A DNA stretch of 49,476 nt, taken from positions 1 through 49,476 of the forward strand of contig JBAXWE010000003.1 in the NCBI GenBank assembly GCA_037128565.1, in the 5' to 3' direction. Source of the DNA: a bacterium. GTDB lineage: Bacteria; Chloroflexota; Limnocylindria; Limnocylindrales; Limnocylindraceae. Within the stretch, counting starts at the first letter, position 1, and every line of letters begins with the position of its first letter. Below are positions 1 to 49,476 of the stretch, piece after piece. Made by a program: the position numbers and the translations under genes. Under the pieces are notes generated by a model, which was given only the letters and a program-made list of their open reading frames with translations, did not search any database and was not told the origin of the DNA.

Positions 1-690
1 CACCTCCGCGACTCCTGCCCCATGTTTGGCAATGAGGATGCATCCAGGGAGTGGCTCTTCGAACAGGCGCAGATAGGCGCACTCCTCTTCGTTTGCAAAG
101 AGCAGCGTGGGCGCGAGTTCGGCAAATCGGCGGCGACTCTCCTCGGGTCCCCATCCGCTCAGCGCGCCAACCGAAGAGGCGTCTAGTGAGGTTGGGATCC
201 CTGCGACGTGCGCGTGGGCGAAGAGCCGCTGGGTGGTCTCCCCAAGCGGCTCACCGAGGAGTGAGTAGGCGGGGGCGTGGAGCCACGATCCGCCGCCCAG
301 GGCGGCTGGACCTGGATCTCGCAGGGAGAGAGCGGCGGCGCGATCGGGGAGCATCGTCCGCTCACCGTCAGGCTCAACCACCACGACGATGCTGGCGCTG
401 CGACCGCCACGCTGCAGGAGCGGCTCAACCCCAGCTCGCACGAGGGCCGCCTCGAGGGTTTCGGCGGTGGTGTCGTCGCCGACGGCGCCAATGAAGCGCG
501 CTGCGCCCCCGGCAGTGACCGCGGCCACCGCGACGTTGGCGGCACTTCCGCCACGCCGTCGCGTGATCTGCGCCGCCGCGTCCGAGCCGCGTCGCCAGGG
601 AGCGTCCAGTCGCACGGCGATCTCGTCGATCAGGTCGCCAACGCAGATGATCAGTGGGGTGGGGGTGGCCTGGCTTGCGTGATCAATCAT
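1..690 (-). CDS. PfkB/ribokinase-family carbohydrate kinase (partial, runs off window start)
   Basis: Not in the ORF track because it is open at the edge. Manual translation from ATG at 690 gives MIDHASQ...IICVGDLIDE...RRGGSAANVAVAA...ARFIGAVGDD...EPDGERTM...LLFANEEE, the PfkB N-terminal signature. Confidence 0.88.
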   Translation of the reverse strand, partial: MIDHASQATPTPLIICVGDLIDEIAVRLDAPWRRGSDAAAQITRRRGGSAANVAVAAVTAGGAARFIGAVGDDTTAETLEAALVRAGVEPLLQRGGRSASIVVVVEPDGERTMLPDRAAALSLRDPGPAALGGGSWLHAPAYSLLGEPLGETTQRLFAHAHVAGIPTSLDASSVGALSGWGPEESRRRFAELAPTLLFANEEECAYLRLFEEPLPGCILIAKHGAGVAEV

Positions 691-697
691 GCGAGGG

Positions 698-703
698 AGT
701 GTA
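698..703 (-). promoter_or_regulatory. -10 element TACACT, leaderless promoter of the pfkB-family gene
   Basis: TACACT is 7 nt upstream of ATG 690 and no SD is present. Confidence 0.55.
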
Positions 704-724
704 TCGGCTATTCTCTGGCTCCTT

Positions 725-801
725 GGGCGGTTAGCTCAGTTGGTTAGAGCGCAGCCTTGACATGGCTGAGGTCACAGGTTCGAGTCCTGTACCGCCCACC
801 A
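725..801 (+). tRNA. tRNA-Val(GAC)
   Basis: Acceptor GGGCGGT/ACCGCCC, D-arm TAGCTCAGTTGGTTAGAGC, anticodon arm CAGCC-TTGACAT-GGCTG, T-loop GTTCGAG and encoded CCA. A candidate -10 TATTCT lies at 709-714. Confidence 0.97.
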
Positions 802-832
802 GTACCGAGAGGCGCGGAGAGGGGTCCAAGGG

Positions 833-2674
833 ATGGCAGACGAGGCAGCGGCAGCAGAGGTCGTCGAGATCGACGAGATCCTCGAAGCGCCCGCGCGCGG
901 CTCCGCCGAAGAACTGCTCGATGCCGGTGCGAGCGACAATCTCAGCCGCATGCGGCACTCCGCCGCACACGTCATGGCCGAAGCGGTTATGCGCCTCTTC
1001 CCCGGCGCAAAGCTCGGCATCGGCCCGGCAATCACCGACGGCTTCTACTACGACTTTCTTCTAGAGCGCGCCCTCACCCCCGACGATCTTGCCGCCATTG
1101 AGGCCGAGATGTCGAAGAGCATCGCCGCAAACCACACGTTCATTCTCGCCGAGCACACGTTTGACGAGCAGCGCGCCGCACTGGTGCGCGCGGATCAACC
1201 GCTCAAGATTGAGATCATGGACGACCTTGCAATGGCTGCGGCCGCGGAGGGTAAGCCTGCTCCGAACGTCACCACGTATCAACACGGTGAATTCCAGGAC
1301 CTGTGCCGCGGCCCCCATGTCGAAAGCACGGGCAAGATCGGTCCATTCAAGTTGCTCTCTATTGCTGGTGCCTACTGGCGCGGCAAGAACGATCGCCCGA
1401 TGCTGCAGCGTATCTACGGCACCGCCTGGGAGACACAGGAGCAGATCGACCAATACCTGTGGCGTCGCGATGAGGCGCGCAAGCGCGATCATCGCAAGCT
1501 CGGCGTCGCGCTTGATCTCTTCTCGTTCCACGACGTCTCTCCTGGCAGTGCCTTCTGGCACCCGAAGGGGCAACGACTCTGGCGCACGCTTGAAGGCGCA
1601 ATGCGCGAGATGCAGGAGCGACGCGGCTATCAGGAGATCTCCACGCCGATCGTCGTCAGTAAGCATCTCTGGGAGCAGTCGGGCCACTGGGACCTCTATC
1701 GCGACAACATGTTCATCATCGAATCTGAGGGCGAAGAGTTCAGTCTGAAGCCGATGAACTGCCCAGAGAGCACCGTCATCTATCGCACGCGCACGCGGAG
1801 CTATCGCGATCTGCCGCTGCGACTCTCCGAATACGGCCGGCTGCATCGCAACGAGCTTTCAGGGACGCTTAGCGGGCTTACGCGCGTCCGCCACTTCATT
1901 CAGGATGATGGGCACATCTACGTGCGCCCAGACCAGATTGAATCCGAAGTCGCTGCACTCCTCGAAGAGGTTCGCGAGGTCTATGCCTGGTTTGACTTGC
2001 CAGTTGAGTTTGTCTTTTCGACCAAGCCTGCCAAGGCACTTGGCGATCCGAAGCTCTGGGATAAGGCGGAGTCAATGATCGAGAAGGCGTTACGCGACTC
2101 TGGTGCGAAGTGGCGACTGAATGCCGGCGATGGTGCCTTCTATGCGCCGAAGATCGACATCATCGTTCGCGATGCACTCGGTCGTGAATGGCAGACGGCA
2201 ACCGTGCAGGTTGACCTGGTGATGCTGCCAGAGCGATTCGATCTGACCTATACCGACGAGGCGGGGGAGCGCGTCCGGCCGATTGCCATCCACCGTGCGA
2301 TCTACGGCTCTCTGGAGCGCTTTATCGGCATCTTGGTCGAACACTACGCGGGTGCCTTCCCGTTCTGGCTGGCCCCTGAACAGGTTGTCATTATCCCGAT
2401 TGCCGACCGCCACCTCGAATTCGTCACGGCCGGTGCTGCAGTGCTGCGCGCCGCTGGCATTCGCGTCAGCATCGACGACTCGTCCAACCGAATGCAGAAC
2501 AAGATCCGCTTGGCCCAGGAGCAGAAGGTTCCGCTGATGCTCGTTGTTGGCGATAAGGAGATTGAGGCTGGCGGAGCGGCGCCCCGTTGGCGCGATGGCA
2601 CCCAGGAGCCCGCAACCAGCTGGGGAGCACTCGCATCCGCCCTCGCCGCGCGCGCGGCCGCTCGCACCGCGTGA
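833..2674 (+). CDS. thrS: Threonyl-tRNA synthetase (no N-terminal TGS domain)
   Basis: RHSAAHVMA and DLCRGPHV editing motifs, RDHRKLG, KPMNCP, FYAPKID, IHRAIYGSLERF. Confidence 0.98.
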   Translation: MADEAAAAEVVEIDEILEAPARGSAEELLDAGASDNLSRMRHSAAHVMAEAVMRLFPGAKLGIGPAITDGFYYDFLLERALTPDDLAAIEAEMSKSIAANHTFILAEHTFDEQRAALVRADQPLKIEIMDDLAMAAAAEGKPAPNVTTYQHGEFQDLCRGPHVESTGKIGPFKLLSIAGAYWRGKNDRPMLQRIYGTAWETQEQIDQYLWRRDEARKRDHRKLGVALDLFSFHDVSPGSAFWHPKGQRLWRTLEGAMREMQERRGYQEISTPIVVSKHLWEQSGHWDLYRDNMFIIESEGEEFSLKPMNCPESTVIYRTRTRSYRDLPLRLSEYGRLHRNELSGTLSGLTRVRHFIQDDGHIYVRPDQIESEVAALLEEVREVYAWFDLPVEFVFSTKPAKALGDPKLWDKAESMIEKALRDSGAKWRLNAGDGAFYAPKIDIIVRDALGREWQTATVQVDLVMLPERFDLTYTDEAGERVRPIAIHRAIYGSLERFIGILVEHYAGAFPFWLAPEQVVIIPIADRHLEFVTAGAAVLRAAGIRVSIDDSSNRMQNKIRLAQEQKVPLMLVVGDKEIEAGGAAPRWRDGTQEPATSWGALASALAARAAARTA

Positions 2675-2711
2675 GGGTGATTGGGCAGAGGGGCCCAGCA
2701 TCGTCGCGGGA

Positions 2712-2720
2712 TGCTACGCT
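2712..2720 (+). promoter_or_regulatory. Extended -10 promoter (TGcTACGCT) for infC-rpmI-rplT
   Basis: TGnTAnnnT match about 60 nt upstream of the infC start. Confidence 0.45.
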
Positions 2721-2781
2721 CGCTACCCCCGCAAGGACGCTGTCCTCGGGTCCAAAGCTGATGATCGTGAGGGTCTGACCG

Positions 2782-3357
2782 ATTAAGGATCTACGCATCA
2801 ATACCCAGATCCGCGTCCCACAGGTTCGCGTTCTGGATGAAGAGGGGAACCAGCTCGGTGTCCTCGCTACCCCCGAAGCCCTGCGACAGGCACAGGAGCG
2901 CGGCCTTGACCTCGTAGAGATCGCCCCCACCTCGGCCCCCCCTGTCTGCAAGTACCTCGATTACGGCAAGTTCAAGTACGAGGCCCAGAAGAAGGAGCAG
3001 GACGCCCGCAAGCGTCAGAAGACGGCCGACCTGAAGGAGCTGCGCTGTACCCCCAAGATCGGGGATGCCGATCTGCAGACCAAGATCCGCCAAGCCCATA
3101 AGTTCCTCTCCGGTGGCGACCGGGTGAAATTCTCGGTCAAGTTCCGTGGCCGCGAGATGACCCACCCTGAGATTGGCCGGGCCATTCTGGACCGAGTTGT
3201 GCAGGGATTGGCCGATGTAGCCCAGCTCGAGCGCCCCTCCCTCCTGGAAGGACGCTTCCTCTCGATCCAACTGGTAGCATTACCCCGACAGAAGGGTCAG
3301 ACGGCCCCGGCACCCGGCACCGATGAGCCGGCCGTACCAGCCCTCGAAGGGGAGTAA
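2782..3357 (+). CDS. infC: Translation initiation factor IF-3, ATT start codon
   Basis: The frame of track ORF 3124-3357 extends upstream as IKDLRINTQIRVPQVRVLDEEGNQLGV...LDLVEIAP...PPVCKYLDYGKFKYE. ATT at 2782 follows an in-frame TGA (2776-2778) and SD-like GAGGGT. Confidence 0.95.
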   Translation: MKDLRINTQIRVPQVRVLDEEGNQLGVLATPEALRQAQERGLDLVEIAPTSAPPVCKYLDYGKFKYEAQKKEQDARKRQKTADLKELRCTPKIGDADLQTKIRQAHKFLSGGDRVKFSVKFRGREMTHPEIGRAILDRVVQGLADVAQLERPSLLEGRFLSIQLVALPRQKGQTAPAPGTDEPAVPALEGE

Positions 3358-3359
3358 CC

Positions 3360-3560
3360 ATGCCAAAGATGAAGACGCACAAGGGCGCGCAGAAGCGCAT
3401 CGGATTCACCGGCTCAGGGAAGCCGATCCGCGTGAAGTCGTGGCGTGGCCACCACCTTGAAATCAAGTCGTCCCGACGCATCCGCCGCTATGCGGGTAAG
3501 GCGGTCCTCGGCGTCACCCACAAGAATCAGATTTCACGCCTGCTGCCATACGGCGGCTGA
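3360..3560 (+). CDS. rpmI: 50S ribosomal protein L35
   Basis: MPKMKTHKGAQKR...LLPY, between infC and rplT. Confidence 0.97.
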   Translation: MPKMKTHKGAQKRIGFTGSGKPIRVKSWRGHHLEIKSSRRIRRYAGKAVLGVTHKNQISRLLPYGG

Positions 3561-3582
3561 GCGATAACGAGAGGAGTAGAAA

Positions 3583-3933
3583 ATGGCACGAGTTAAGCGC
3601 GGAGTTGCCGGACACAAGCGCCATAAGCGCCTGCTTCAGGCCGCTGAGGGGCGACGTGGCTCACGCAGCAAGCTCATTCGTCCAGCCCGCGAAGCCCTCC
3701 TGCACGCACTTGCCTACGCAACGCGAGACCGACAGCAGCGCAAGCGCCAGATGCGTGAGTTGTGGATTCACCGCGTTAACGCGGCAGCACGTCTCAACGG
3801 CATCTCCTATTCGCAGTTCATCGCCGGCCTCAAGCGCAACAACATTGCGATTGACCGCAAGATGTTGGCCGACCTCGCTGTGCGCGATGCCGCGGCATTC
3901 ACGGCGGTCGCGGTCGCAGCGAAGCGCGCCTAG
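3583..3933 (+). CDS. rplT: 50S ribosomal protein L20
   Basis: MARVKRG...[11 protein letters not shown]...SYSQFI...[10 protein letters not shown]; SD GAGGAG. Confidence 0.98.
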
Positions 3934-3951
3934 CCCCCTCGGTCCGCGGTA

Positions 3952-4965
3952 GTGGACCTCGCAGCGCTCGAAAAGCAACTCCGCACACTGCAGGCTGATG
4001 CCGCGGCGCGTATTTCTGCTGCACAAACGACGCATGAGCTCGACGACCTAGGGTCGTCACTCCTGGGTAAGCGTGGTGCGATCACCGAAGTTCTTCGCGG
4101 GATCGGCGCACTTCCAGCGGATGATCGCCCAAAGATCGGCGTCGTCGCGAACGACGTGCGCGCTGCGATCGATGGTGCCGTTACCGCTCGCCGCACCGCT
4201 CTCTCGGCTGGCGAACTCCTTGCGCGCATAGAGCGGGAGCGCATTGATGCCACTACGCCAGGTCCAGCCCCGCGCCTCGGATCGCTGCATCCGATCCCAG
4301 AAACGATCGCGGCGATTGCCGAGATCATGGCCTCGTTCGGCTTCGTCGTTGCCGAGGGGCAAGAGATTGAAGACGATGTCACCAACTTCCAGCTACTCAA
4401 CATTCCAGAGGATCACCCCTCACGCGATCTTTGGGACACGCTCTACCTGCAGGAGCCTGGTCGGTTGCTGCGCACACACACGTCGCCAGGGCAGATCCGC
4501 ACGATGCAAGCGGGTGGACCGCCGATTCGCGTCATTCTTCCTGGGCGCTGCTTCCGCTATGAGGCGGTCGACGCGAGTCACGGCTTTGAGTTTCATCAAG
4601 TTGAGGGGTTGCTCGTTGACCGTGGCGCAACGCTCGCCGATCTCAAGGGGATCCTCGATGAGCTGGCGAAGGGCCTTTTCGGCGCTGCCACGCGCACACG
4701 CTTCAGGCCAGGGTATTACCCGTTCACCGAGCCATCCGTCGCAGTAGACGTTTCGTGGCCAGGGAGCAAAGACGGCTGGATGACGATTCTCGGCGCCGGA
4801 ATGGTGCACCCCGTGGTGCTGGAGAATGGCGGCATTGACCCAGAGTTGCATCAAGGGTTTGCCTTCGGTCTCGGCGTAGAGCGGATCGCGATGCTGCGCC
4901 ACGACATTCCTGACCTCCGCGCCTTCCTTGAGAACGATCTCCGTTTCTTGGCGGGATTCCGATGA
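3952..4965 (+). CDS. pheS: Phenylalanyl-tRNA synthetase alpha subunit
   Basis: HPSRDLWDT, LLRTHTSPGQ, FHQVEGL, YYPFTEPS, FAFGLGVERIAM. Confidence 0.98.
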   Translation: MDLAALEKQLRTLQADAAARISAAQTTHELDDLGSSLLGKRGAITEVLRGIGALPADDRPKIGVVANDVRAAIDGAVTARRTALSAGELLARIERERIDATTPGPAPRLGSLHPIPETIAAIAEIMASFGFVVAEGQEIEDDVTNFQLLNIPEDHPSRDLWDTLYLQEPGRLLRTHTSPGQIRTMQAGGPPIRVILPGRCFRYEAVDASHGFEFHQVEGLLVDRGATLADLKGILDELAKGLFGAATRTRFRPGYYPFTEPSVAVDVSWPGSKDGWMTILGAGMVHPVVLENGGIDPELHQGFAFGLGVERIAMLRHDIPDLRAFLENDLRFLAGFR

Positions 4966-7439
4966 AAATTCCACTTTCGTGGCTCCGTGAATTCACCGAT
5001 GTACAGCTAACCGCCGAACAGTTGGCTGATGCGCTCACCCTGCGTGGTCTTGAGGTTCGCGGCGTGGAACGCTGGGGTGCCAACTGGAACAAGATGGTTG
5101 TCGGCGAGTTACTTGAGGTTGGGCCGCATCCGAAGGCCGATCGCCTACAACTAACGAAGGTGCGCATCGGTGATGGACCAATCCTCAACATTGTCTGTGG
5201 CGCCCGCAATATTGCCGCCGGCCAGCGCATCCCCGTAGCGCTCGTTGGCGCAGAGATGCCCGACGGCAGACGCATTGAGCGCGCCGAGAAGATGGGGATT
5301 GCGTCTGAGGGAATGCTCTGCTCCGGTCAAGAGCTCGATGCAACTGACGATGGCGACGGCATCCTCATCCTCGATGCTTCAGCCCCGCTTGGAATGCCAA
5401 TTGTTGACCTAATCGGCGATGACGTGATCGATGTCGACGTGAAGCCGAACCGTGGCGACCTCCTGTCGATCTTGGGGCTCGCCCGCGAGGTGGGGGCGAT
5501 CACCGGCGCACCAGTGGCGTATGCAGCCAGGTCGCTCAATGAGGGTGCCAGTGCAGTGGGTACGGGGTTATCGCTCGGTGTGACAGACGAGCAGCTCGCG
5601 CCGCACGTTGTTCTGCGGGTGGTGGACGGACTCAAGGTCGCCGCATCGCCAGATCGCGTTCAAATGCGCCTGAAGGCGGCTGGCCTCCGCTCCATTTCGA
5701 ATGTCGTTGATGCCACGAACTACATCATGTTGGAGCTTGGCAAGCCAACGCATGCGTTTGATCGCGCGAAGGTGGGCAAGTCCCTGCAGATTCGTCTTGC
5801 CCAGAAGGGGGAGACCCTCGAGACGCTCGACCACGAGACACGCAGCCTGGATGCAGCCGACCTGGTTGTGGCTGATGAGCGTGCCGCCCTCGCCCTTGCG
5901 GGCGTGATGGGTGGTGCAAGCAGTGAGATCACACCGGCGACAACGAGCGTGATCATTGAGAGTGCGATCTTTGCTCCAACGTCGGTCCGTCGTACTGCGC
6001 AGCGACACAGCCTACGTTCCGAGGCCTCCCACCGCTTTGAACGCGGCCATGAGCGCCGACTCGCCATACTAGCTGCCGATCAAGTTGCCGCGTTGCTCAC
6101 AGACTGGGCTGGTGGCATCGCTCAGGCGGGACGAATCGTGAGCGGCGCTGCTGATCTTCCCCCAGCAACGTTGCACTTCCGGCCGTCGCGCGTGCGCACC
6201 CTGCTCGGCGTCTCCCTTACTGACGATGAGCAGGTGGCCCTGCTCGGCTCTATCGGTATCAGCGAACAGGCTGCGGCCGATGTGACGAAGATTGCCATTA
6301 CACCAAAGCGCTCGGTCTCCGCAGCAAAGGGGAGTGCGCGAACCGTGACCATTCCGAGTTGGCGGAGCGACCTGGAAATTGAAGCCGACATTGTCGAAGA
6401 GGTCGCGCGCATCTACGGCTATGACCGCATCCCGGCGTCGATCCCGAGCAGTGATATGCCGACGCATCGCCCTACGCCAACGCTGCTACGTGACCGAGTT
6501 CGCCGTCTGCTTGCCGACAGCGGCCTACATGAGGTGGTCACCCACGCGCTGGTGTCGGCTGCACAGGCTGAACTTTGGAGCGAGCCTGCTGCACTCGTGA
6601 GTGGGCCACTTGCCACATCAGAGGGTGCTGCAGGCGGCGCTTCGATCGTGTTGCAAAATCCACTCTCCGCAGATCATGATCGACTCCGACAGTCTCTCTT
6701 GCCGAGCCTGCTGGATCGCGTTGATGCCAATATTCGGTACGGAGCGGCCTCGGGCGCCATCTTCGAAGTTGGACGTGGCTACGGCAGCACCAATAGCGCA
6801 CCGTCAGAGTGGACGCGCCTGGCAATCGCGGTCTGGGGCGAGCGTGAGCAGGGTGCGCCGAGCACAGGAGCGCTGGCATGGAACCTTGACGAACTAAAGC
6901 GACTGCTCGCGCAGGTTGCCTATCTAGTCGGTGAGCGCCCGCAATACGGTGCGCCGGTCCATTCAGCGATCCTGCACCCTGGGGTCAACGCCGCCATTAC
7001 GGGCGACCGGTTCGCTGGACTTATCGGAGAGCTGCACCCTGCATCCCCGATCTGGCGTGACCAGTCGCGGGTGATTCTCGCCGAAGTGGCCGTCGCTGGC
7101 CTTAGCGCAGGGCGCGTAGATACGTCGCGCGTATCGCTCCCGCCCGCGACGCCTCCCGTGACTCGCGATATTGCTCTGCTCATTCCAGCCGGCGCGACCG
7201 TCGGCGAGGTGCTTCATGTCGCTCGTGCGACCGTCGGTCGGGCCACCGCTATTGAGCTGTTCGACCTCTTCGACGGCCCGCCGCTGGCACCTGGTGAGCG
7301 GTCTGCTGGGCTGAGGTTTACTTTCCAGCCGACGGCTGCGGGTATGGACGATGACGCAATCGCGGCTGAGCTGGCCTCTTTTGAGGGGGCCGTGCTTCGC
7401 GCAACGAAAGCACGTATCCGCGGCGTCGAGGGACAGTGA
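4962..7439 (+). CDS. pheT: Phenylalanyl-tRNA synthetase beta subunit
   Basis: HPKADRL, IVCGARN, SEGMLCS, KPNRGDLLS, B3/4 and B5 domains (PSWRSDLEIEADIVEEVAR), C-terminal FDX-ACB; ATGA overlap with pheS. Confidence 0.97.
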   Translation: MKIPLSWLREFTDVQLTAEQLADALTLRGLEVRGVERWGANWNKMVVGELLEVGPHPKADRLQLTKVRIGDGPILNIVCGARNIAAGQRIPVALVGAEMPDGRRIERAEKMGIASEGMLCSGQELDATDDGDGILILDASAPLGMPIVDLIGDDVIDVDVKPNRGDLLSILGLAREVGAITGAPVAYAARSLNEGASAVGTGLSLGVTDEQLAPHVVLRVVDGLKVAASPDRVQMRLKAAGLRSISNVVDATNYIMLELGKPTHAFDRAKVGKSLQIRLAQKGETLETLDHETRSLDAADLVVADERAALALAGVMGGASSEITPATTSVIIESAIFAPTSVRRTAQRHSLRSEASHRFERGHERRLAILAADQVAALLTDWAGGIAQAGRIVSGAADLPPATLHFRPSRVRTLLGVSLTDDEQVALLGSIGISEQAAADVTKIAITPKRSVSAAKGSARTVTIPSWRSDLEIEADIVEEVARIYGYDRIPASIPSSDMPTHRPTPTLLRDRVRRLLADSGLHEVVTHALVSAAQAELWSEPAALVSGPLATSEGAAGGASIVLQNPLSADHDRLRQSLLPSLLDRVDANIRYGAASGAIFEVGRGYGSTNSAPSEWTRLAIAVWGEREQGAPSTGALAWNLDELKRLLAQVAYLVGERPQYGAPVHSAILHPGVNAAITGDRFAGLIGELHPASPIWRDQSRVILAEVAVAGLSAGRVDTSRVSLPPATPPVTRDIALLIPAGATVGEVLHVARATVGRATAIELFDLFDGPPLAPGERSAGLRFTFQPTAAGMDDDAIAAELASFEGAVLRATKARIRGVEGQ

Positions 7440-7987
7440 CCCCGACGGTACTCGTGGATCTCGTCATCGTCGTGCTGCTCGTACTTGCGGCTTGGAGCGG
7501 CGGACGCACTGGTGCTGCGCGTAGCGCGGTCTCTCTGCTGGCACTCGTTCTCGGACTCTTCATTAGCGCACAGGGACAGGGGGCCATCACGCAGTTCGTC
7601 GCGCGCCTACTACCGGGAGTTGATGTGCGCCTGATCGGTGCGGGCATCTTTATCGGTGGCGTCTGGATCCTGTTGGCGATCGCCTCGTACGTCATGGGCC
7701 GACTGTTGCAGGCATCCCTGCGCGCCGTCCACCTCGGTGCGGTTGATACGGCTCTCGGGGCACTTCTTGGCCTGGTGCAGTGGAGCGCGGCGATTGCAGC
7801 CGTAATCTTCATCTTTGACGCGGCAGCCTCTGCAAGCATTATCTTGCCAGCACCGATTAACGGCCTTGCTTCAGCGATGAGAACCTCCCAATCTGCGGAT
7901 GTACTTCGGGGATTCATCTATCCGATTGCGCAACAGTTGTTCGGCGGACTTCTCCCAGAAGGTCTGCGCGCACTCCTCGTTCCGTGA
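7436..7987 (+). CDS. cvpA: CvpA (colicin V production) family membrane protein
   Basis: About four TM helices with VDTALGALLG; pheT-cvpA-mutS2 order as in Terrabacteria. Confidence 0.75.
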   Translation: MTPTVLVDLVIVVLLVLAAWSGGRTGAARSAVSLLALVLGLFISAQGQGAITQFVARLLPGVDVRLIGAGIFIGGVWILLAIASYVMGRLLQASLRAVHLGAVDTALGALLGLVQWSAAIAAVIFIFDAAASASIILPAPINGLASAMRTSQSADVLRGFIYPIAQQLFGGLLPEGLRALLVP

Positions 7988-10323
7988 CGAGGGCAGGGGG
8001 GAGCCAGTACGACGAGCGCTCCCTCATACGCCTTGAATGGGAGGCCCTCCTCGAAATAATTACGGCCGCGTGCGCCTTCTCCCCTTCGCGCGAGCTGGGA
8101 CTAACCCTTCGTCCAACCTCGGGAGCGGGGACCATACCCACGCTGCGGGCACTCGGACGTGAGATTGCCGACCTGCGACGAGATGGTGGCGACCCGCATA
8201 TAGGCGGTGCAAGCGACCTGGAGCCAGCCGTTGATCGCGGTGCGAAGGGTGGCACCCTTGATGGATCGGCACTCTTTGCAGTGAGCGAAACGCTCCGGGT
8301 TGTTGAGCGTGTTGCGAGCGAGTTGGTGGGGTCAGGCCCAACGCTGAGCGCGCTTGGGGCGGCGCTCGTGGGGCTTCGCCCGTTGCGAAGCTCAATTGAA
8401 CGTGCGATCTCCGCTGATGGGACGATTCTAGATGCCGCATCACCGCTGCTCGGTGGACTACGTGCGCTACATCGAACCAGTCTTGAACGACTCCGGACTC
8501 GGCTTGAAACGCTTGCTCACGCGAAGGCCTATAGCCCGTATCTACAGGAGCCGATCGTCACCGTGCGGAACGGTCGCTACGTGCTGCCAGTTCGCTCTGA
8601 GTGGAAGTCTCGAGTCCCAGGGATCGTGCACGATGCAAGCGCCACGGGCCAAACGGTCTGGATTGAGCCACTGGAAGTTGTGGAGCTAGGGAATGCAGTG
8701 CGAGAGTCGGAGATGGCGGTCTCTACTGAGGAGGCGCGCATTTTGGGGGCGCTCTCGGCGTTGGTTGGCGGTGATGCAGCCGCCCTACGCTCCAATGGAG
8801 AGCATCTCGCGCGCTTCGATCTAGCACGCGCCGTGGCAGATGTTGCACGTGAACGGGGGTGGCTCTACGCAGATGAGGCGCACAGTGGAGTTCTCGTGCT
8901 GCATGATGCTGTACATCCACTGCTTTCTCCGCCAGTTGTGCCGATGAACCTGGAGCTTGATGCTGAACAGCGTGTGCTCGTGATCACCGGTCCGAACACC
9001 GGTGGCAAGACGGTAGCTCTGAAGGCGGTAGGCCTCCTCACCGCAATGCACCATGCAGGTTTACCGTTGCCGTGCGGCCCTGGATCAGCCATACCTGCAA
9101 CAGGAAATGTTTGGGCAGATATTGGCGACGATCAGTCGATTGCGCAGAGCCTCAGCACATTCTCCGGCCACTTGACCTCAATTCAGCGGATTCTGCTCGG
9201 TGCGAGAACAGGTGATGTCGTACTACTTGATGAAGCGGGAGCGGGGACCGATCCGGCCGAGGGGGCCGCACTCGCCGCAGCAATCATCGACGATCTCCGC
9301 GTTCGCGGATGTCGCGTCTTGGCAACAAGTCACTATGCCGAACTGAAACAGTACGCGCATGTCACTCCGGGTGTGGTGAACGGTTCGGTAGAGTTCGATC
9401 TCGCGACGCTCGCGCCAACGTACCGACTTGAGGTCGGTGCACCCGGTGGCTCACAGGCGTTCGCGATTGCTGCCCGACTTGGACTGCCGAAGAGTCTTCT
9501 TGACGCGGCCCAGGCACGGCGTAGTGATCAGGGCGCAACACTTGACGCGGCTCTGGCCGCCGCGGCGGAAGCTGAGCGTGCAGCTCGTGATGCTCGGCAG
9601 GTTGCGGAAGGTTTACAGGAGCGCGCAGCTGACTCACTTGCGCAGGCCGTGGAACTTCGCCGTGAAATGGAGCGCAGCGCAGCCGAAGCGCGAGAGACGG
9701 CAACAGCTGAGGCGCGCAACGCCGCGGCCGCTATGTTGCTACGTGTTTCGCAATTGCGAGAGGCGCTCGAGCTGGGGAGCCTCACCGCTGAGATGCTCGC
9801 TGTGGCTAACGAGTTGGATCTCGCCGTCGCATCCGGCACCACGTCAGGGTTAAGCGCAGGGCGCGATCGAGATGGGGAGATTCCCCTCTCAGCACTGCAA
9901 GGCGCCATTGGGTGCGATGTCGTTTTACGATCCGGGGCTCGTGCGACGCTGCTTGCCTTGGATGGCCAGAATGCCACGGTTGCTCTCGGTCGGATGCACA
10001 GTTCGCTACCTATCGCAGAAATCAGCAAGATCCTCACATCCGTCAAGAACGCCGCTCAGCCAGCTGCGCGATCTGCAGCCGTACCTGTTTCCGCAAAGCT
10101 CGATCTCCGCGGCGCGCGCGTCGAGGATGCCCTCATCGCGCTGGAGGCACGCATCAGTGCGGTGCTATTGGCCGGTGGTGAGCAACTAGAGATCATCCAC
10201 GGCGTCGGAACTGGTGCACTTCGAGATGCCGTCCGTCGCAAGTTGCGAGAACTACCTGAGGTTCGTGAGGTACAAGGCGCTGACGCGCCTGGCCGAGAAG
10301 GGGTGACCGTCGCGCTCTTTTAG
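7984..10323 (+). CDS. mutS2: Endonuclease MutS2 (Smr domain)
   Basis: ITGPNTGGKT Walker A, SLSTFSGH, LLDEAGAGTDPAEG, C-terminal Smr LDLRG...IIHGVGTGALR. Confidence 0.95.
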   Translation: MTRAGGSQYDERSLIRLEWEALLEIITAACAFSPSRELGLTLRPTSGAGTIPTLRALGREIADLRRDGGDPHIGGASDLEPAVDRGAKGGTLDGSALFAVSETLRVVERVASELVGSGPTLSALGAALVGLRPLRSSIERAISADGTILDAASPLLGGLRALHRTSLERLRTRLETLAHAKAYSPYLQEPIVTVRNGRYVLPVRSEWKSRVPGIVHDASATGQTVWIEPLEVVELGNAVRESEMAVSTEEARILGALSALVGGDAAALRSNGEHLARFDLARAVADVARERGWLYADEAHSGVLVLHDAVHPLLSPPVVPMNLELDAEQRVLVITGPNTGGKTVALKAVGLLTAMHHAGLPLPCGPGSAIPATGNVWADIGDDQSIAQSLSTFSGHLTSIQRILLGARTGDVVLLDEAGAGTDPAEGAALAAAIIDDLRVRGCRVLATSHYAELKQYAHVTPGVVNGSVEFDLATLAPTYRLEVGAPGGSQAFAIAARLGLPKSLLDAAQARRSDQGATLDAALAAAAEAERAARDARQVAEGLQERAADSLAQAVELRREMERSAAEARETATAEARNAAAAMLLRVSQLREALELGSLTAEMLAVANELDLAVASGTTSGLSAGRDRDGEIPLSALQGAIGCDVVLRSGARATLLALDGQNATVALGRMHSSLPIAEISKILTSVKNAAQPAARSAAVPVSAKLDLRGARVEDALIALEARISAVLLAGGEQLEIIHGVGTGALRDAVRRKLRELPEVREVQGADAPGREGVTVALF

Positions 10324-10330
10324 GAAGGAG

Positions 10331-12904
10331 CTACGGAAGAGTTGTCGCCGATGCTGATGGAGCGGGGCTCGCCGTCGCTGAGAGGCAGGAGAGGGTAGGG
10401 GCGATTGTGCCACCCCATGTTGCGCCATTCGGTTGCCAATACGGAGCGTAGAAATACTGAGTCTTCCCACCGCGTGCGCCGCCAACGACGCCGGCTCCCA
10501 GTCGAGCACGTTCGATCCATTCAAGGTTTGCAGCCTGCCACTTGGGCCACTCCGATTCCAGTTGGGTGAGGTCTAGGTAACTCCCCTCAATTGGTGTGCC
10601 GCTGCACCCATCGGCCCAAAGTAGGCCCGTCGCACTATCGATGGTAAGGAGGCGCGTCGTGCTACACGCGGTAGTAGGCGCTGTGCCGGGGAAGAAGTAC
10701 TCCGTTGTGGTGCGAGTTGTGCATGCACCAGGAAGCTCACCCGTATGGACATCAATAGTGACCTTCTCTAAGCCTGTTGGCTCAGGGAAGCTCGCGATCG
10801 GCAGCTTGGACGAAATCTGCGTGAAGTAGGACTGCCAGAGGCCTCCTGCTGAGTCCCGGGCGTAGGCGTTTGCTGGGGTCGCGTCGGAGTTGCCCATCCA
10901 GGCACCAGTAACGAGAAGCGGTGCGGTGGGGTCGCTAGGGGCCGCCAGGTAGCCGAAGGCGGTCAGGTCCTTCGTCTGATCGGTCGTTCCGGTTTTAAAT
11001 GCGGCAGGGCGACGCTTTCCACCACTGGCAACAATCTTACGGCTTGCCCAAACAGGGTTGACCGCTGGATCGGTGTTGCCTGCAATGATGTTGGTCATGA
11101 GTTCCGCAGTCTCTTTTGCAAAGATTTGACTCGTGTTATCAATCGGCGCGGGGGCCTCCCAGATAACCGCCCCATCGCGGTCTTCAATGCGCAGAATGTA
11201 GCGTCGGCTGACCATCTTTCCTTCGTTCGCGAGCGCTCCGTAGGCTGAGAGAAGGTCGACATACCGGATCTCCAGGGTGCCGATCGCAAGCGATGCCCCA
11301 GCAACGTTCTCGTTGTTGTTTTGAAAGGTGAACGCCCCGTCACGCATTTGGCGCCAGATGCGGTCCTGGCCCGCACGGATGACCGCTTTGATTGCGGGCA
11401 CATTGAGAGAGCCCTGTAGCGCCTGTCGCATCCGCACCGGACCATGCTCACTCCCGTCGGAACCTGCTGGAGTCCACCCCTGACCAAAATCGACGGGAAC
11501 ATCCATCAGGATCGTCGCAGGCGTGATGGCGCGATCCTCCAGCGCATAACCGTAGGTGATTGGCTTAATCGCACTTCCGGGTTGTCGGTAGGCGCTCAGG
11601 ACATCGTATTGAGGCTGAAAGACGGTGCCAGCGGCTTCACCGTAGTAATCCGCTGAGCCTGCGTAGGCCAAGATGTCGCCCGTGCGTGCGTCAAGGGTTG
11701 CGATGGCGGCGTTGTTGATCGCCAAGCCGTGAATGGCTTTCAGCCAATTTGTCGGCTTTACACCGATCTCCTTTAGATAAGTTAAATAGTCCTTGATCTG
11801 CGTTGAGCGAACGGTGAGGGCCCACTGCTCTGCGGCTTGCTGCATGGTCCAATCGAGCGACGTAATAACTTTGTAGCCGCCAGTGTCAAGCTGCTGCTCG
11901 CAGCCTTCAGTGTTGGTGCAGAGGATCCCCGAGAGGAAATCACGCACCCGATTGATAAAGTGCGGAGCCTTCATCTTGCTGAGTGGTGAGGGGATCAGGA
12001 TGATCTCTTCCGTCCGTGCAGCCTGGACCTCAGCGTCGGTGAGGGTAGCTGTCTCTTGTGGGATCCCGCTCCCTCGGGCGGATGTGAGGAGATCTAACAC
12101 AACGTTGCGGCGCTGGGCGACGGCAGAGTCGAGTGGTACGCGGATGATTCCATCCGCGCCAACGATCGCATTCTGACGGAGGTCGTAGGTGCTCGGTGAC
12201 TGGGGAATCGCAGCGAGAAGGGCCATCTCGCCCAACGTGAGTTGTTCTAGCGTCTTGCCAAAGTACTGCTGCGATGCGGCTACGATGCCGTACGAGCGTG
12301 ATCCGTAGTAATTGTTATTGAGGTACTTGGCGATCACCTTCTCTTTGCCGACGCGTCCTGGGAACTGTTTGGTTAGCCGGATGGCCTGAATGATCTCTTT
12401 AACCTTGCGCTCGTAGACGCTGCCAGCAAAGGCAGAGTCTGGAAGCAGCACGCTACGAACAAGCTGCTGGGTGATGGTTGAGCCACCGCGCCCCGATCCC
12501 CGCACGGTATCAAGCGCGGCGGCTACGAAGCCGAGCGGATCGAATCCAGAGTTCCCCCAGTAGGTCTTATCTTCGATGGCGGTGGTGGTGTCGAGAACAA
12601 GGCTGGGGATGCTGGCGAAGTCAACCTCGGTGCGGAGATCGGAGCCAAAGGCGGCAAGCTGCACCGTGCCAGTCCGGTCGTAGACGGTGGTGTTCTGGTT
12701 CAGGACGATGGTATCTAGGTCTTTTGGATCTGGGAGGTCAGCGACGACGGCGCTGTAGATGGCGACCGTGCCGCCGTAGGCGATTGCAGCGATCAACAGG
12801 CAGGCGCCGAGGAGGGCGACTGGCAGCAGGGCAAAGAGCCCACCGAGAAGGCGTTTTCGGGGGCGACCGTTTCGCTGCATTGAGTTTCCCGACGCCATGT
12901 TCAT
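10331..12904 (-). CDS. Class A penicillin-binding protein (transglycosylase/transpeptidase, PBP1A family)
   Basis: N-terminal TM; TG motifs EDKTY, GGSTITQQL, RKVKE; TP motifs SAIK, SLN, KTGT. Start moved from 12988 to ATG 12904, which avoids overlap with tyrS and fits a -10. Confidence 0.93.
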   Translation of the reverse strand: MNMASGNSMQRNGRPRKRLLGGLFALLPVALLGACLLIAAIAYGGTVAIYSAVVADLPDPKDLDTIVLNQNTTVYDRTGTVQLAAFGSDLRTEVDFASIPSLVLDTTTAIEDKTYWGNSGFDPLGFVAAALDTVRGSGRGGSTITQQLVRSVLLPDSAFAGSVYERKVKEIIQAIRLTKQFPGRVGKEKVIAKYLNNNYYGSRSYGIVAASQQYFGKTLEQLTLGEMALLAAIPQSPSTYDLRQNAIVGADGIIRVPLDSAVAQRRNVVLDLLTSARGSGIPQETATLTDAEVQAARTEEIILIPSPLSKMKAPHFINRVRDFLSGILCTNTEGCEQQLDTGGYKVITSLDWTMQQAAEQWALTVRSTQIKDYLTYLKEIGVKPTNWLKAIHGLAINNAAIATLDARTGDILAYAGSADYYGEAAGTVFQPQYDVLSAYRQPGSAIKPITYGYALEDRAITPATILMDVPVDFGQGWTPAGSDGSEHGPVRMRQALQGSLNVPAIKAVIRAGQDRIWRQMRDGAFTFQNNNENVAGASLAIGTLEIRYVDLLSAYGALANEGKMVSRRYILRIEDRDGAVIWEAPAPIDNTSQIFAKETAELMTNIIAGNTDPAVNPVWASRKIVASGGKRRPAAFKTGTTDQTKDLTAFGYLAAPSDPTAPLLVTGAWMGNSDATPANAYARDSAGGLWQSYFTQISSKLPIASFPEPTGLEKVTIDVHTGELPGACTTRTTTEYFFPGTAPTTACSTTRLLTIDSATGLLWADGCSGTPIEGSYLDLTQLESEWPKWQAANLEWIERARLGAGVVGGARGGKTQYFYAPYWQPNGATWGGTIAPTLSCLSATASPAPSASATTLP

Positions 12905-12928
12905 CGTAGTGAAGGTAGCATAAGGAGC
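12905..12928. promoter_or_regulatory. Bidirectional overlapping -10 elements between pbp and tyrS
   Basis: + strand TAGCAT (12916-12921) is 7 nt before the tyrS ATG. - strand TGcTACCTT (hexamer 12917-12912) is 7 nt before the pbp ATG. Confidence 0.6.
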
Positions 12929-14236
12929 ATGGCGAACCCTTTGGCCTCTGCGCTGCTCCGAGACCTTACCGAGCGAGGTCTGGTCCACGACGTGACAGCG
13001 GGCTTAGACCAGCGCCTCTCGGCAAATCCAGCGATCAGCGCCTATATCGGTTTCGATCCGTCCGCCGATTCGCTGCATGTTGGACATCTCATGGGTGTCC
13101 TGGCATTGCGCCGGTTGCAGCTTCATGGCGGTCGCCCAGTGGCCCTCGTTGGCGGCGGGACGGGGATGATTGGAGACCCGTCTGGACGTTCGGCGGAACG
13201 TAACCTGCTCGACCGACCGACACTCGATCACAATCGCGCGGCAATCGGTGCCCAACTCGCAACCCTCGTCGACTTCTCTGGAAAGAGCGGCGCACTCCTG
13301 CTCGATAATCTTAGTTGGCTCGGAGACCTCGGCCTGATCGATTTCTTGCGTGATACGGGGAAACATCTCACCGTCGGCTACATGTTGGCGAAGGAGAGCG
13401 TGAAGACTCGGCTTGAGGGTGGCCTCTCGTTCACTGAATTTAGCTACATGCTCCTCCAGAGCTACGACTTTTTGATGCTACGGAGGCTGCACGGTGTGGA
13501 GTTGCAGATGGGTGGTTCGGATCAGTGGGGGAATATCACCGCTGGCACCGAGCTGATCCGGCGCACAGAGGGCGAAGCCGCCGATGGCGTACCGCAAGCA
13601 TTCGGCCTCTGCTACCCACTCCTGCTTGCGAAGAGTGGGGCGAAGTTTGGAAAAACAGCAGAGGGTGCCGTCTGGCTAGATCCGGCCAGAACGAGCCCGT
13701 TTGCCTTCCGGCAGTTTTGGATGGAGCAAGATGATGATTCGATCGCTTCGCTCCTGCAGCGCTTCACCCTGGATAGCGTTACTGAGACGGCGACGCTCAT
13801 GGCACGGCACGCCGAGAATCCAGCCGCGCGACGAGCGCAGCGCCATCTCGCGCGTACGGTGACCACCATGGTTCATGGTGCCGACGTCGAAGCGCGTGCC
13901 GCAAGCGTTGCCGACGCCCTGTTCGGAGGCGGTGAAGGGGGCGCACCCGACCTTCGTGCTCTAACCCCTGACGCTATAGCGATGCTGGCCGGCGAGCTGC
14001 CAACGAGTGACCTACCAGTTGCCGCCGATGCGACACTGGTGGACCTCGTCATCGCTGCCGGGCTCGCCACCTCGAAGAGCGAGGCACGCCGCCTGATCGA
14101 ACAGGGGGGCGTGAGCGTGAACGGTGCCTCAGCAACCGACCTGGCCGCCACCACATCTTCCTTCTCGCCACTGGCCGACGGCTCCCTTCTTCTCCGCAAG
14201 GGGCGCCGCGACTACCGCCTTCTACGACGCTCGTAA
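12929..14236 (+). CDS. tyrS: Tyrosyl-tRNA synthetase
   Basis: GFDPSADSLHVGH, MIGDPSGR, QMGGSDQWGNI, KFGKT, C-terminal S4 domain. Confidence 0.98.
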   Translation: MANPLASALLRDLTERGLVHDVTAGLDQRLSANPAISAYIGFDPSADSLHVGHLMGVLALRRLQLHGGRPVALVGGGTGMIGDPSGRSAERNLLDRPTLDHNRAAIGAQLATLVDFSGKSGALLLDNLSWLGDLGLIDFLRDTGKHLTVGYMLAKESVKTRLEGGLSFTEFSYMLLQSYDFLMLRRLHGVELQMGGSDQWGNITAGTELIRRTEGEAADGVPQAFGLCYPLLLAKSGAKFGKTAEGAVWLDPARTSPFAFRQFWMEQDDDSIASLLQRFTLDSVTETATLMARHAENPAARRAQRHLARTVTTMVHGADVEARAASVADALFGGGEGGAPDLRALTPDAIAMLAGELPTSDLPVAADATLVDLVIAAGLATSKSEARRLIEQGGVSVNGASATDLAATTSSFSPLADGSLLLRKGRRDYRLLRRS

Positions 14237-14271
14237 CCCTCGACCCATAGGGGGATGGCGGGCGCCTCGCC

Positions 14272-14277
14272 TATACT
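14272..14277 (+). promoter_or_regulatory. -10 element TATACT, leaderless promoter of the yebC-ruv operon
   Basis: TATACT is 6 nt upstream of ATG 14284 and no SD is present. Confidence 0.65.
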
Positions 14278-14283
14278 CCCCGC

Positions 14284-15024
14284 ATGTCTGGACATTCAAA
14301 ATGGTCGACGATCAAGCGCGCCAAGGGGGCGACCGACGCGAAGCGTGCCGCCCAATTCACGAAGGTGTCGCGCGAAATCACCATCGCCGCGCGCATCAGC
14401 GGCCCGGATCCCGCCGCTAACCCGCGCCTTCGCCTCGCCATCGACAAGGGGCGCGGCCTCAACATGCCGAACGACAACATTAAGCGCGCCATCGAGCGCG
14501 CCGCTGGCCTCGGACAGAGCGACGCCTATGAAGAGATTGTCTATGAGGGGTATGGCCCGGGTGGCGTCGCCGTGCTCGTTGAGGCCGCGACCGACAACCG
14601 GAACCGCACAGCATCTGAGGTGCGCAGCCTCTTCACTAAGTCTGGTGGCGCCTTGGCTAGCAGCGGCGCCGTTGCCTGGCAATTTGAGGCACGCGGAGTT
14701 ATTGAGTGCCTTGGCACGTTTGACGCAGTGGGGGAGGCGGCCATCGAAGCTGGCGCCGCCGATGTTGAGGCAGACGGAGATTCCGTGTTTGTCTACTCCG
14801 ACCCACAAGAGATCCACGCGGTGCAGAGCGCACTCGAAACAGCGGGCGTCAAGGTGAAGAGCGCTGAATCCGGCATCGTGGCGAAATCAACTGTTGAGGT
14901 CTCCGCGGATGATGCGCGCAAGAACCTAAAGCTCATTGATGCGCTGGAAGAGCTTGATGATGTGCAGCGCGTAACGGCGAACTTCGAGGTGCCGCCCGAG
15001 GTGTTCGCCGAGATCGCTGGATGA
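14284..15024 (+). CDS. yebC: YebC/PmpR family protein
   Basis: MSGHSKWSTIK, YEGYGPGGVA, TDNRNRT, LEELDDVQ. Confidence 0.97.
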   Translation: MSGHSKWSTIKRAKGATDAKRAAQFTKVSREITIAARISGPDPAANPRLRLAIDKGRGLNMPNDNIKRAIERAAGLGQSDAYEEIVYEGYGPGGVAVLVEAATDNRNRTASEVRSLFTKSGGALASSGAVAWQFEARGVIECLGTFDAVGEAAIEAGAADVEADGDSVFVYSDPQEIHAVQSALETAGVKVKSAESGIVAKSTVEVSADDARKNLKLIDALEELDDVQRVTANFEVPPEVFAEIAG

Positions 15025-15608
15025 ACATGCGTGTCCTGGGACTCGACCCGGGAACGGCAACCTTCGGTTGGGGAGTAGTAGATGCCGGTGGCGCGCTCCC
15101 GGTACATGTTGCGCACGGCGCACTGCGCACGGTGGCGACGCTGACACTCGGGGCTCGACTCAGCATATTGAGAGATGGAGTCACGGCACTCATTGAAGAG
15201 CATCGACCAGATCGCATCGCGATTGAACGCATCTTCTCGCAATCAAACGTGCAAACAGCCGTAGCGATTGGCGCCGTTCGCGGGGTGGCTCTGCTGATTG
15301 CCGCTGACCATGCAATTGAGGTGGTTGAGGCCACCCCCTCCGAGATGAAGCGTGCCATTGCGGGCGAGGGTCGAGCGACCAAGGCCGCCGTGACGAAAGC
15401 GATTACCAAACTACTTGCACTATCTACTGCGCCAACGCCAGACGACGCTGCCGACGCGCTTGCCCTTGCGCTTTGGGGCGCAGGCGCGCGCAAACTTGCA
15501 CATCGTTCCGGCTCATCCCGTTTTGATCGCTCCGCGTCGGCGGCGGCTGCCGCAGAGAGTGGATTTGATCGCGCGGTGCGTGCCGCTCTGCGCGCCGGGA
15601 GGTCCTAA
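15021..15608 (+). CDS. ruvC: Holliday junction resolvase RuvC
   Basis: VLGLDPG, IAIERIF, GRATK, PDDAADALALA. Confidence 0.96.
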   Translation: MNMRVLGLDPGTATFGWGVVDAGGALPVHVAHGALRTVATLTLGARLSILRDGVTALIEEHRPDRIAIERIFSQSNVQTAVAIGAVRGVALLIAADHAIEVVEATPSEMKRAIAGEGRATKAAVTKAITKLLALSTAPTPDDAADALALALWGAGARKLAHRSGSSRFDRSASAAAAAESGFDRAVRAALRAGRS

Positions 15609-15610
15609 TC

Positions 15611-16198
15611 GTGTACGCCCACATTCAAGGCTCCGTGCTCTGGGTCGAAGATGACGCCGTGGTGATCGGCGCAAACGGGCTCGGCCTGCGTGTTCGCACA
15701 CTTCCGGCAATCTTGAGCACTGCTGCTGAAGGGGCGCCACTTGCGCTCTATCTGCATCACATCGTGCGTGAAGATAGCGAGACCCTCGTGGGATTCCCGA
15801 CACGTGATCAGGCGCGACTCTTCGCTACCCTGCTTGATGTGAGCGGTGTCGGGCCGAAGGTTGCGATCGCCCTCCTCGCAACGCACGGTCCAGATCTTCT
15901 TCGTCGGGCGCTCGTCGACGGTGACGAAACGCTCGTTGCCAAAGCGCCTGGGGTAGGGAAGCGGCTGGCGGCGCGCATCATTGTTGAGCTCGGTGATCGT
16001 ATGAGCAGAGAGGCTTCAGCCGAGGGTGAGGCTGGCGCAAAGGGTGATGCGGATCGCGATCTGCAGGGCGCCCTCCGCAGCCTCGGCTTCCCAGCCAGGG
16101 AGGCGAAGGAGATGGCGGGCGCCGTGTCTGCGACGGCATCACTGGCTGCGGCGCCGCTCGCAGATCGACTCCGCGCAGCCCTGAAGGAGCGAGCATGA
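15611..16198 (+). CDS. ruvA: Holliday junction branch migration protein RuvA
   Basis: VREDSETLVGF, HhH motifs VSGVGPKVA and PGVGKRLAARI, ALRSLGF. Confidence 0.96.
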   Translation: MYAHIQGSVLWVEDDAVVIGANGLGLRVRTLPAILSTAAEGAPLALYLHHIVREDSETLVGFPTRDQARLFATLLDVSGVGPKVAIALLATHGPDLLRRALVDGDETLVAKAPGVGKRLAARIIVELGDRMSREASAEGEAGAKGDADRDLQGALRSLGFPAREAKEMAGAVSATASLAAAPLADRLRAALKERA

Positions 16199-17199
16199 GC
16201 GACGAATCGCGTTCCGACGTCGCAGAGCTAAGTGCTGAGACCACGCTACGACCGGCGTCACTCGGGGAGTACATCGGCCAGGCAGAAGCGAAGCGCTCGC
16301 TCACCACGCTGTTGCAGGCGGCACGCGAGCGCGGGGAGGCTGCCGACCACCTTCTACTGCACGGACCTCCCGGGCTGGGGAAGACCACCCTGGCAGCGAT
16401 CGTCGCCAAGGAGCTGGGCGTTGAGATTCGCTTCACCTCGGGGCCAGCCATTGAGCACGGCGGACAGATGGCTGCAATCCTCACCGACCTTACGCCGCGG
16501 CAGGTGCTCTTCATTGATGAGATCCACCGCCTCGGTCGAGCAGTCGAAGAGGTGCTCTATCCCGCGATGGAGGATCGCTCCATTGACATTGTCATTGGCA
16601 ACCGTGGATCGGCACAGTCGCTGCGACTCGACATTGCACCATTCACCCTCATCGGCGCCACTACGCGCGTCGGCATGCTCTCCTCGCCGCTGCGCGATCG
16701 TTTCGGCGCCGTCCAGCGCCTCGACTTTTATGACGATGCCGATCTCGCTGCAATCGTTCGTCGCTCCGCGGGGATCCTCGGGATTGAGATTGCCGCTGAT
16801 GCCGCTGCACTGATCGCGGCGCGCAGTCGCGGAACGCCGCGAGTCGCAAACCGTCTTCTACGCCGCGTGCGCGATGAGGTACAGGTGGCTGGCTCCACGA
16901 ACATCACCGTTGAGGCGGCGGCACATGCGCTGCAGGGTTTACAGATTGATGAGGCGGGCCTTGATGCGACCGATCGAAAGCTCCTCACCATCATGATTGA
17001 AAAGTTTAATGGGGGACCAGTCGGCGTTGCCGCGATGGCGGCGCTGCTCGGCGAGTCTGCCGACGCGCTGGAAGATGTCTTTGAGCCATACCTGCTGCGC
17101 ATTGGGTTCATTGATCGCACCCCACAGGGTCGCGTCGTGACCGAAGCGGCCCGTGCCCATCTCGGCAAGGATTCGGCTTCACTCTGGGGGAAACGCTGA
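16195..17199 (+). CDS. ruvB: Holliday junction helicase RuvB
   Basis: LRPASLGEYIGQ, GPPGLGKTT, FIDEIHR, SRGTPR, RTPQGR. Confidence 0.98.
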   Translation: MSDESRSDVAELSAETTLRPASLGEYIGQAEAKRSLTTLLQAARERGEAADHLLLHGPPGLGKTTLAAIVAKELGVEIRFTSGPAIEHGGQMAAILTDLTPRQVLFIDEIHRLGRAVEEVLYPAMEDRSIDIVIGNRGSAQSLRLDIAPFTLIGATTRVGMLSSPLRDRFGAVQRLDFYDDADLAAIVRRSAGILGIEIAADAAALIAARSRGTPRVANRLLRRVRDEVQVAGSTNITVEAAAHALQGLQIDEAGLDATDRKLLTIMIEKFNGGPVGVAAMAALLGESADALEDVFEPYLLRIGFIDRTPQGRVVTEAARAHLGKDSASLWGKR

Positions 17200-18512
17200 A
17201 CCGGTCAGAACAGTTCGCTGCGCTCTCTGATCCAGCCACGCTGCCAGCGCGCGCCGGTGGCGCCGCACAGTTCACGATTACTGCGCAGGACAAGGCGTCG
17301 CGCGCCCGAGCAGGAGAGTTGCGTTTAGGTCACGGCGTCGTACAGACGCCAGACTTCATGCCCGTTGGCACAAACGCCACCGTGAAGTCACTCGACCCTG
17401 AGGATCTGAAGGCGCTCGGCGCACAGATCATCCTCGCGAATACCTATCACCTCTACCTGCGCCCAGGACATGAACGGGTGCAGCGATTCGGTGGCCTTCA
17501 CGAGTTCATGCAGTGGGATCGACCGATCCTGACCGACTCCGGTGGGTTTCAGGTGGTCTCTCTTGGGCCGCTGATGCGCATCAACGAAGAGGGTGCGAAA
17601 TTCAGCAGTCATCTTGATGGTTCCATGCATCTTTTTACCCCTGAGCGATCCATAGAGGTGCAGCAGGCACTCGGGCCAGATATTGCCGTTGCCTTTGATC
17701 AGCCGGTCATGCCAGAGGGGAGCACCGACCGCGAGGTGCGACGAGCGATGGATCGCACGCATCGTTGGGCGGTTCGTTCGTTGCGAGCGCACAGCCGCCC
17801 AGACCAGGCGCTCTTCGGCATTGCGCAGGGCGGGATTAACCCCGAGCTGCGTGCCGAATCTGCCACCTACATCCGCTCACTCCCGTTCGACGGCATCAAT
17901 CTCGGCGGTCTGGCGGGGGACGAAACCCCAGAGCAGCGCAACACCGCGATCGACGCAACCATCGCTGTGCTGGAAGGCGATACGCGCGTCCGCTACCTGA
18001 TGGGCCTCGGGTCACCCGTAGACCTCCTCGAAGCCGTACTCCGTGGCGTCGACCTCTTCGACTCCGTCCTACCCGCCCGCGTGGCCCGCAATGGGCAAGC
18101 CTGGGTCACTGGGGGGCGGCTCAATCTGCGCAACGCCCGCCACCTCGATGAGCAGGAGCCGGTCGATGCTCAGTGCGATTGCAGCACGTGCAGGCGCTTC
18201 AGCCGCGCCTACCTGGCGCACCTCTTCCGAGCCGAAGAGCTCCTTGCCTACCGCCTGCTCACGATCCACAACCTGCGCCATATGAGCGCCTTCATGGGGG
18301 AGGTTCGGGGAGCCATCGCGTCGGGTACACTCGCCGCTGAACTGCCGCGCCTTCGGGCTGCGGCTGGGGGGCCGGGGACCCCCCGACTTGGAGCCGGCGA
18401 TGAGCCGGGCGCCGTGCCAGAGCGCGGTGCGATGCAGCCGCGGTACGCCGCGGCAGGCAGACTTCGAGGAGCTCAGCAGAAGAGGGCTGTAGCGTCGGAA
18501 GATAAGGAGTAA
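17196..18512 (+). CDS. tgt: tRNA-guanine transglycosylase (probable CTG start at 17196; first canonical start is TTG 17319)
   Basis: TPDFMPVGT, NTYHL, TDSGGFQ, DLFDSVLP, Zn site CDCSTC...H. The conserved N-terminal strand FTITAQDKASRARAG lies upstream of 17319. Confidence 0.93.
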   Translation: MNRSEQFAALSDPATLPARAGGAAQFTITAQDKASRARAGELRLGHGVVQTPDFMPVGTNATVKSLDPEDLKALGAQIILANTYHLYLRPGHERVQRFGGLHEFMQWDRPILTDSGGFQVVSLGPLMRINEEGAKFSSHLDGSMHLFTPERSIEVQQALGPDIAVAFDQPVMPEGSTDREVRRAMDRTHRWAVRSLRAHSRPDQALFGIAQGGINPELRAESATYIRSLPFDGINLGGLAGDETPEQRNTAIDATIAVLEGDTRVRYLMGLGSPVDLLEAVLRGVDLFDSVLPARVARNGQAWVTGGRLNLRNARHLDEQEPVDAQCDCSTCRRFSRAYLAHLFRAEELLAYRLLTIHNLRHMSAFMGEVRGAIASGTLAAELPRLRAAAGGPGTPRLGAGDEPGAVPERGAMQPRYAAAGRLRGAQQKRAVASEDKE

Positions 18513-18515
18513 CCC

Positions 18516-19598
18516 ATGGCAGAGAAGAGCGAATCCAAGAAGAGCGCAGCCGTCGAGCCAAAGGAGGAGGGGAAGCCCTCCACTGAGCGCACCCGCGCAG
18601 TTGACGCGGCGATCCTCACCATTGAGAAGCAGTTCGGTCGCGGCGCGATCATGAAGCTCGGCTCACGCGAGCGACTCGCGATCGATTCCATCCCAACCGG
18701 AGCGATCTCACTCGATATCGCCCTTGGCGTTGGTGGCCTACCGAAGGGTCGCATCAGCGAGATCTTCGGGCCAGAATCGTCGGGTAAGACCACGATCGCC
18801 CAGCACATCATTGCCGAGGCACAACGCCGTGGTGGTGTGGCAGCCTTCATTGACGTCGAGCATGCGCTCGATTCAGCGTATGCCGCACAGACTGGCGTGA
18901 ACGTGAACGAGCTGCTTGTCAGCCAGCCAGATACCGGCGAACAGGCGCTTGAAATTGCTGAAACCCTCATTCGTTCAGGCGGGGTTGACATTGTTGTCAT
19001 TGACTCAGTCGCGGCACTTGTGCCACGCGCTGAGATCGAAGGCGAGATGGGTGACTCGTTTGTCGGCATTCAGGCGCGCCTCATGAGCCAGGCACTCCGC
19101 AAGCTGACTGGTGCAGTGGCCCGTTCCAACACGGTGCTCCTCTTTACGAACCAGTTGCGCGAGAAGATCGGCGTCATGTACGGCAGCCCAGAGACGACCC
19201 CGGGCGGTCGTGCGCTGAAGTTCTACGCCTCGGTTCGCCTCGACATTCGACGAATCGAGACGATCAAGAACGCTACAGAGGCCGTCGGCTCTCGTGTACG
19301 AGTGAAGGTCGTGAAGAACAAGGTGGCCGCGCCATTCCGCATCGCCGAATTTGACATCATGTACGGCGAAGGGATCAGCATGGCGGGTGGCCTGCTTGAC
19401 GTTGGTGTCGCAGCCGACGTTGTCTCCAAGACCGGCGCCTGGTTCAATTATGGCGACGTGCGCCTCGGCCAGGGCCGAGAGCAGTCGAAGGAGTTCCTTA
19501 AGGCGAATCCTGACGTGGCCGCCGAGATCGATGCGAAGCTGCGCACGATGTCGACGACACTTGAGGTTCCTGTCGCCGTCGCTCCCGAAGCGGAGTAA
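18516..19598 (+). CDS. recA: Recombinase RecA
   Basis: [44 protein letters not shown]. Confidence 0.99.
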
Positions 19599-19607
19599 CG
19601 GTGCGTC

Positions 19608-20216
19608 GTGGCGCATCGCCGCGACCCTGAAGCACAGAGAGCCCGCCGAGCGGCGGCAGAGGCCTCCGATGTCTTGGAGGCAGCTGCACGCTCGCTCAGC
19701 GGTGCGCCGCGCTCGCGCAAGAGTCTCGAAGAGCGGCTAGTTAGCGCCGGTTATCCGGAAGTGCATGTGCGCACCGCAGTAGCTCGACTTGTTGAGATCG
19801 GCCTCATTGATGACGAGCGCTTCGGGCAGGCGCTGCTCGATTCGCGTGATCGTTCACGGCAGCGTGGTGATCGTGCGCTCCTGCAGGAGCTGAAGCGGCG
19901 TGGCATCGACGAAGGACTCGCTCAGAAACTCTTGGCGCAGCGCGCCGCTGGGGAGGCGCAGAGCATTGAGCCGGTCTGGGGGGCGACACTACGGGTCGTT
20001 GAGGAGCATGCTGAGGGGGCCGAGGAGCGCGCCGCACGGGCCGCCTTGGCCAAGTTGCGCTTACGCGGTGGTGATGCCCGCGCCGAGGTCCAGCGACTGG
20101 CCCAGGGGCTAGCTCGACGGGGTTTCCCGAGTGCCCTCTCCTGGCGCCTCGCCCGGGAACGCGTCGAGTCCGAAACCCGGACCCCTGCGACCGAGGGGGA
20201 CGCCGAGGGGGAGTAG
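19608..20216 (+). CDS. recX: Regulatory protein RecX
   Basis: Directly after recA; GLIDDERF, QELKRRGI, LARRGF helical repeats. Confidence 0.88.
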   Translation: MAHRRDPEAQRARRAAAEASDVLEAAARSLSGAPRSRKSLEERLVSAGYPEVHVRTAVARLVEIGLIDDERFGQALLDSRDRSRQRGDRALLQELKRRGIDEGLAQKLLAQRAAGEAQSIEPVWGATLRVVEEHAEGAEERAARAALAKLRLRGGDARAEVQRLAQGLARRGFPSALSWRLARERVESETRTPATEGDAEGE

Positions 20217-20243
20217 TCCCGGCACGCTCAACGCCATGGGCGT

Positions 20244-20272
20244 TTGACCGATCTGGCGGGTAGGCGTAGCCT
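20244..20272 (+). promoter_or_regulatory. Sigma70-type promoter for rny (TTGACC-17bp-TAGCCT)
   Basis: Canonical spacing. It precedes a ~73-nt structured leader. Confidence 0.6.
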
Positions 20273-20351
20273 CTCATCTCCAGCCTTTGGCTGGGCATTT
20301 GACCTATTTACCGCGAGCCAGGCCGCGGGGCCAGCCTGGCAGGAGAGCGTC

Positions 20352-21878
20352 ATGACTGATCTAAACGGGATCGCCCCCGTGTTGTTTGCTTTATTCGGCG
20401 TAGGGATCGGGCTCGCCTTGCGCAGCCTGATCGCCGCCGCCTCTATCCGTGCCGCAAACCGACGAGCCGCCGCCATCCTCGAGGAGGCGCGCCAGCAGCA
20501 GAGCACCCTAGTTATTGGTGCCAAGGGCGAGATTTCGCGCCTCCGCGCCGAGGCCGAACTCGCCCAGCAGGCCGACCGGGAGGCCGCCGCGGCAGAGGCT
20601 GAACGCCTTCGACTCCGCGAGATCACCCTTGGCGAGCGTGAAACCTTCTTTGCCGGCCGAGAGGTGGCGATCGCTGAGCGAGAGCGCACCCTGGTTGATG
20701 AATCGGTTGCCCTTGACGTGGCCCGCGCAAATGTCAACACGCGCCTCGCCGAGGTCGCTGGACTCGATCCCGAAGCCGCTCGCACCGAAGTCCTCTCCCG
20801 TTTCACCGAAGAGGCGGAACGCGAGACGAAGCGTCTCCAGGCAACCCTAGAGCGACGTGCACAAGAGGATGCTGCTGACCGTGCGCGAGACATGATCTTG
20901 ACGGCGATGCAGCGCGTTGCGGCGGATCACAGCGCCGAGCACTCCGTCACCCACGTGAAGCTCGCCAGCGACGAGATGAAAGGTCGCCTGATTGGTCGCG
21001 AGGGTCGTAATATTCGCGCCCTTGAAGCGGCCACCGGCGTAGAGCTGCTCATCGATGAAACCCCACTACAGGTAACGCTCTCGTCATTTGACCCTGTTCG
21101 TCGACAGGTTGCGCGTGTTGCGCTTGAGCGACTTATGCAAGATGGTCGTATTCATCCGATTCGCATCGAGGAGATCGTCGCCAAGGCGCAAAGTGAAGTG
21201 GATGCCGACTCGCTCAAGAACGGCGAGGCTGCCGCACTCAAGGTAGGCGTGACCGGTATTCCAACGGAACTCCTCCGGATCCTGGGTCGACTGCAGTGGC
21301 GCACCTCGTTCGGTCAGAACGTCTTGCTGCACTCAATTGAAACCGCGCAGGTCGCAGGCGCAGTCGCCGGCGAGCTCGGCATGGATATTCGTGCGGCAAA
21401 GGTTGGCGGGCTGCTCCACGACATTGGCAAGGCGCTTGATCATGAGATAGAAGGGACGCACGCCGCGATTGGTGCCGACCTCGCGCGCCGTCACGGTATG
21501 CCAGAGGGGATCGTCAATGCGATTGCGGCGCACCATCAGGAGGTGGAGTGCACCGCGCGTGAGGCCCCGATTGTGCAGGTGGCGGATGCCATCAGCGCCG
21601 CACGACCTGGCGCGCGTGGCGATCAGGGTGAGGCACATCTCCGCCGTCTTGAAGATCTGCAGCAGATTGCGCTCGGATTTGAGGGCGTCGAGAAGGTCTA
21701 CGCCGTGCAGGCCGGCCGAGAGGTGCGCATCTTGGTTCGCCCTGATCAGGTTAGCGACGAAGAGGCACGCACGATTGCCCACGAGGTGGTCAAGCGCATT
21801 GAAGAGCAGCTTGCCTATCCGGGCCAGATTCGCGTGACGGTAATTCGCGAGACACGGGCGGTTGATTACGCCCGATAG
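20352..21878 (+). CDS. rny: Ribonuclease Y
   Basis: N-terminal TM, coiled coil, KH (KGRLIGREGRNIR), HD (LLHDIGK), ADAISAARPGAR. Start set at ATG 20352 after SD AGGAG. Confidence 0.97.
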   Translation: MTDLNGIAPVLFALFGVGIGLALRSLIAAASIRAANRRAAAILEEARQQQSTLVIGAKGEISRLRAEAELAQQADREAAAAEAERLRLREITLGERETFFAGREVAIAERERTLVDESVALDVARANVNTRLAEVAGLDPEAARTEVLSRFTEEAERETKRLQATLERRAQEDAADRARDMILTAMQRVAADHSAEHSVTHVKLASDEMKGRLIGREGRNIRALEAATGVELLIDETPLQVTLSSFDPVRRQVARVALERLMQDGRIHPIRIEEIVAKAQSEVDADSLKNGEAAALKVGVTGIPTELLRILGRLQWRTSFGQNVLLHSIETAQVAGAVAGELGMDIRAAKVGGLLHDIGKALDHEIEGTHAAIGADLARRHGMPEGIVNAIAAHHQEVECTAREAPIVQVADAISAARPGARGDQGEAHLRRLEDLQQIALGFEGVEKVYAVQAGREVRILVRPDQVSDEEARTIAHEVVKRIEEQLAYPGQIRVTVIRETRAVDYAR

Positions 21879-21879
21879 C

Positions 21880-22833
21880 ATGCCGACCCTACCGATCCTC
21901 GCGATCGGTGGTCCTACCGCGGTAGGGAAGAGCGCCGCAGCGCTCGCGTTAGTCGATGCCCTTGACGCTGCGGGAGTGAGTTCGATCTTGATATCGGCAG
22001 ATTCACGTCAAGTATTTCGCGGCTTCGATATCGGCACCGATAAGATCAGTGCAGAGATTCGTGCCGCACGCCCGCATGCCTGCATCGATATCGCCGAGGC
22101 AAGCGACCCATTCACCCTGTACGACTGGCTCGACGCCGCGCGCGCTGCCATCGCGGGCCACGCCAAGGCGAGCGGGGGAGCGGGGATCGCTATCGTCGTC
22201 GGCGGCACCGGCCTCTATCAGCGCGGCCTGCTCAAGGGCTTCCTCTCGGGCGGCGCTCGGCCAAGCAACTCCTTGATTCGTGCACAACTCGAGCTGCAGT
22301 TCTCCAACGTTGGTCGCGATCCGCTCGATAAGGAGCTTCGTGAACGGAATCCAGCGGCAGCAGATGCCGTTGCCACCGCAAGCGCTCGGCGCCTCATTCG
22401 AACACTGGAGATCGTGCGTCTCGGCGGTGACCCGCTCGCCGAAGAGGAGAATCCGTGGGCAGCGCCAACCGCATACGTGCAGATTGATGACACCGATTTC
22501 GAGCGACACCGTGCCGCCATTGCAGCGCGCGTGCGATCTCAGTTTGATGGTGGCCTCGTACAAGAGACCGAGCAGCTTGCGGCGCGCCTTCCAGCCGAAA
22601 CACCGGCGCTCTCCGGAATTGGCTACCGCGAGGCACTGGCATATCGCGACCAGACGATGGATCGAGAGCGCGCGATCGGCACCGCAGCAACACGAACGTG
22701 GGCGTATGCCCGCCGCCAGCGCACCTGGTACCGCGGTGAGGATCTACTCGAGATGATCCCAACGGACGGGCGCCCAGCAGCTGCAATCGCTCAGAGCCTC
22801 CTCCCGCACGCGCTGCGGATCGCGGTACGCTAG
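21880..22833 (+). CDS. miaA: tRNA dimethylallyltransferase
   Basis: GPTAVGKS, ADSRQVFRGFDIGTDK, GGTGLY, IGYRE, YARRQRTW. Confidence 0.95.
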   Translation: MPTLPILAIGGPTAVGKSAAALALVDALDAAGVSSILISADSRQVFRGFDIGTDKISAEIRAARPHACIDIAEASDPFTLYDWLDAARAAIAGHAKASGGAGIAIVVGGTGLYQRGLLKGFLSGGARPSNSLIRAQLELQFSNVGRDPLDKELRERNPAAADAVATASARRLIRTLEIVRLGGDPLAEEENPWAAPTAYVQIDDTDFERHRAAIAARVRSQFDGGLVQETEQLAARLPAETPALSGIGYREALAYRDQTMDRERAIGTAATRTWAYARRQRTWYRGEDLLEMIPTDGRPAAAIAQSLLPHALRIAVR

Positions 22834-22840
22834 AGGGACA

Positions 22841-24127
22841 GTGACAAAGAAAATCGCACCGATTGACCTGACGCCTGCGCCAGAGCGTGCCTTCCTCATC
22901 GCAGTTGACACCGGTAGCGACGTAGGCTGGCCAGCGGAGGATAGCCTTCAAGAACTAGCGAGCCTCGCTCGTACGGCGGGTGCTGAGGTTGTCGGCGCCG
23001 AATGGCAGCAGCGCCGACACCCCGATCCCGACACCTATATCGGCGCTGGTAAGGCGCAAGAGCTTTTGGCCGCGAAGGTTGAGACCGGCTTCACCGTACT
23101 GATCGCTGATGACGAGCTTTCGCCAACACAGCAGCGCGGCCTCGAGGAGGTACTCGGCGTGAAGGTCATTGATCGCAGCAGACTTATCCTTGACATCTTT
23201 GCCTTGCATGCGAGGACACGCGAAGGTCGGCTGCAGGTCGAGCTGGCACAACTTGAATACCAGCTACCGAGACTGACCAAGCTGTGGACACACCTTTCGC
23301 GTACGGGCGGCGGTATCGGCACGCGCGGCCCCGGCGAATCACAGCTCGAAACCGACCGGCGCCTGATTCGTGATCGCATCTCGGTTATGAAGGCGCGCGT
23401 CGACCAGGTGCGCCGCAGCCGCGAAACAGGTGCAAAGAGCCGCACCACACGCGGTGAGCCGACTGTTGCCATCGTTGGCTACACGAACGCGGGAAAATCG
23501 ACCCTGCTGAATAGCCTCGTTGGGAGCAGCGTGGTGCTCGCTGAGGATCGACTCTTTGCCACACTCGACCCAACCAGCCGCAAGGTTCGGTTGCCAGGTG
23601 GCCTCCACGCCATCGTGACGGACACCGTCGGGTTCATTCATAAGCTGCCGCACCAACTGGTTGACGCCTTTCGCGCCACCTTGGAGGAGGTTTCACGAGC
23701 CGACCTGCTCTTAGAAGTAGTTGATGCGTCAGATCACCACGCCCTGGAGCATCGCGCCACGGTACAGGCCGTCCTCGATGAGCTCGGCGCTGCTGAGAAG
23801 CCCCGCATCATCGCCGCCAACAAGATCGATGCCGCGGAGATGCATCCAGGCGAAATTGACCTTGCAGCACTCGGCGTTTCAGCGGCGACCGGGCTGGGCC
23901 TGGGCCCGCTCCGCAGCGCCCTGGAAGAGGCGCTGCAGCGCCAAGGGACTCCTGTAGACCTTCGACTCCCGTATACGGCGGTGGGGGAGGTTGAGGCGAT
24001 TCGCGCCCGGGGTGGCATCCAAGTGGCCTACGACGAGGATGCTCTCCATGTCACAGGTTTTGCCACACCCGAGATGGCCAACGATTTGAAACGGCTAAAG
24101 CGCAACGCGACGGCGAAGCTGCTCTAA
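22841..24127 (+). CDS. hflX: Ribosome-splitting GTPase HflX
   Basis: ILDIFALHA, GIGTRGPGESQLE, GYTNAGKS, LFATLD, DTVGF, NKID. Confidence 0.97.
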   Translation: MTKKIAPIDLTPAPERAFLIAVDTGSDVGWPAEDSLQELASLARTAGAEVVGAEWQQRRHPDPDTYIGAGKAQELLAAKVETGFTVLIADDELSPTQQRGLEEVLGVKVIDRSRLILDIFALHARTREGRLQVELAQLEYQLPRLTKLWTHLSRTGGGIGTRGPGESQLETDRRLIRDRISVMKARVDQVRRSRETGAKSRTTRGEPTVAIVGYTNAGKSTLLNSLVGSSVVLAEDRLFATLDPTSRKVRLPGGLHAIVTDTVGFIHKLPHQLVDAFRATLEEVSRADLLLEVVDASDHHALEHRATVQAVLDELGAAEKPRIIAANKIDAAEMHPGEIDLAALGVSAATGLGLGPLRSALEEALQRQGTPVDLRLPYTAVGEVEAIRARGGIQVAYDEDALHVTGFATPEMANDLKRLKRNATAKLL

Positions 24128-24203
24128 ATCAGGATTCCGGCCCGGCGTACACGCCGGCGGGGAGTTACAGGAGGCGCCTCCGTGCTGGCGTTCTTGCCAT
24201 GTT

Positions 24204-24231
24204 GGTTCCGATAATGATAGTTATGTGACGA
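24204..24231 (+). other. dif-like XerC/XerD recombination site (chromosome dimer resolution)
   Basis: GGTTCCGATAA-TGATAG-TTATGTGACGA has the 11-6-11 layout of E. coli dif (GGTGCGCATAA-TGTATA-TTATGTTAAAT). It is an AT-rich spot in an intergenic region at the gene-strand switch. Confidence 0.72.
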
Positions 24232-24262
24232 AGTAGGCTGGGCGCTGAGCACAGAACGTCGC

Positions 24263-24268
24263 TATCCT
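24263..24268 (+). promoter_or_regulatory. -10 element TATCCT, leaderless promoter of the namH-like gene
   Basis: TATCCT is 6 nt upstream of ATG 24275 and no SD is present. Confidence 0.55.
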
Positions 24269-24274
24269 CCCCCC

Positions 24275-25885
24275 ATGCGGATTGAGTTCATCGCCCAGGC
24301 CGGAGTCAAAATTCACACCGCGCACGGCTCAATCTTGTGCGACCCCTGGTTTAACCCTGCGTATTACGCGGGCTGGTTCCCGTACCCGCGAAATGACAAA
24401 CTTGACCATGCCGCCCTGGGTGCCACCGATTACCTCTACATCAGCCACTTGCACCGTGACCATTTCGATCCTGAGTGGCTTAAGACCTACTGCAACAAGG
24501 ACGCTATAGTGATTCTGCCGGCGTACCCGCTTCCTGAGCTCAAGGAGGCGCTCCAAGGGCTCGGATTCCATACGTTCATCGAGACGCAATCAGGCGTCCC
24601 TGTGCGCCACGGTGGCCTCAGCATCGTCGTAGAGGCCCTCACAGCCCCCACAGACGGCCCCATTGGTGATTCCGCACTCCTTATCGACGACGGCGTGGAG
24701 CGCCTCCTAAACCTTAATGACAGCCGCCCTACGGACCCTGACCACCTCCTGGTGCAGGGAGCGATTGACATCTGCCTCCTGCAATTCAGCGGCGCGATCT
24801 GGTATCCGATGGTCTATGAGATGCCGGCGAAGGCTGCTGAGGCGCTCGCCAAGAAGAAGCGCGCCGCGCAGTTCACACGGGCCGCACGATACGTGGAGAT
24901 CATCTCGCCACGAGTTGTGATCCCCTCTGCGGGACCCCCCTGTTTCCTCGATGACGAGCTCTTCCGCTGGAACGACGTGCACGACGCCGATGACTCAATC
25001 TTCCCCGACCAGCGCTTCATGGTTGAGCGCCTCCAGGCTGAGGGTCAGGCGGCCGTTCTGATGCTCCCGGGGAGCGTTGGAGAGTTCAACGCTGAAGGAA
25101 TTTTCGACGTGCAGCATTTGCAGGGTGATATGTCTGTGCAGGATGTCTTTGCGCACAAAGAGGTGTATTTGCGCAGATACGCAGCCGACATGGCTCCTGT
25201 CATTGCAGCTGAGAAGGCGTCCTGGGCCGGACCTCGTAGCAACCTGGTGCCTGAGCTGAAGGCCTGGCTCGAGCCGCTCATGGCACTCGGCCCACGTGTC
25301 TGTGATGGAATCGGCACCGCGATCAAGATTCAGACCGATGACGAGGCAATCATCCTCGATTTCCCAGAGCGGTCCGTCGTTGCCGATGATGGCCGAGAGG
25401 TGGACTTCCGGTTCACGATCCCCCGCTACCTCTTGGACCACCTGGTGCGCACGCGCACAGATGACTGGGTCAACAGCCTCTTCCTCTCGTTGCGCTTCTC
25501 AGCGTGGCGCAAAGGTGCCTATAACGACTACGTCTACACCTGGTTCAAGTGCCTCTCCACGGCACGGATCCAGTATGCCGAGGGCTTCTATGCCGAGAAT
25601 GGCCCAACCGAGGGGACGTTCGACCTGACCGGCTGGCAGATCCAGCGGCGCTGCCCGCACATGAAGGCCGACCTGACGCGCTTTGGAACCACCGATGGTG
25701 AGACGCTGACCTGCAGCATTCACGGCTGGCAGTGGGATCTGGCAACTGGGCGTTGCCTGACCTCAGATGGCCACCCCCTCTTCTCTCGACCCCAGAGCGA
25801 TGAGGCGAAGGCATTCGCCACTACAGCTTCGACGCAGCCGCCGCCAGGCCCTGATGTCGCGGCTGGCTCACCAGAGGGAGCCTAG
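24275..25885 (+). CDS. namH: MBL-fold/Rieske 2Fe-2S protein, NamH-like UDP-N-acetylmuramate hydroxylase
   Basis: HLHRDH MBL motif and C-terminal Rieske CPH...CSIH. Long stretches match mycobacterial Rv3818/NamH as I recall it: GSILCDPW.NPAY, DGPIGDSAL, SGAIWYPMVY.MP, PSAGPPCFL, DWVN..FLS.RF.AWR.G.YN, QRRCPH.KADL. Confidence 0.82.
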   Translation: MRIEFIAQAGVKIHTAHGSILCDPWFNPAYYAGWFPYPRNDKLDHAALGATDYLYISHLHRDHFDPEWLKTYCNKDAIVILPAYPLPELKEALQGLGFHTFIETQSGVPVRHGGLSIVVEALTAPTDGPIGDSALLIDDGVERLLNLNDSRPTDPDHLLVQGAIDICLLQFSGAIWYPMVYEMPAKAAEALAKKKRAAQFTRAARYVEIISPRVVIPSAGPPCFLDDELFRWNDVHDADDSIFPDQRFMVERLQAEGQAAVLMLPGSVGEFNAEGIFDVQHLQGDMSVQDVFAHKEVYLRRYAADMAPVIAAEKASWAGPRSNLVPELKAWLEPLMALGPRVCDGIGTAIKIQTDDEAIILDFPERSVVADDGREVDFRFTIPRYLLDHLVRTRTDDWVNSLFLSLRFSAWRKGAYNDYVYTWFKCLSTARIQYAEGFYAENGPTEGTFDLTGWQIQRRCPHMKADLTRFGTTDGETLTCSIHGWQWDLATGRCLTSDGHPLFSRPQSDEAKAFATTASTQPPPGPDVAAGSPEGA

Positions 25886-25914
25886 CCCCCTCCCCCGCTA
25901 GCCCGGCGGTCGCT

Positions 25915-27462
25915 CTACGACGCTGCTGCGAGCCCTTGGGCCAGCGCCACAGCGAGTTCGGTCGATCGCCCGCCACCCATAACCAGGACCACCGTCTCAG
26001 AAGTGATGGTGGGGAGGAGTGCCGCGGCAGCCTCCAAGACGGTTCCCGGTGCTGTTGCCGGGGTACCCAAATCGGCAATCCGCTTGGCAAGGTCATGCGC
26101 CGACACGCTGGTCGTGTCGAGATCGCGCACCGCGAAGATCTCTGCGACGACCACTCGGTCTGCAGCACTGCACGCCTTTGCGAGACCCTCAAGGAGGGCG
26201 GCGGTGCGGTGGTAGGTGAGCGGCTCAATGGCGAGGACGAGCTTGCGGCCAGGGTATCGCTGCCGGACGGTCTCCATCGTCGCGTCAATGGCGGTTGGGT
26301 GATGTCCATAATCGTCCAGGACAGTGACGCTACCGCTGTCGTAACGCACCTCCATACGGCGACCTACCCCTTCAAACGTGGCAAGTGATCGTGCAATGCC
26401 AGCGGCGGTTCCCCCTGCGCTCGCGACCAGCGCGGCAACGCCGAGAGCGTTTGAGGCATTATGCGCGCCAAGGATCCCAATCGGCATGGGCTGATGAAGA
26501 AGATCACAAAGTGCCGGCGCTGCAGTGGCTGCGCGTTCGGAGACGTGCTCAATGGTCAACGTGAAGGCTCCCCCGCCCAGCGGGGTTCGTACCGCTAGCA
26601 CATCGGCAGACCCTACCACTGATGTGGCGGAGGTTGAGAACGTATAGATGTTGTCATATCCACCTGTAGCGAGCAGTGCCGTTAACTCTCCGCCACCCTG
26701 ATCTCCGCTGTTAATGAATAGTGCACCAGATTTAGCTGGATAGGCTGCCCAGCGTGCAAACGTCTCTACAGCGGCAAAACGGTTGGCGAAGATGTCAGGG
26801 TGATCCCAATCAACATTCAAAATCAGCGCACGATCTGCACGATAGGCGTCAAAGTTGCCGCCGTACTCATCTGCTTCTACGACAAAGCCCGGGTCGGTAC
26901 CGAGATGTACTGGTGAGCCCGCAGGTGTGCCGAGATCGTGGCCGAGCGGACCCCCAACGAATGCGGATGGGTTTAGACCAGAATGGACCAGGGCATCTAA
27001 GACCCATCCGGTGGATGTTGTCTTGCCATGTGTACCAGCGATACCGATCAGCTGGCCGCCACGTGTCGCAGCAGCATCAGCGATCACCTGCTGCACGGAG
27101 ACGGTAGGAGCGCCAGCAGCTCGTGCCAGAAGTACCTCTGGGTGATTCGGTTGCGTGCTCGTAATTGCCTTCGAGATTGCAACGACACTCTCTGCGTCGA
27201 GGGCTGCACAGGCCTCGAGGACTGCGGGGCTACTGGACGAGCCGATCGGAATATCTGCGTGCGAGAGGATCGCCGCAGACTCTACCGTCAGCCCCTGGTC
27301 GTACCCTGATACGCGTAACCCGAGCGCCTTGGCGTGCAGCGCTGCTGCAAGTGCGGCCGTACCGCCAATTCCGATAATGTGGAGGCGTGAGCCAGGCTGA
27401 AGTGGCGCGCCACGACGGGAGGGTGCTAGCCCTGCAGCGATATCGCTAATCGAGCGCGTCAC
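25915..27462 (-). CDS. murC: UDP-N-acetylmuramate--L-alanine ligase (divergent)
   Basis: HIIGIGG, GTHGKTTST, VEADEY, DWDHPD, HNASNAL, FEGVGRR, DDYGHHPTAI, MGGG. Confidence 0.85.
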   Translation of the reverse strand: MTRSISDIAAGLAPSRRGAPLQPGSRLHIIGIGGTAALAAALHAKALGLRVSGYDQGLTVESAAILSHADIPIGSSSSPAVLEACAALDAESVVAISKAITSTQPNHPEVLLARAAGAPTVSVQQVIADAAATRGGQLIGIAGTHGKTTSTGWVLDALVHSGLNPSAFVGGPLGHDLGTPAGSPVHLGTDPGFVVEADEYGGNFDAYRADRALILNVDWDHPDIFANRFAAVETFARWAAYPAKSGALFINSGDQGGGELTALLATGGYDNIYTFSTSATSVVGSADVLAVRTPLGGGAFTLTIEHVSERAATAAPALCDLLHQPMPIGILGAHNASNALGVAALVASAGGTAAGIARSLATFEGVGRRMEVRYDSGSVTVLDDYGHHPTAIDATMETVRQRYPGRKLVLAIEPLTYHRTAALLEGLAKACSAADRVVVAEIFAVRDLDTTSVSAHDLAKRIADLGTPATAPGTVLEAAAALLPTITSETVVLVMGGGRSTELAVALAQGLAAAS

Positions 27463-27465
27463 AAG

Positions 27466-27957
27466 CTACCGATAGTTCTCAAATTGTAGCGGTCGTTCAA
27501 TATCGAGATCCTTGAGGCTCGTCATCACCTCTTGGAGTTCGTCCCGTGACTTCCCGGTGACGCGGACCGACTCACCTTGAATCTGCGTCTTTACCTTTGG
27601 GAACGAGTCACGAATGAATTTCGCGATCTTCTTCGCAGCGACGTCGTCGAGCCCTTTGCGTAGCTTGACGTGGATTCGTAGTGTGTCACCGCCAGCAGCT
27701 TCAGCCCTCCCCCAGTCATAGGTGCGAAGGTCAATGCCTCGTTTCACCGACTTCGATTCGAGGATGTCACGTAGCGCTTTGAGGCGAAGGTCGCCGTCAA
27801 CACGGATAATCAGTTCGCCCTTCTCCTCCTTGATCTCAGCCGTAGCATCGCGAAAGTCGTAGCGCGTGGCGATCTCGCGCCGGGTTTGATCTAAGGCGTT
27901 CTTGAGTTCCTGCTCGTCGTATTCAGAGACGACATCGAATGAGTTGTCGGCTGCCAT
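27466..27957 (-). CDS. yajQ: YajQ family cyclic di-GMP/nucleotide-binding protein
   Basis: SFDVVS, RYDF, QIQGESVRVTGKSRDELQ, LQFENYR. Confidence 0.96.
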   Translation of the reverse strand: MAADNSFDVVSEYDEQELKNALDQTRREIATRYDFRDATAEIKEEKGELIIRVDGDLRLKALRDILESKSVKRGIDLRTYDWGRAEAAGGDTLRIHVKLRKGLDDVAAKKIAKFIRDSFPKVKTQIQGESVRVTGKSRDELQEVMTSLKDLDIERPLQFENYR

Positions 27958-27960
27958 GCG

Positions 27961-29283
27961 CTACCTCCTAGATGATTTCTGCACCTTCCCCGTGTCGAGG
28001 AAAGCATAGGTTTCGGCCCCGGTTCCGTTCCCGATTCCGCTTATGGTACGCCCGTTGAGGGTGATAAGAAGGATTGAGGGATCACCACTACGGATCTCAA
28101 TGCGCTTCTCCCCCTTGAAGGTAAGCCGAGCGCCCGGAGCGATCGTCTTCCCGGACACGCTGATCGTTGGGTCGATTTGACCATCAATCCAGACGCGTAT
28201 CCAGGTTGCAGAAGCGCCGCCCGTGACACCGACCACGACGCCGCGGAAAGAGACGTCAACGGTGCGGGTAGCCTGGCTGAGCGTTCCATCAGCAGCGGTG
28301 ACGCTGAAGCTTATGGTCCAACGCCCCGCTGGGAGGGTGATCCCCCCAGCGGCTAGCCCGTTTGCATCGCTGATGAGTGTGGAGGTAACAAGCTCCCCCG
28401 TGGTATCAGTTGCTGTGACCACGACTTCGCTCCCTGGAGCCGTGACTAACGAGATAGGCACGTCACCGCTCTGAACAGCAAGATTGGTAGTCGGCTGCGT
28501 CACAGTGATTTCAGGGGCAATCTTGTCGGGGAGCGCGACTAGGAAGACGCGCTCTGCCGTAGCACTCGACTCTCCACCAGTTCCCAACTTAACAGCATGC
28601 GCGACAACCTCCGTCCGCCCAGTACCGAGCGGAACAATCAGGCTCCAAAGGCCGCTCTGATCAGCGCTGGTCATGAGCTGCGCGCCGGCGCTCGTATCAA
28701 TCACGATGCTGGCGTGTGCATCGGCCGTTCCTTTTAGTTCGTACGAGAGGACTCCTGGATCAAGATTGTTGACCGCCTCGATCGGATACGTAATGGCGAT
28801 AGAGGGTGGCAAGATGAATCGCAGGAGCTGCAGCACCATAAAACCGCTGATCGCCAGCACGGCGAGGCCCAACCCGCCCATGGCCAGCACACCCCGCGTC
28901 GAGCGAATCACGCCTGGGCGCAGCGCTAAAAGGCGAACCATCATGGACGTCGCCCCCTGGCCCGATGGTGGGGTGGGGTCTGTTTCTGGGCTTGGAATCC
29001 CCTGCCAACCTGCTGCAATCGTGGCGGGATCGAGCCCGAGGTACGTGGCGTAGGTACGAAGCTGTCCTAATGCGTACACACGTGGCGGCAGCTGACTGTG
29101 ATCCTCACGTTCGAATGCATCAAGAATCGAAGCACGAATTTTCAGCGTGGCAGATGCGTCAGCGATGCTTGTTCCGCGTCGTTCACGAGCCTGGCGAAGC
29201 CGGTCGCCAATGCGCGGTGCATGCGCTGCTATTTCCGCGCTTGCAGTGAAACCCTCGGGGCTTAGCGAGAAGGGATCGGTCAT
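27961..29283 (-). CDS. rodZ: RodZ-like protein (HTH + TM + two Ig-like repeats + DUF4115-like domain)
   Basis: IGDRLRQARE...LKIR...YATYLGLD HTH, one TM, C-terminal WIRVWIDG...IRSGDP...ITLNG; downstream of ftsK as is usual. Confidence 0.75.
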   Translation of the reverse strand: MTDPFSLSPEGFTASAEIAAHAPRIGDRLRQARERRGTSIADASATLKIRASILDAFEREDHSQLPPRVYALGQLRTYATYLGLDPATIAAGWQGIPSPETDPTPPSGQGATSMMVRLLALRPGVIRSTRGVLAMGGLGLAVLAISGFMVLQLLRFILPPSIAITYPIEAVNNLDPGVLSYELKGTADAHASIVIDTSAGAQLMTSADQSGLWSLIVPLGTGRTEVVAHAVKLGTGGESSATAERVFLVALPDKIAPEITVTQPTTNLAVQSGDVPISLVTAPGSEVVVTATDTTGELVTSTLISDANGLAAGGITLPAGRWTISFSVTAADGTLSQATRTVDVSFRGVVVGVTGGASATWIRVWIDGQIDPTISVSGKTIAPGARLTFKGEKRIEIRSGDPSILLITLNGRTISGIGNGTGAETYAFLDTGKVQKSSRR

Positions 29284-29286
29284 CCT

Positions 29287-31587
29287 CTAGGAGCCCTCCC
29301 CTGGCTCCCCCGCTGCGTTCCCGTCACTTTCGCCACCACGAACAACGCCACTCGCATCAGCGGCAATCTTGTCGCGATTCACTACACGTGCGGTGGATCC
29401 ATCAAACGAGCCGATGTAACCCTTCTCTTCGAGCTGATCGATGATACGGGCAGCTCGCGCGTAACCGATACGCAGGCGGCGCTGCAGTAGCGATGCAGAG
29501 GCGCGATCATGCACTGCAACAACCTGCACGGCCTCATCAAAGAGTCGGTCTGCCGGTTCATCGTCGCGTCCGCGATCCGCACCGCCTCCACCAGTTCGTT
29601 CTGCGGATGCGACGATCCCAAGTTGATAATCTGGCAACCCTTGATCGCGCCAATGGGAGACTACCGCGTTGATCTCCCGATCTGAGACGAACACTCCCTG
29701 CATGCGCGTAGGTTTTGGCGCATCGGATGGTTGGAAGAGCATATCGCCGCGACCGATAAGATCTTCGGCTCCAGGGGCGTCGAGCACCGTGCGTGAATCA
29801 ATCTGGCTCGCCATGGAGAAGGCGATTCGACTTGGAATATTGGCCTTGATTAGCCCAGTGACCACATTGACTGATGGTCGTTGCGTGGCGAGGATCAAAT
29901 GGATGCCAGTAGCGCGGGCTTTCTGTGCAATTCGCACGATTGACTCTTCTGTCTCTCGACCATCTTGCATCATCAGGTCGGCGAGCTCGTCAATGATGAT
30001 GACAATGGAGTACATGCGATCGTTGACGTCCTCGCGGCTGGAGTTGTAGCCCTCAAGATTTCGTGCGCCAGCGCCTGCGAACATGCGGTAGCGATTCTCC
30101 ATTTCCAGAACCGCCCATTTCAAGGCGGAGGCGGCCTTATCCGATTCGGTAATCACAGGCACGAGTAGGTGCGGCAGTCCGTTATATCCAGATAGTTCGA
30201 CGCGCTTCGGGTCAACCAGGATCATGCGTAGCTCCTGAGGAGTTCGGGCAAAGAGGAACGAGGCAATGATGGCGTTCACCATCACGCTCTTCCCTGACCC
30301 CGTTGCCCCTGCGATCAAGAGGTGCGGCATGCTTGCAAGATCGCGCACCTGCGGTGTTCCGCCAACATCTTTACCCAGCGCAAACGGAATTGCTTGGATT
30401 GGTGTCCAGGCACCCGCCTTATCAATGGGTGTGAGCAGTGGTTTAAAGCGAATCGCTTCAGCTTCGTGATTCGGAATCTCGATACCGACGACAGCCTTGC
30501 CAGGGATCGGCGCCTCAATCCGGATTGAGCGGGCACTGAGCGCCATTGCCAGATCATCACCAAGGCCCTCAATTCGACTAATCCGCACGTTCGGAGCAGG
30601 CGTCAGTTCGTACTGGGTAACGACCGGTCCCGGATTGGCCGTGACTGAGGTGATCTCAATGCCGAGATCGCGCAACTTCTGCACGATGATCGCGGCATTC
30701 GCTTGGTGAATGCTGGCATTCGGGCTGACAGATTTCCCCGGGGCATCCAAGAGGTTCGTGGAGGGTAGTCCCCATGATGGCGCTCCGCCAGTTCTGAGAT
30801 TGCCCTTAGGTGTCGCTGTTCCGCTCGCAGAACCGGCCCCTGCACCCCGTGCTGGGGCCCCAGTCCGCACGTTCACAGTACCTACCTCGTCATCGGTATC
30901 AGAGATCGCAATGGGAATTATTTCGATCGGAGTTGGTGCCATATTGATCGTTGGTTGACGTGCAGCGTCAGCCTGAATTCGAGCCGCTTCGGCGGCGCGT
31001 GCAGCCTCTCGCGCAATCATCGCCTGTTCGCGCGCATCAGCGACCTTTTCAATTCCACTTCCGACAGCCTCAGCCCCCACCTTTGCCCCCGCGAAGAGTG
31101 TGGCGAAGAGTGTGCGCACCACAGATTCCGCAAGGATCAGTCCAACTCCGACCAGGATCGCTGTCCATGCTGCAAAGGCTCCGATGCCGGTAAGCAGGCT
31201 TGCAGCGCCGTTGCCAGCAATGCTACCGATGCGGCCGCCGTGGGTCGGAAAAACAATTTCAATGAGCGCAAGCAGGCTGACGAGTGCAAGCAGCGACAAA
31301 GCGATGCGCAGAGGAACACGTGAGGCGGTGGCGGCACGGCGTTCAATCCAAACAGCAAAACCGATGAGGAGCATTGGAACGAGCCAACGTCCTGCGCCAA
31401 ACCACGGTGCAAGTACGTCGCGCAACACATCGGCGAGCACCCCGCGCCCAGGAAGTATCAGGCCGACAGCAAAGATGACGCCAGTGACAGCAAAGGCGAG
31501 CGAAAGCAGCGTACGGAGCGCCGAACGTGATGCCAGCGGGGCGCGACGTGCTTGGCGCCCCGTGCTCTCTCCTCCCCGCTTAGCCAT
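29287..31587 (-). CDS. ftsK: DNA translocase FtsK
   Basis: TM N-terminus, IRIEAPIPGK, HLLIAGATGSGKS, IDELADLM, ATQRPS, gamma domain LLQRRLRIGYARAAR. Confidence 0.98.
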   Translation of the reverse strand: MAKRGGESTGRQARRAPLASRSALRTLLSLAFAVTGVIFAVGLILPGRGVLADVLRDVLAPWFGAGRWLVPMLLIGFAVWIERRAATASRVPLRIALSLLALVSLLALIEIVFPTHGGRIGSIAGNGAASLLTGIGAFAAWTAILVGVGLILAESVVRTLFATLFAGAKVGAEAVGSGIEKVADAREQAMIAREAARAAEAARIQADAARQPTINMAPTPIEIIPIAISDTDDEVGTVNVRTGAPARGAGAGSASGTATPKGNLRTGGAPSWGLPSTNLLDAPGKSVSPNASIHQANAAIIVQKLRDLGIEITSVTANPGPVVTQYELTPAPNVRISRIEGLGDDLAMALSARSIRIEAPIPGKAVVGIEIPNHEAEAIRFKPLLTPIDKAGAWTPIQAIPFALGKDVGGTPQVRDLASMPHLLIAGATGSGKSVMVNAIIASFLFARTPQELRMILVDPKRVELSGYNGLPHLLVPVITESDKAASALKWAVLEMENRYRMFAGAGARNLEGYNSSREDVNDRMYSIVIIIDELADLMMQDGRETEESIVRIAQKARATGIHLILATQRPSVNVVTGLIKANIPSRIAFSMASQIDSRTVLDAPGAEDLIGRGDMLFQPSDAPKPTRMQGVFVSDREINAVVSHWRDQGLPDYQLGIVASAERTGGGGADRGRDDEPADRLFDEAVQVVAVHDRASASLLQRRLRIGYARAARIIDQLEEKGYIGSFDGSTARVVNRDKIAADASGVVRGGESDGNAAGEPGEGS

Positions 31588-31590
31588 CGC

Positions 31591-33330
31591 TTAAACCTCC
31601 ACCACCACAGGAACAACGAGTGGGCGACGTCTCGTCTCCTTGCCCAGGAACCGCGAAACCGATTCACTCAGCTGCGCCTTGATAAGGCCCACCTCTGCCC
31701 CGCGGTCGCCCTTGTGCTGGATTGCCTTCAGGGCGATGGTAATCGCCTCCTCAACGAGCTTGTTGTCCTCATCACCGTTGAGGAAGCCACGGGTGACGAG
31801 TGCCGGGCGACCAACGGGCTTACCGGTGCGTGCATCAACGGTGGCGATCACGACGACGATTCCGTCGTCAGCGAGCGTGCGTCGATCGCGCAGGACAATT
31901 TCACTGATCTCGCCAACGGACGATCCATCCACAAAGACAGATCCATGTTCGACCGGCTTACCACGTCGTGCGCTGCCGTCGGCAGAGAATTCAACCGGCG
32001 TGCCGTTGTCGATAATGAACACTGCGGATGGAGGCACTCCCATTTGTGTGGCAAGTCGGCCGTGGGCCACCTGCATGCGCATCTCGCCGTGCATCGGCAC
32101 GAAGTACTTTGGCTTGGTGAGCGCAAGCATCATCTTCAGCTCCTCTTGCGAGGCGTGGCCTGAAACGTGCACCTGCGCAATGGAGTGATAGATCACATTT
32201 GCGCCAGACTTGAAAAGATTATCGATTGTCCGGCCAACCGCCTCCTCATTTCCTGGGATTGGCGATGCCGAGACGATCACGGTGTCGCCGTTTTGAATCT
32301 CAACGTTGCGGTGTTCGCCGTTCGCCATCTTCGCGAGGCCTGCCATCGGCTCGCCCTGCGCACCGGTAGTGGCGATCACGAGTGGCTCTTTTGTACGGCG
32401 CGCGATCTCCTCTTTCGCAAGGAGTGGAGTTGGGAATTTCAGATAGCCAAGGTCGCGTGCAATCTTGACGTTCTGCTCCATTGAGCGACCGACAACAGCA
32501 ACCTTGCGGTGGAACTCCCCTGCCGCATCAAGCACCTGCTGAATGCGCGCGATATTCGAGGCGAAGGTCGCAATAATGACGCGGCCAGGTGCGGTGCTAA
32601 TGATCCCCTTGAACGCCTGGCCAACGACCTGTTCGCTCGGCGTGTAGCCGGGAGCCTCAGCGCGCGTGCTATCTGACACCAGTGCAAGCACGCCCTGTGC
32701 GCCAAACTTTGCAAGCATGGCGAAGTCTGCCGTCTTTCCGTCGGCTGGAGTCTGGTCAAACTTAAAGTCACCGGTGTGGATCACCGTTCCGACAGGTGAA
32801 TGGATTGCGTAGCCCATGGCATCTGGGATGGAGTGCCCGACGCGGAAGGCCTCAATGACGAACGGCCCAACCTCAAGTTTGCCGCCTGGATCGAGCGGGC
32901 GCAACGGGTTTGCGGTGACCTTGAACTCCTTCAGTTTGTTGGCGAGGAGCCCTCGTGCAAGGGTGCTGGCATAGACCGGTACACCGGGGAGCTCAGGGAG
33001 GATGTGCGGAAGTGCACCAACATGATCCTCGTGCCCGTGGGTGATCAGGACGGCCTTTACCGCGCTGCGGCGTGCGCGCAAGTAACTGATGTCAGGAATG
33101 ATGATGTCGACGCCAAGGGTGGTCTCGTCGGGGAAGGCGAGGCCGCAGTCAACGAGGATGATGGTGTCCTGGTACTCGTAGAGGTAGAGGTTCTTGCCGA
33201 TCTCCCCCATGCCGCCGAGCGGGATCAGGCGCAGTGCTGGGCCGCTGACAGCCGCCTTGTGGGGTCGGCGGGCCTCTTGGGGGTGCTTGGCCTCAGCTGG
33301 CCGGCGTGGTGGTTGCGGGCGTCGCGTCAT
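31591..33330 (-). CDS. rnj: Ribonuclease J
   Basis: PLGGMGEIGKN, THGHEDHVG, HTGDFK, GAQGEP, HVSGHA, PMHGE. Confidence 0.97.
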   Translation of the reverse strand: MTRRPQPPRRPAEAKHPQEARRPHKAAVSGPALRLIPLGGMGEIGKNLYLYEYQDTIILVDCGLAFPDETTLGVDIIIPDISYLRARRSAVKAVLITHGHEDHVGALPHILPELPGVPVYASTLARGLLANKLKEFKVTANPLRPLDPGGKLEVGPFVIEAFRVGHSIPDAMGYAIHSPVGTVIHTGDFKFDQTPADGKTADFAMLAKFGAQGVLALVSDSTRAEAPGYTPSEQVVGQAFKGIISTAPGRVIIATFASNIARIQQVLDAAGEFHRKVAVVGRSMEQNVKIARDLGYLKFPTPLLAKEEIARRTKEPLVIATTGAQGEPMAGLAKMANGEHRNVEIQNGDTVIVSASPIPGNEEAVGRTIDNLFKSGANVIYHSIAQVHVSGHASQEELKMMLALTKPKYFVPMHGEMRMQVAHGRLATQMGVPPSAVFIIDNGTPVEFSADGSARRGKPVEHGSVFVDGSSVGEISEIVLRDRRTLADDGIVVVIATVDARTGKPVGRPALVTRGFLNGDEDNKLVEEAITIALKAIQHKGDRGAEVGLIKAQLSESVSRFLGKETRRRPLVVPVVVEV

Positions 33331-34010
33331 TCAGCCTCCCCTTGCGTGCTGGAACGGGGCCGAGTTGGCACCGAATCCACCTCGCGTAGGGTAGCCTCCC
33401 CCGCCCCTTCGCGAGCATTCGCGTTGAGATACGCCCGCAAGGCCGCCATATCGCGCTCCAAGATCGGTCGCAGGTTTCCGTTGTGCAGTGCTGCTGCAGG
33501 GTGGTAAAGGGGGAAGAGCACGGCACTGCCGCGCTGGTCAGTCACTGTCTGTGCGTACGGACGCCCGTGCACCTCGGCGATCTTCGCAGTGGGCGCAAAG
33601 ACAGCAAGCGCGTGCCTCCCGAGGGTCGCGATAACCCGCGGCTGAAGCGCTTGCAGTTGCCGCGAGAGGAGCGGGGCACAGGCAGCAGTTTCCATGCGCT
33701 GGGGGTTGCGATTCCCCGGGGGTCGACATTTCACGGTGTTCAAGATGAAGACCTCCTCGCGCCGGAGGCCGATTGAAGCCAGGAGATCGTCCAGAAGACG
33801 ACCAGACGCGCCCACAAACGGGCGGCCAGCCTGATCCTCTCGTGCGCCAGGAGCCTCCCCAACAAAGACTAGGGCTGCCGTTGGGCTCCCCTCTCCGGGA
33901 ACTGTCTGTGTTCTCGTGGCCGAAAGACCACACGCCGTACAGGTGGAGGCGTCGCGGGCGACCGAGGCGAGCTCGAGGGCAGCTCGGTTAGGCGTCGTGA
34001 TTCGCTCCAT
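33327..34010 (-). CDS. Uracil-DNA glycosylase family 4 (Fe-S)
   Basis: CTACGL, GEAPG, GRPFVG, KCRPPGNR, YHPAA. Confidence 0.93.
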   Translation of the reverse strand: MERITTPNRAALELASVARDASTCTACGLSATRTQTVPGEGSPTAALVFVGEAPGAREDQAGRPFVGASGRLLDDLLASIGLRREEVFILNTVKCRPPGNRNPQRMETAACAPLLSRQLQALQPRVIATLGRHALAVFAPTAKIAEVHGRPYAQTVTDQRGSAVLFPLYHPAAALHNGNLRPILERDMAALRAYLNANAREGAGEATLREVDSVPTRPRSSTQGEAE

Positions 34011-35037
34011 GGACCAGACTCATGCTGACCAAGAGCTCGGCAATCTCAACGGCGTTCGTTGCGGCGCCCTTTCGCACATTGTCGCTGACCACCCAGAAGG
34101 CGAGCCCATGCTCAACGCTGGCGTCGGTCCGGACTCGGCCCACATAGATCTCGTCGCTGCCGGCTGCATCTGCCGCCAGTGGGTATGAGTGGTTCGCAGG
34201 GTCGTCAACAACGGTTACCCCCTGCAGTGCAGCAAACGCAGTACGGGCCTGATCGGGGCTCAGTGCTCGAGATAACTCAACATGCACCGCCTCGGAGTGG
34301 CTCCGTTCAACCGGAACTCGGACCGCCGTCGCAGAGATGCGTAGGTTCGGTAATTCAAGAATCTTTCTGCTCTCGTTGACGACCTTCGCCTCCTCTTTGG
34401 TGGAGCCGTCAGGGAGAAACACATCAATGGCAGGGATTGGGCTTGACACGACGGCGTGCGGATAGATTGTTGAAGCGGGTGTGTCGCCGCTGACCACGCT
34501 AGCGCGCTGCTGTCGGAGATCTTCTATCGCTTTTGCGCCTGCGCCGGAAACCGCCTGATAGGTGGCAACAACGACCCGTTGCAGCCCGGCAGCATCAGCG
34601 AGCGCCTTTAGTAGCGGTGCAAGCTGCATCGTCGAACAGTTGGGGTTGGCAATGATCCCCTTATGCGTTGCGAGCGCCCCTGGATTCACTTGGGAGACAA
34701 CCAGCGGAACACTCGGATCCATACGCCAGGCGCTCGAATTGTCCACCACGACGCACCCTCGCGCCGCCGCCTCTGGTGCATAGGTCAGGCTTGCCGCGCC
34801 CCCCGCGCTAAAGAGCGCGATATCTATGCCGGTGAATGAATCGGGCCGAACCTGCTGCACCGGAATATCTGCACCATGAAAGCGTACGGTACGACCACCG
34901 CTAGTTGCGGCCAAGGGGATGAGCGTACGCACTGGAAAGTTGCGCTCCTCAAGTACGGCAATCATGGTTTGCCCAACGAGGCCGGTCGCGCCAAGCACGG
35001 CGACGACGTAGCCCTCTTGGTGCGATGCGGTACTCAT
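33988..35037 (-). CDS. asd: Aspartate-semialdehyde dehydrogenase
   Basis: GATGLVG, DNSSAWRM, IANPNCST, YQAVSGAG, DNVRKGAATN. Confidence 0.97.
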   Translation of the reverse strand: MSTASHQEGYVVAVLGATGLVGQTMIAVLEERNFPVRTLIPLAATSGGRTVRFHGADIPVQQVRPDSFTGIDIALFSAGGAASLTYAPEAAARGCVVVDNSSAWRMDPSVPLVVSQVNPGALATHKGIIANPNCSTMQLAPLLKALADAAGLQRVVVATYQAVSGAGAKAIEDLRQQRASVVSGDTPASTIYPHAVVSSPIPAIDVFLPDGSTKEEAKVVNESRKILELPNLRISATAVRVPVERSHSEAVHVELSRALSPDQARTAFAALQGVTVVDDPANHSYPLAADAAGSDEIYVGRVRTDASVEHGLAFWVVSDNVRKGAATNAVEIAELLVSMSLVHGANHDA

Positions 35038-35044
35038 ATCGCCC

Positions 35045-35050
35045 AGTATA
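35045..35050 (-). promoter_or_regulatory. -10 element TATACT, leaderless promoter of asd
   Basis: TATACT is 7 nt upstream of ATG 35037. Confidence 0.62.
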
Positions 35051-35052
35051 CG

Positions 35053-35087
35053 ACTGAGGACCTGCGGGTTAACCGCAAGTCCTCAGT
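35053..35087. terminator. Long hairpin downstream of pnp (probable terminator or stability stem)
   Basis: ACTGAGGAC-c-TGCGG-gttaa-CCGCA-a-GTCCTCAGT, starting 27 nt after the pnp stop. It has no U-tract on the pnp strand. Confidence 0.55.
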
Positions 35088-35113
35088 TGTTTCTCTTGAG
35101 TTTCGGGACACGG

Positions 35114-37711
35114 TTACTCCTGTGGCGCGGCCTTATGACGCTGCATGGCGGCGCGGCGCGACAGGTTCACCCGACCCTGGCGGTCAACTTCAGTGACCAC
35201 AACCATGATCTCGTCGCCAACGGCAACCTCATCCTCGACGGTGTTCACACGGTAGTCCGCGAGCTCGCCGATACGTACGAGGCCTTCCTTGCCTGGAAGG
35301 ATCTCAACGAAGCAGCCGAAGCCCATGATGCGGGTGACCTTGCCCATGTAGAGCGCACCGAGCTCAACCTCTTTGGTGATCCCATTAATCGCATCAAGGA
35401 CGCCCTTGGTGCGTTCTGGATCAGCCGACGCGATCTGTACGGTGCCGTCGTCCTGCACATTGATGTTGACCTGGAAGTCATCCTGCAGCTTGCGAATGAC
35501 TGCGCCACCCTTACCAATGATGTCGCGGATCTTCTCCGGATTAATCTTGATCGTGGTGATGCGTGGTGCGAAGTCAGAGAGCTCAGGACGAGCCGTGCTG
35601 ATGATCGCATCCATCTTGTCGAGGATCTCGAGGCGCGCAGCGAGCGCATCCTTGAGGCCGGTGCGAATGATCGCCCCGTTAATCCCCTGCACCTTGATGT
35701 CCATCTGCAAGGCGGTGATCCCTGTGCGGGTTCCCGTCACCTTGAAGTCCATGTCGCCGAAGGCATCCTCTTTGCCGAGGATGTCGGTGAGGACGATGAA
35801 CTCGCCATCTGGCTCCGACATCAGGCCCATTGCAGCACCAGCTACTGACGCCTTGAGCGGCACACCGGCATCAAGGAGTGAGAGGCTCGAACCGCAGGTT
35901 GAGGCCATTGAGGTCGATCCGTTGGAGGTCACGCACTCTGAGACGACTCGGATGGCGTATGGGAACTCCTCGATCGATGGGAGCACTGGGATCAGTGCGC
36001 GCTCGGCAAGGGCTCCGTGCCCAATCTCGCGTCGCCCTGGGCCACGCATCGGCTTGTTCTCGCCGGTGCTGTACGGCGGCATGTTGTAGTGGTGGATGTA
36101 GCGCTTCTCAGTGATCGGCGAGATCGTGTCGAGACGCTGCCCCTGTGCCACTGGGCCAAGGGTGGCCACGCTCAACGCCTGCGTCTCACCGCGGGTGAAG
36201 AGGCCTGAGCCGTGTGCGCGTGGGAGCAGACCAACCTCTACAGAGATCTTGCGGATCTCATCAACCTTACGGCCGTCGAGGCGAATCCCCTCCTTCATCG
36301 TCAGGCTACGCGCGGTTTTCTTATGCATCCAACCGAAGAGGTTCTTTCCAACACGCGCCTTGCGGCGTGCTGCTTCAAAGATTGCCTTCGGCTCGCCCTT
36401 GCCACTGCGTGCGGCACGGATAGAATCGGCAATCCCCTCCTTGAGCGTCGCGAGGCGACCCGGGAGTTCGTTGGCGAGGAGTAGCAAGAGCTCAGCTGTT
36501 GCTTCAGCGTCAGCTGCGGCTCGATGGTTCGGAGTTGTCGCTGCGCCGTAAACACGGGCGAGATCTCCGAGCTTGAACGATTCGCTCTCTGGGTACGCCT
36601 CCTTGAAGAGGACGTAGGTGTCAAGATAGCTGCCCTGCTCGGTCGCGAAGGTGCGACCCTTGCCGAGCGCCTCGTCGAGGAACGCGACGTCAAAGCCAAG
36701 GTTGTGTCCAACAAGGATTGCGCCCTTGGCGAATTCAGCAATCTTCTCGGCTGCTGCCTTCGGCGTGAGCCCGCCCTTGATGTCCTTGTTCGTGATGCCG
36801 TGCATCTGGGCGCCAACGATGCCATTGCCGGCGTCAACAAAGCTGCTCCAGCGGTCGGTGATCTTGCCACCCTTGACCTTCACTGCGGCGACTTCGACAA
36901 GATCCGAAATCTTTGGATCGAGACCGGTTGTCTCAGTGTCAACGATCACAAAGGTGCCGCCGTTCGCGGCCGCCTCGGCAAAGGCAAGCACGCTGTCGGT
37001 GCTTGGCTCGATGTACGGAACGCGCTTCTCCTTGCCAACTTTGGCGCGCAGCTCCTCCTGGAGGGCAACGAGCGCCTTGATGGCGCCGTGTCCGAACTCA
37101 ATGGCTTCAGCCATCTTGTCTTCAGTAATCAGGTTGGCGCCGGCCTCGACCATCATGATCGCGCTGACTGTTCCTGAGACCACCAAATCGAGATCACTCT
37201 CCTTGAGCTGTTCGAAGGTTGGGTTGATCACAAAGGCACCGTTGACGATGCCGACGCGGACTGCGCCGATTGGCCCAAGGAACGGAATCTCAGAGATCGT
37301 CAGCGCCGCAGAGGCGGCGAGCGTTCCGAGAATATCTGGGTCGTTCTCCTGGTCCGCGCTCAGCACGGTGATCACAACCTGCACGTCGTCCTTGTACCCC
37401 TCTGGGAAGAGTGGTCGAATCGGTCGGTCGGTGAGACGAGCGGAGAGCGTTGCGTTCTCGGAGGCTCGCCCTTCGCGCTTGATGTATCCGCCTGGAATCT
37501 TCCCTGCGGCGTACATGCGCTCTTCGAATTCAATCGTGAGGGGGAAGAAGTCGAGACCTGGTCGTGGCTCGCTGCGGTTTGCAGTGCCAAGGACCACGGT
37601 GTCGCCGTAGCGAACGGTGACTGCACCGCCGGCGAGGCGGGCCATTCGGCCTGTCTCAATCGTGAGGGTCTGACCGCCGAACTCGGCGGATACGCTGGTG
37701 ATGTTGCTCAT
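35114..37711 (-). CDS. pnp: Polyribonucleotide nucleotidyltransferase with an inserted DEDDh 3'-5' exonuclease domain
   Basis: PH1 (DFFPLT, AGKIPGG, DRPIRPLF), PH2 (RREIGHG, SNGSTSMAS, DAFGDMDFK), KH (IIGKGG) and S1. Insert at about aa 252-413 carries DTETTG, GHNLGFD and HRAAAD. Confidence 0.97.
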   Translation of the reverse strand: MSNITSVSAEFGGQTLTIETGRMARLAGGAVTVRYGDTVVLGTANRSEPRPGLDFFPLTIEFEERMYAAGKIPGGYIKREGRASENATLSARLTDRPIRPLFPEGYKDDVQVVITVLSADQENDPDILGTLAASAALTISEIPFLGPIGAVRVGIVNGAFVINPTFEQLKESDLDLVVSGTVSAIMMVEAGANLITEDKMAEAIEFGHGAIKALVALQEELRAKVGKEKRVPYIEPSTDSVLAFAEAAANGGTFVIVDTETTGLDPKISDLVEVAAVKVKGGKITDRWSSFVDAGNGIVGAQMHGITNKDIKGGLTPKAAAEKIAEFAKGAILVGHNLGFDVAFLDEALGKGRTFATEQGSYLDTYVLFKEAYPESESFKLGDLARVYGAATTPNHRAAADAEATAELLLLLANELPGRLATLKEGIADSIRAARSGKGEPKAIFEAARRKARVGKNLFGWMHKKTARSLTMKEGIRLDGRKVDEIRKISVEVGLLPRAHGSGLFTRGETQALSVATLGPVAQGQRLDTISPITEKRYIHHYNMPPYSTGENKPMRGPGRREIGHGALAERALIPVLPSIEEFPYAIRVVSECVTSNGSTSMASTCGSSLSLLDAGVPLKASVAGAAMGLMSEPDGEFIVLTDILGKEDAFGDMDFKVTGTRTGITALQMDIKVQGINGAIIRTGLKDALAARLEILDKMDAIISTARPELSDFAPRITTIKINPEKIRDIIGKGGAVIRKLQDDFQVNINVQDDGTVQIASADPERTKGVLDAINGITKEVELGALYMGKVTRIMGFGCFVEILPGKEGLVRIGELADYRVNTVEDEVAVGDEIMVVVTEVDRQGRVNLSRRAAMQRHKAAPQE

Positions 37712-37787
37712 TCTGTTCTCCTGTCAGGCCGCTGGCGGTTCTTCCGTCAGCGTGCCGATGTAGTCCCAGCCAGAGGCTGGGGGGTGG

Positions 37788-38057
37788 TTAGCGACGAAGT
37801 CCGAGCTTCTCGGAGAGCGCGGCGTAGCGCGCTGCATCTTCACGCTTAAGAAATGTCAGCAGTCGACGTCGCTGACCGACGAGCTTCAAGAGCCCGCGGC
37901 GCGAGTGGTTGTCCTGCTTAAAGGTTTGCAGGTGCGACGTCAGTCCCTGAATGCGCTCCGTCAGGAGTGCGATCTGGACATCGGCAGACCCGGTGTCAGT
38001 ACCGTGACGCCCGTTTTCGGCAACGATGCGTGCGGTGGTTTCTTGGTCTAGTGGCAA
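37788..38057 (-). CDS. rpsO: 30S ribosomal protein S15
   Basis: [41 protein letters not shown] start at 38057 after SD AAGGAG gives 89 aa. Confidence 0.97.
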
Positions 38058-38138
38058 GTGGTGGTTCTCCTTACATCGGAGGTGCTCCAAGGGCACCCCT
38101 CATCTCTTCATCACATCTTGGATGTGCATAGGGTAGCA
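38058..38138 (-). promoter_or_regulatory. rpsO promoter (TGcTACCCT) and structured leader
   Basis: Extended -10 at 38138-38130. The leader has a GGTGC/GCACC stem and ACATC/GATGT pairing next to the SD. Confidence 0.5.
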
Positions 38139-38141
38139 AAT

Positions 38142-38978
38142 TTACGCCTGGAGGCTCCCTCCAAGCAGGGCGACCCGTATCGGACCCCCCTCGAAGCGTC
38201 GATCTGCGGGATCTGGTCGCACGAGCGTGATGGTCAGCCCATCCGCGTTGAGGCGCACCGTGGTGAGCCGTCCCACAAGGGGGAGGCGTCCCTCCGGGCG
38301 CCCAGCCACCCCAACGCGAGCCCGGTACTCCCCTGGGGGTGGGACCGCCGCCCCTTTGGGCTGAAGGCGCACCTGGTCCCCCTGAAGGGTGCCGACCAGG
38401 GCATACGGGCGGCCGAGGAGGCGCGCCGCCCCGGTGAGATCCCCGTCCGCGATGGCCTCCCTGATACGGGTACTTCGAATGGGGGCTCCCCCAGCGGTTG
38501 CCTCAGCCACTGGGTAGACCTGCAGCCCATGGGCGGCACCCCAGGCGCGGACGTTGGGCAGTGTCCCCTGGCGTCCCTGACCGAAGGCAGATTCTGGTGA
38601 GAGGACGATGCTCCTCGCCGCCGTCACCCCAACCAGACGCTCAGTGAAGCCCTCCCAGGGGGTGTCGCGCAACTGCGGCGTGAATGGGAGGTCGCACCAG
38701 AGGTCGACACCCGCCCCTGCCATTCGCAACTCAAGCTCACCCGCATCAAGGAGCTGTAGGGGGGTTACACCCCGAATCAGCTGGTCGGGGTGTGGGGTGA
38801 AGCCGATATGTACGCGCAGGAGTCCCGCTGCTCGGGCAAGTCGCTCAGCAGCGGCAAGCAGGCGCACATGTCCACGGTGCAGCCCATCAAACACCCCGAG
38901 TGTCAGCACTGATCCAAGCGGGGCATCCGCCGCGGCCATCTCCGCTGCTAACTCGTCCCATCCGAGTGCTCGCTTCAC
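38142..38978 (-). CDS. ribF: RibF-like FAD synthetase (FMN adenylyltransferase intact, riboflavin-kinase half degenerate)
   Basis: LGVFDGLHRGH, FTPHP, FGQGRQG, IRSTRIR...LLGRPY, in truB-ribF-rpsO order. The C-terminal kinase motifs are absent. Confidence 0.8.
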   Translation of the reverse strand: MKRALGWDELAAEMAAADAPLGSVLTLGVFDGLHRGHVRLLAAAERLARAAGLLRVHIGFTPHPDQLIRGVTPLQLLDAGELELRMAGAGVDLWCDLPFTPQLRDTPWEGFTERLVGVTAARSIVLSPESAFGQGRQGTLPNVRAWGAAHGLQVYPVAEATAGGAPIRSTRIREAIADGDLTGAARLLGRPYALVGTLQGDQVRLQPKGAAVPPPGEYRARVGVAGRPEGRLPLVGRLTTVRLNADGLTITLVRPDPADRRFEGGPIRVALLGGSLQA

Positions 38979-39937
38979 AGGCGTTGCCCGACAAGTGCGT
39001 TCGATTCGATGAAGACGCGTTCAGGTTGCGCGCCAAATGCGGTGCGACGACCGAACGCAGCGATGGCGCCATGCACGTGCAGCCGCAGAGGGCTCCCCTC
39101 TGTCGTCTCCTGGCCGGCACTGTCCAGCATGCTCACAGGGAGTGCGATGCCATCACGCAGCAGCGCCGCGCCCTTTTCGCCGACTTCCGTTGCGGCGATG
39201 TGATCAAGCCCAGCGTCCAGCGGCAACAGTAGGTTGCGCAGTTCACCCGCGAGTGCCGCGGCGGCGATCTGCTCCATGGTGTGCGCCTCCCCCACTGCAA
39301 AGACACCAGAACCCACGCGTCGCAGCGCAACGAGGTGCGCGCCACTCCCCGCATCGCGACCGAGGTCACGCGCGATGGCGCGAATGTAGGTGCCGGAGCT
39401 CACATCAAGCTTGGCGTGCATGAGCGGCTCTTCGGCATGTGAGCTGTCCCAGCCAAGTACGTCGAACCGCTTGATCTCAATCGGACGTGGCGCCAGCTCG
39501 ACCACCTCGCCCGCACGTGCCCGCTCATAGGCCCGTACGCCGTCTGTGCGCTTTGCGGAGTGCGACGGCGGCACCTGCTCAAGTGCGCCGCGAAAACGCG
39601 GCAACAGCGCCTCGATTGCCGCCCGAGAAGGTGGCGTCCCAGGAGCCCCCATGCGCTCGCCATCGAGATCATCGGTAGTGGTTGCGCCACCAAATGAGAA
39701 GGTCGCCTCGTACCGCTTCTCACCGCCAAGATGCATGCTCGCCAACCGCGTTGCGCGACCAAGAACCAGCACCAAGAGGCCTGTGGCAAATGGGTCAAGT
39801 GTGCCGCCGTGGCCGATGCGAGGCTGGCCCGCCATTCGGCGAATCTTGGCGACTATATCGTGACTAGTTGGACCATTCGGCTTATCAACGAGAAGGACCC
39901 CGTCAATGCCGGGCGTGCTCGGCCGTCGCCGCGCCAT
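38975..39937 (-). CDS. truB: tRNA pseudouridine(55) synthase
   Basis: DKPNGPTSHD, GHGGTLDPFATG, QVPPSHSAK, SSGTYIRAIARD. Confidence 0.97.
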   Translation of the reverse strand: MARRRPSTPGIDGVLLVDKPNGPTSHDIVAKIRRMAGQPRIGHGGTLDPFATGLLVLVLGRATRLASMHLGGEKRYEATFSFGGATTTDDLDGERMGAPGTPPSRAAIEALLPRFRGALEQVPPSHSAKRTDGVRAYERARAGEVVELAPRPIEIKRFDVLGWDSSHAEEPLMHAKLDVSSGTYIRAIARDLGRDAGSGAHLVALRRVGSGVFAVGEAHTMEQIAAAALAGELRNLLLPLDAGLDHIAATEVGEKGAALLRDGIALPVSMLDSAGQETTEGSPLRLHVHGAIAAFGRRTAFGAQPERVFIESNALVGQRL

Positions 39938-39941
39938 TCGC

Positions 39942-41009
39942 TCAGCCCACGACAGATTGCGCGCGAAGCTCCGCCACGCGCGCCAGCACCAGGGTGACCA
40001 CTTCGCTCACGGGGAGCTCGATCGTCGCGCCCGCGGCACGCGCATGACCGCCGCCGCCGAAAGAGCCAACGATGGCAGTGGCATCAGGACCCTCCCCCTT
40101 CGTGCGCACCGAGATGCGCGACGAGGTCGGGCCGTCCTCTTTAAAGAAGATTGCAACATCAGCTTCCGATACATGGGCCAATGAATCCACGATCCCTTCG
40201 CTCATCTCAAGCGTTGCACCAACTTCGGCCAGGTCCGCAAGCATCATTGTCGCAAACACCGTGTTGCCATGATCGGAGGTGTTCAAGCTTGCCAAGACGC
40301 GCGCGTGGAGCTGTACTTGCGCGAGCGGCTTCGAGCGATAGATCTTTCGTGAGATCTCGCTAATTGGTGCACCAGCGACCAGCAATAGCCCGCCCACTTC
40401 GAGTGTTCGTGCGGTCGTGTTGCCGTGCTGGAAGGTAGCCGTGTCCATGATCACACCCGCGGCGAGCGTTGCAGCAAGATCCCCTTGGTCCGCGGAGAGA
40501 TCAGCCTTGAGCGCGAGCGCAATCAGGCTGACCATTTCGCAGGTCGCCGCAGCATGGGCGTCAACCCAGGCGAGCGGCCAAGTCGAATCGTTGGAAACAT
40601 GGTGATCAATGAGGATGCGTGGCGTGGAGGCTGGCAGCGCATTGATCAGGTCACCAATACGGCCGGCTCGTTTAGGATCGGCGCAATCTACCAACACAAT
40701 GGCATCAGGCGACCAGTTGGGCGCCTCAAGGACAACATCGCCGATTGTTGGAATAACGTCATAGACCGCTGGCGGAGCGTCTGCGCTGATCACGGCGACC
40801 TCCGCGCCGAACTGGCCAAGGATCGCCTTGAGCCCGAGGGCCGCACCGAGAGCATCAGCATCGGGGCGTTCGTGTGGTACAACCCACAGCCTCGTTGCTG
40901 AACGAAGTGCCTCCAGCACGTTGGCAGGGACAGCAGCGAGCGCCGATGCCCGAAGTGTATCTGCACGCTGCAGGTACTCCGCTGCGTGCACGATCCCCTG
41001 CTCGCTCAT
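39942..41009 (-). CDS. nrnA: DHH/DHHA1 phosphoesterase (NrnA-like nanoRNase/pAp phosphatase)
   Basis: HERPDADALG, IDHH, DTATF, GGGGHARAAG; located between rbfA and truB. Confidence 0.9.
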   Translation of the reverse strand: MSEQGIVHAAEYLQRADTLRASALAAVPANVLEALRSATRLWVVPHERPDADALGAALGLKAILGQFGAEVAVISADAPPAVYDVIPTIGDVVLEAPNWSPDAIVLVDCADPKRAGRIGDLINALPASTPRILIDHHVSNDSTWPLAWVDAHAAATCEMVSLIALALKADLSADQGDLAATLAAGVIMDTATFQHGNTTARTLEVGGLLLVAGAPISEISRKIYRSKPLAQVQLHARVLASLNTSDHGNTVFATMMLADLAEVGATLEMSEGIVDSLAHVSEADVAIFFKEDGPTSSRISVRTKGEGPDATAIVGSFGGGGHARAAGATIELPVSEVVTLVLARVAELRAQSVVG

Positions 41010-41428
41010 TTCTTACCCCTTCGGCTTTTCTCTTCAACCCCTGTGCGTGTTGGGGCTGGAAGTGGCGAGAGTGTCTCTGGCGGTAGGCCACCATCGGCAA
41101 TGCTCCCCAGGAGCTGCTGAATGCGTGCGCCGCGATCGCCCGCCTCATCAAGCTCGAAGTGCAGGTCGGGAACGCGCCGGATGCGCAGCCCCTTGCCGAT
41201 CACGGTGCGCAGGTGCGATGCGGCACTCTTGAGTGCAGCAAGTGAGGCAACTCGCTGCTCTTCACTACCGATCGTGCTGACAAATACCTTGGCGTGCCGC
41301 AGATCCGGTGACGTAGAGACGGAGGTGACGGTCACAAAGCCGAGCCGTGGATCGCTGAGAGATCGTCCGATATGGGCACTGATCTCTTCTCGAAGCAACT
41401 CGTCGACACGGGGCATCCGCTCAGACAT
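41006..41428 (-). CDS. rbfA: Ribosome-binding factor A
   Basis: DPRLGFVTVT, SPDLRHAKVFVS, RRVPDLHF. Confidence 0.96.
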   Translation of the reverse strand: MSERMPRVDELLREEISAHIGRSLSDPRLGFVTVTSVSTSPDLRHAKVFVSTIGSEEQRVASLAALKSAASHLRTVIGKGLRIRRVPDLHFELDEAGDRGARIQQLLGSIADGGLPPETLSPLPAPTRTGVEEKSRRGKK

Positions 41429-41430
41429 GC

Positions 41431-43302
41431 TTAGAGGGTCCGCCTCGTTGACTTCTCGCCGATGATCTCCAAGATGTCGCCCTCAAGTACGGTGACCGAT
41501 GCTCCAAGGCCGATGCCGCACTCCTGGCCCTCTTTCACCTCGCGGACGTCATCACGGAAGCGACGCAGCGATTCAATGACATCTGTTGCAACGAGGTTTC
41601 CGCCGCGCATGACGCGCACCTTCGCACCGCGCGTAACTCGGCCTTCTCGAATGATGGAGCCGGCGATAACAAAGCCTTTCCCAGGGAAGAGCTGCTTCAC
41701 CTCGGCACGCCCCTCAACAACCTCTGACTTCTCAGGGTCGAGCATCCCCTCAAGCGCAGCCTTCATATCGTCAGCGAGCTCGTAGATGATCTCGTAGAGG
41801 CGCACGTCAACCTTGTTCGTTTCGGCCATGCGGCGCGCACCTGGAGTGAGTGTCGTGGTGAAGCCGAGCACGATCGCATCAGATGCTGAGGCGAGCAGGA
41901 TGTCGTTCTCGGTGACCTCTCCTGCGGCTGAGAGGAGCACGTTGATGCGCACCTCATCGCTCTGCATCTTTTCGAGCTGATGCTCGATGGCGCCGAGTGA
42001 TCCGGCTACATCGGACTTCAGAATGACGCGCACCTCTTTGCCCGCCCCAGACTGAATGCGCTTGTAGAGGTCCTCCATCGTGGCGTGGCCGCTATCGCGC
42101 CCAGCGCTCGTAGCGTCAGCGGCGGCCTCAGACCAGGCGCGGGCCTCCTTCTCGTCTGCCGCAATACGGAAGATCTCGCCGCTAACGGGCACCTCGGGGA
42201 GACCTGAGACAACGACGGCTGTGGAGGGGCCGGCCACCTTGATTCGGCCCCCATCGGTCGACTCAAGCGAGCGGACCTTTCCTGAGATGGCGCCGACGAC
42301 CATATGGTCACCAACGCGGAGAGTTCCCGTCTGCACGATCACAGTGGCGATTGGGCCGCGACCCTTGTCGCGTTGGGCCTCAATAACCGTGCCCACCGCG
42401 AGTCGCGCAGCGTCAGCCTTGTAGTCACCGAGATCGGCGACGAGGAGGACCATGTCGAGGAGATCGTCGAGGCCGGTGCCCGTTCGAGCCGACACCGCGA
42501 CGAGCGGCACATCGCCACCGTAGTCCTCGATCACAACGTTTGATTCCGCGAGCTCCGTCTTCACGCGATCTGGGTTTGCATCTGGCTTGTCGATCTTGTT
42601 GAGCGCAATGATGATCGGCACATTTGCTGCACGAGCATGGCTGATCGCCTCTTTTGTCTGCGGCATCACACCGTCATCAGCGGCGACAACGACGATGGCG
42701 ATATCTGTCACTCGCGCACCGCGTGCTCGCATCGCTGTAAAGGCTTCGTGTCCAGGGGTGTCGAGGAAGAGGATGGAGCGGTCGCCACGCTGTACCTGGC
42801 TGGCGCCAAGGTGCTGGGTAATGCCGCCACGCTCGCCCTCCGCAACGCTGGTCTTGCGCAGTGCATCGAGCAGGCTCGTCTTACCGTGGTCAACGTGACC
42901 CATGACGGTAACGATGGGGGCGCGCGAGATCAGCGCGGCGCCTGGGGCTTCGCTAAAGAATTCCGTCTTCGCTGCAGCTGGCACGGCCTCAGGGGTCGCC
43001 TCTGGCGTCGCCTCATCTTCGTCAGGCTCCGGCTCCTTGACGGTGAAACCGAGCTCAGTCGCAATGAGGGAGGCTGTCTCGCGATCAATGCCCTGGTTCA
43101 TGGTGGCAAAGACGCCGCTCCGAATCAGTGGATTGATGATGTCTGCGGGGTTTACCTTGAGCAGCGTTGCAAGATCGCCGACGACGATGGAGGCGGGCAA
43201 CTCGAGGATGCCGTCATGCACCTGCGCAACACGTGCTGGCTTCGGCTCCGGTGGCAAGCGATCGGGGCGCGGTGGACGGATGCTCTTACGCTGCTTCGTC
43301 AT
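41431..43302 (-). CDS. infB: Translation initiation factor IF-2 (short N-terminus)
   Basis: [43 protein letters not shown]...ECGI. Confidence 0.98.
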
Positions 43303-43305
43303 CTG

Positions 43306-43587
43306 CTACCCCCTTCCGTCTCGTTGGCTTCGTCGCTCAATCAGAATCTGTTCAATCTCTGTGGCCGCGATGCAACCTCGTAACCCTCGTCGTAGCCCAT
43401 CAGCAATGAGTAGGTCGTGCGCTTCGTCGCCGCTCTGGCAGATCCAGGCACCTCTACCGCCAACAGCGCCCGCTTGTGCGCCTTCGCTTGCGGAAGTTCC
43501 GTACCGCACAAGCATCTCCGTCGGTTGTGTCGACCGACAGGCTACGCAGGTGCGCGCACGAGCAGCGGGCGTCTTAGGCCTCCTCAC
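43306..43587 (-). CDS. ylxR: YlxR/RnpM (DUF448) family RNA-binding protein
   Basis: RTCVACR and GRGAWIC, between nusA and infB. The start is uncertain (GTG 43587 or ATG 43599). Confidence 0.78.
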   Translation of the reverse strand: MRRPKTPAARARTCVACRSTQPTEMLVRYGTSASEGAQAGAVGGRGAWICQSGDEAHDLLIADGLRRGLRGCIAATEIEQILIERRSQRDGRG

Positions 43588-44644
43588 CCACTGGGGCATC
43601 TGCTGGTGCCTCAGCAGCTCCGGATCCATCACTGGCAATGTCGATGCGGAATCCGGTTAGTCGCGCTGCTAGGCGTGCGTTCTGCCCGCCAGCACCGATC
43701 GCCAGCGAGAGTGCGCGCTCGGGAACCACCACGGTTGCCGATTTAGACGCTTCATCAACCGTGACCGAAACGACTGGTGCTGGTGAGAGGGCTCGCCCAA
43801 TCGCTTCAGCTGCATCGTCGGTGTGCGCAATGATGTCGATCTTCTCGCCGCCAAGGTCCTCTACAACAGCTTGCACGCGTGCGCCACGCTGGCCCACAAC
43901 TGCGCCGACCGGGTCGAGACCAACCTGCTTCGTTGCAACAACAATCTTGGTGCGGCTCCCTGGCTCGCGAGCGATTGCAGTGATATCCACCGTGCCCGCT
44001 GTCAATTCAGGTACCTCGAGCTCAAAGAGCTTCTTGACGAAGTTCTTATGAGTACGAGTTAGAAGAATCTCAGGGCCTCGAATAGTTGTTCGCACCTCGA
44101 GCAAGAGCGCCTTAACGTTTTCGCCGATGCGGAAGGTGTCGAGTGGCGACTGCTCAGTTGCAGGTAAATATGCCTCCGCCTTCCCCACGTCCAAGACGAG
44201 GTTGCGGCGATCAACACGCATCACAACGCCGGTGAGGATCTCGCCAGTGCGCTCAGCAAACGATTGCATGGTGAGGTCGCGCTGGATCTGGATGAGGCGC
44301 TGCTGGAGTGCCTGACGAGCCTGGGCGGCAACGATGCGACCCATCTCCGCATCCATCTCCTCGAGCTCAATGAGGTCGCCAACGACCGCGCCTGGCTTAG
44401 ATGCCGCGGCTTCTGCTGGTGTCCACTCCGCCCCTGGGACGAGCACCTCGTCGACGACTCGACGGGCCCTGAAGACCCGCATTGCCCCTGATTCAGGATC
44501 AAGGCGCACGTGGATGTCGGCTGATGCATGCCGACGATTCAGAGCAACCGCGTAGGATTCCTCTGCCGCCTGCAACACCGCAGCTCGATCAATACCGCGC
44601 TCAGCGCCTAACTGAATGAGGGCGCTCACAAGCTCTTTGCTCAC
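43574..44644 (-). CDS. nusA: Transcription termination/antitermination factor NusA
   Basis: S1 and KH domains (AREPGSRTKI, VGQRGARV, GEKIDII, LAIGAGGQNARLA). GTG 44644 follows SD GGAGG. Confidence 0.97.
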   Translation of the reverse strand: MSKELVSALIQLGAERGIDRAAVLQAAEESYAVALNRRHASADIHVRLDPESGAMRVFRARRVVDEVLVPGAEWTPAEAAASKPGAVVGDLIELEEMDAEMGRIVAAQARQALQQRLIQIQRDLTMQSFAERTGEILTGVVMRVDRRNLVLDVGKAEAYLPATEQSPLDTFRIGENVKALLLEVRTTIRGPEILLTRTHKNFVKKLFELEVPELTAGTVDITAIAREPGSRTKIVVATKQVGLDPVGAVVGQRGARVQAVVEDLGGEKIDIIAHTDDAAEAIGRALSPAPVVSVTVDEASKSATVVVPERALSLAIGAGGQNARLAARLTGFRIDIASDGSGAAEAPADAPVGEEA

Positions 44645-44677
44645 GTCACGCCTCCCTTCTGTGTTTGCGACCCCGAT

Positions 44678-44705
44678 AAAAAAGACGTGGGGGTCACCCA
44701 CGTCT
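44678..44705 (-). terminator. Intrinsic terminator/attenuator in the nusA leader
   Basis: AGACGTGGG-tgacc-CCCACGTCT followed by a T-run, between the promoter and the nusA SD. Confidence 0.75.
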
Positions 44706-44731
44706 CTCGTTCGGCGGCCGTTGTTACAACA

Positions 44732-44740
44732 ACTATACCA
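44732..44740 (-). promoter_or_regulatory. Extended -10 promoter TGgTATAGT for the nusA-infB operon
   Basis: Near-consensus TGnTATAnT about 90 nt upstream of nusA. Confidence 0.65.
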
Positions 44741-44817
44741 CGGACATCCGGACCCTCTTGGTTACGTCTTCGTGTGCCCTGCTAGGGCGCCCCAGGGCTG
44801 CGCAAAGACGGCGGGCG

Positions 44818-46086
44818 CTAGCTCTTTGGGTAGTGGGCCTCTACGTACCGCTCTAGGATCTCCAAGAATTCGGCCACAATCCTCTCCCCGCGGAGGGTGG
44901 TGAGTAGGGCGCCGTCCTGGAAGACGGGCGCAACTGGCTCCTCAAAGGTTCCCGGAAGGCTGATTCCGAGGTTCGCGTGCTTCGACTCACCTGGGCCGTT
45001 GACGACACAGCCCATCACCGCGACCTCAAGGTTCTCAACCCCAGGGTGAATTGGGCGCCACTCAGGCAAGCGTGCCTTCAGGTAACCCTGAATCTCTTGT
45101 GCCATCTCTTGGAAAAAGGTGCTCGTGGTGCGCCCACACCCCGGGCACGAGGTGACCTGCGGCGAGAATGCACGAAGGCCGAGCGACTGCAGGATCTGCT
45201 GCGCCACCTCAACCTCGAGCGCGCGGTCTGCACCTGGCTCAGGCGTCAATGAGACGCGAATCGTGTCGCCGATCCCCTGATTCAAGAGGTGCCCAAGGGC
45301 GGCGCTTGTGGCGACGATCCCCTTCATCCCCATCCCTGCTTCGGTGAGGCCAAGGTGCAGCGGGTAATCGCAGCGGCCCGCCAGCTCGGTGTACACGTCA
45401 AACAGGTCGCGCACGTTGGAAGTCTTGGCGGAGAGCAGGATGCGATCGTGCGGTAGACCCGTTGCTTCGGCGAGTTCTGCCGACTGCGTTGCAGAGCGCA
45501 CGATCGCTTCGATCGTCACCGCTCGTGCGCTAGCTGGAGTGGCCGCGGCGGCGTTCTCCTCCATCAGTCTGGTTAAGAGATCCTGGTCGAGCGATCCCCA
45601 GTTGACGCCAATACGCACCGGCTTGCCGTGATCAATCGCAACCTTCACGATCGTCTGGAAATTCTCATCGCGGTGCTTGCTTCCAACATTGCCAGGATTG
45701 ATCCGATACTTTGCCAACAACGCAGCTGCCTTCGGGTGAGCGGCGAGGAGCTTATGGCCGTTGTAGTGAAAGTCGCCCACGATCGGCGTCATAAGGCCAT
45801 CATCTGCCAGCCGCTGCACGATCTCAGGGATTGCCGCCGCAGCCGCGTCGTTGTTGACGGTGACGCGCACCAGCTGACTACCGGCCCGTGCGAGGTGAGC
45901 GACCTGCGCGGCGGTGCCTGCCGCGTCGGCGGTGTCAGTGTTCGTCATTGATTGCACGACGATCGGATGCGCAGAGCCGACCAGCACCCCGCCTACGGAG
46001 ACGCTCGGCGTCGAGCGACGAACGGGGCGCAGTTGATCTGGGCTGTCGGCTGCAGGGCGAGCGACGACGTTTAGCTCGCGACTCAT
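44818..46086 (-). CDS. ispG: HMB-PP synthase IspG
   Basis: [54 protein letters not shown]. Confidence 0.97.
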
Positions 46087-47165
46087 CGCTGCACCCCGAA
46101 GAGATTGAGGATATCTCCGAGAGAGATCCAGGCGAAGAGGGCGAACATCAGGACAGCGCCTGCGGTGACAAGCCCTCGTTCTACCCGGCGACCACGCACC
46201 TCACCGAGCAGTCGTCGGAGGAAGAGTGCAGCGACGCGGCCACCATCAAGTGGCGGAATCGGCAGCAGATTTAACACGGCGAGATTTGCTGAGAGAAGGG
46301 CGGCGATATGCAGGAGGCCCACAAAGCCAAGCTGGCCGGCGGCCGCTGAGACACCGACGGCAATACCGATCGGTCCAGCGACGGAGCTTGAGCCGTCAGC
46401 GGGTCGGAATGGCGATGTGATAAAGCTGCCTAATGCACCGAGAATTGAGGTGCCGGCATCCCAGGTACGTGTGACGGCTAGCCCCATGGCATCAACGATC
46501 GGGCGTGAGAGCGGCCCTGCGCTATCAATAGATGCAATCTTGACGCCCATATACCCCTGCCCAGCCGCCTCAGCAGCGGTGCGCAGCGCAATGGAAACAT
46601 CGCGTGCTGTTTGGCCAGGAGTTACCACCGTTACGCGCACAGTCTCCCCTGCCCGCCCTGGAAGGCTCTGCAGCGGTGAATCGAAGCGGTCGAACGTTTC
46701 GCCCTCGAGCCCCATGATGCGGTCACCTGGCAACAGGCCAGCGGCGGCCGCTGGGGAGCCTGGCTGCACATCTTCGAGCAGGATGCTCGAGCGTTCAGCA
46801 AGCGGACCCGCAAGGAGGAACATCAGTAGAAAGGCGACGACAACGTTCATTGCCACCCCTGCCACCATCACCAGCACCTTTGAGGTTAGCGTCGCTCGTT
46901 CCCAACCTGCAGGGTCGGTATCACCCTCCTCACTGCCCGCCATGCGCACAAATCCACCAAGCGGGAGGGCATTGATGGTGAGTTCCGTGCGCCGACCGCG
47001 GAACAGCGTGAAGAGGCGTGGTGGGAACCCGATGCCAAACTCAGGAACGTCGATCCCGCGGAGCCGCGCAGCAACAAGATGTCCCAGCTCGTGCACCACG
47101 ATGAGCGGCACAACGAGGAGTACGAATACCAGCACCGGTCCGGCGATGCCGGTCAGCATCTCCAT
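46083..47165 (-). CDS. rseP: RIP metalloprotease RseP (M50, PDZ)
   Basis: [16 protein letters not shown] ([10 protein letters not shown]), [11 protein letters not shown]. Start at the TGATG overlap with dxr. Confidence 0.94.
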
Positions 47166-48292
47166 CAGGCGGCCCCACTCCATCGCTCTGCGAACTGCGT
47201 CACCTCTTCATGCAGCGCGATCACTCCATCGACGTTCGCTGGGGCGGGGCGAACCCCAAACCGCTCCACCGCATCGCGAAGGAGTTGAGGAATGACACCC
47301 AGTGCGAACTCCCCGGCCAGAAAGCGAGTGACGGCGACACCGTCGGAAGCGATGAGCGCACCTGGAGCGGCACCGCCGGCTCGACCGGCCTCCAAGGCGA
47401 TCGCTAGTCCTGGGAAGCGGACGAGATCTGGCGCGCTGAACGTGAGTGATCCATGCGCTACGAGATCCACGTTCGGGATTGTTGATGCCATACGCATAGG
47501 ATAGCCGAGGGCATAACCGATCGGCCCGCGCATATCTGGGCTCCCCATCTGCGCCTTCGTTGATCCGTCAACGAACTCCACGAGGCCATGCACGACGCTC
47601 TGCGGGTGCACCACGATCTTGATCTGCGACATGGGCACGGCGAAGAGTCGGTGTGCCTCGATCGCCTCAAGGCCCTTGTTTACGAGCGTCGCTGAATCAA
47701 TGGTGATCTTCGCCCCCATGCTCCAGGTTGGGTGCTTGAGCGCCGTCGCGGGCGTTGCGGCGGCAATCTCGGCCGCGGTTGATTCGCGAAAGGGTCCGCC
47801 ACTTGCCGTCAGCCAGAGCGATCGAACGCGGTCGAGCGATTCGCCAACGAGGCACTGCCAAAGCGCCGAGTGTTCTGAGTCGACCGGGCGAAGGCGCTCT
47901 AGGATGCTGCTCCCCTTGCGCTCCGCAGCTGCACGGGCGGCACGCATCACCACATCACCGCCAGCGACGATCGTCTCCTTATTCGCAATGGCTACCGCCA
48001 CGCCCGATTCTAGGGCCGCCACGGTTGCAGCGAGGCCAACAACTCCGGTTGTAGCTATCAACGCGATGTCGGGCGCGGTATCAAGGACGATCGCGCGCAG
48101 ATCATCAGCACTCCCGCCAATGAGGCTGCGCGCCTGCGGGTTGGCCGTAGCCAGAGCATCATGCTGTGCGCCACCGCGACCTGATGCAAGGGCAACGATT
48201 TCAAACTTATCGGAGTGCTGCGCAATAACATCGGCAGCTTGTACGCCAATCGAGCCGCTCGCGCCAAGCAAGGCGACGCGGATACGGCTCAC
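47165..48292 (-). CDS. dxr: 1-deoxy-D-xylulose-5-phosphate reductoisomerase
   Basis: LGASGSIG, ANKET, PVDSEHSA, TASGGPF, HPTWSMGAKITIDSATLVNKGLE. Confidence 0.97.
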   Translation of the reverse strand: MSRIRVALLGASGSIGVQAADVIAQHSDKFEIVALASGRGGAQHDALATANPQARSLIGGSADDLRAIVLDTAPDIALIATTGVVGLAATVAALESGVAVAIANKETIVAGGDVVMRAARAAAERKGSSILERLRPVDSEHSALWQCLVGESLDRVRSLWLTASGGPFRESTAAEIAAATPATALKHPTWSMGAKITIDSATLVNKGLEAIEAHRLFAVPMSQIKIVVHPQSVVHGLVEFVDGSTKAQMGSPDMRGPIGYALGYPMRMASTIPNVDLVAHGSLTFSAPDLVRFPGLAIALEAGRAGGAAPGALIASDGVAVTRFLAGEFALGVIPQLLRDAVERFGVRPAPANVDGVIALHEEVTQFAERWSGAA

Positions 48293-48293
48293 C

Positions 48294-49136
48294 CTAGCCT
48301 CGCAGGATGAGTGCAGCGATAAGCGTTACGGGCGCCGCGAGCAGAAGGCTATCGATGCGATCGAGGACGCCACCATGACCAGGGATCAGGTTAGATGCGC
48401 TCTCGGCACCAGCAACGCGTTTAAAGAGCGACTCAAGGAGGTCACCCGCTTCAGCCGCAGTGGCAATAACCAAACCCCAGACGAGCCCCCAGAGCGGGCG
48501 CACTTCTTCAGGGGTGCCGAGTGTGAAGAGCGGCCCCGCGATCAGCGCACCAACGAGACCCGCAACAAGAATGCCGCCGATAAAGCCCTCGAGGCTTTTA
48601 CGGGGCGAAAGGACCGGAGCTAACTTGTGCCGACCAATGGTGCGCCCAACGAGGTACGCGGCGCTATCTGCTGTCCAAACGATCGCCAACAGCCACAGAA
48701 TCCAGCGTGCCGGTGCACCTCGATCAAGCGGATCTAGTGATGCAAGTAGTGGGAGCAGTGTGAGTGGACTCAGCCAGATAACGGCCGCCATCGTTCCAAG
48801 AAGATGTCGCAGCTCAGGCTCTAGACCTTTCGCTGTCACCCGAATCGATTGGCGAACAACCGAACCAACGAAGATCAACAATGCCGAAATTGTAAGCACC
48901 GCACCAAGGGCCGGCGAGATGGCGGCGAAGAGCGGGCTAACTAAGATGACGGTGATCCAGAGCGCGGACGCCCCGCCGATCACCTTAGTGAGGATTCGAG
49001 CTGCCTCACGTGCTGCAAGGGCGATCAGCAGAACGGTTACTGCGAGTGTGCCTGCTGGTGGGAAGAGCGCAACGGCGGCTACTGGAAGGATCAGGAGCGA
49101 GCCGATCGCCCGCTGCGTCAGCGCTCCGCTACTCAT
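48294..49136 (-). CDS. cdsA: Phosphatidate cytidylyltransferase
   Basis: [38 protein letters not shown]. Confidence 0.95.
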
Positions 49137-49476
49137 CGCCCGAACCGCCGGATTCGCTGGGCATAGGTTGCGATTGCCGCATCAAGATCCGCCGCACCAA
49201 AATCCGGCCAGAGTGTTGCCGTAGTCACAATTTCTGCGTAGGCGCTCTGCCATAGCAGGAAGTTCGAGAGGCGCTCCTCCCCGCCCGTGCGGATGACGAG
49301 GTCCGGGTCTGGTGTCCCAGAGGTATAGAGCGCACGTGCAATTGTCTGTTCGTCAACGGACTCAGGGGCGATGCCAACGGCGATAATTGAACGCACAGCG
49401 TCAACAATCTCGGTCCGACTTCCGTAGTTAAACGCAACACTTAGCTGCAGTTTTGTGCCCCCCGCCGTCTTTGCAC
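49133..49476 (-). CDS. uppS: Undecaprenyl diphosphate synthase (3' part; start lies outside window)
   Basis: [45 protein letters not shown]. Confidence 0.95.

Follow-up and report, generated by a model that had tools for sequence, protein, structure and literature searches.

A NamH-family candidate UDP-N-acetylmuramate hydroxylase encoded beside murC in Candidatus Limnocylindrus (Chloroflexota)

The namH-murC locus and its products

The window analyzed in this study is a stretch of 49,476 nucleotides (contig JBAXWE010000003.1 of assembly GCA_037128565.1, forward strand). A namH-like gene lies on its plus strand at positions 24275 to 25885, where an open reading frame with an ATG start encodes a 536-aa candidate UDP-MurNAc hydroxylase that combines an MBL fold, an SCP2_Rv3818 domain, and a Rieske domain. 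Downstream, on the minus strand (25915 to 27462), is murC, which encodes a 515-aa UDP-N-acetylmuramate--L-alanine ligase with the N, M, and C Mur_ligase domains of Pfam. The convergent stop codons are separated by 29 bp (25886 to 25914), and a scan of positions 24050 to 26000 found no terminator-like hairpin in this spacer. Since the two genes converge, they do not share a transcript. TIGR01082 was by far the best NCBIfam family for the murC product, at 247.1 bits, under the 335.1 cutoff; of the four matches found when the host genome was searched, the product of this gene was the sole MurC-class ligase (246.8 bits versus 82.8 or less for the others).

Loci that are 95 to 97% identical and have the same synteny belong to Candidatus Limnocylindrus sp., which identifies the host as a member of this uncultured genus of streamlined freshwater Chloroflexota (class Ca. 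Limnocylindria). The host genome is approximately 1.15 Mb in size and 90.8% complete. It carries murA (455 bits; cutoff, 392.7) and murB (203 bits; cutoff, 144.5), the latter on a contig shared with two other Mur ligases (C30), from which murC is absent. The first-pass annotation, which had described a 536-aa MBL (HLHRDH) protein with a C-terminal Rieske domain, a convergent murC gene 29 bp away, and a Chloroflexota-like, nonactinobacterial host, was therefore borne out by the open reading frames, the spacer, the Pfam, AF2, and Foldseek results, and the near-identical syntenic loci.

The three domains of the protein are arranged in a single chain in the order N-terminal MBL fold, SCP2-like domain, and C-terminal Rieske domain. 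The MBL-fold domain covers approximately residues 1 to 235 (24275 to 24980, plus strand; the end is approximate and was taken from the secondary structure of the AF2 model) and includes the motif H-L-H-R-D-H at residues 58 to 63. The Pfam match to Lactamase_B_3 was subthreshold (19.3 bits versus 24; residues 2 to 71); the predicted structure (pLDDT, 82.7; pTM, 0.83) had MBL-fold proteins as its best Foldseek matches (E value, 1.6e-10), and at the level of the model this fold is confirmed. The family-specific SCP2_Rv3818 domain (PF25451) occupies the middle of the protein, at residues 324 to 441 (25244 to 25597, plus strand), and was matched with an E value of 6.8e-44 (149.3 bits; cutoff, 28.2) over profile positions 1 to 119 of 119, with identical coordinates in a genome-wide search. 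The Rieske [2Fe-2S] core (PF00355; residues 457 to 496; 25643 to 25762, plus strand) scored 35.7 bits (E value, 8e-9; cutoff, 20.3), has C460, H462, C480, and H483 as its ligands, and aligned to the Rieske motif of SxtT in a PDB sequence search that otherwise yielded just further Rieske fragments along with FrsH. The best 26 of at least 500 Foldseek matches included neither a NamH nor a CMAH structure, and NCBIfam, which contained no model naming this protein, gave two weak partial matches far under the cutoffs.

The spacer between hflX and namH contains an invariant, AT-rich element of 23 nt (24206 to 24228, plus strand), which is a candidate namH promoter or operator. It overlaps the sole promoter-like site 5' of namH (TTGCCA, a 16-nt spacer, and GATAGT; 24194 to 24221), occurs once in the host genome, and is 96 to 100% conserved over 23 to 34 nt in more divergent loci of the genus, where the flanks are variable. 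An RNA element is unlikely, since no Rfam match and no fold signal (z, +1.7) were obtained.

Family membership and predicted substrate

Homologues of the protein are abundant: 4,596 of the 8,000 sequences scored had E values of 1e-3 or lower, and many carry the name UDP-MurNAc hydroxylase. This name is already attached to these proteins by the JGI pipeline. The first-pass annotation had also proposed collinearity with Rv3818/NamH, and this is real: in tblastn searches, loci from Mycobacterium, Mycolicibacterium, and Mycobacteroides were 47 to 52% identical over query residues 1 to 502 or 505 (E values, 1e-158 to 1e-168), and Rhodococcus loci were likewise among the full-length collinear matches. 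Across 128 full-length sequences from three phyla, 67 positions were invariant, and the Limnocylindrus protein retains all 67. These positions include H58, H60, D62, H63, D127, D132, N148, D149, and Q170 of the MBL domain, and the four Rieske ligands were also found in 128 of 128 sequences. These data support the assignment of the protein as a full-length member of the NamH/Rv3818 family in a Chloroflexota genome.

According to two published reports, NamH produces UDP-MurNGlyc from UDP-MurNAc, and Mycobacterium smegmatis that has lost NamH is hypersusceptible to lysozyme and beta-lactams (PMC5964476, PMC6736417). For the Limnocylindrus protein, we infer from the sequence and the model what the substrate and product would be, how electrons would travel, and what the cell would gain. 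It is envisioned that MurA and MurB would provide UDP-MurNAc, that the C-terminal Rieske [2Fe-2S] cluster would pass electrons from a reductase to an iron site at the HxHxDH motif of the MBL fold, and that this site would activate O2 and hydroxylate the methyl group of the N-acetyl moiety, yielding UDP-N-glycolylmuramate. The neighboring MurC could then add L-Ala, so that part of the peptidoglycan would contain MurNGlyc; a working UDP-MurNAc hydroxylase would thus imply N-glycolylated peptidoglycan in these cells. That the modification might protect against lysozymes of phages or grazers is extrapolated by analogy from the phenotype of the M. smegmatis mutant. The literature searched contained no report that ties namH to Chloroflexota and none of MurNGlyc in that phylum. 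Our favored interpretation, to which we assign a probability of approximately 0.7, is that the product of the gene is a functional UDP-N-acetylmuramate hydroxylase of the NamH type, that the gene belongs to a Chloroflexota-wide lineage rather than representing a recent import, and that it has been kept beside murC in the order.

The identity of the substrate is extrapolated, since the Limnocylindrus protein falls into a sister clan with approximately 50% identity to the characterized mycobacterial enzyme. One explanation may be that only the fold and the chemistry are shared and that the Chloroflexota clan hydroxylates a different N-acyl sugar nucleotide, such as UDP-GlcNAc, a nonulosonate (the type of substrate used by CMAH), or a later lipid-linked precursor, in which case the wall would lack MurNGlyc. 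The separation of this clan from the characterized mycobacterial clade would fit such a divergence, as would the Atlas, where the named groups that come next in proximity are CMAH-like clusters (0.94 to 0.98); in addition, Vincent et al. list Catenulispora and Rubrobacter as actinobacteria that have a homologue while MurNGlyc is unreported (PMC6194230). However, the 67 family-invariant positions are common to the mycobacterial copies, the domain order is that of NamH and not that of CMAH, and the conserved neighbor, murC, encodes a consumer of UDP-MurNAc. The host genome contains a weak partial match to the NeuB family (27.9 bits; cutoff, 22.1), but at 90.8% completeness it yielded no match to a CMP-sugar synthetase (PF02348, CTP_transf_3), and this check leans against a CMAH-like role. 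We regard a different substrate as unlikely.

Phylogeny, synteny, and distribution

The first-pass annotation had postulated that namH was acquired horizontally. The phylogeny of Rv3818 homologues was examined by the careful PMSF method, with 28 actinobacterial rows and UFboot/SH-aLRT supports, and was read as unrooted; this tree replaced an earlier quick tree (LG+G4; 17 mostly mycobacterial Actinomycetota rows). Limnocylindrus formed a group with 100/100 support, was joined to a same-order group at 99/95, and fell inside a Limnocylindrales-type clade of 15 rows (100/100). All 30 Chloroflexota rows, Limnocylindrus included, formed one clan (99/97), and the Mycobacteriales clade (100/100) lay apart from this clan in the free tree. 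In this tree the Limnocylindrus copy lies outside the Mycobacteriales clade, though the AU test does not reject the two as sisters (p, 0.397).

In favor of a recent horizontal gain from a mycobacterium-like actinobacterium, it can be said that the NamH family is known best from Mycobacteriales, that it is scattered within Chloroflexota (4 of the 35 genera in the class and 16 of the 168 in the phylum), and that one member of the genus, G019, cleanly lacks namH at the same, otherwise identical site. A tree in which Limnocylindrus and Mycobacteriales were constrained together was not rejected (delta lnL, 6.96; p-AU, 0.397); however, it was the long mycobacterial branch that moved in the constrained tree, while Limnocylindrus stayed within the Limnocylindrales-type clade, and because of this the result says little on the origin of the Limnocylindrus gene. 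Forcing Limnocylindrus outside the Chloroflexota clan was rejected (-47.7 lnL; p-AU, 0.029); the rejection is modest, and the group had been defined with the tree already in view. Furthermore, identity to the mycobacterial copies is only 47 to 52%, versus 55 to 58% to the same-order copies, the G+C content of namH (0.61) is the same as that of the neighboring genes, and the namH-murC pair is common to other families of the order. A recent gain is accordingly very improbable, and namH looks old and fairly common in Chloroflexota. The postulate of horizontal acquisition is thus not supported as it was put, given the equal G+C content, the presence of the gene in most genomes of the genus, and its place in the Chloroflexota clan; an ancient transfer between Chloroflexota and Actinomycetota, in either direction, is possible.

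The adjacency to murC, whose product uses the NamH substrate, had also been noted in the first-pass annotation, and it is kept in relatives. All 21 loci of the genus that extend beyond the 3' end of namH have a convergent murC there, as do 11 of the 16 other Limnocylindrales-type loci with a flank; the neighbor on the opposite side varies, being hflX in the genus and a DUF520 gene in the other Limnocylindrales-type loci. By contrast, murC is not close to namH in one genus of the same order (g10), in the remaining Chloroflexota loci that were inspected (those titled Ktedonobacterales among them), or in any of 52 Actinomycetota-titled loci and 20 further actinobacterial loci.

In even draws of 301 genomes from each phylum, the PF25451-type family was present in 22 from Chloroflexota and in 31 from Actinomycetota, making it similarly frequent in the two. 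Within the genus, a domain search detected namH in 16 of 24 other genomes, and a further copy is split across contig ends, giving at least 17 of 24; the contigs of three genomes (G002, G020, and G024) end at the locus, so that presence there is undecidable, and G006, G007, and G018 were left out. Together with the clean absence in G019, this distribution is most likely explained by loss of namH in some members of the Limnocylindrales and its retention beside murC through the order.

Contigs from RNA libraries matched namH at 90 to 99% identity in four runs from four studies (48, 10, 7, and 4 contigs), covering 24, 20, 11, and 11 of 30 bins, but these contigs are no proof of transcription, since DNA carryover is possible and the contigs derive from relatives. 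The 17 RNA-run rows each accounted for only 0.05 to 0.11 of the sampled words, and bins without cover, such as 25909 to 26100 at the 3' end of murC, support no inference; the other 13 runs do not enter into any argument about habitat or expression. It is hardly credible that namH is an eroding or inactive remnant that no longer has a function: the gene is dispensable in at least one member of the genus (G019) and nonessential in M. smegmatis (PMC5964476), but every complete locus has an uninterrupted frame of full length, the proteins of the genus are 81 to 97% identical and keep all ligands, the gene has been retained in a streamlined 1.15-Mb genome, and the RNA-library contigs cover it.

If the Chloroflexota copies are active, then N-glycolylation extends across two phyla or more and includes freshwater bacteria with very small genomes, in which an accessory enzyme of 536 aa is unlikely to be retained without benefit. 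Since approximately 7% of the sampled Chloroflexota genomes carry the gene, compared with approximately 10% of those from Actinomycetota, N-glycolylated peptidoglycan may be an old trait that recurs among Chloroflexota rather than an actinomycete specialty, and the mycobacterial gene may share an origin with the Chloroflexota lineage, as a placement of Mycobacteriales beside Limnocylindrus in the Chloroflexota clan was not rejected. We advance this proposal tentatively and rate it at slightly less than even odds. Activity of the Chloroflexota copies would bear on the muramidase resistance of planktonic bacteria, on the reading of glycolyl-muropeptides in environmental samples, and on how the mycobacterial enzyme arose in evolution. 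A natural comparison is provided by members of a single genus that have or lack namH at a locus that is identical in other respects.

Comparison with known systems

The closest known system is NamH itself (Rv3818 and M. smegmatis namH). The Limnocylindrus protein shares with it the three-domain order of MBL fold, SCP2_Rv3818, and C-terminal Rieske domain, a similar length (515 to 520 aa, versus 536 aa here), identity along the whole length, and all of the invariant metal-ligand positions. It differs in its Chloroflexota host and its separate clan of the family tree, in its conserved convergent murC neighbor, which none of the actinobacterial loci examined have, and in a C-terminal tail of 30 residues that was modeled by AF2 at low confidence.

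CMAH and bacterial CMAH-like proteins also combine a Rieske cluster with an MBL-fold iron domain, and CMAH, like NamH, converts an N-acetyl group to an N-glycolyl group on a nucleotide sugar, its substrate being a sialic acid. In CMAH, however, the Rieske domain is N-terminal and the MBL domain follows, whereas here the Rieske domain is C-terminal; the CMAH-like Atlas clusters lack SCP2_Rv3818 (PF25451) and list only Rieske and Lactamase_B domains, and the host genome yielded no CMP-sugar synthetase match. The C-terminal Rieske domain and the presence of SCP2_Rv3818 do not fit membership in the CMAH family.

The MBL-fold nonheme diiron beta-hydroxylases CmlA and FrsH resemble the Limnocylindrus protein in the fold of the catalytic domain (Foldseek E values, 1.3e-9 and 1.5e-9, respectively), and FrsH (8a90) also gave a weak sequence match (E value, 0.016; residues 2 to 102). 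Unlike NamH, these enzymes act on carrier-bound amino acids; the TM-score over the whole model was only 0.33 to 0.35, and the matched parts contain no Rieske or SCP2 domain. The fold shared with CmlA and FrsH supports the prediction of an O2-activating iron site at the HxHxDH motif.

A NamH-family protein encoded beside murC

The namH open reading frame (24275..25885, + strand) starts with ATG and encodes 536 amino acids. The product has the HLHRDH motif of the MBL fold at residues 58-63, a PF25451 domain (Rv3818-like, SCP2-like; residues 324-441; Pfam E value 6.8e-44, 149.3 bits against a cut-off of 28.2) and a C-terminal Rieske [2Fe-2S] domain (residues 457-496; E value 8e-9). The N-terminal MBL match was subthreshold in Pfam (19.3 bits versus 24). 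The AlphaFold2 model, built with a 17-sequence alignment as input, was confident (pLDDT 82.7; pTM 0.83), and its best Foldseek matches were MBL-fold proteins (E 1.6e-10); no NamH or CMAH structure was among the 26 matches listed. In an Atlas look-up, the nearest named clusters combined Rieske and SCP2_Rv3818 (0.99); CMAH-like clusters came next (0.94 to 0.98).

Likeness to Rv3818 along the whole length of the protein was borne out: residues 1-502/505 align at 47 to 52% identity to copies from Mycobacterium, Mycolicibacterium, Mycobacteroides, Mycolicibacter and Rhodococcus. A word-index protein search gave at least 4596 homologues with E values of 1e-3 or less among 8000 candidates scored; the best 120 were 51 to 95% identical, all with PF25451 and all but one also with the Rieske domain. 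In a scan of named genomes, a relative was encoded in at least 595 of the 600 stretches that matched, of which the best 80 were retained. Many homologues are called UDP-MurNAc hydroxylase by the JGI pipeline; NCBI annotation goes no further than Rieske 2Fe-2S domain-containing protein or MBL fold metallo-hydrolase. Eight of 17 Chloroflexota homologues in protein alignment A1 (loci L028, L031, L032, L034, L035, L038, L039 and L040) share a conserved C-terminal motif, K/R-C-x-H/Q-C-W-Y/F-x-P (columns about 601-612), which is missing from the window protein and the other eight copies and may provide an additional, Cys-based site for metal binding or redox chemistry.

The convergent murC gene (25915..27462, - strand; 515 amino acids) encodes three Mur-ligase domains (Pfam), and its stop codon lies 29 bp from that of namH. 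TIGR01082 was by far its best NCBIfam family; since the score (247 bits) fell under the cut-off of 335, we regard the product as a divergent MurC. This divergence may bear some relation to the use of a glycolylated substrate. The genome has no second MurC-class gene: this one scored 246.8 bits and the three other Mur-ligase matches at most 82.8. The window's murC lies apart from contig C30, which carries murB and two of the other Mur ligases. The genome also has murA and can thus supply the substrate UDP-MurNAc.

The assembly, 90.8% complete, has 85 contigs totaling 1,146,517 bases, and the window is contig 23. Named-genome loci at 95 to 97% protein identity share its gene order, three of them titled Candidatus Limnocylindrus sp., a genus placed by NCBI taxonomy in Chloroflexota, class Ca. 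Limnocylindria; the host is not an actinobacterium. In the parts available, a preprint assigns this class to 'Eulabeiota', immediately outside Chloroflexota proper, and characterizes it as monoderm, with the usual peptidoglycan genes (10.1101/2021.08.23.457424); 'namH' and 'glycolyl' have no occurrences in that text. One further locus with the Limnocylindrus gene order miaA-hflX-namH-murC-DUF520 (L043, CAMAXG010000001.1; protein identities of 91 to 97%, murC 80%) belongs to a metagenome-assembled genome titled Thermoflexus hugenholtzii JAD2, and that organism name looks wrong. What the first-pass annotation had observed of the protein, its host and its neighbor was thus confirmed in every particular.

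Conservation, distribution and phylogeny of namH

The pairing of namH with murC extends to relatives in the genus and order. In Limnocylindrus the order is miaA, hflX and namH (all +), followed by murC and a DUF520 gene (both -), and a convergent murC follows namH in all 21 genus loci that extend past the namH 3' end, some of which are duplicates from one genome (the same-genus locus L021 is identical in sequence to L045, one of the three loci titled Candidatus Limnocylindrus sp.). Other Limnocylindrales-type genomes have DUF520 (-), namH (+) and murC (-), with murC after namH in 11 of the 16 loci whose downstream flank is available, that is, in all but L048 and four loci of one genus (L017, L018, L020 and L047, the last identical in sequence to L018). 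Because the murC neighbor is kept while the other differs (hflX versus DUF520), the pair has outlasted a change of neighbor. No murC was found within 1.3 to 4 kb of namH in the rest of the Chloroflexota loci inspected (those with Ktedonobacterales or Ktedonobacteraceae in their titles among them), or in the Alicyclobacillus locus, 52 Actinomycetota-titled loci and 20 further actinobacterial loci.

Domain searches of genome draws with PF25451 gave matches in 16 of 24 other genomes of the genus, in 0 of 16 and 5 of 44 genomes of the sister family in two draws, in 11 of 151 genomes (4 of 35 genera) across the class, and in 22 of 301 genomes (16 of 168 genera) across Chloroflexota, a count to which the window's genome, another of its genus and the unpublished G353 contribute. 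A like draw of Actinomycetota gave 31 of 301, centre genome included; thus, the family is about equally frequent in Chloroflexota and in the phylum from which it is known. In Bacillota the only match among 301 was the centre genome, Alicyclobacillus sp. ALC3, and 14 control genomes had no match. The ALC3 copy (in locus L057, chromosome 1866848-1876419) is a full-length family member with 49% identity, located inside the Chloroflexota clan; because none of the 300 other sampled Bacillota genomes has one, it is likely an isolated transfer.

The outgroup of a first quick tree was mostly mycobacterial; therefore, 20 actinobacterial copies from the phylum sample were added and a careful tree was built (59 rows; LG+C20+F+G4 by PMSF; support as UFboot/SH-aLRT) from 5 Limnocylindrus, 10 Limnocylindrales-type, 15 other Chloroflexota, 1 Alicyclobacillus and 28 Actinomycetota copies. 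The Limnocylindrus copies formed a single group (100/100), with a same-order genus as sister (99/95), within a 15-row Limnocylindrales-type clade (100/100) joined by two Ktedonobacterales-type copies (100/99). One 35-row clan (99/97) took in every Chloroflexota row (30), the Alicyclobacillus copy and four of the 28 actinobacterial rows (L136, L137, L140 and L141, from genomes G535, G646, G554 and G526). A Mycobacteriales clade of 9 rows and another actinobacterial clade of 12 rows, both at 100/100, fell outside it. In this tree, the window gene thus branches apart from the mycobacterial clade. The tree is unrooted, with its midpoint among actinobacterial groups at weak support (89/62). The horizontal acquisition proposed at first pass is not supported as a recent event. 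Ancient exchange between Chloroflexota and Actinomycetota, in one direction or the other, clearly happened, and the four actinobacterial copies inside the clan point to further exchanges between the phyla.

Function and alternative readings

In the parts available of three papers, namH is Rv3818, its product acts between MurB and MurC, converting UDP-MurNAc to UDP-MurNGlyc by hydroxylation, and deletion in M. smegmatis causes hypersusceptibility to lysozyme and beta-lactams (PMC6194230, PMC5964476, PMC6736417). We aligned 128 full-length sequences (108 from the distribution and genome searches plus 20 further actinobacterial copies, the copy of G353 being left out); the window protein retains all 67 invariant positions, including H58, H60, D62, H63, D127, D132, N148, D149 and Q170 and the Rieske ligands C460, H462, C480 and H483. 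The NamH reaction needs O2 and NADPH. We consider that the window gene encodes a working UDP-MurNAc hydroxylase, with a probability of about 0.7. In this scheme, the Rieske cluster would receive the electrons and O2 would be activated by iron at the HxHxDH motif. Hydroxylation of the N-acetyl methyl of UDP-MurNAc would follow, and the product would reach peptidoglycan through MurC; for the window enzyme, we infer iron number, electron donor, substrate and product. The predicted fold relation to the MBL-fold diiron beta-hydroxylases CmlA (E 1.3e-9) and FrsH (E 1.5e-9), both in the Foldseek top ten of the model, supports such an O2-activating iron site. By analogy with M. smegmatis, a benefit against grazer or phage lysozymes is plausible.

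The main rival, which we consider rather improbable, is that the Chloroflexota enzyme carries out like chemistry on another N-acyl sugar. Separation from the Mycobacteriales clade is consistent with this idea, as are actinobacteria that have a homologue but no known MurNGlyc in the available part of one survey (PMC6194230); however, the conserved murC neighbor argues against it, as does the lack of a CMP-sugar synthetase match in the 90.8%-complete genome, although a weak NeuB match there lessens the weight of the latter. Recent transfer from mycobacteria is very unlikely. A tree holding Limnocylindrus and Mycobacteriales together was not rejected by the AU test (delta lnL 6.96, p-AU 0.397), but in that tree Limnocylindrus stays within the Limnocylindrales-type clade and the long mycobacterial branch is re-attached beside it, so that the uncertainty lies in the attachment point of the mycobacterial clade. 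Constraining Limnocylindrus to lie outside the clan cost 47.7 lnL (p-AU 0.029, a modest rejection for a group named after the tree was seen), and the G+C content around namH (0.61) equals that of its flanks. That a gene retaining every invariant residue is an inactive relic is less credible still.

Variation within the genus and relation to known NamH systems

Among the eight PF25451-negative genomes of the genus, DNA searches found both namH ends on two contig ends in G017 and contig breaks at the namH site in G002, G020 and G024; G006, G007 and G018 were assessed by domain search only. G019 (92% complete) truly lacks namH by DNA search: hflX and murC converge across about 116 bp with no namH trace (L133, G019:C9:101500-107500, 3188-3305), and the order of miaA, hflX, murC, DUF520 and an HTH_25 gene is kept. 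Whether by loss or as the ancestral state, G019 and the namH carriers provide a natural comparison between absence and presence of the trait.

A 23-nt AT-rich block, TTCCGATAATGATAGTTATGTGA (24206-24228, + strand), is invariant in six aligned hflX-namH spacers and matches more divergent genus loci at 96 to 100% over 23 to 34 nt by BLAST, while the surrounding spacer varies. It is single copy in the genome, overlaps the sole promoter-like site preceding namH, and gave no Rfam match and no folding signal. Its survival in G019 (L133 3264-3291) fits deletion of namH downstream of its putative promoter; an element of the hflX 3' end would also fit. The spacer immediately before the block varies among related strains: in one RNA-library contig from run X2, 24127 is joined directly to 24202 with 74 nt left out, and a contig from run X1 has a loose end at 24202. 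RNA-library contigs from four runs of four studies (labeled freshwater, marine, riverine and lake water) mapped to 24100-26100 at 90 to 99% identity (48, 10, 7 and 4 contigs, with depth in 24, 20, 11 and 11 of 30 bins); these stem from organisms related to the window's strain, with possible DNA carry-over, and are only a hint that namH is transcribed in nature.

The survey of Vincent et al., in the part available, covers Actinobacteria only (PMC6194230). A literature search whose scope stopped short of subscription journals and supplements found no paper on namH in Chloroflexi or Chloroflexota, and none by title or abstract on glycolylated peptidoglycan in Chloroflexota; one review found this way mentions mycobacteria alone in this connection. 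The fold, family and chemistry of NamH are already known, and an annotation pipeline already assigns the name UDP-MurNAc hydroxylase; what is new is the phylogenetic breadth of namH, its link to murC and its polymorphism within a streamlined plankton genus.

Follow-up and report, generated by a model that had tools for sequence, protein, structure and literature searches.

A predicted DEDDh exonuclease domain inserted between the RNase PH-like cores of polynucleotide phosphorylase in Limnocylindria

Known enzymes related to the fusion

The domain layout of polynucleotide phosphorylase (PNPase) is among the most conserved and best studied in RNA biology. In the canonical enzymes of E. coli, Caulobacter and S. 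antibioticus, two RNase PH-like cores (PH1 and PH2) joined by an all-alpha linker are followed by KH and S1 domains, and none of the solved chains listed (482-730 aa) has a 160-aa catalytic domain in this linker. The helical domain of E. coli PNPase is described as lying on the face opposite S1/KH, where it forms a pore to the active site that is thought to serve the exchange of small molecules (PMC2723993). A ring of PH domains is coupled to a hydrolytic 3'-5' exonuclease in the exosome, with Rrp44 and Rrp6, and in the Caulobacter degradosome, which is reported to contain RNase D (PMC4245959). Rrp6 and RNase D are members of the DEDD superfamily, but these assemblies take up the nuclease as a subunit of its own, and the PH ring of the exosome has no catalytic activity. 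Among exonucleases of the DEDDh type, that of PolC is inserted in the PHP domain with its two ends close together and proofreads for a template-dependent DNA polymerase, whereas that of ExoDinG is N-terminal and adds exo(ribo)nuclease activity to a nucleic-acid motor, its partner being an SF2 helicase. Orn, REXO2 and RNase T are free-standing dimers that act downstream of PNPase in RNA decay.

Here we describe a PNPase of Ca. Limnocylindrus, encoded in a window of 49,476 nucleotides (the whole stretch of DNA analysed, from contig JBAXWE010000003.1), which has a complete DEDDh domain within its linker. It shares with canonical PNPases the order of the other domains, the phosphorolytic site and the rpsO-pnp gene context. 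Like the PolC exonuclease, its nearest sequence relative, the domain is an insertion, but the protein that hosts it is an RNA exonuclease working by phosphorolysis and a polymerase that needs no template. Compared with the exosome, the coupling is covalent, with three nucleases per predicted ring, and the ring is predicted to have stayed phosphorolytic; the likeness to the exosome and degradosome is a resemblance of design, not homology of assembly. Literature searches found no published description of a PNPase with an inserted DEDDh domain, in agreement with the preliminary description of this DNA, which knew of none.

Architecture of the fusion protein

The 865-aa product passed the equivalog score for PNPase, with 916.3 bits for TIGR03591 against a cut-off of 525 and the match split into two stretches around the insert (features are given in Table 1). 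Pfam returned two RNase_PH matches (E 1.4e-50), RNase_PH_C, RNase_T, KH_1 at aa 719-775, and S1. This is the PNPase layout, with KH and S1 after the two RNase PH-like cores, and the AF2 model of the protein (mean pLDDT 80.6) matched solved PNPases in Foldseek with E values down to 5e-67 at 30-40% identity. Residues S599, S601, D649, D655 and K657 of PH2, which we take to be the catalytic (phosphate- or metal-binding) residues of PNPase, were kept in 116-117 of 120 protein clusters, the remainder being gaps save for one R at S601, and the NGSxSMAS and D649/D655/K657 columns were invariant in an alignment of 33 fusion proteins. The preliminary description had reported an 865-aa Pnp with an in-frame DEDDh domain between PH1 and PH2 and with intact PNPase catalytic motifs, KH and S1; the reading frame, the Pfam and NCBIfam matches and the alignments bear this out. 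The interval that it had marked, 36473-36958, corresponds to aa 252-413 of the pnp product.

As had been anticipated there, the domain search returned an RNase_T/DEDDh match to the insert, at aa 255-409 and over the full length of the PF00929 profile (positions 1-164 of 164), with 90.6 bits where 24 would suffice. All five DEDDh residues were present in the alignment, with the numbering originally assigned to them: D258 and E260 in FVIVDTETTG, D341 in GHNLGFD, and H396 and D401 in NHRAAAD. The fold and this catalytic pentad are common to Orn, REXO2 and RNase T, but no Orn or RNase T model was found among the best 25 of 60 NCBIfam hits for the whole protein or the best 25 of 32 for the insert alone. 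In the best NCBIfam and PDB matches the insert was closest to the exonucleases of PolC (NF001688, E 2e-35; PDB 9qpc and 2p1j) and of ExoDinG (NF005981, E 2.4e-33; PDB 8zef, an ExoDinG structure), the latter a member of the same DEDDh subfamily as the insert. Its nearest relatives were the PolC and DinG exonucleases, DnaQ and Cas2-DEDDh, and the DEDD exonuclease PRK07883 was also among the best matches. The insert is not a DnaQ (Pol III epsilon) equivalog, scoring 61-65 bits for TIGR01406 against a cut-off of 222.7, and it is embedded, without a free C-terminal tail. Nor is the protein an ExoDinG, as Pfam found no helicase domain in its 865 aa; its own genome gave no ExoDinG helicase match either. 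Current annotation names the fusion proteins inconsistently: they are called either PNPase or 'DNA polymerase III epsilon subunit family exonuclease'. The insert was modelled with pLDDT values of mostly 84-94 per 10-residue block, which fell lower around aa 291-310 (81 and 73), 351-360 (57) and 391-400 (72).

The distance from the GK.K anchor (aa 229) to the LDGR anchor (aa 479) was 246-253 aa in 33/33 fusion proteins and 86-87 aa in all four PNPases examined from sister families without the insert. Because the linker is longer than in the sister PNPases by a net gain of about 163 aa, equal to one DEDDh domain, the domain appears to have been inserted and the linker not replaced. Profile comparison with hhalign found similarity to the canonical PNPase linker only at the two ends, aa 200-231 and 457-500; the helices between them agree with it in overall length alone. 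The earlier reading of 'insertion, not replacement' is therefore upheld by linker length, while the flanks could be shown to be homologous to the canonical helical domain at these two ends only. In the AF2 model (DSSP assignment), the last exonuclease helix continues unbroken from the exonuclease into the linker bundle (aa 398-436) and is followed by helices at 441-452 and 456-474. The most likely reading is that the insertion point lies after the first linker helix.

Table 1. Features of the pnp gene and a neighbouring gene, in window coordinates
Feature	Position	Strand	Evidence
pnp CDS, 865-aa PNPase with inserted DEDDh domain	35114..37711	-	ORF; TIGR03591; Pfam domains
First RNase PH-like core, aa 1-225, including RNase_PH_C (aa 146-209)	37037..37711	-	Pfam; many invariant alignment columns
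All-alpha linker, N-terminal flank, aa 226-252; modelled helix 238-249	36956..37036	-	AF2 secondary structure; hhalign match to canonical linker ends at aa 231
Predicted 3'-5' exonuclease domain, DEDDh (DnaQ/PolC-exo type), inserted, aa 253-412	36476..36955	-	PF00929 E 2.2e-25; PolC/DinG exonuclease best matches; pLDDT
ExoI codons D258-T259-E260	36932..36940	-	D 119/120, E 119/120 protein clusters; 33/33 in fusion-protein alignment
ExoII codon D341, in H-N/S-x-x-F-D	36689..36691	-	D in 120/120 clusters
ExoIII codons H396 to D401 (H-x4-D)	36509..36526	-	H 120/120, D 120/120 clusters
All-alpha linker, C-terminal flank, aa 413-474	36290..36475	-	AF2 DSSP; aa 457 onward aligned to the last canonical linker helix, hhalign probability 99.5
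Second RNase PH-like core, aa 475-705, predicted phosphorolytic site	35597..36289	-	Pfam RNase_PH 485-618; kept residues
KH domain, aa 716-775	35387..35566	-	Pfam KH_1 E 2.7e-9
S1 domain, aa 782-853	35153..35368	-	Pfam S1 E 5.9e-16
NrnA-like DHH protein, candidate nanoRNase, same gene string	39942..41009	-	NF053633 96.6 bits, below cut-off 350; PF01368 match

Distribution and ancestry of the insert

The source of the window is a metagenome-assembled genome of 85 contigs, and some database entries of the fusion PNPase family are frameshifted fragments, both of which could point to a chimeric assembly or to an error of gene calling. However, the frame is without stops and of uniform composition (the GC of the insert, 0.60, equals that of its flanks), and the same uninterrupted frame was found in more than 100 genomes, some of them on contigs of 2.2-2.7 Mb. 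DNA contigs from two other lake metagenomes span positions 36148-37800 with 0 differences and 35513-37627 with 6 differences, each bridging both junctions, and each junction is also bridged by river RNA-library contigs of 91-93% identity; gene parts without cover in RNA run X19 were left out of the evidence. The preliminary description had held that a chimeric assembly, or absence of the fusion from related genomes, would overturn it; the fusion stands, since contigs from other samples span the junctions and related genomes carry it. An artefact is thereby refuted and its probability is negligible, and we consider it almost certain that the insert is real, clade-wide and catalytically competent. 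Six seemingly degenerate variants (P0160, P0165, P0162, P0146, P0126 and P0122) were frameshifted gene calls with R/P/A-rich out-of-frame runs and were dropped. Apparent insert-skipping joints in the read alignment, with sides of 20-29 letters at 90% likeness, were read as conserved PNPase pieces of other organisms rather than deletions.

Within the genus the fusion was found in 22/24 genomes, the two misses being only 61-62% complete. In the class Limnocylindria the fusion is carried by three families, here f1, f2 and f4, while the sister families f3 and f5 lack the insert; genome record titles place the fusion families in lake plankton and soil. Full-length fusion matches were found in 6/6 (f1), 44/44 (f2) and 48/50 (f4) genomes of the class sample, and the two f4 exceptions were a match cut by a contig end and an assembly without any PNPase. 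In a phylum sample searched at E<=1e-25, the fusion was present in 4/4, 23/23 and 16/16 genomes of f1, f2 and f4, respectively, and in none of 357 other Chloroflexota genomes; all 37 of the PNPases of other classes were uninterrupted. An exhaustive phmmer search of 1.84 billion protein representatives returned one full-length 50%-identity cluster plus fragments, and no fusion outside the Limnocylindria group. The ESM Atlas clusters combining RNase_PH and RNase_T were all listed as commonest in Chloroflexota. Ten proteins of the top 150 with a mid-protein DEDDh domain were also inspected; none had PNPase domains, and among them were UvrD-like helicases, PolC fragments and a VRR-NUC fusion.

On a tree of the PNPase core, from which the insert columns had been removed, the fusion bearers formed one clade (SH-aLRT 100) sister to f3 plus f5. 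This single clade implies that the insertion occurred once, in the common ancestor of the three families. On the domain tree the inserts were likewise monophyletic, with support of 98. Across about 40% sequence divergence, 119-120 of 120 protein clusters retained the catalytic pentad of the insert, and median within-genus dN/dS was 0.086 for the insert versus 0.047 and 0.053 for the PH cores. These comparisons of coding sequences show the insert to be under purifying selection, with both predicted catalytic centres conserved.

ExoDinG helicase matches were found in 19/19 genomes of f3 and 1/1 of f5, but in 0/17 of f2 and 0/3 of f1; in f4 there was a match in 1/20, and this was an 81-aa fragment. 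This complementarity with the insert rests on one branch of the tree, and it is thus one event and not a statistic. The insert and the resident ExoDinG exonuclease domain were not sisters on the domain tree, but an AU test of a clade joining them, a group chosen after inspection of the tree, did not reject the grouping (p 0.443, lnL difference 3.5). The insert may have originated from a resident ExoDinG: the tree places the two apart, and the AU test is compatible with joining them.

Possible roles of the inserted domain

The gene lies in the usual string nusA-infB-rbfA-(nrnA-like)-truB-ribF-rpsO-pnp, the NrnA-like DHH gene being 2.2 kb upstream of pnp, and the most likely reading is that the fusion protein is the housekeeping PNPase of Ca. 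Limnocylindrus. RNase PH, RNase J and RNase Y are also encoded in the genome, where searches for RNase E/G and DEDDy returned no match. RNB (RNase II/R) was found in 0/61 class genomes at least 90% complete, drawn from all five families. Loss of RNase II/R was accordingly rejected as a correlate of the insert, f3 and f5 being included in the absence, and it serves as context only.

Our preferred explanation, which we hold to be moderately probable, is that a single DEDDh domain inserted into the housekeeping PNPase yields a dual phosphorolytic and hydrolytic 3'-end nuclease that acts chiefly on RNA; for RNA as the main substrate, the chances appear about even. The PNPase trimer would carry three hydrolytic, phosphate-independent exonuclease sites on a phosphorolytic ring, hence the dual activity. 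Given where the helical domain is known to sit in PNPase, these sites would lie on the side of the ring facing away from the KH/S1 entry, beside the helical-domain pore toward the phosphorolytic site. The likeliest substrates would be the 3' ends of single-stranded RNA, for instance where unprocessed rRNA, tails or limit products undergo decay or quality control. In this class, where no RNase II/R was found, the fusion would be the only hydrolytic 3' exoribonuclease besides the nanoRNase candidates, and it would also cover the exonuclease role held by ExoDinG in the sister families, although we regard functional replacement of ExoDinG as doubtful. Against the preferred explanation, f3 and f5 also lack RNase II/R, yet manage without the insert, and searches for ExoDinG likewise came back empty in five or more further Chloroflexota families with ordinary PNPases (f8, f13, f17, f18 and f21).

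Most of the insert's nearest relatives act on DNA, which makes a DNA substrate a real possibility, and the insert could give PNPase a function at DNA ends or R-loops. Bacterial PNPases take part in DNA repair, and the best family and structure matches were the PolC exonuclease, PRK07883 and DinG. In f2 and f4 the insert is usually the sole RNase_T-family domain of the genome (exactly one in 24 of the 36 genomes with a match), and ExoDinG is missing from exactly the fusion clade, the f4 fragment aside. The ExoDinG-type exonuclease of B. subtilis is described as degrading ssDNA and the RNA strand of hybrids, with a preference for ssDNA, and as removing R-loops (PMC12525004). However, the corresponding Listeria enzyme is described as degrading unprocessed rRNA (PMC12774634), so that on this account kinship with DinG does not imply DNA. 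The host protein keeps all of its RNA-handling parts (KH, S1 and both PH cores) in a gene context of RNA metabolism, with no repair genes nearby, and we judge a DNA or R-loop function unlikely.

The insert might instead be a dedicated nanoRNase that hydrolyses the 2-5 nt limit products of PNPase, a role described for the DEDDh enzymes Orn and REXO2 elsewhere and one that would suit a helical domain bordering a pore thought to pass small molecules (PMC2723993). DHH proteins (RecJ and an NrnA-like protein of about 350 aa) were found, however, in 101/101 class genomes with the insert present or absent. A missing nanoRNase was therefore rejected as the driver of the insert, and the case made in the preliminary description for a domain that finishes short RNA products loses strength, as the insert also clusters with the PolC/DinG exonuclease type, with no Orn or RNase T model among the best 25 NCBIfam hits. 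We consider a dedicated nanoRNase very unlikely. Inactive exonuclease-like domains are described in other fusions, such as pExoDinG (PMC11981726), and the domain could by that precedent be a catalytically silent module for nucleic-acid binding or regulation. This is highly improbable given the retention of all five catalytic residues and the low dN/dS.

A more ambitious form of the dual-nuclease reading would make the protein a counterpart of the exosome with Rrp44 in one polypeptide. The side of the ring opposite KH/S1 resembles the position of Rrp44 on the exosome more than that of Rrp6. The comparison with an exosome core plus Rrp6 in the preliminary description holds loosely, the helical domain being placed on that opposite face (PMC2723993). 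RNA would enter at the KH/S1 face and pass through the PH ring, and its 3' end would reach the phosphorolytic sites or, leaving by the far opening or the helical-domain pore, the three DEDDh sites, each held on a rigid helix. We think this arrangement distinctly unlikely; if true, it would provide phosphate-independent processive decay in a class without RNase II/R.

In the dual-nuclease reading that we prefer, PNPase has housed a second predicted catalytic centre of different chemistry ever since the three families shared an ancestor. The fusion bears on the cellular role of the ExoDinG-type exonuclease and offers a simple test system for the division between phosphorolysis and hydrolysis at RNA 3' ends. 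If the insert is active, these bacteria would possess a covalent version of the pairing of a PH ring with a hydrolytic exonuclease that eukaryotes achieve with exosome subunits and Caulobacter with a recruited RNase D.

The inserted domain and the gene that carries it

The PNPase gene is a single uninterrupted frame (Table), and its product matched the NCBIfam PNPase model TIGR03591 at 916 bits (cut-off 525), with the match split into two stretches that flank the insert. The preliminary description had expected an RNase_T- or DnaQ-type match for the insert, and this was obtained; its numbering of the catalytic motif residues (D258, E260, D341, H396 and D401) was also found to be right in the alignment. 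Taken alone, the insert was matched best by the NCBIfam models for a PolC-type exonuclease (E 2e-35), the DEDD exonuclease PRK07883 and the exonuclease of ExoDinG, a DinG helicase with an N-terminal DEDDh domain. The solved structures nearest to it by sequence were PolC (9qpc, 2p1j), DinG (8zef), Cas2-DEDDh and DnaQ. There is no compositional seam at the insert, since its GC content is 0.60 and that of windows overlapping the remainder of pnp is 0.58-0.64. The strand opposite pnp shows the usual long shadow-frame ORFs of a 60% GC gene.

Positions of features in the window, in the 865-aa PNPase (aa) and at other named loci
Feature	Position	Strand	Source or remark
pnp ORF, 865 aa, uninterrupted	35114..37711	-	ORF call
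RNase_PH, two stretches	in 865-aa PNPase		Pfam
RNase_PH_C	aa 146-209		Pfam
RNase_T, PF00929	aa 255-409		Pfam, E 2.2e-25, all 164 profile positions
KH_1	aa 719-775		Pfam
S1	aa 782-853		Pfam
RNase J	31603-33231		in window
RNase Y	from 20373		in window
NrnA-like DHH gene	39942-41009	-	in the nusA-infB operon, flanked by rbfA and truB; 2.2 kb upstream of pnp
ribF homologue	38142-38978	-	in window
181-aa stand-alone DEDDh protein	G000 (own genome), contig C38:1367-1912, locus L002	+
ExoDinG, example locus	L095:385-3063	-

The gene lies in the string nusA, infB, rbfA, NrnA-like DHH gene, truB, ribF, rpsO, pnp, asd, all on the minus strand; truB and rpsO were identified by visual inspection of their translations. 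For the ribF homologue, matches to the bifunctional RibF models are confined to the N-terminal, FAD-synthetase part, at roughly profile positions 1-200 of 290-326 and with 71-114 bits, well under the cut-offs.

The fusion is not an artefact: of the two signs of one named in the preliminary description, unbridged junctions and absence from related genomes, neither was found. In two further DNA runs from lake water, Logan contigs extend over 36148-37800 (0 differences) and 35513-37627 (6 differences), and each of them spans the two insert junctions (~36475 and ~36955). Within the genus, 22 of 24 genomes have the insert-bearing frame, and the two without it are 61% and 62% complete; a second family in that sample has it in 16/16 genomes, and the fusion is also found on contigs as long as 2.2-2.7 Mb. 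A river metatranscriptome library yielded contigs of 91-93% identity over 36099-36596 and over 36567-37085, each bridging one junction, but these are only a hint of expression because DNA may be carried over into an RNA library. Six database entries (P0160, P0165, P0162, P0146, P0126 and P0122) are frameshifted gene calls of this PNPase family with out-of-frame arginine- and proline-rich stretches; degenerate exonuclease domains were ruled out for them, the defects being sequence errors.

Distribution and origin of the fusion

When aa 205-500 were used as query against 151 genomes of the class Limnocylindria, full-length matches were found in three families: f1 (6/6), f2 (44/44) and f4 (48/50, with one further match cut by a contig end and one 92%-complete assembly without any PNPase). 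These class tallies include seven unpublished genomes (G117, G108, G144, G112, G127, G133 and G088), and the pattern is independent of them. In the sister families f3 and f5 the best matches were the N-terminal exonuclease domains of DinG helicases (4/4 inspected), and the PNPases are ordinary, with the profile matched unbroken in 4/4. The clade that the preliminary description proposed to map could be delimited within the phylum: among 401 Chloroflexota genomes (E<=1e-25) the fusion was found in f1 (4/4), f2 (23/23) and f4 (16/16) and in none of the 357 other genomes sampled. PNPases of other Chloroflexota classes were uninterrupted in 37/37 cases, including the unpublished G206.

When 1.84 billion representatives were searched exhaustively with phmmer, 36 matches reached E<=1e-30; a single one, P0013, is a full-length fusion representative, and most others are fusion fragments. 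The exceptions include P0151, which its length and the place of the match mark as a PolC, and P0152, which has three DEDDh copies. Ten other proteins in the top 150 with a mid-protein DEDDh match were rejected as fusions, not being PNPases. In the ESM Atlas, every cluster with both RNase_PH and RNase_T is given as commonest in Chloroflexota. In a word-index search 475 proteins were listed at E<=1e-5, and the best 120 of these all have both PF00929 and PF01138; some sources name them PNPase and others 'DNA polymerase III epsilon subunit family exonuclease'. In public databases the naming of these proteins is inconsistent. A literature search for PNPase with an inserted or fused DEDD, DEDDh or DnaQ-like exonuclease, and for PNPase structures, in the main text of openly accessible papers, returned no description of an inserted-exonuclease PNPase, and PNPase goes unmentioned in a review of DinG-like proteins.

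In a PNPase tree of 38 of 66 sequences (every second f2, f4 and outgroup row, insert columns removed, P-numbered proteins being placed in f1 or f2 on similarity), all fusion-bearing proteins group in one clade (SH-aLRT 100) with the branching order (f4,(f1,f2)), and f3+f5 is its sister (100). The tree points to one insertion followed by retention. The inserts are likewise monophyletic on the domain tree (98), in a clade that takes in one free-standing relative, P0163. This 273-aa DEDDh protein is 40% identical to the inserts and also has the helix after ExoIII; it may stem from a donor-like lineage or represent an excised copy. The linker measures 246-253 aa from anchor to anchor in 33/33 fusions versus 86-87 aa in 4/4 f3/f5 proteins; therefore a DEDDh-sized piece was added and none of the linker removed, as had been proposed in describing an insertion and not a replacement. 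Profile comparison with the canonical linker recovered homology at the two ends alone, over aa 200-231 and beyond aa 456.

The five catalytic residues are intact in all 33 aligned fusions, and across 120 protein clusters D258 and E260 are each kept in 119 and D341, H396 and D401 in 120 each. Median pairwise dN/dS among 17 genus sequences was 0.086 in the insert, 0.097 in the linker flanks, 0.047 in PH1, 0.053 in PH2 and 0.020 in KH-S1, and the identity of the window protein to f4 falls from 63-74% in the PH cores to 38% in the insert. By these measures the insert evolves faster than the cores, yet is clearly constrained. These data show a real and ancient PNPase, present throughout the clade, whose linker contains a DEDDh domain that is constrained and complete in its motifs. 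DEDDh-type exonucleases occur as internal inserts elsewhere besides PolC: P0185, P0230 and P0250 are UvrD-like helicases with an RNase_T/DEDDh domain inside UvrD_C, and cluster together on the domain tree (SH-aLRT 94).

Other nucleases of the class

None of 61 class genomes with a completeness of 90% or more, from five families, gave a match to RNB-family RNase II/R; the same search gave matches in 11/14 control genomes. RNase PH, RNase J and RNase Y were all identified in the genome studied here (1.15 Mb, 85 contigs, 90.8% complete), which gave no match to RNase E/G or DEDDy (RNase D-like) domains. As to a separate dnaQ, orn or rnt, it encodes one other DEDDh protein, a divergent stand-alone of 181 aa, which gave no equivalog match above the Orn, RNase T or epsilon cut-offs. 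This protein has a very long branch and is present in 4/4 genus genomes sampled.

In most genomes of the class there is just one strong RNase_T-family domain. In f3 and f5 it is part of ExoDinG, and in the majority of f2 and f4 genomes no such domain was found other than the PNPase insert. The ExoDinG helicase query matched in f3 (19/19) and f5 (1/1) but not in our own genome, f1 (0/3) or f2 (0/17); f4 gave 1/20, an 81-residue fragment at a contig end. That fragment aside, ExoDinG (f3, f5 only) and the insert (f1, f2, f4 only) are complementary within the class. Because ExoDinG is common elsewhere in the phylum (matches in 63/101 genomes), its absence from the fusion clade is most simply a loss; the complementarity is one coincidence, since a single branch is concerned. 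At least five other families with ordinary PNPases (f8, f13, f17, f18 and f21) gave no ExoDinG match.

Placement and possible roles of the exonuclease

The AlphaFold2 model (37 sequences) has a mean pLDDT of 80.6 and a pTM of 0.73; within the insert, pLDDT per 10-residue block is mostly 84-94, with dips near aa 291-310, 351-360 and 391-400. One linker helix (aa 238-249) precedes the exonuclease domain, whose final helix runs unbroken over aa 398-436 and is followed by helices at 441-452 and 456-474. Among the chains listed by Foldseek there were only ordinary PNPases of 482-730 residues. In E. coli PNPase, S1/KH and the helical domain are on opposite faces of the torus, and the helical domain helps to form a pore through which nucleoside diphosphates and phosphate are thought to have another way to the active site (PMC2723993). 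By analogy, the insert would occupy that face of the trimer.

That the exonuclease is purely a nanoRNase is the less likely reading, given that 101/101 class genomes have NrnA-like proteins; the one in the window scored 96.6 bits against NF053633, far under the cut-off of 350, so its own identity as a nanoRNase is only a lead. The main rival to an action on RNA is a role on DNA or R-loops, which we regard as rather unlikely. Published work on DinG touches both kinds of substrate: the B. subtilis protein digests ssDNA and, in hybrids, the RNA strand (PMC12525004), and that of Listeria is a 3'-5' exoribonuclease clearing unprocessed rRNA (PMC12774634). From this literature a functional overlap of the insert with ExoDinG is plausible. 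RNA substrates are favoured because none of the RNA-handling parts has been lost, the genomic neighbourhood is kept and the class lacks RNase II/R, and we give them an even chance. Three putative hydrolytic exonuclease sites would sit on the trimer face away from RNA entry, and would make this PNPase a dual phosphorolytic and hydrolytic 3'-end nuclease.
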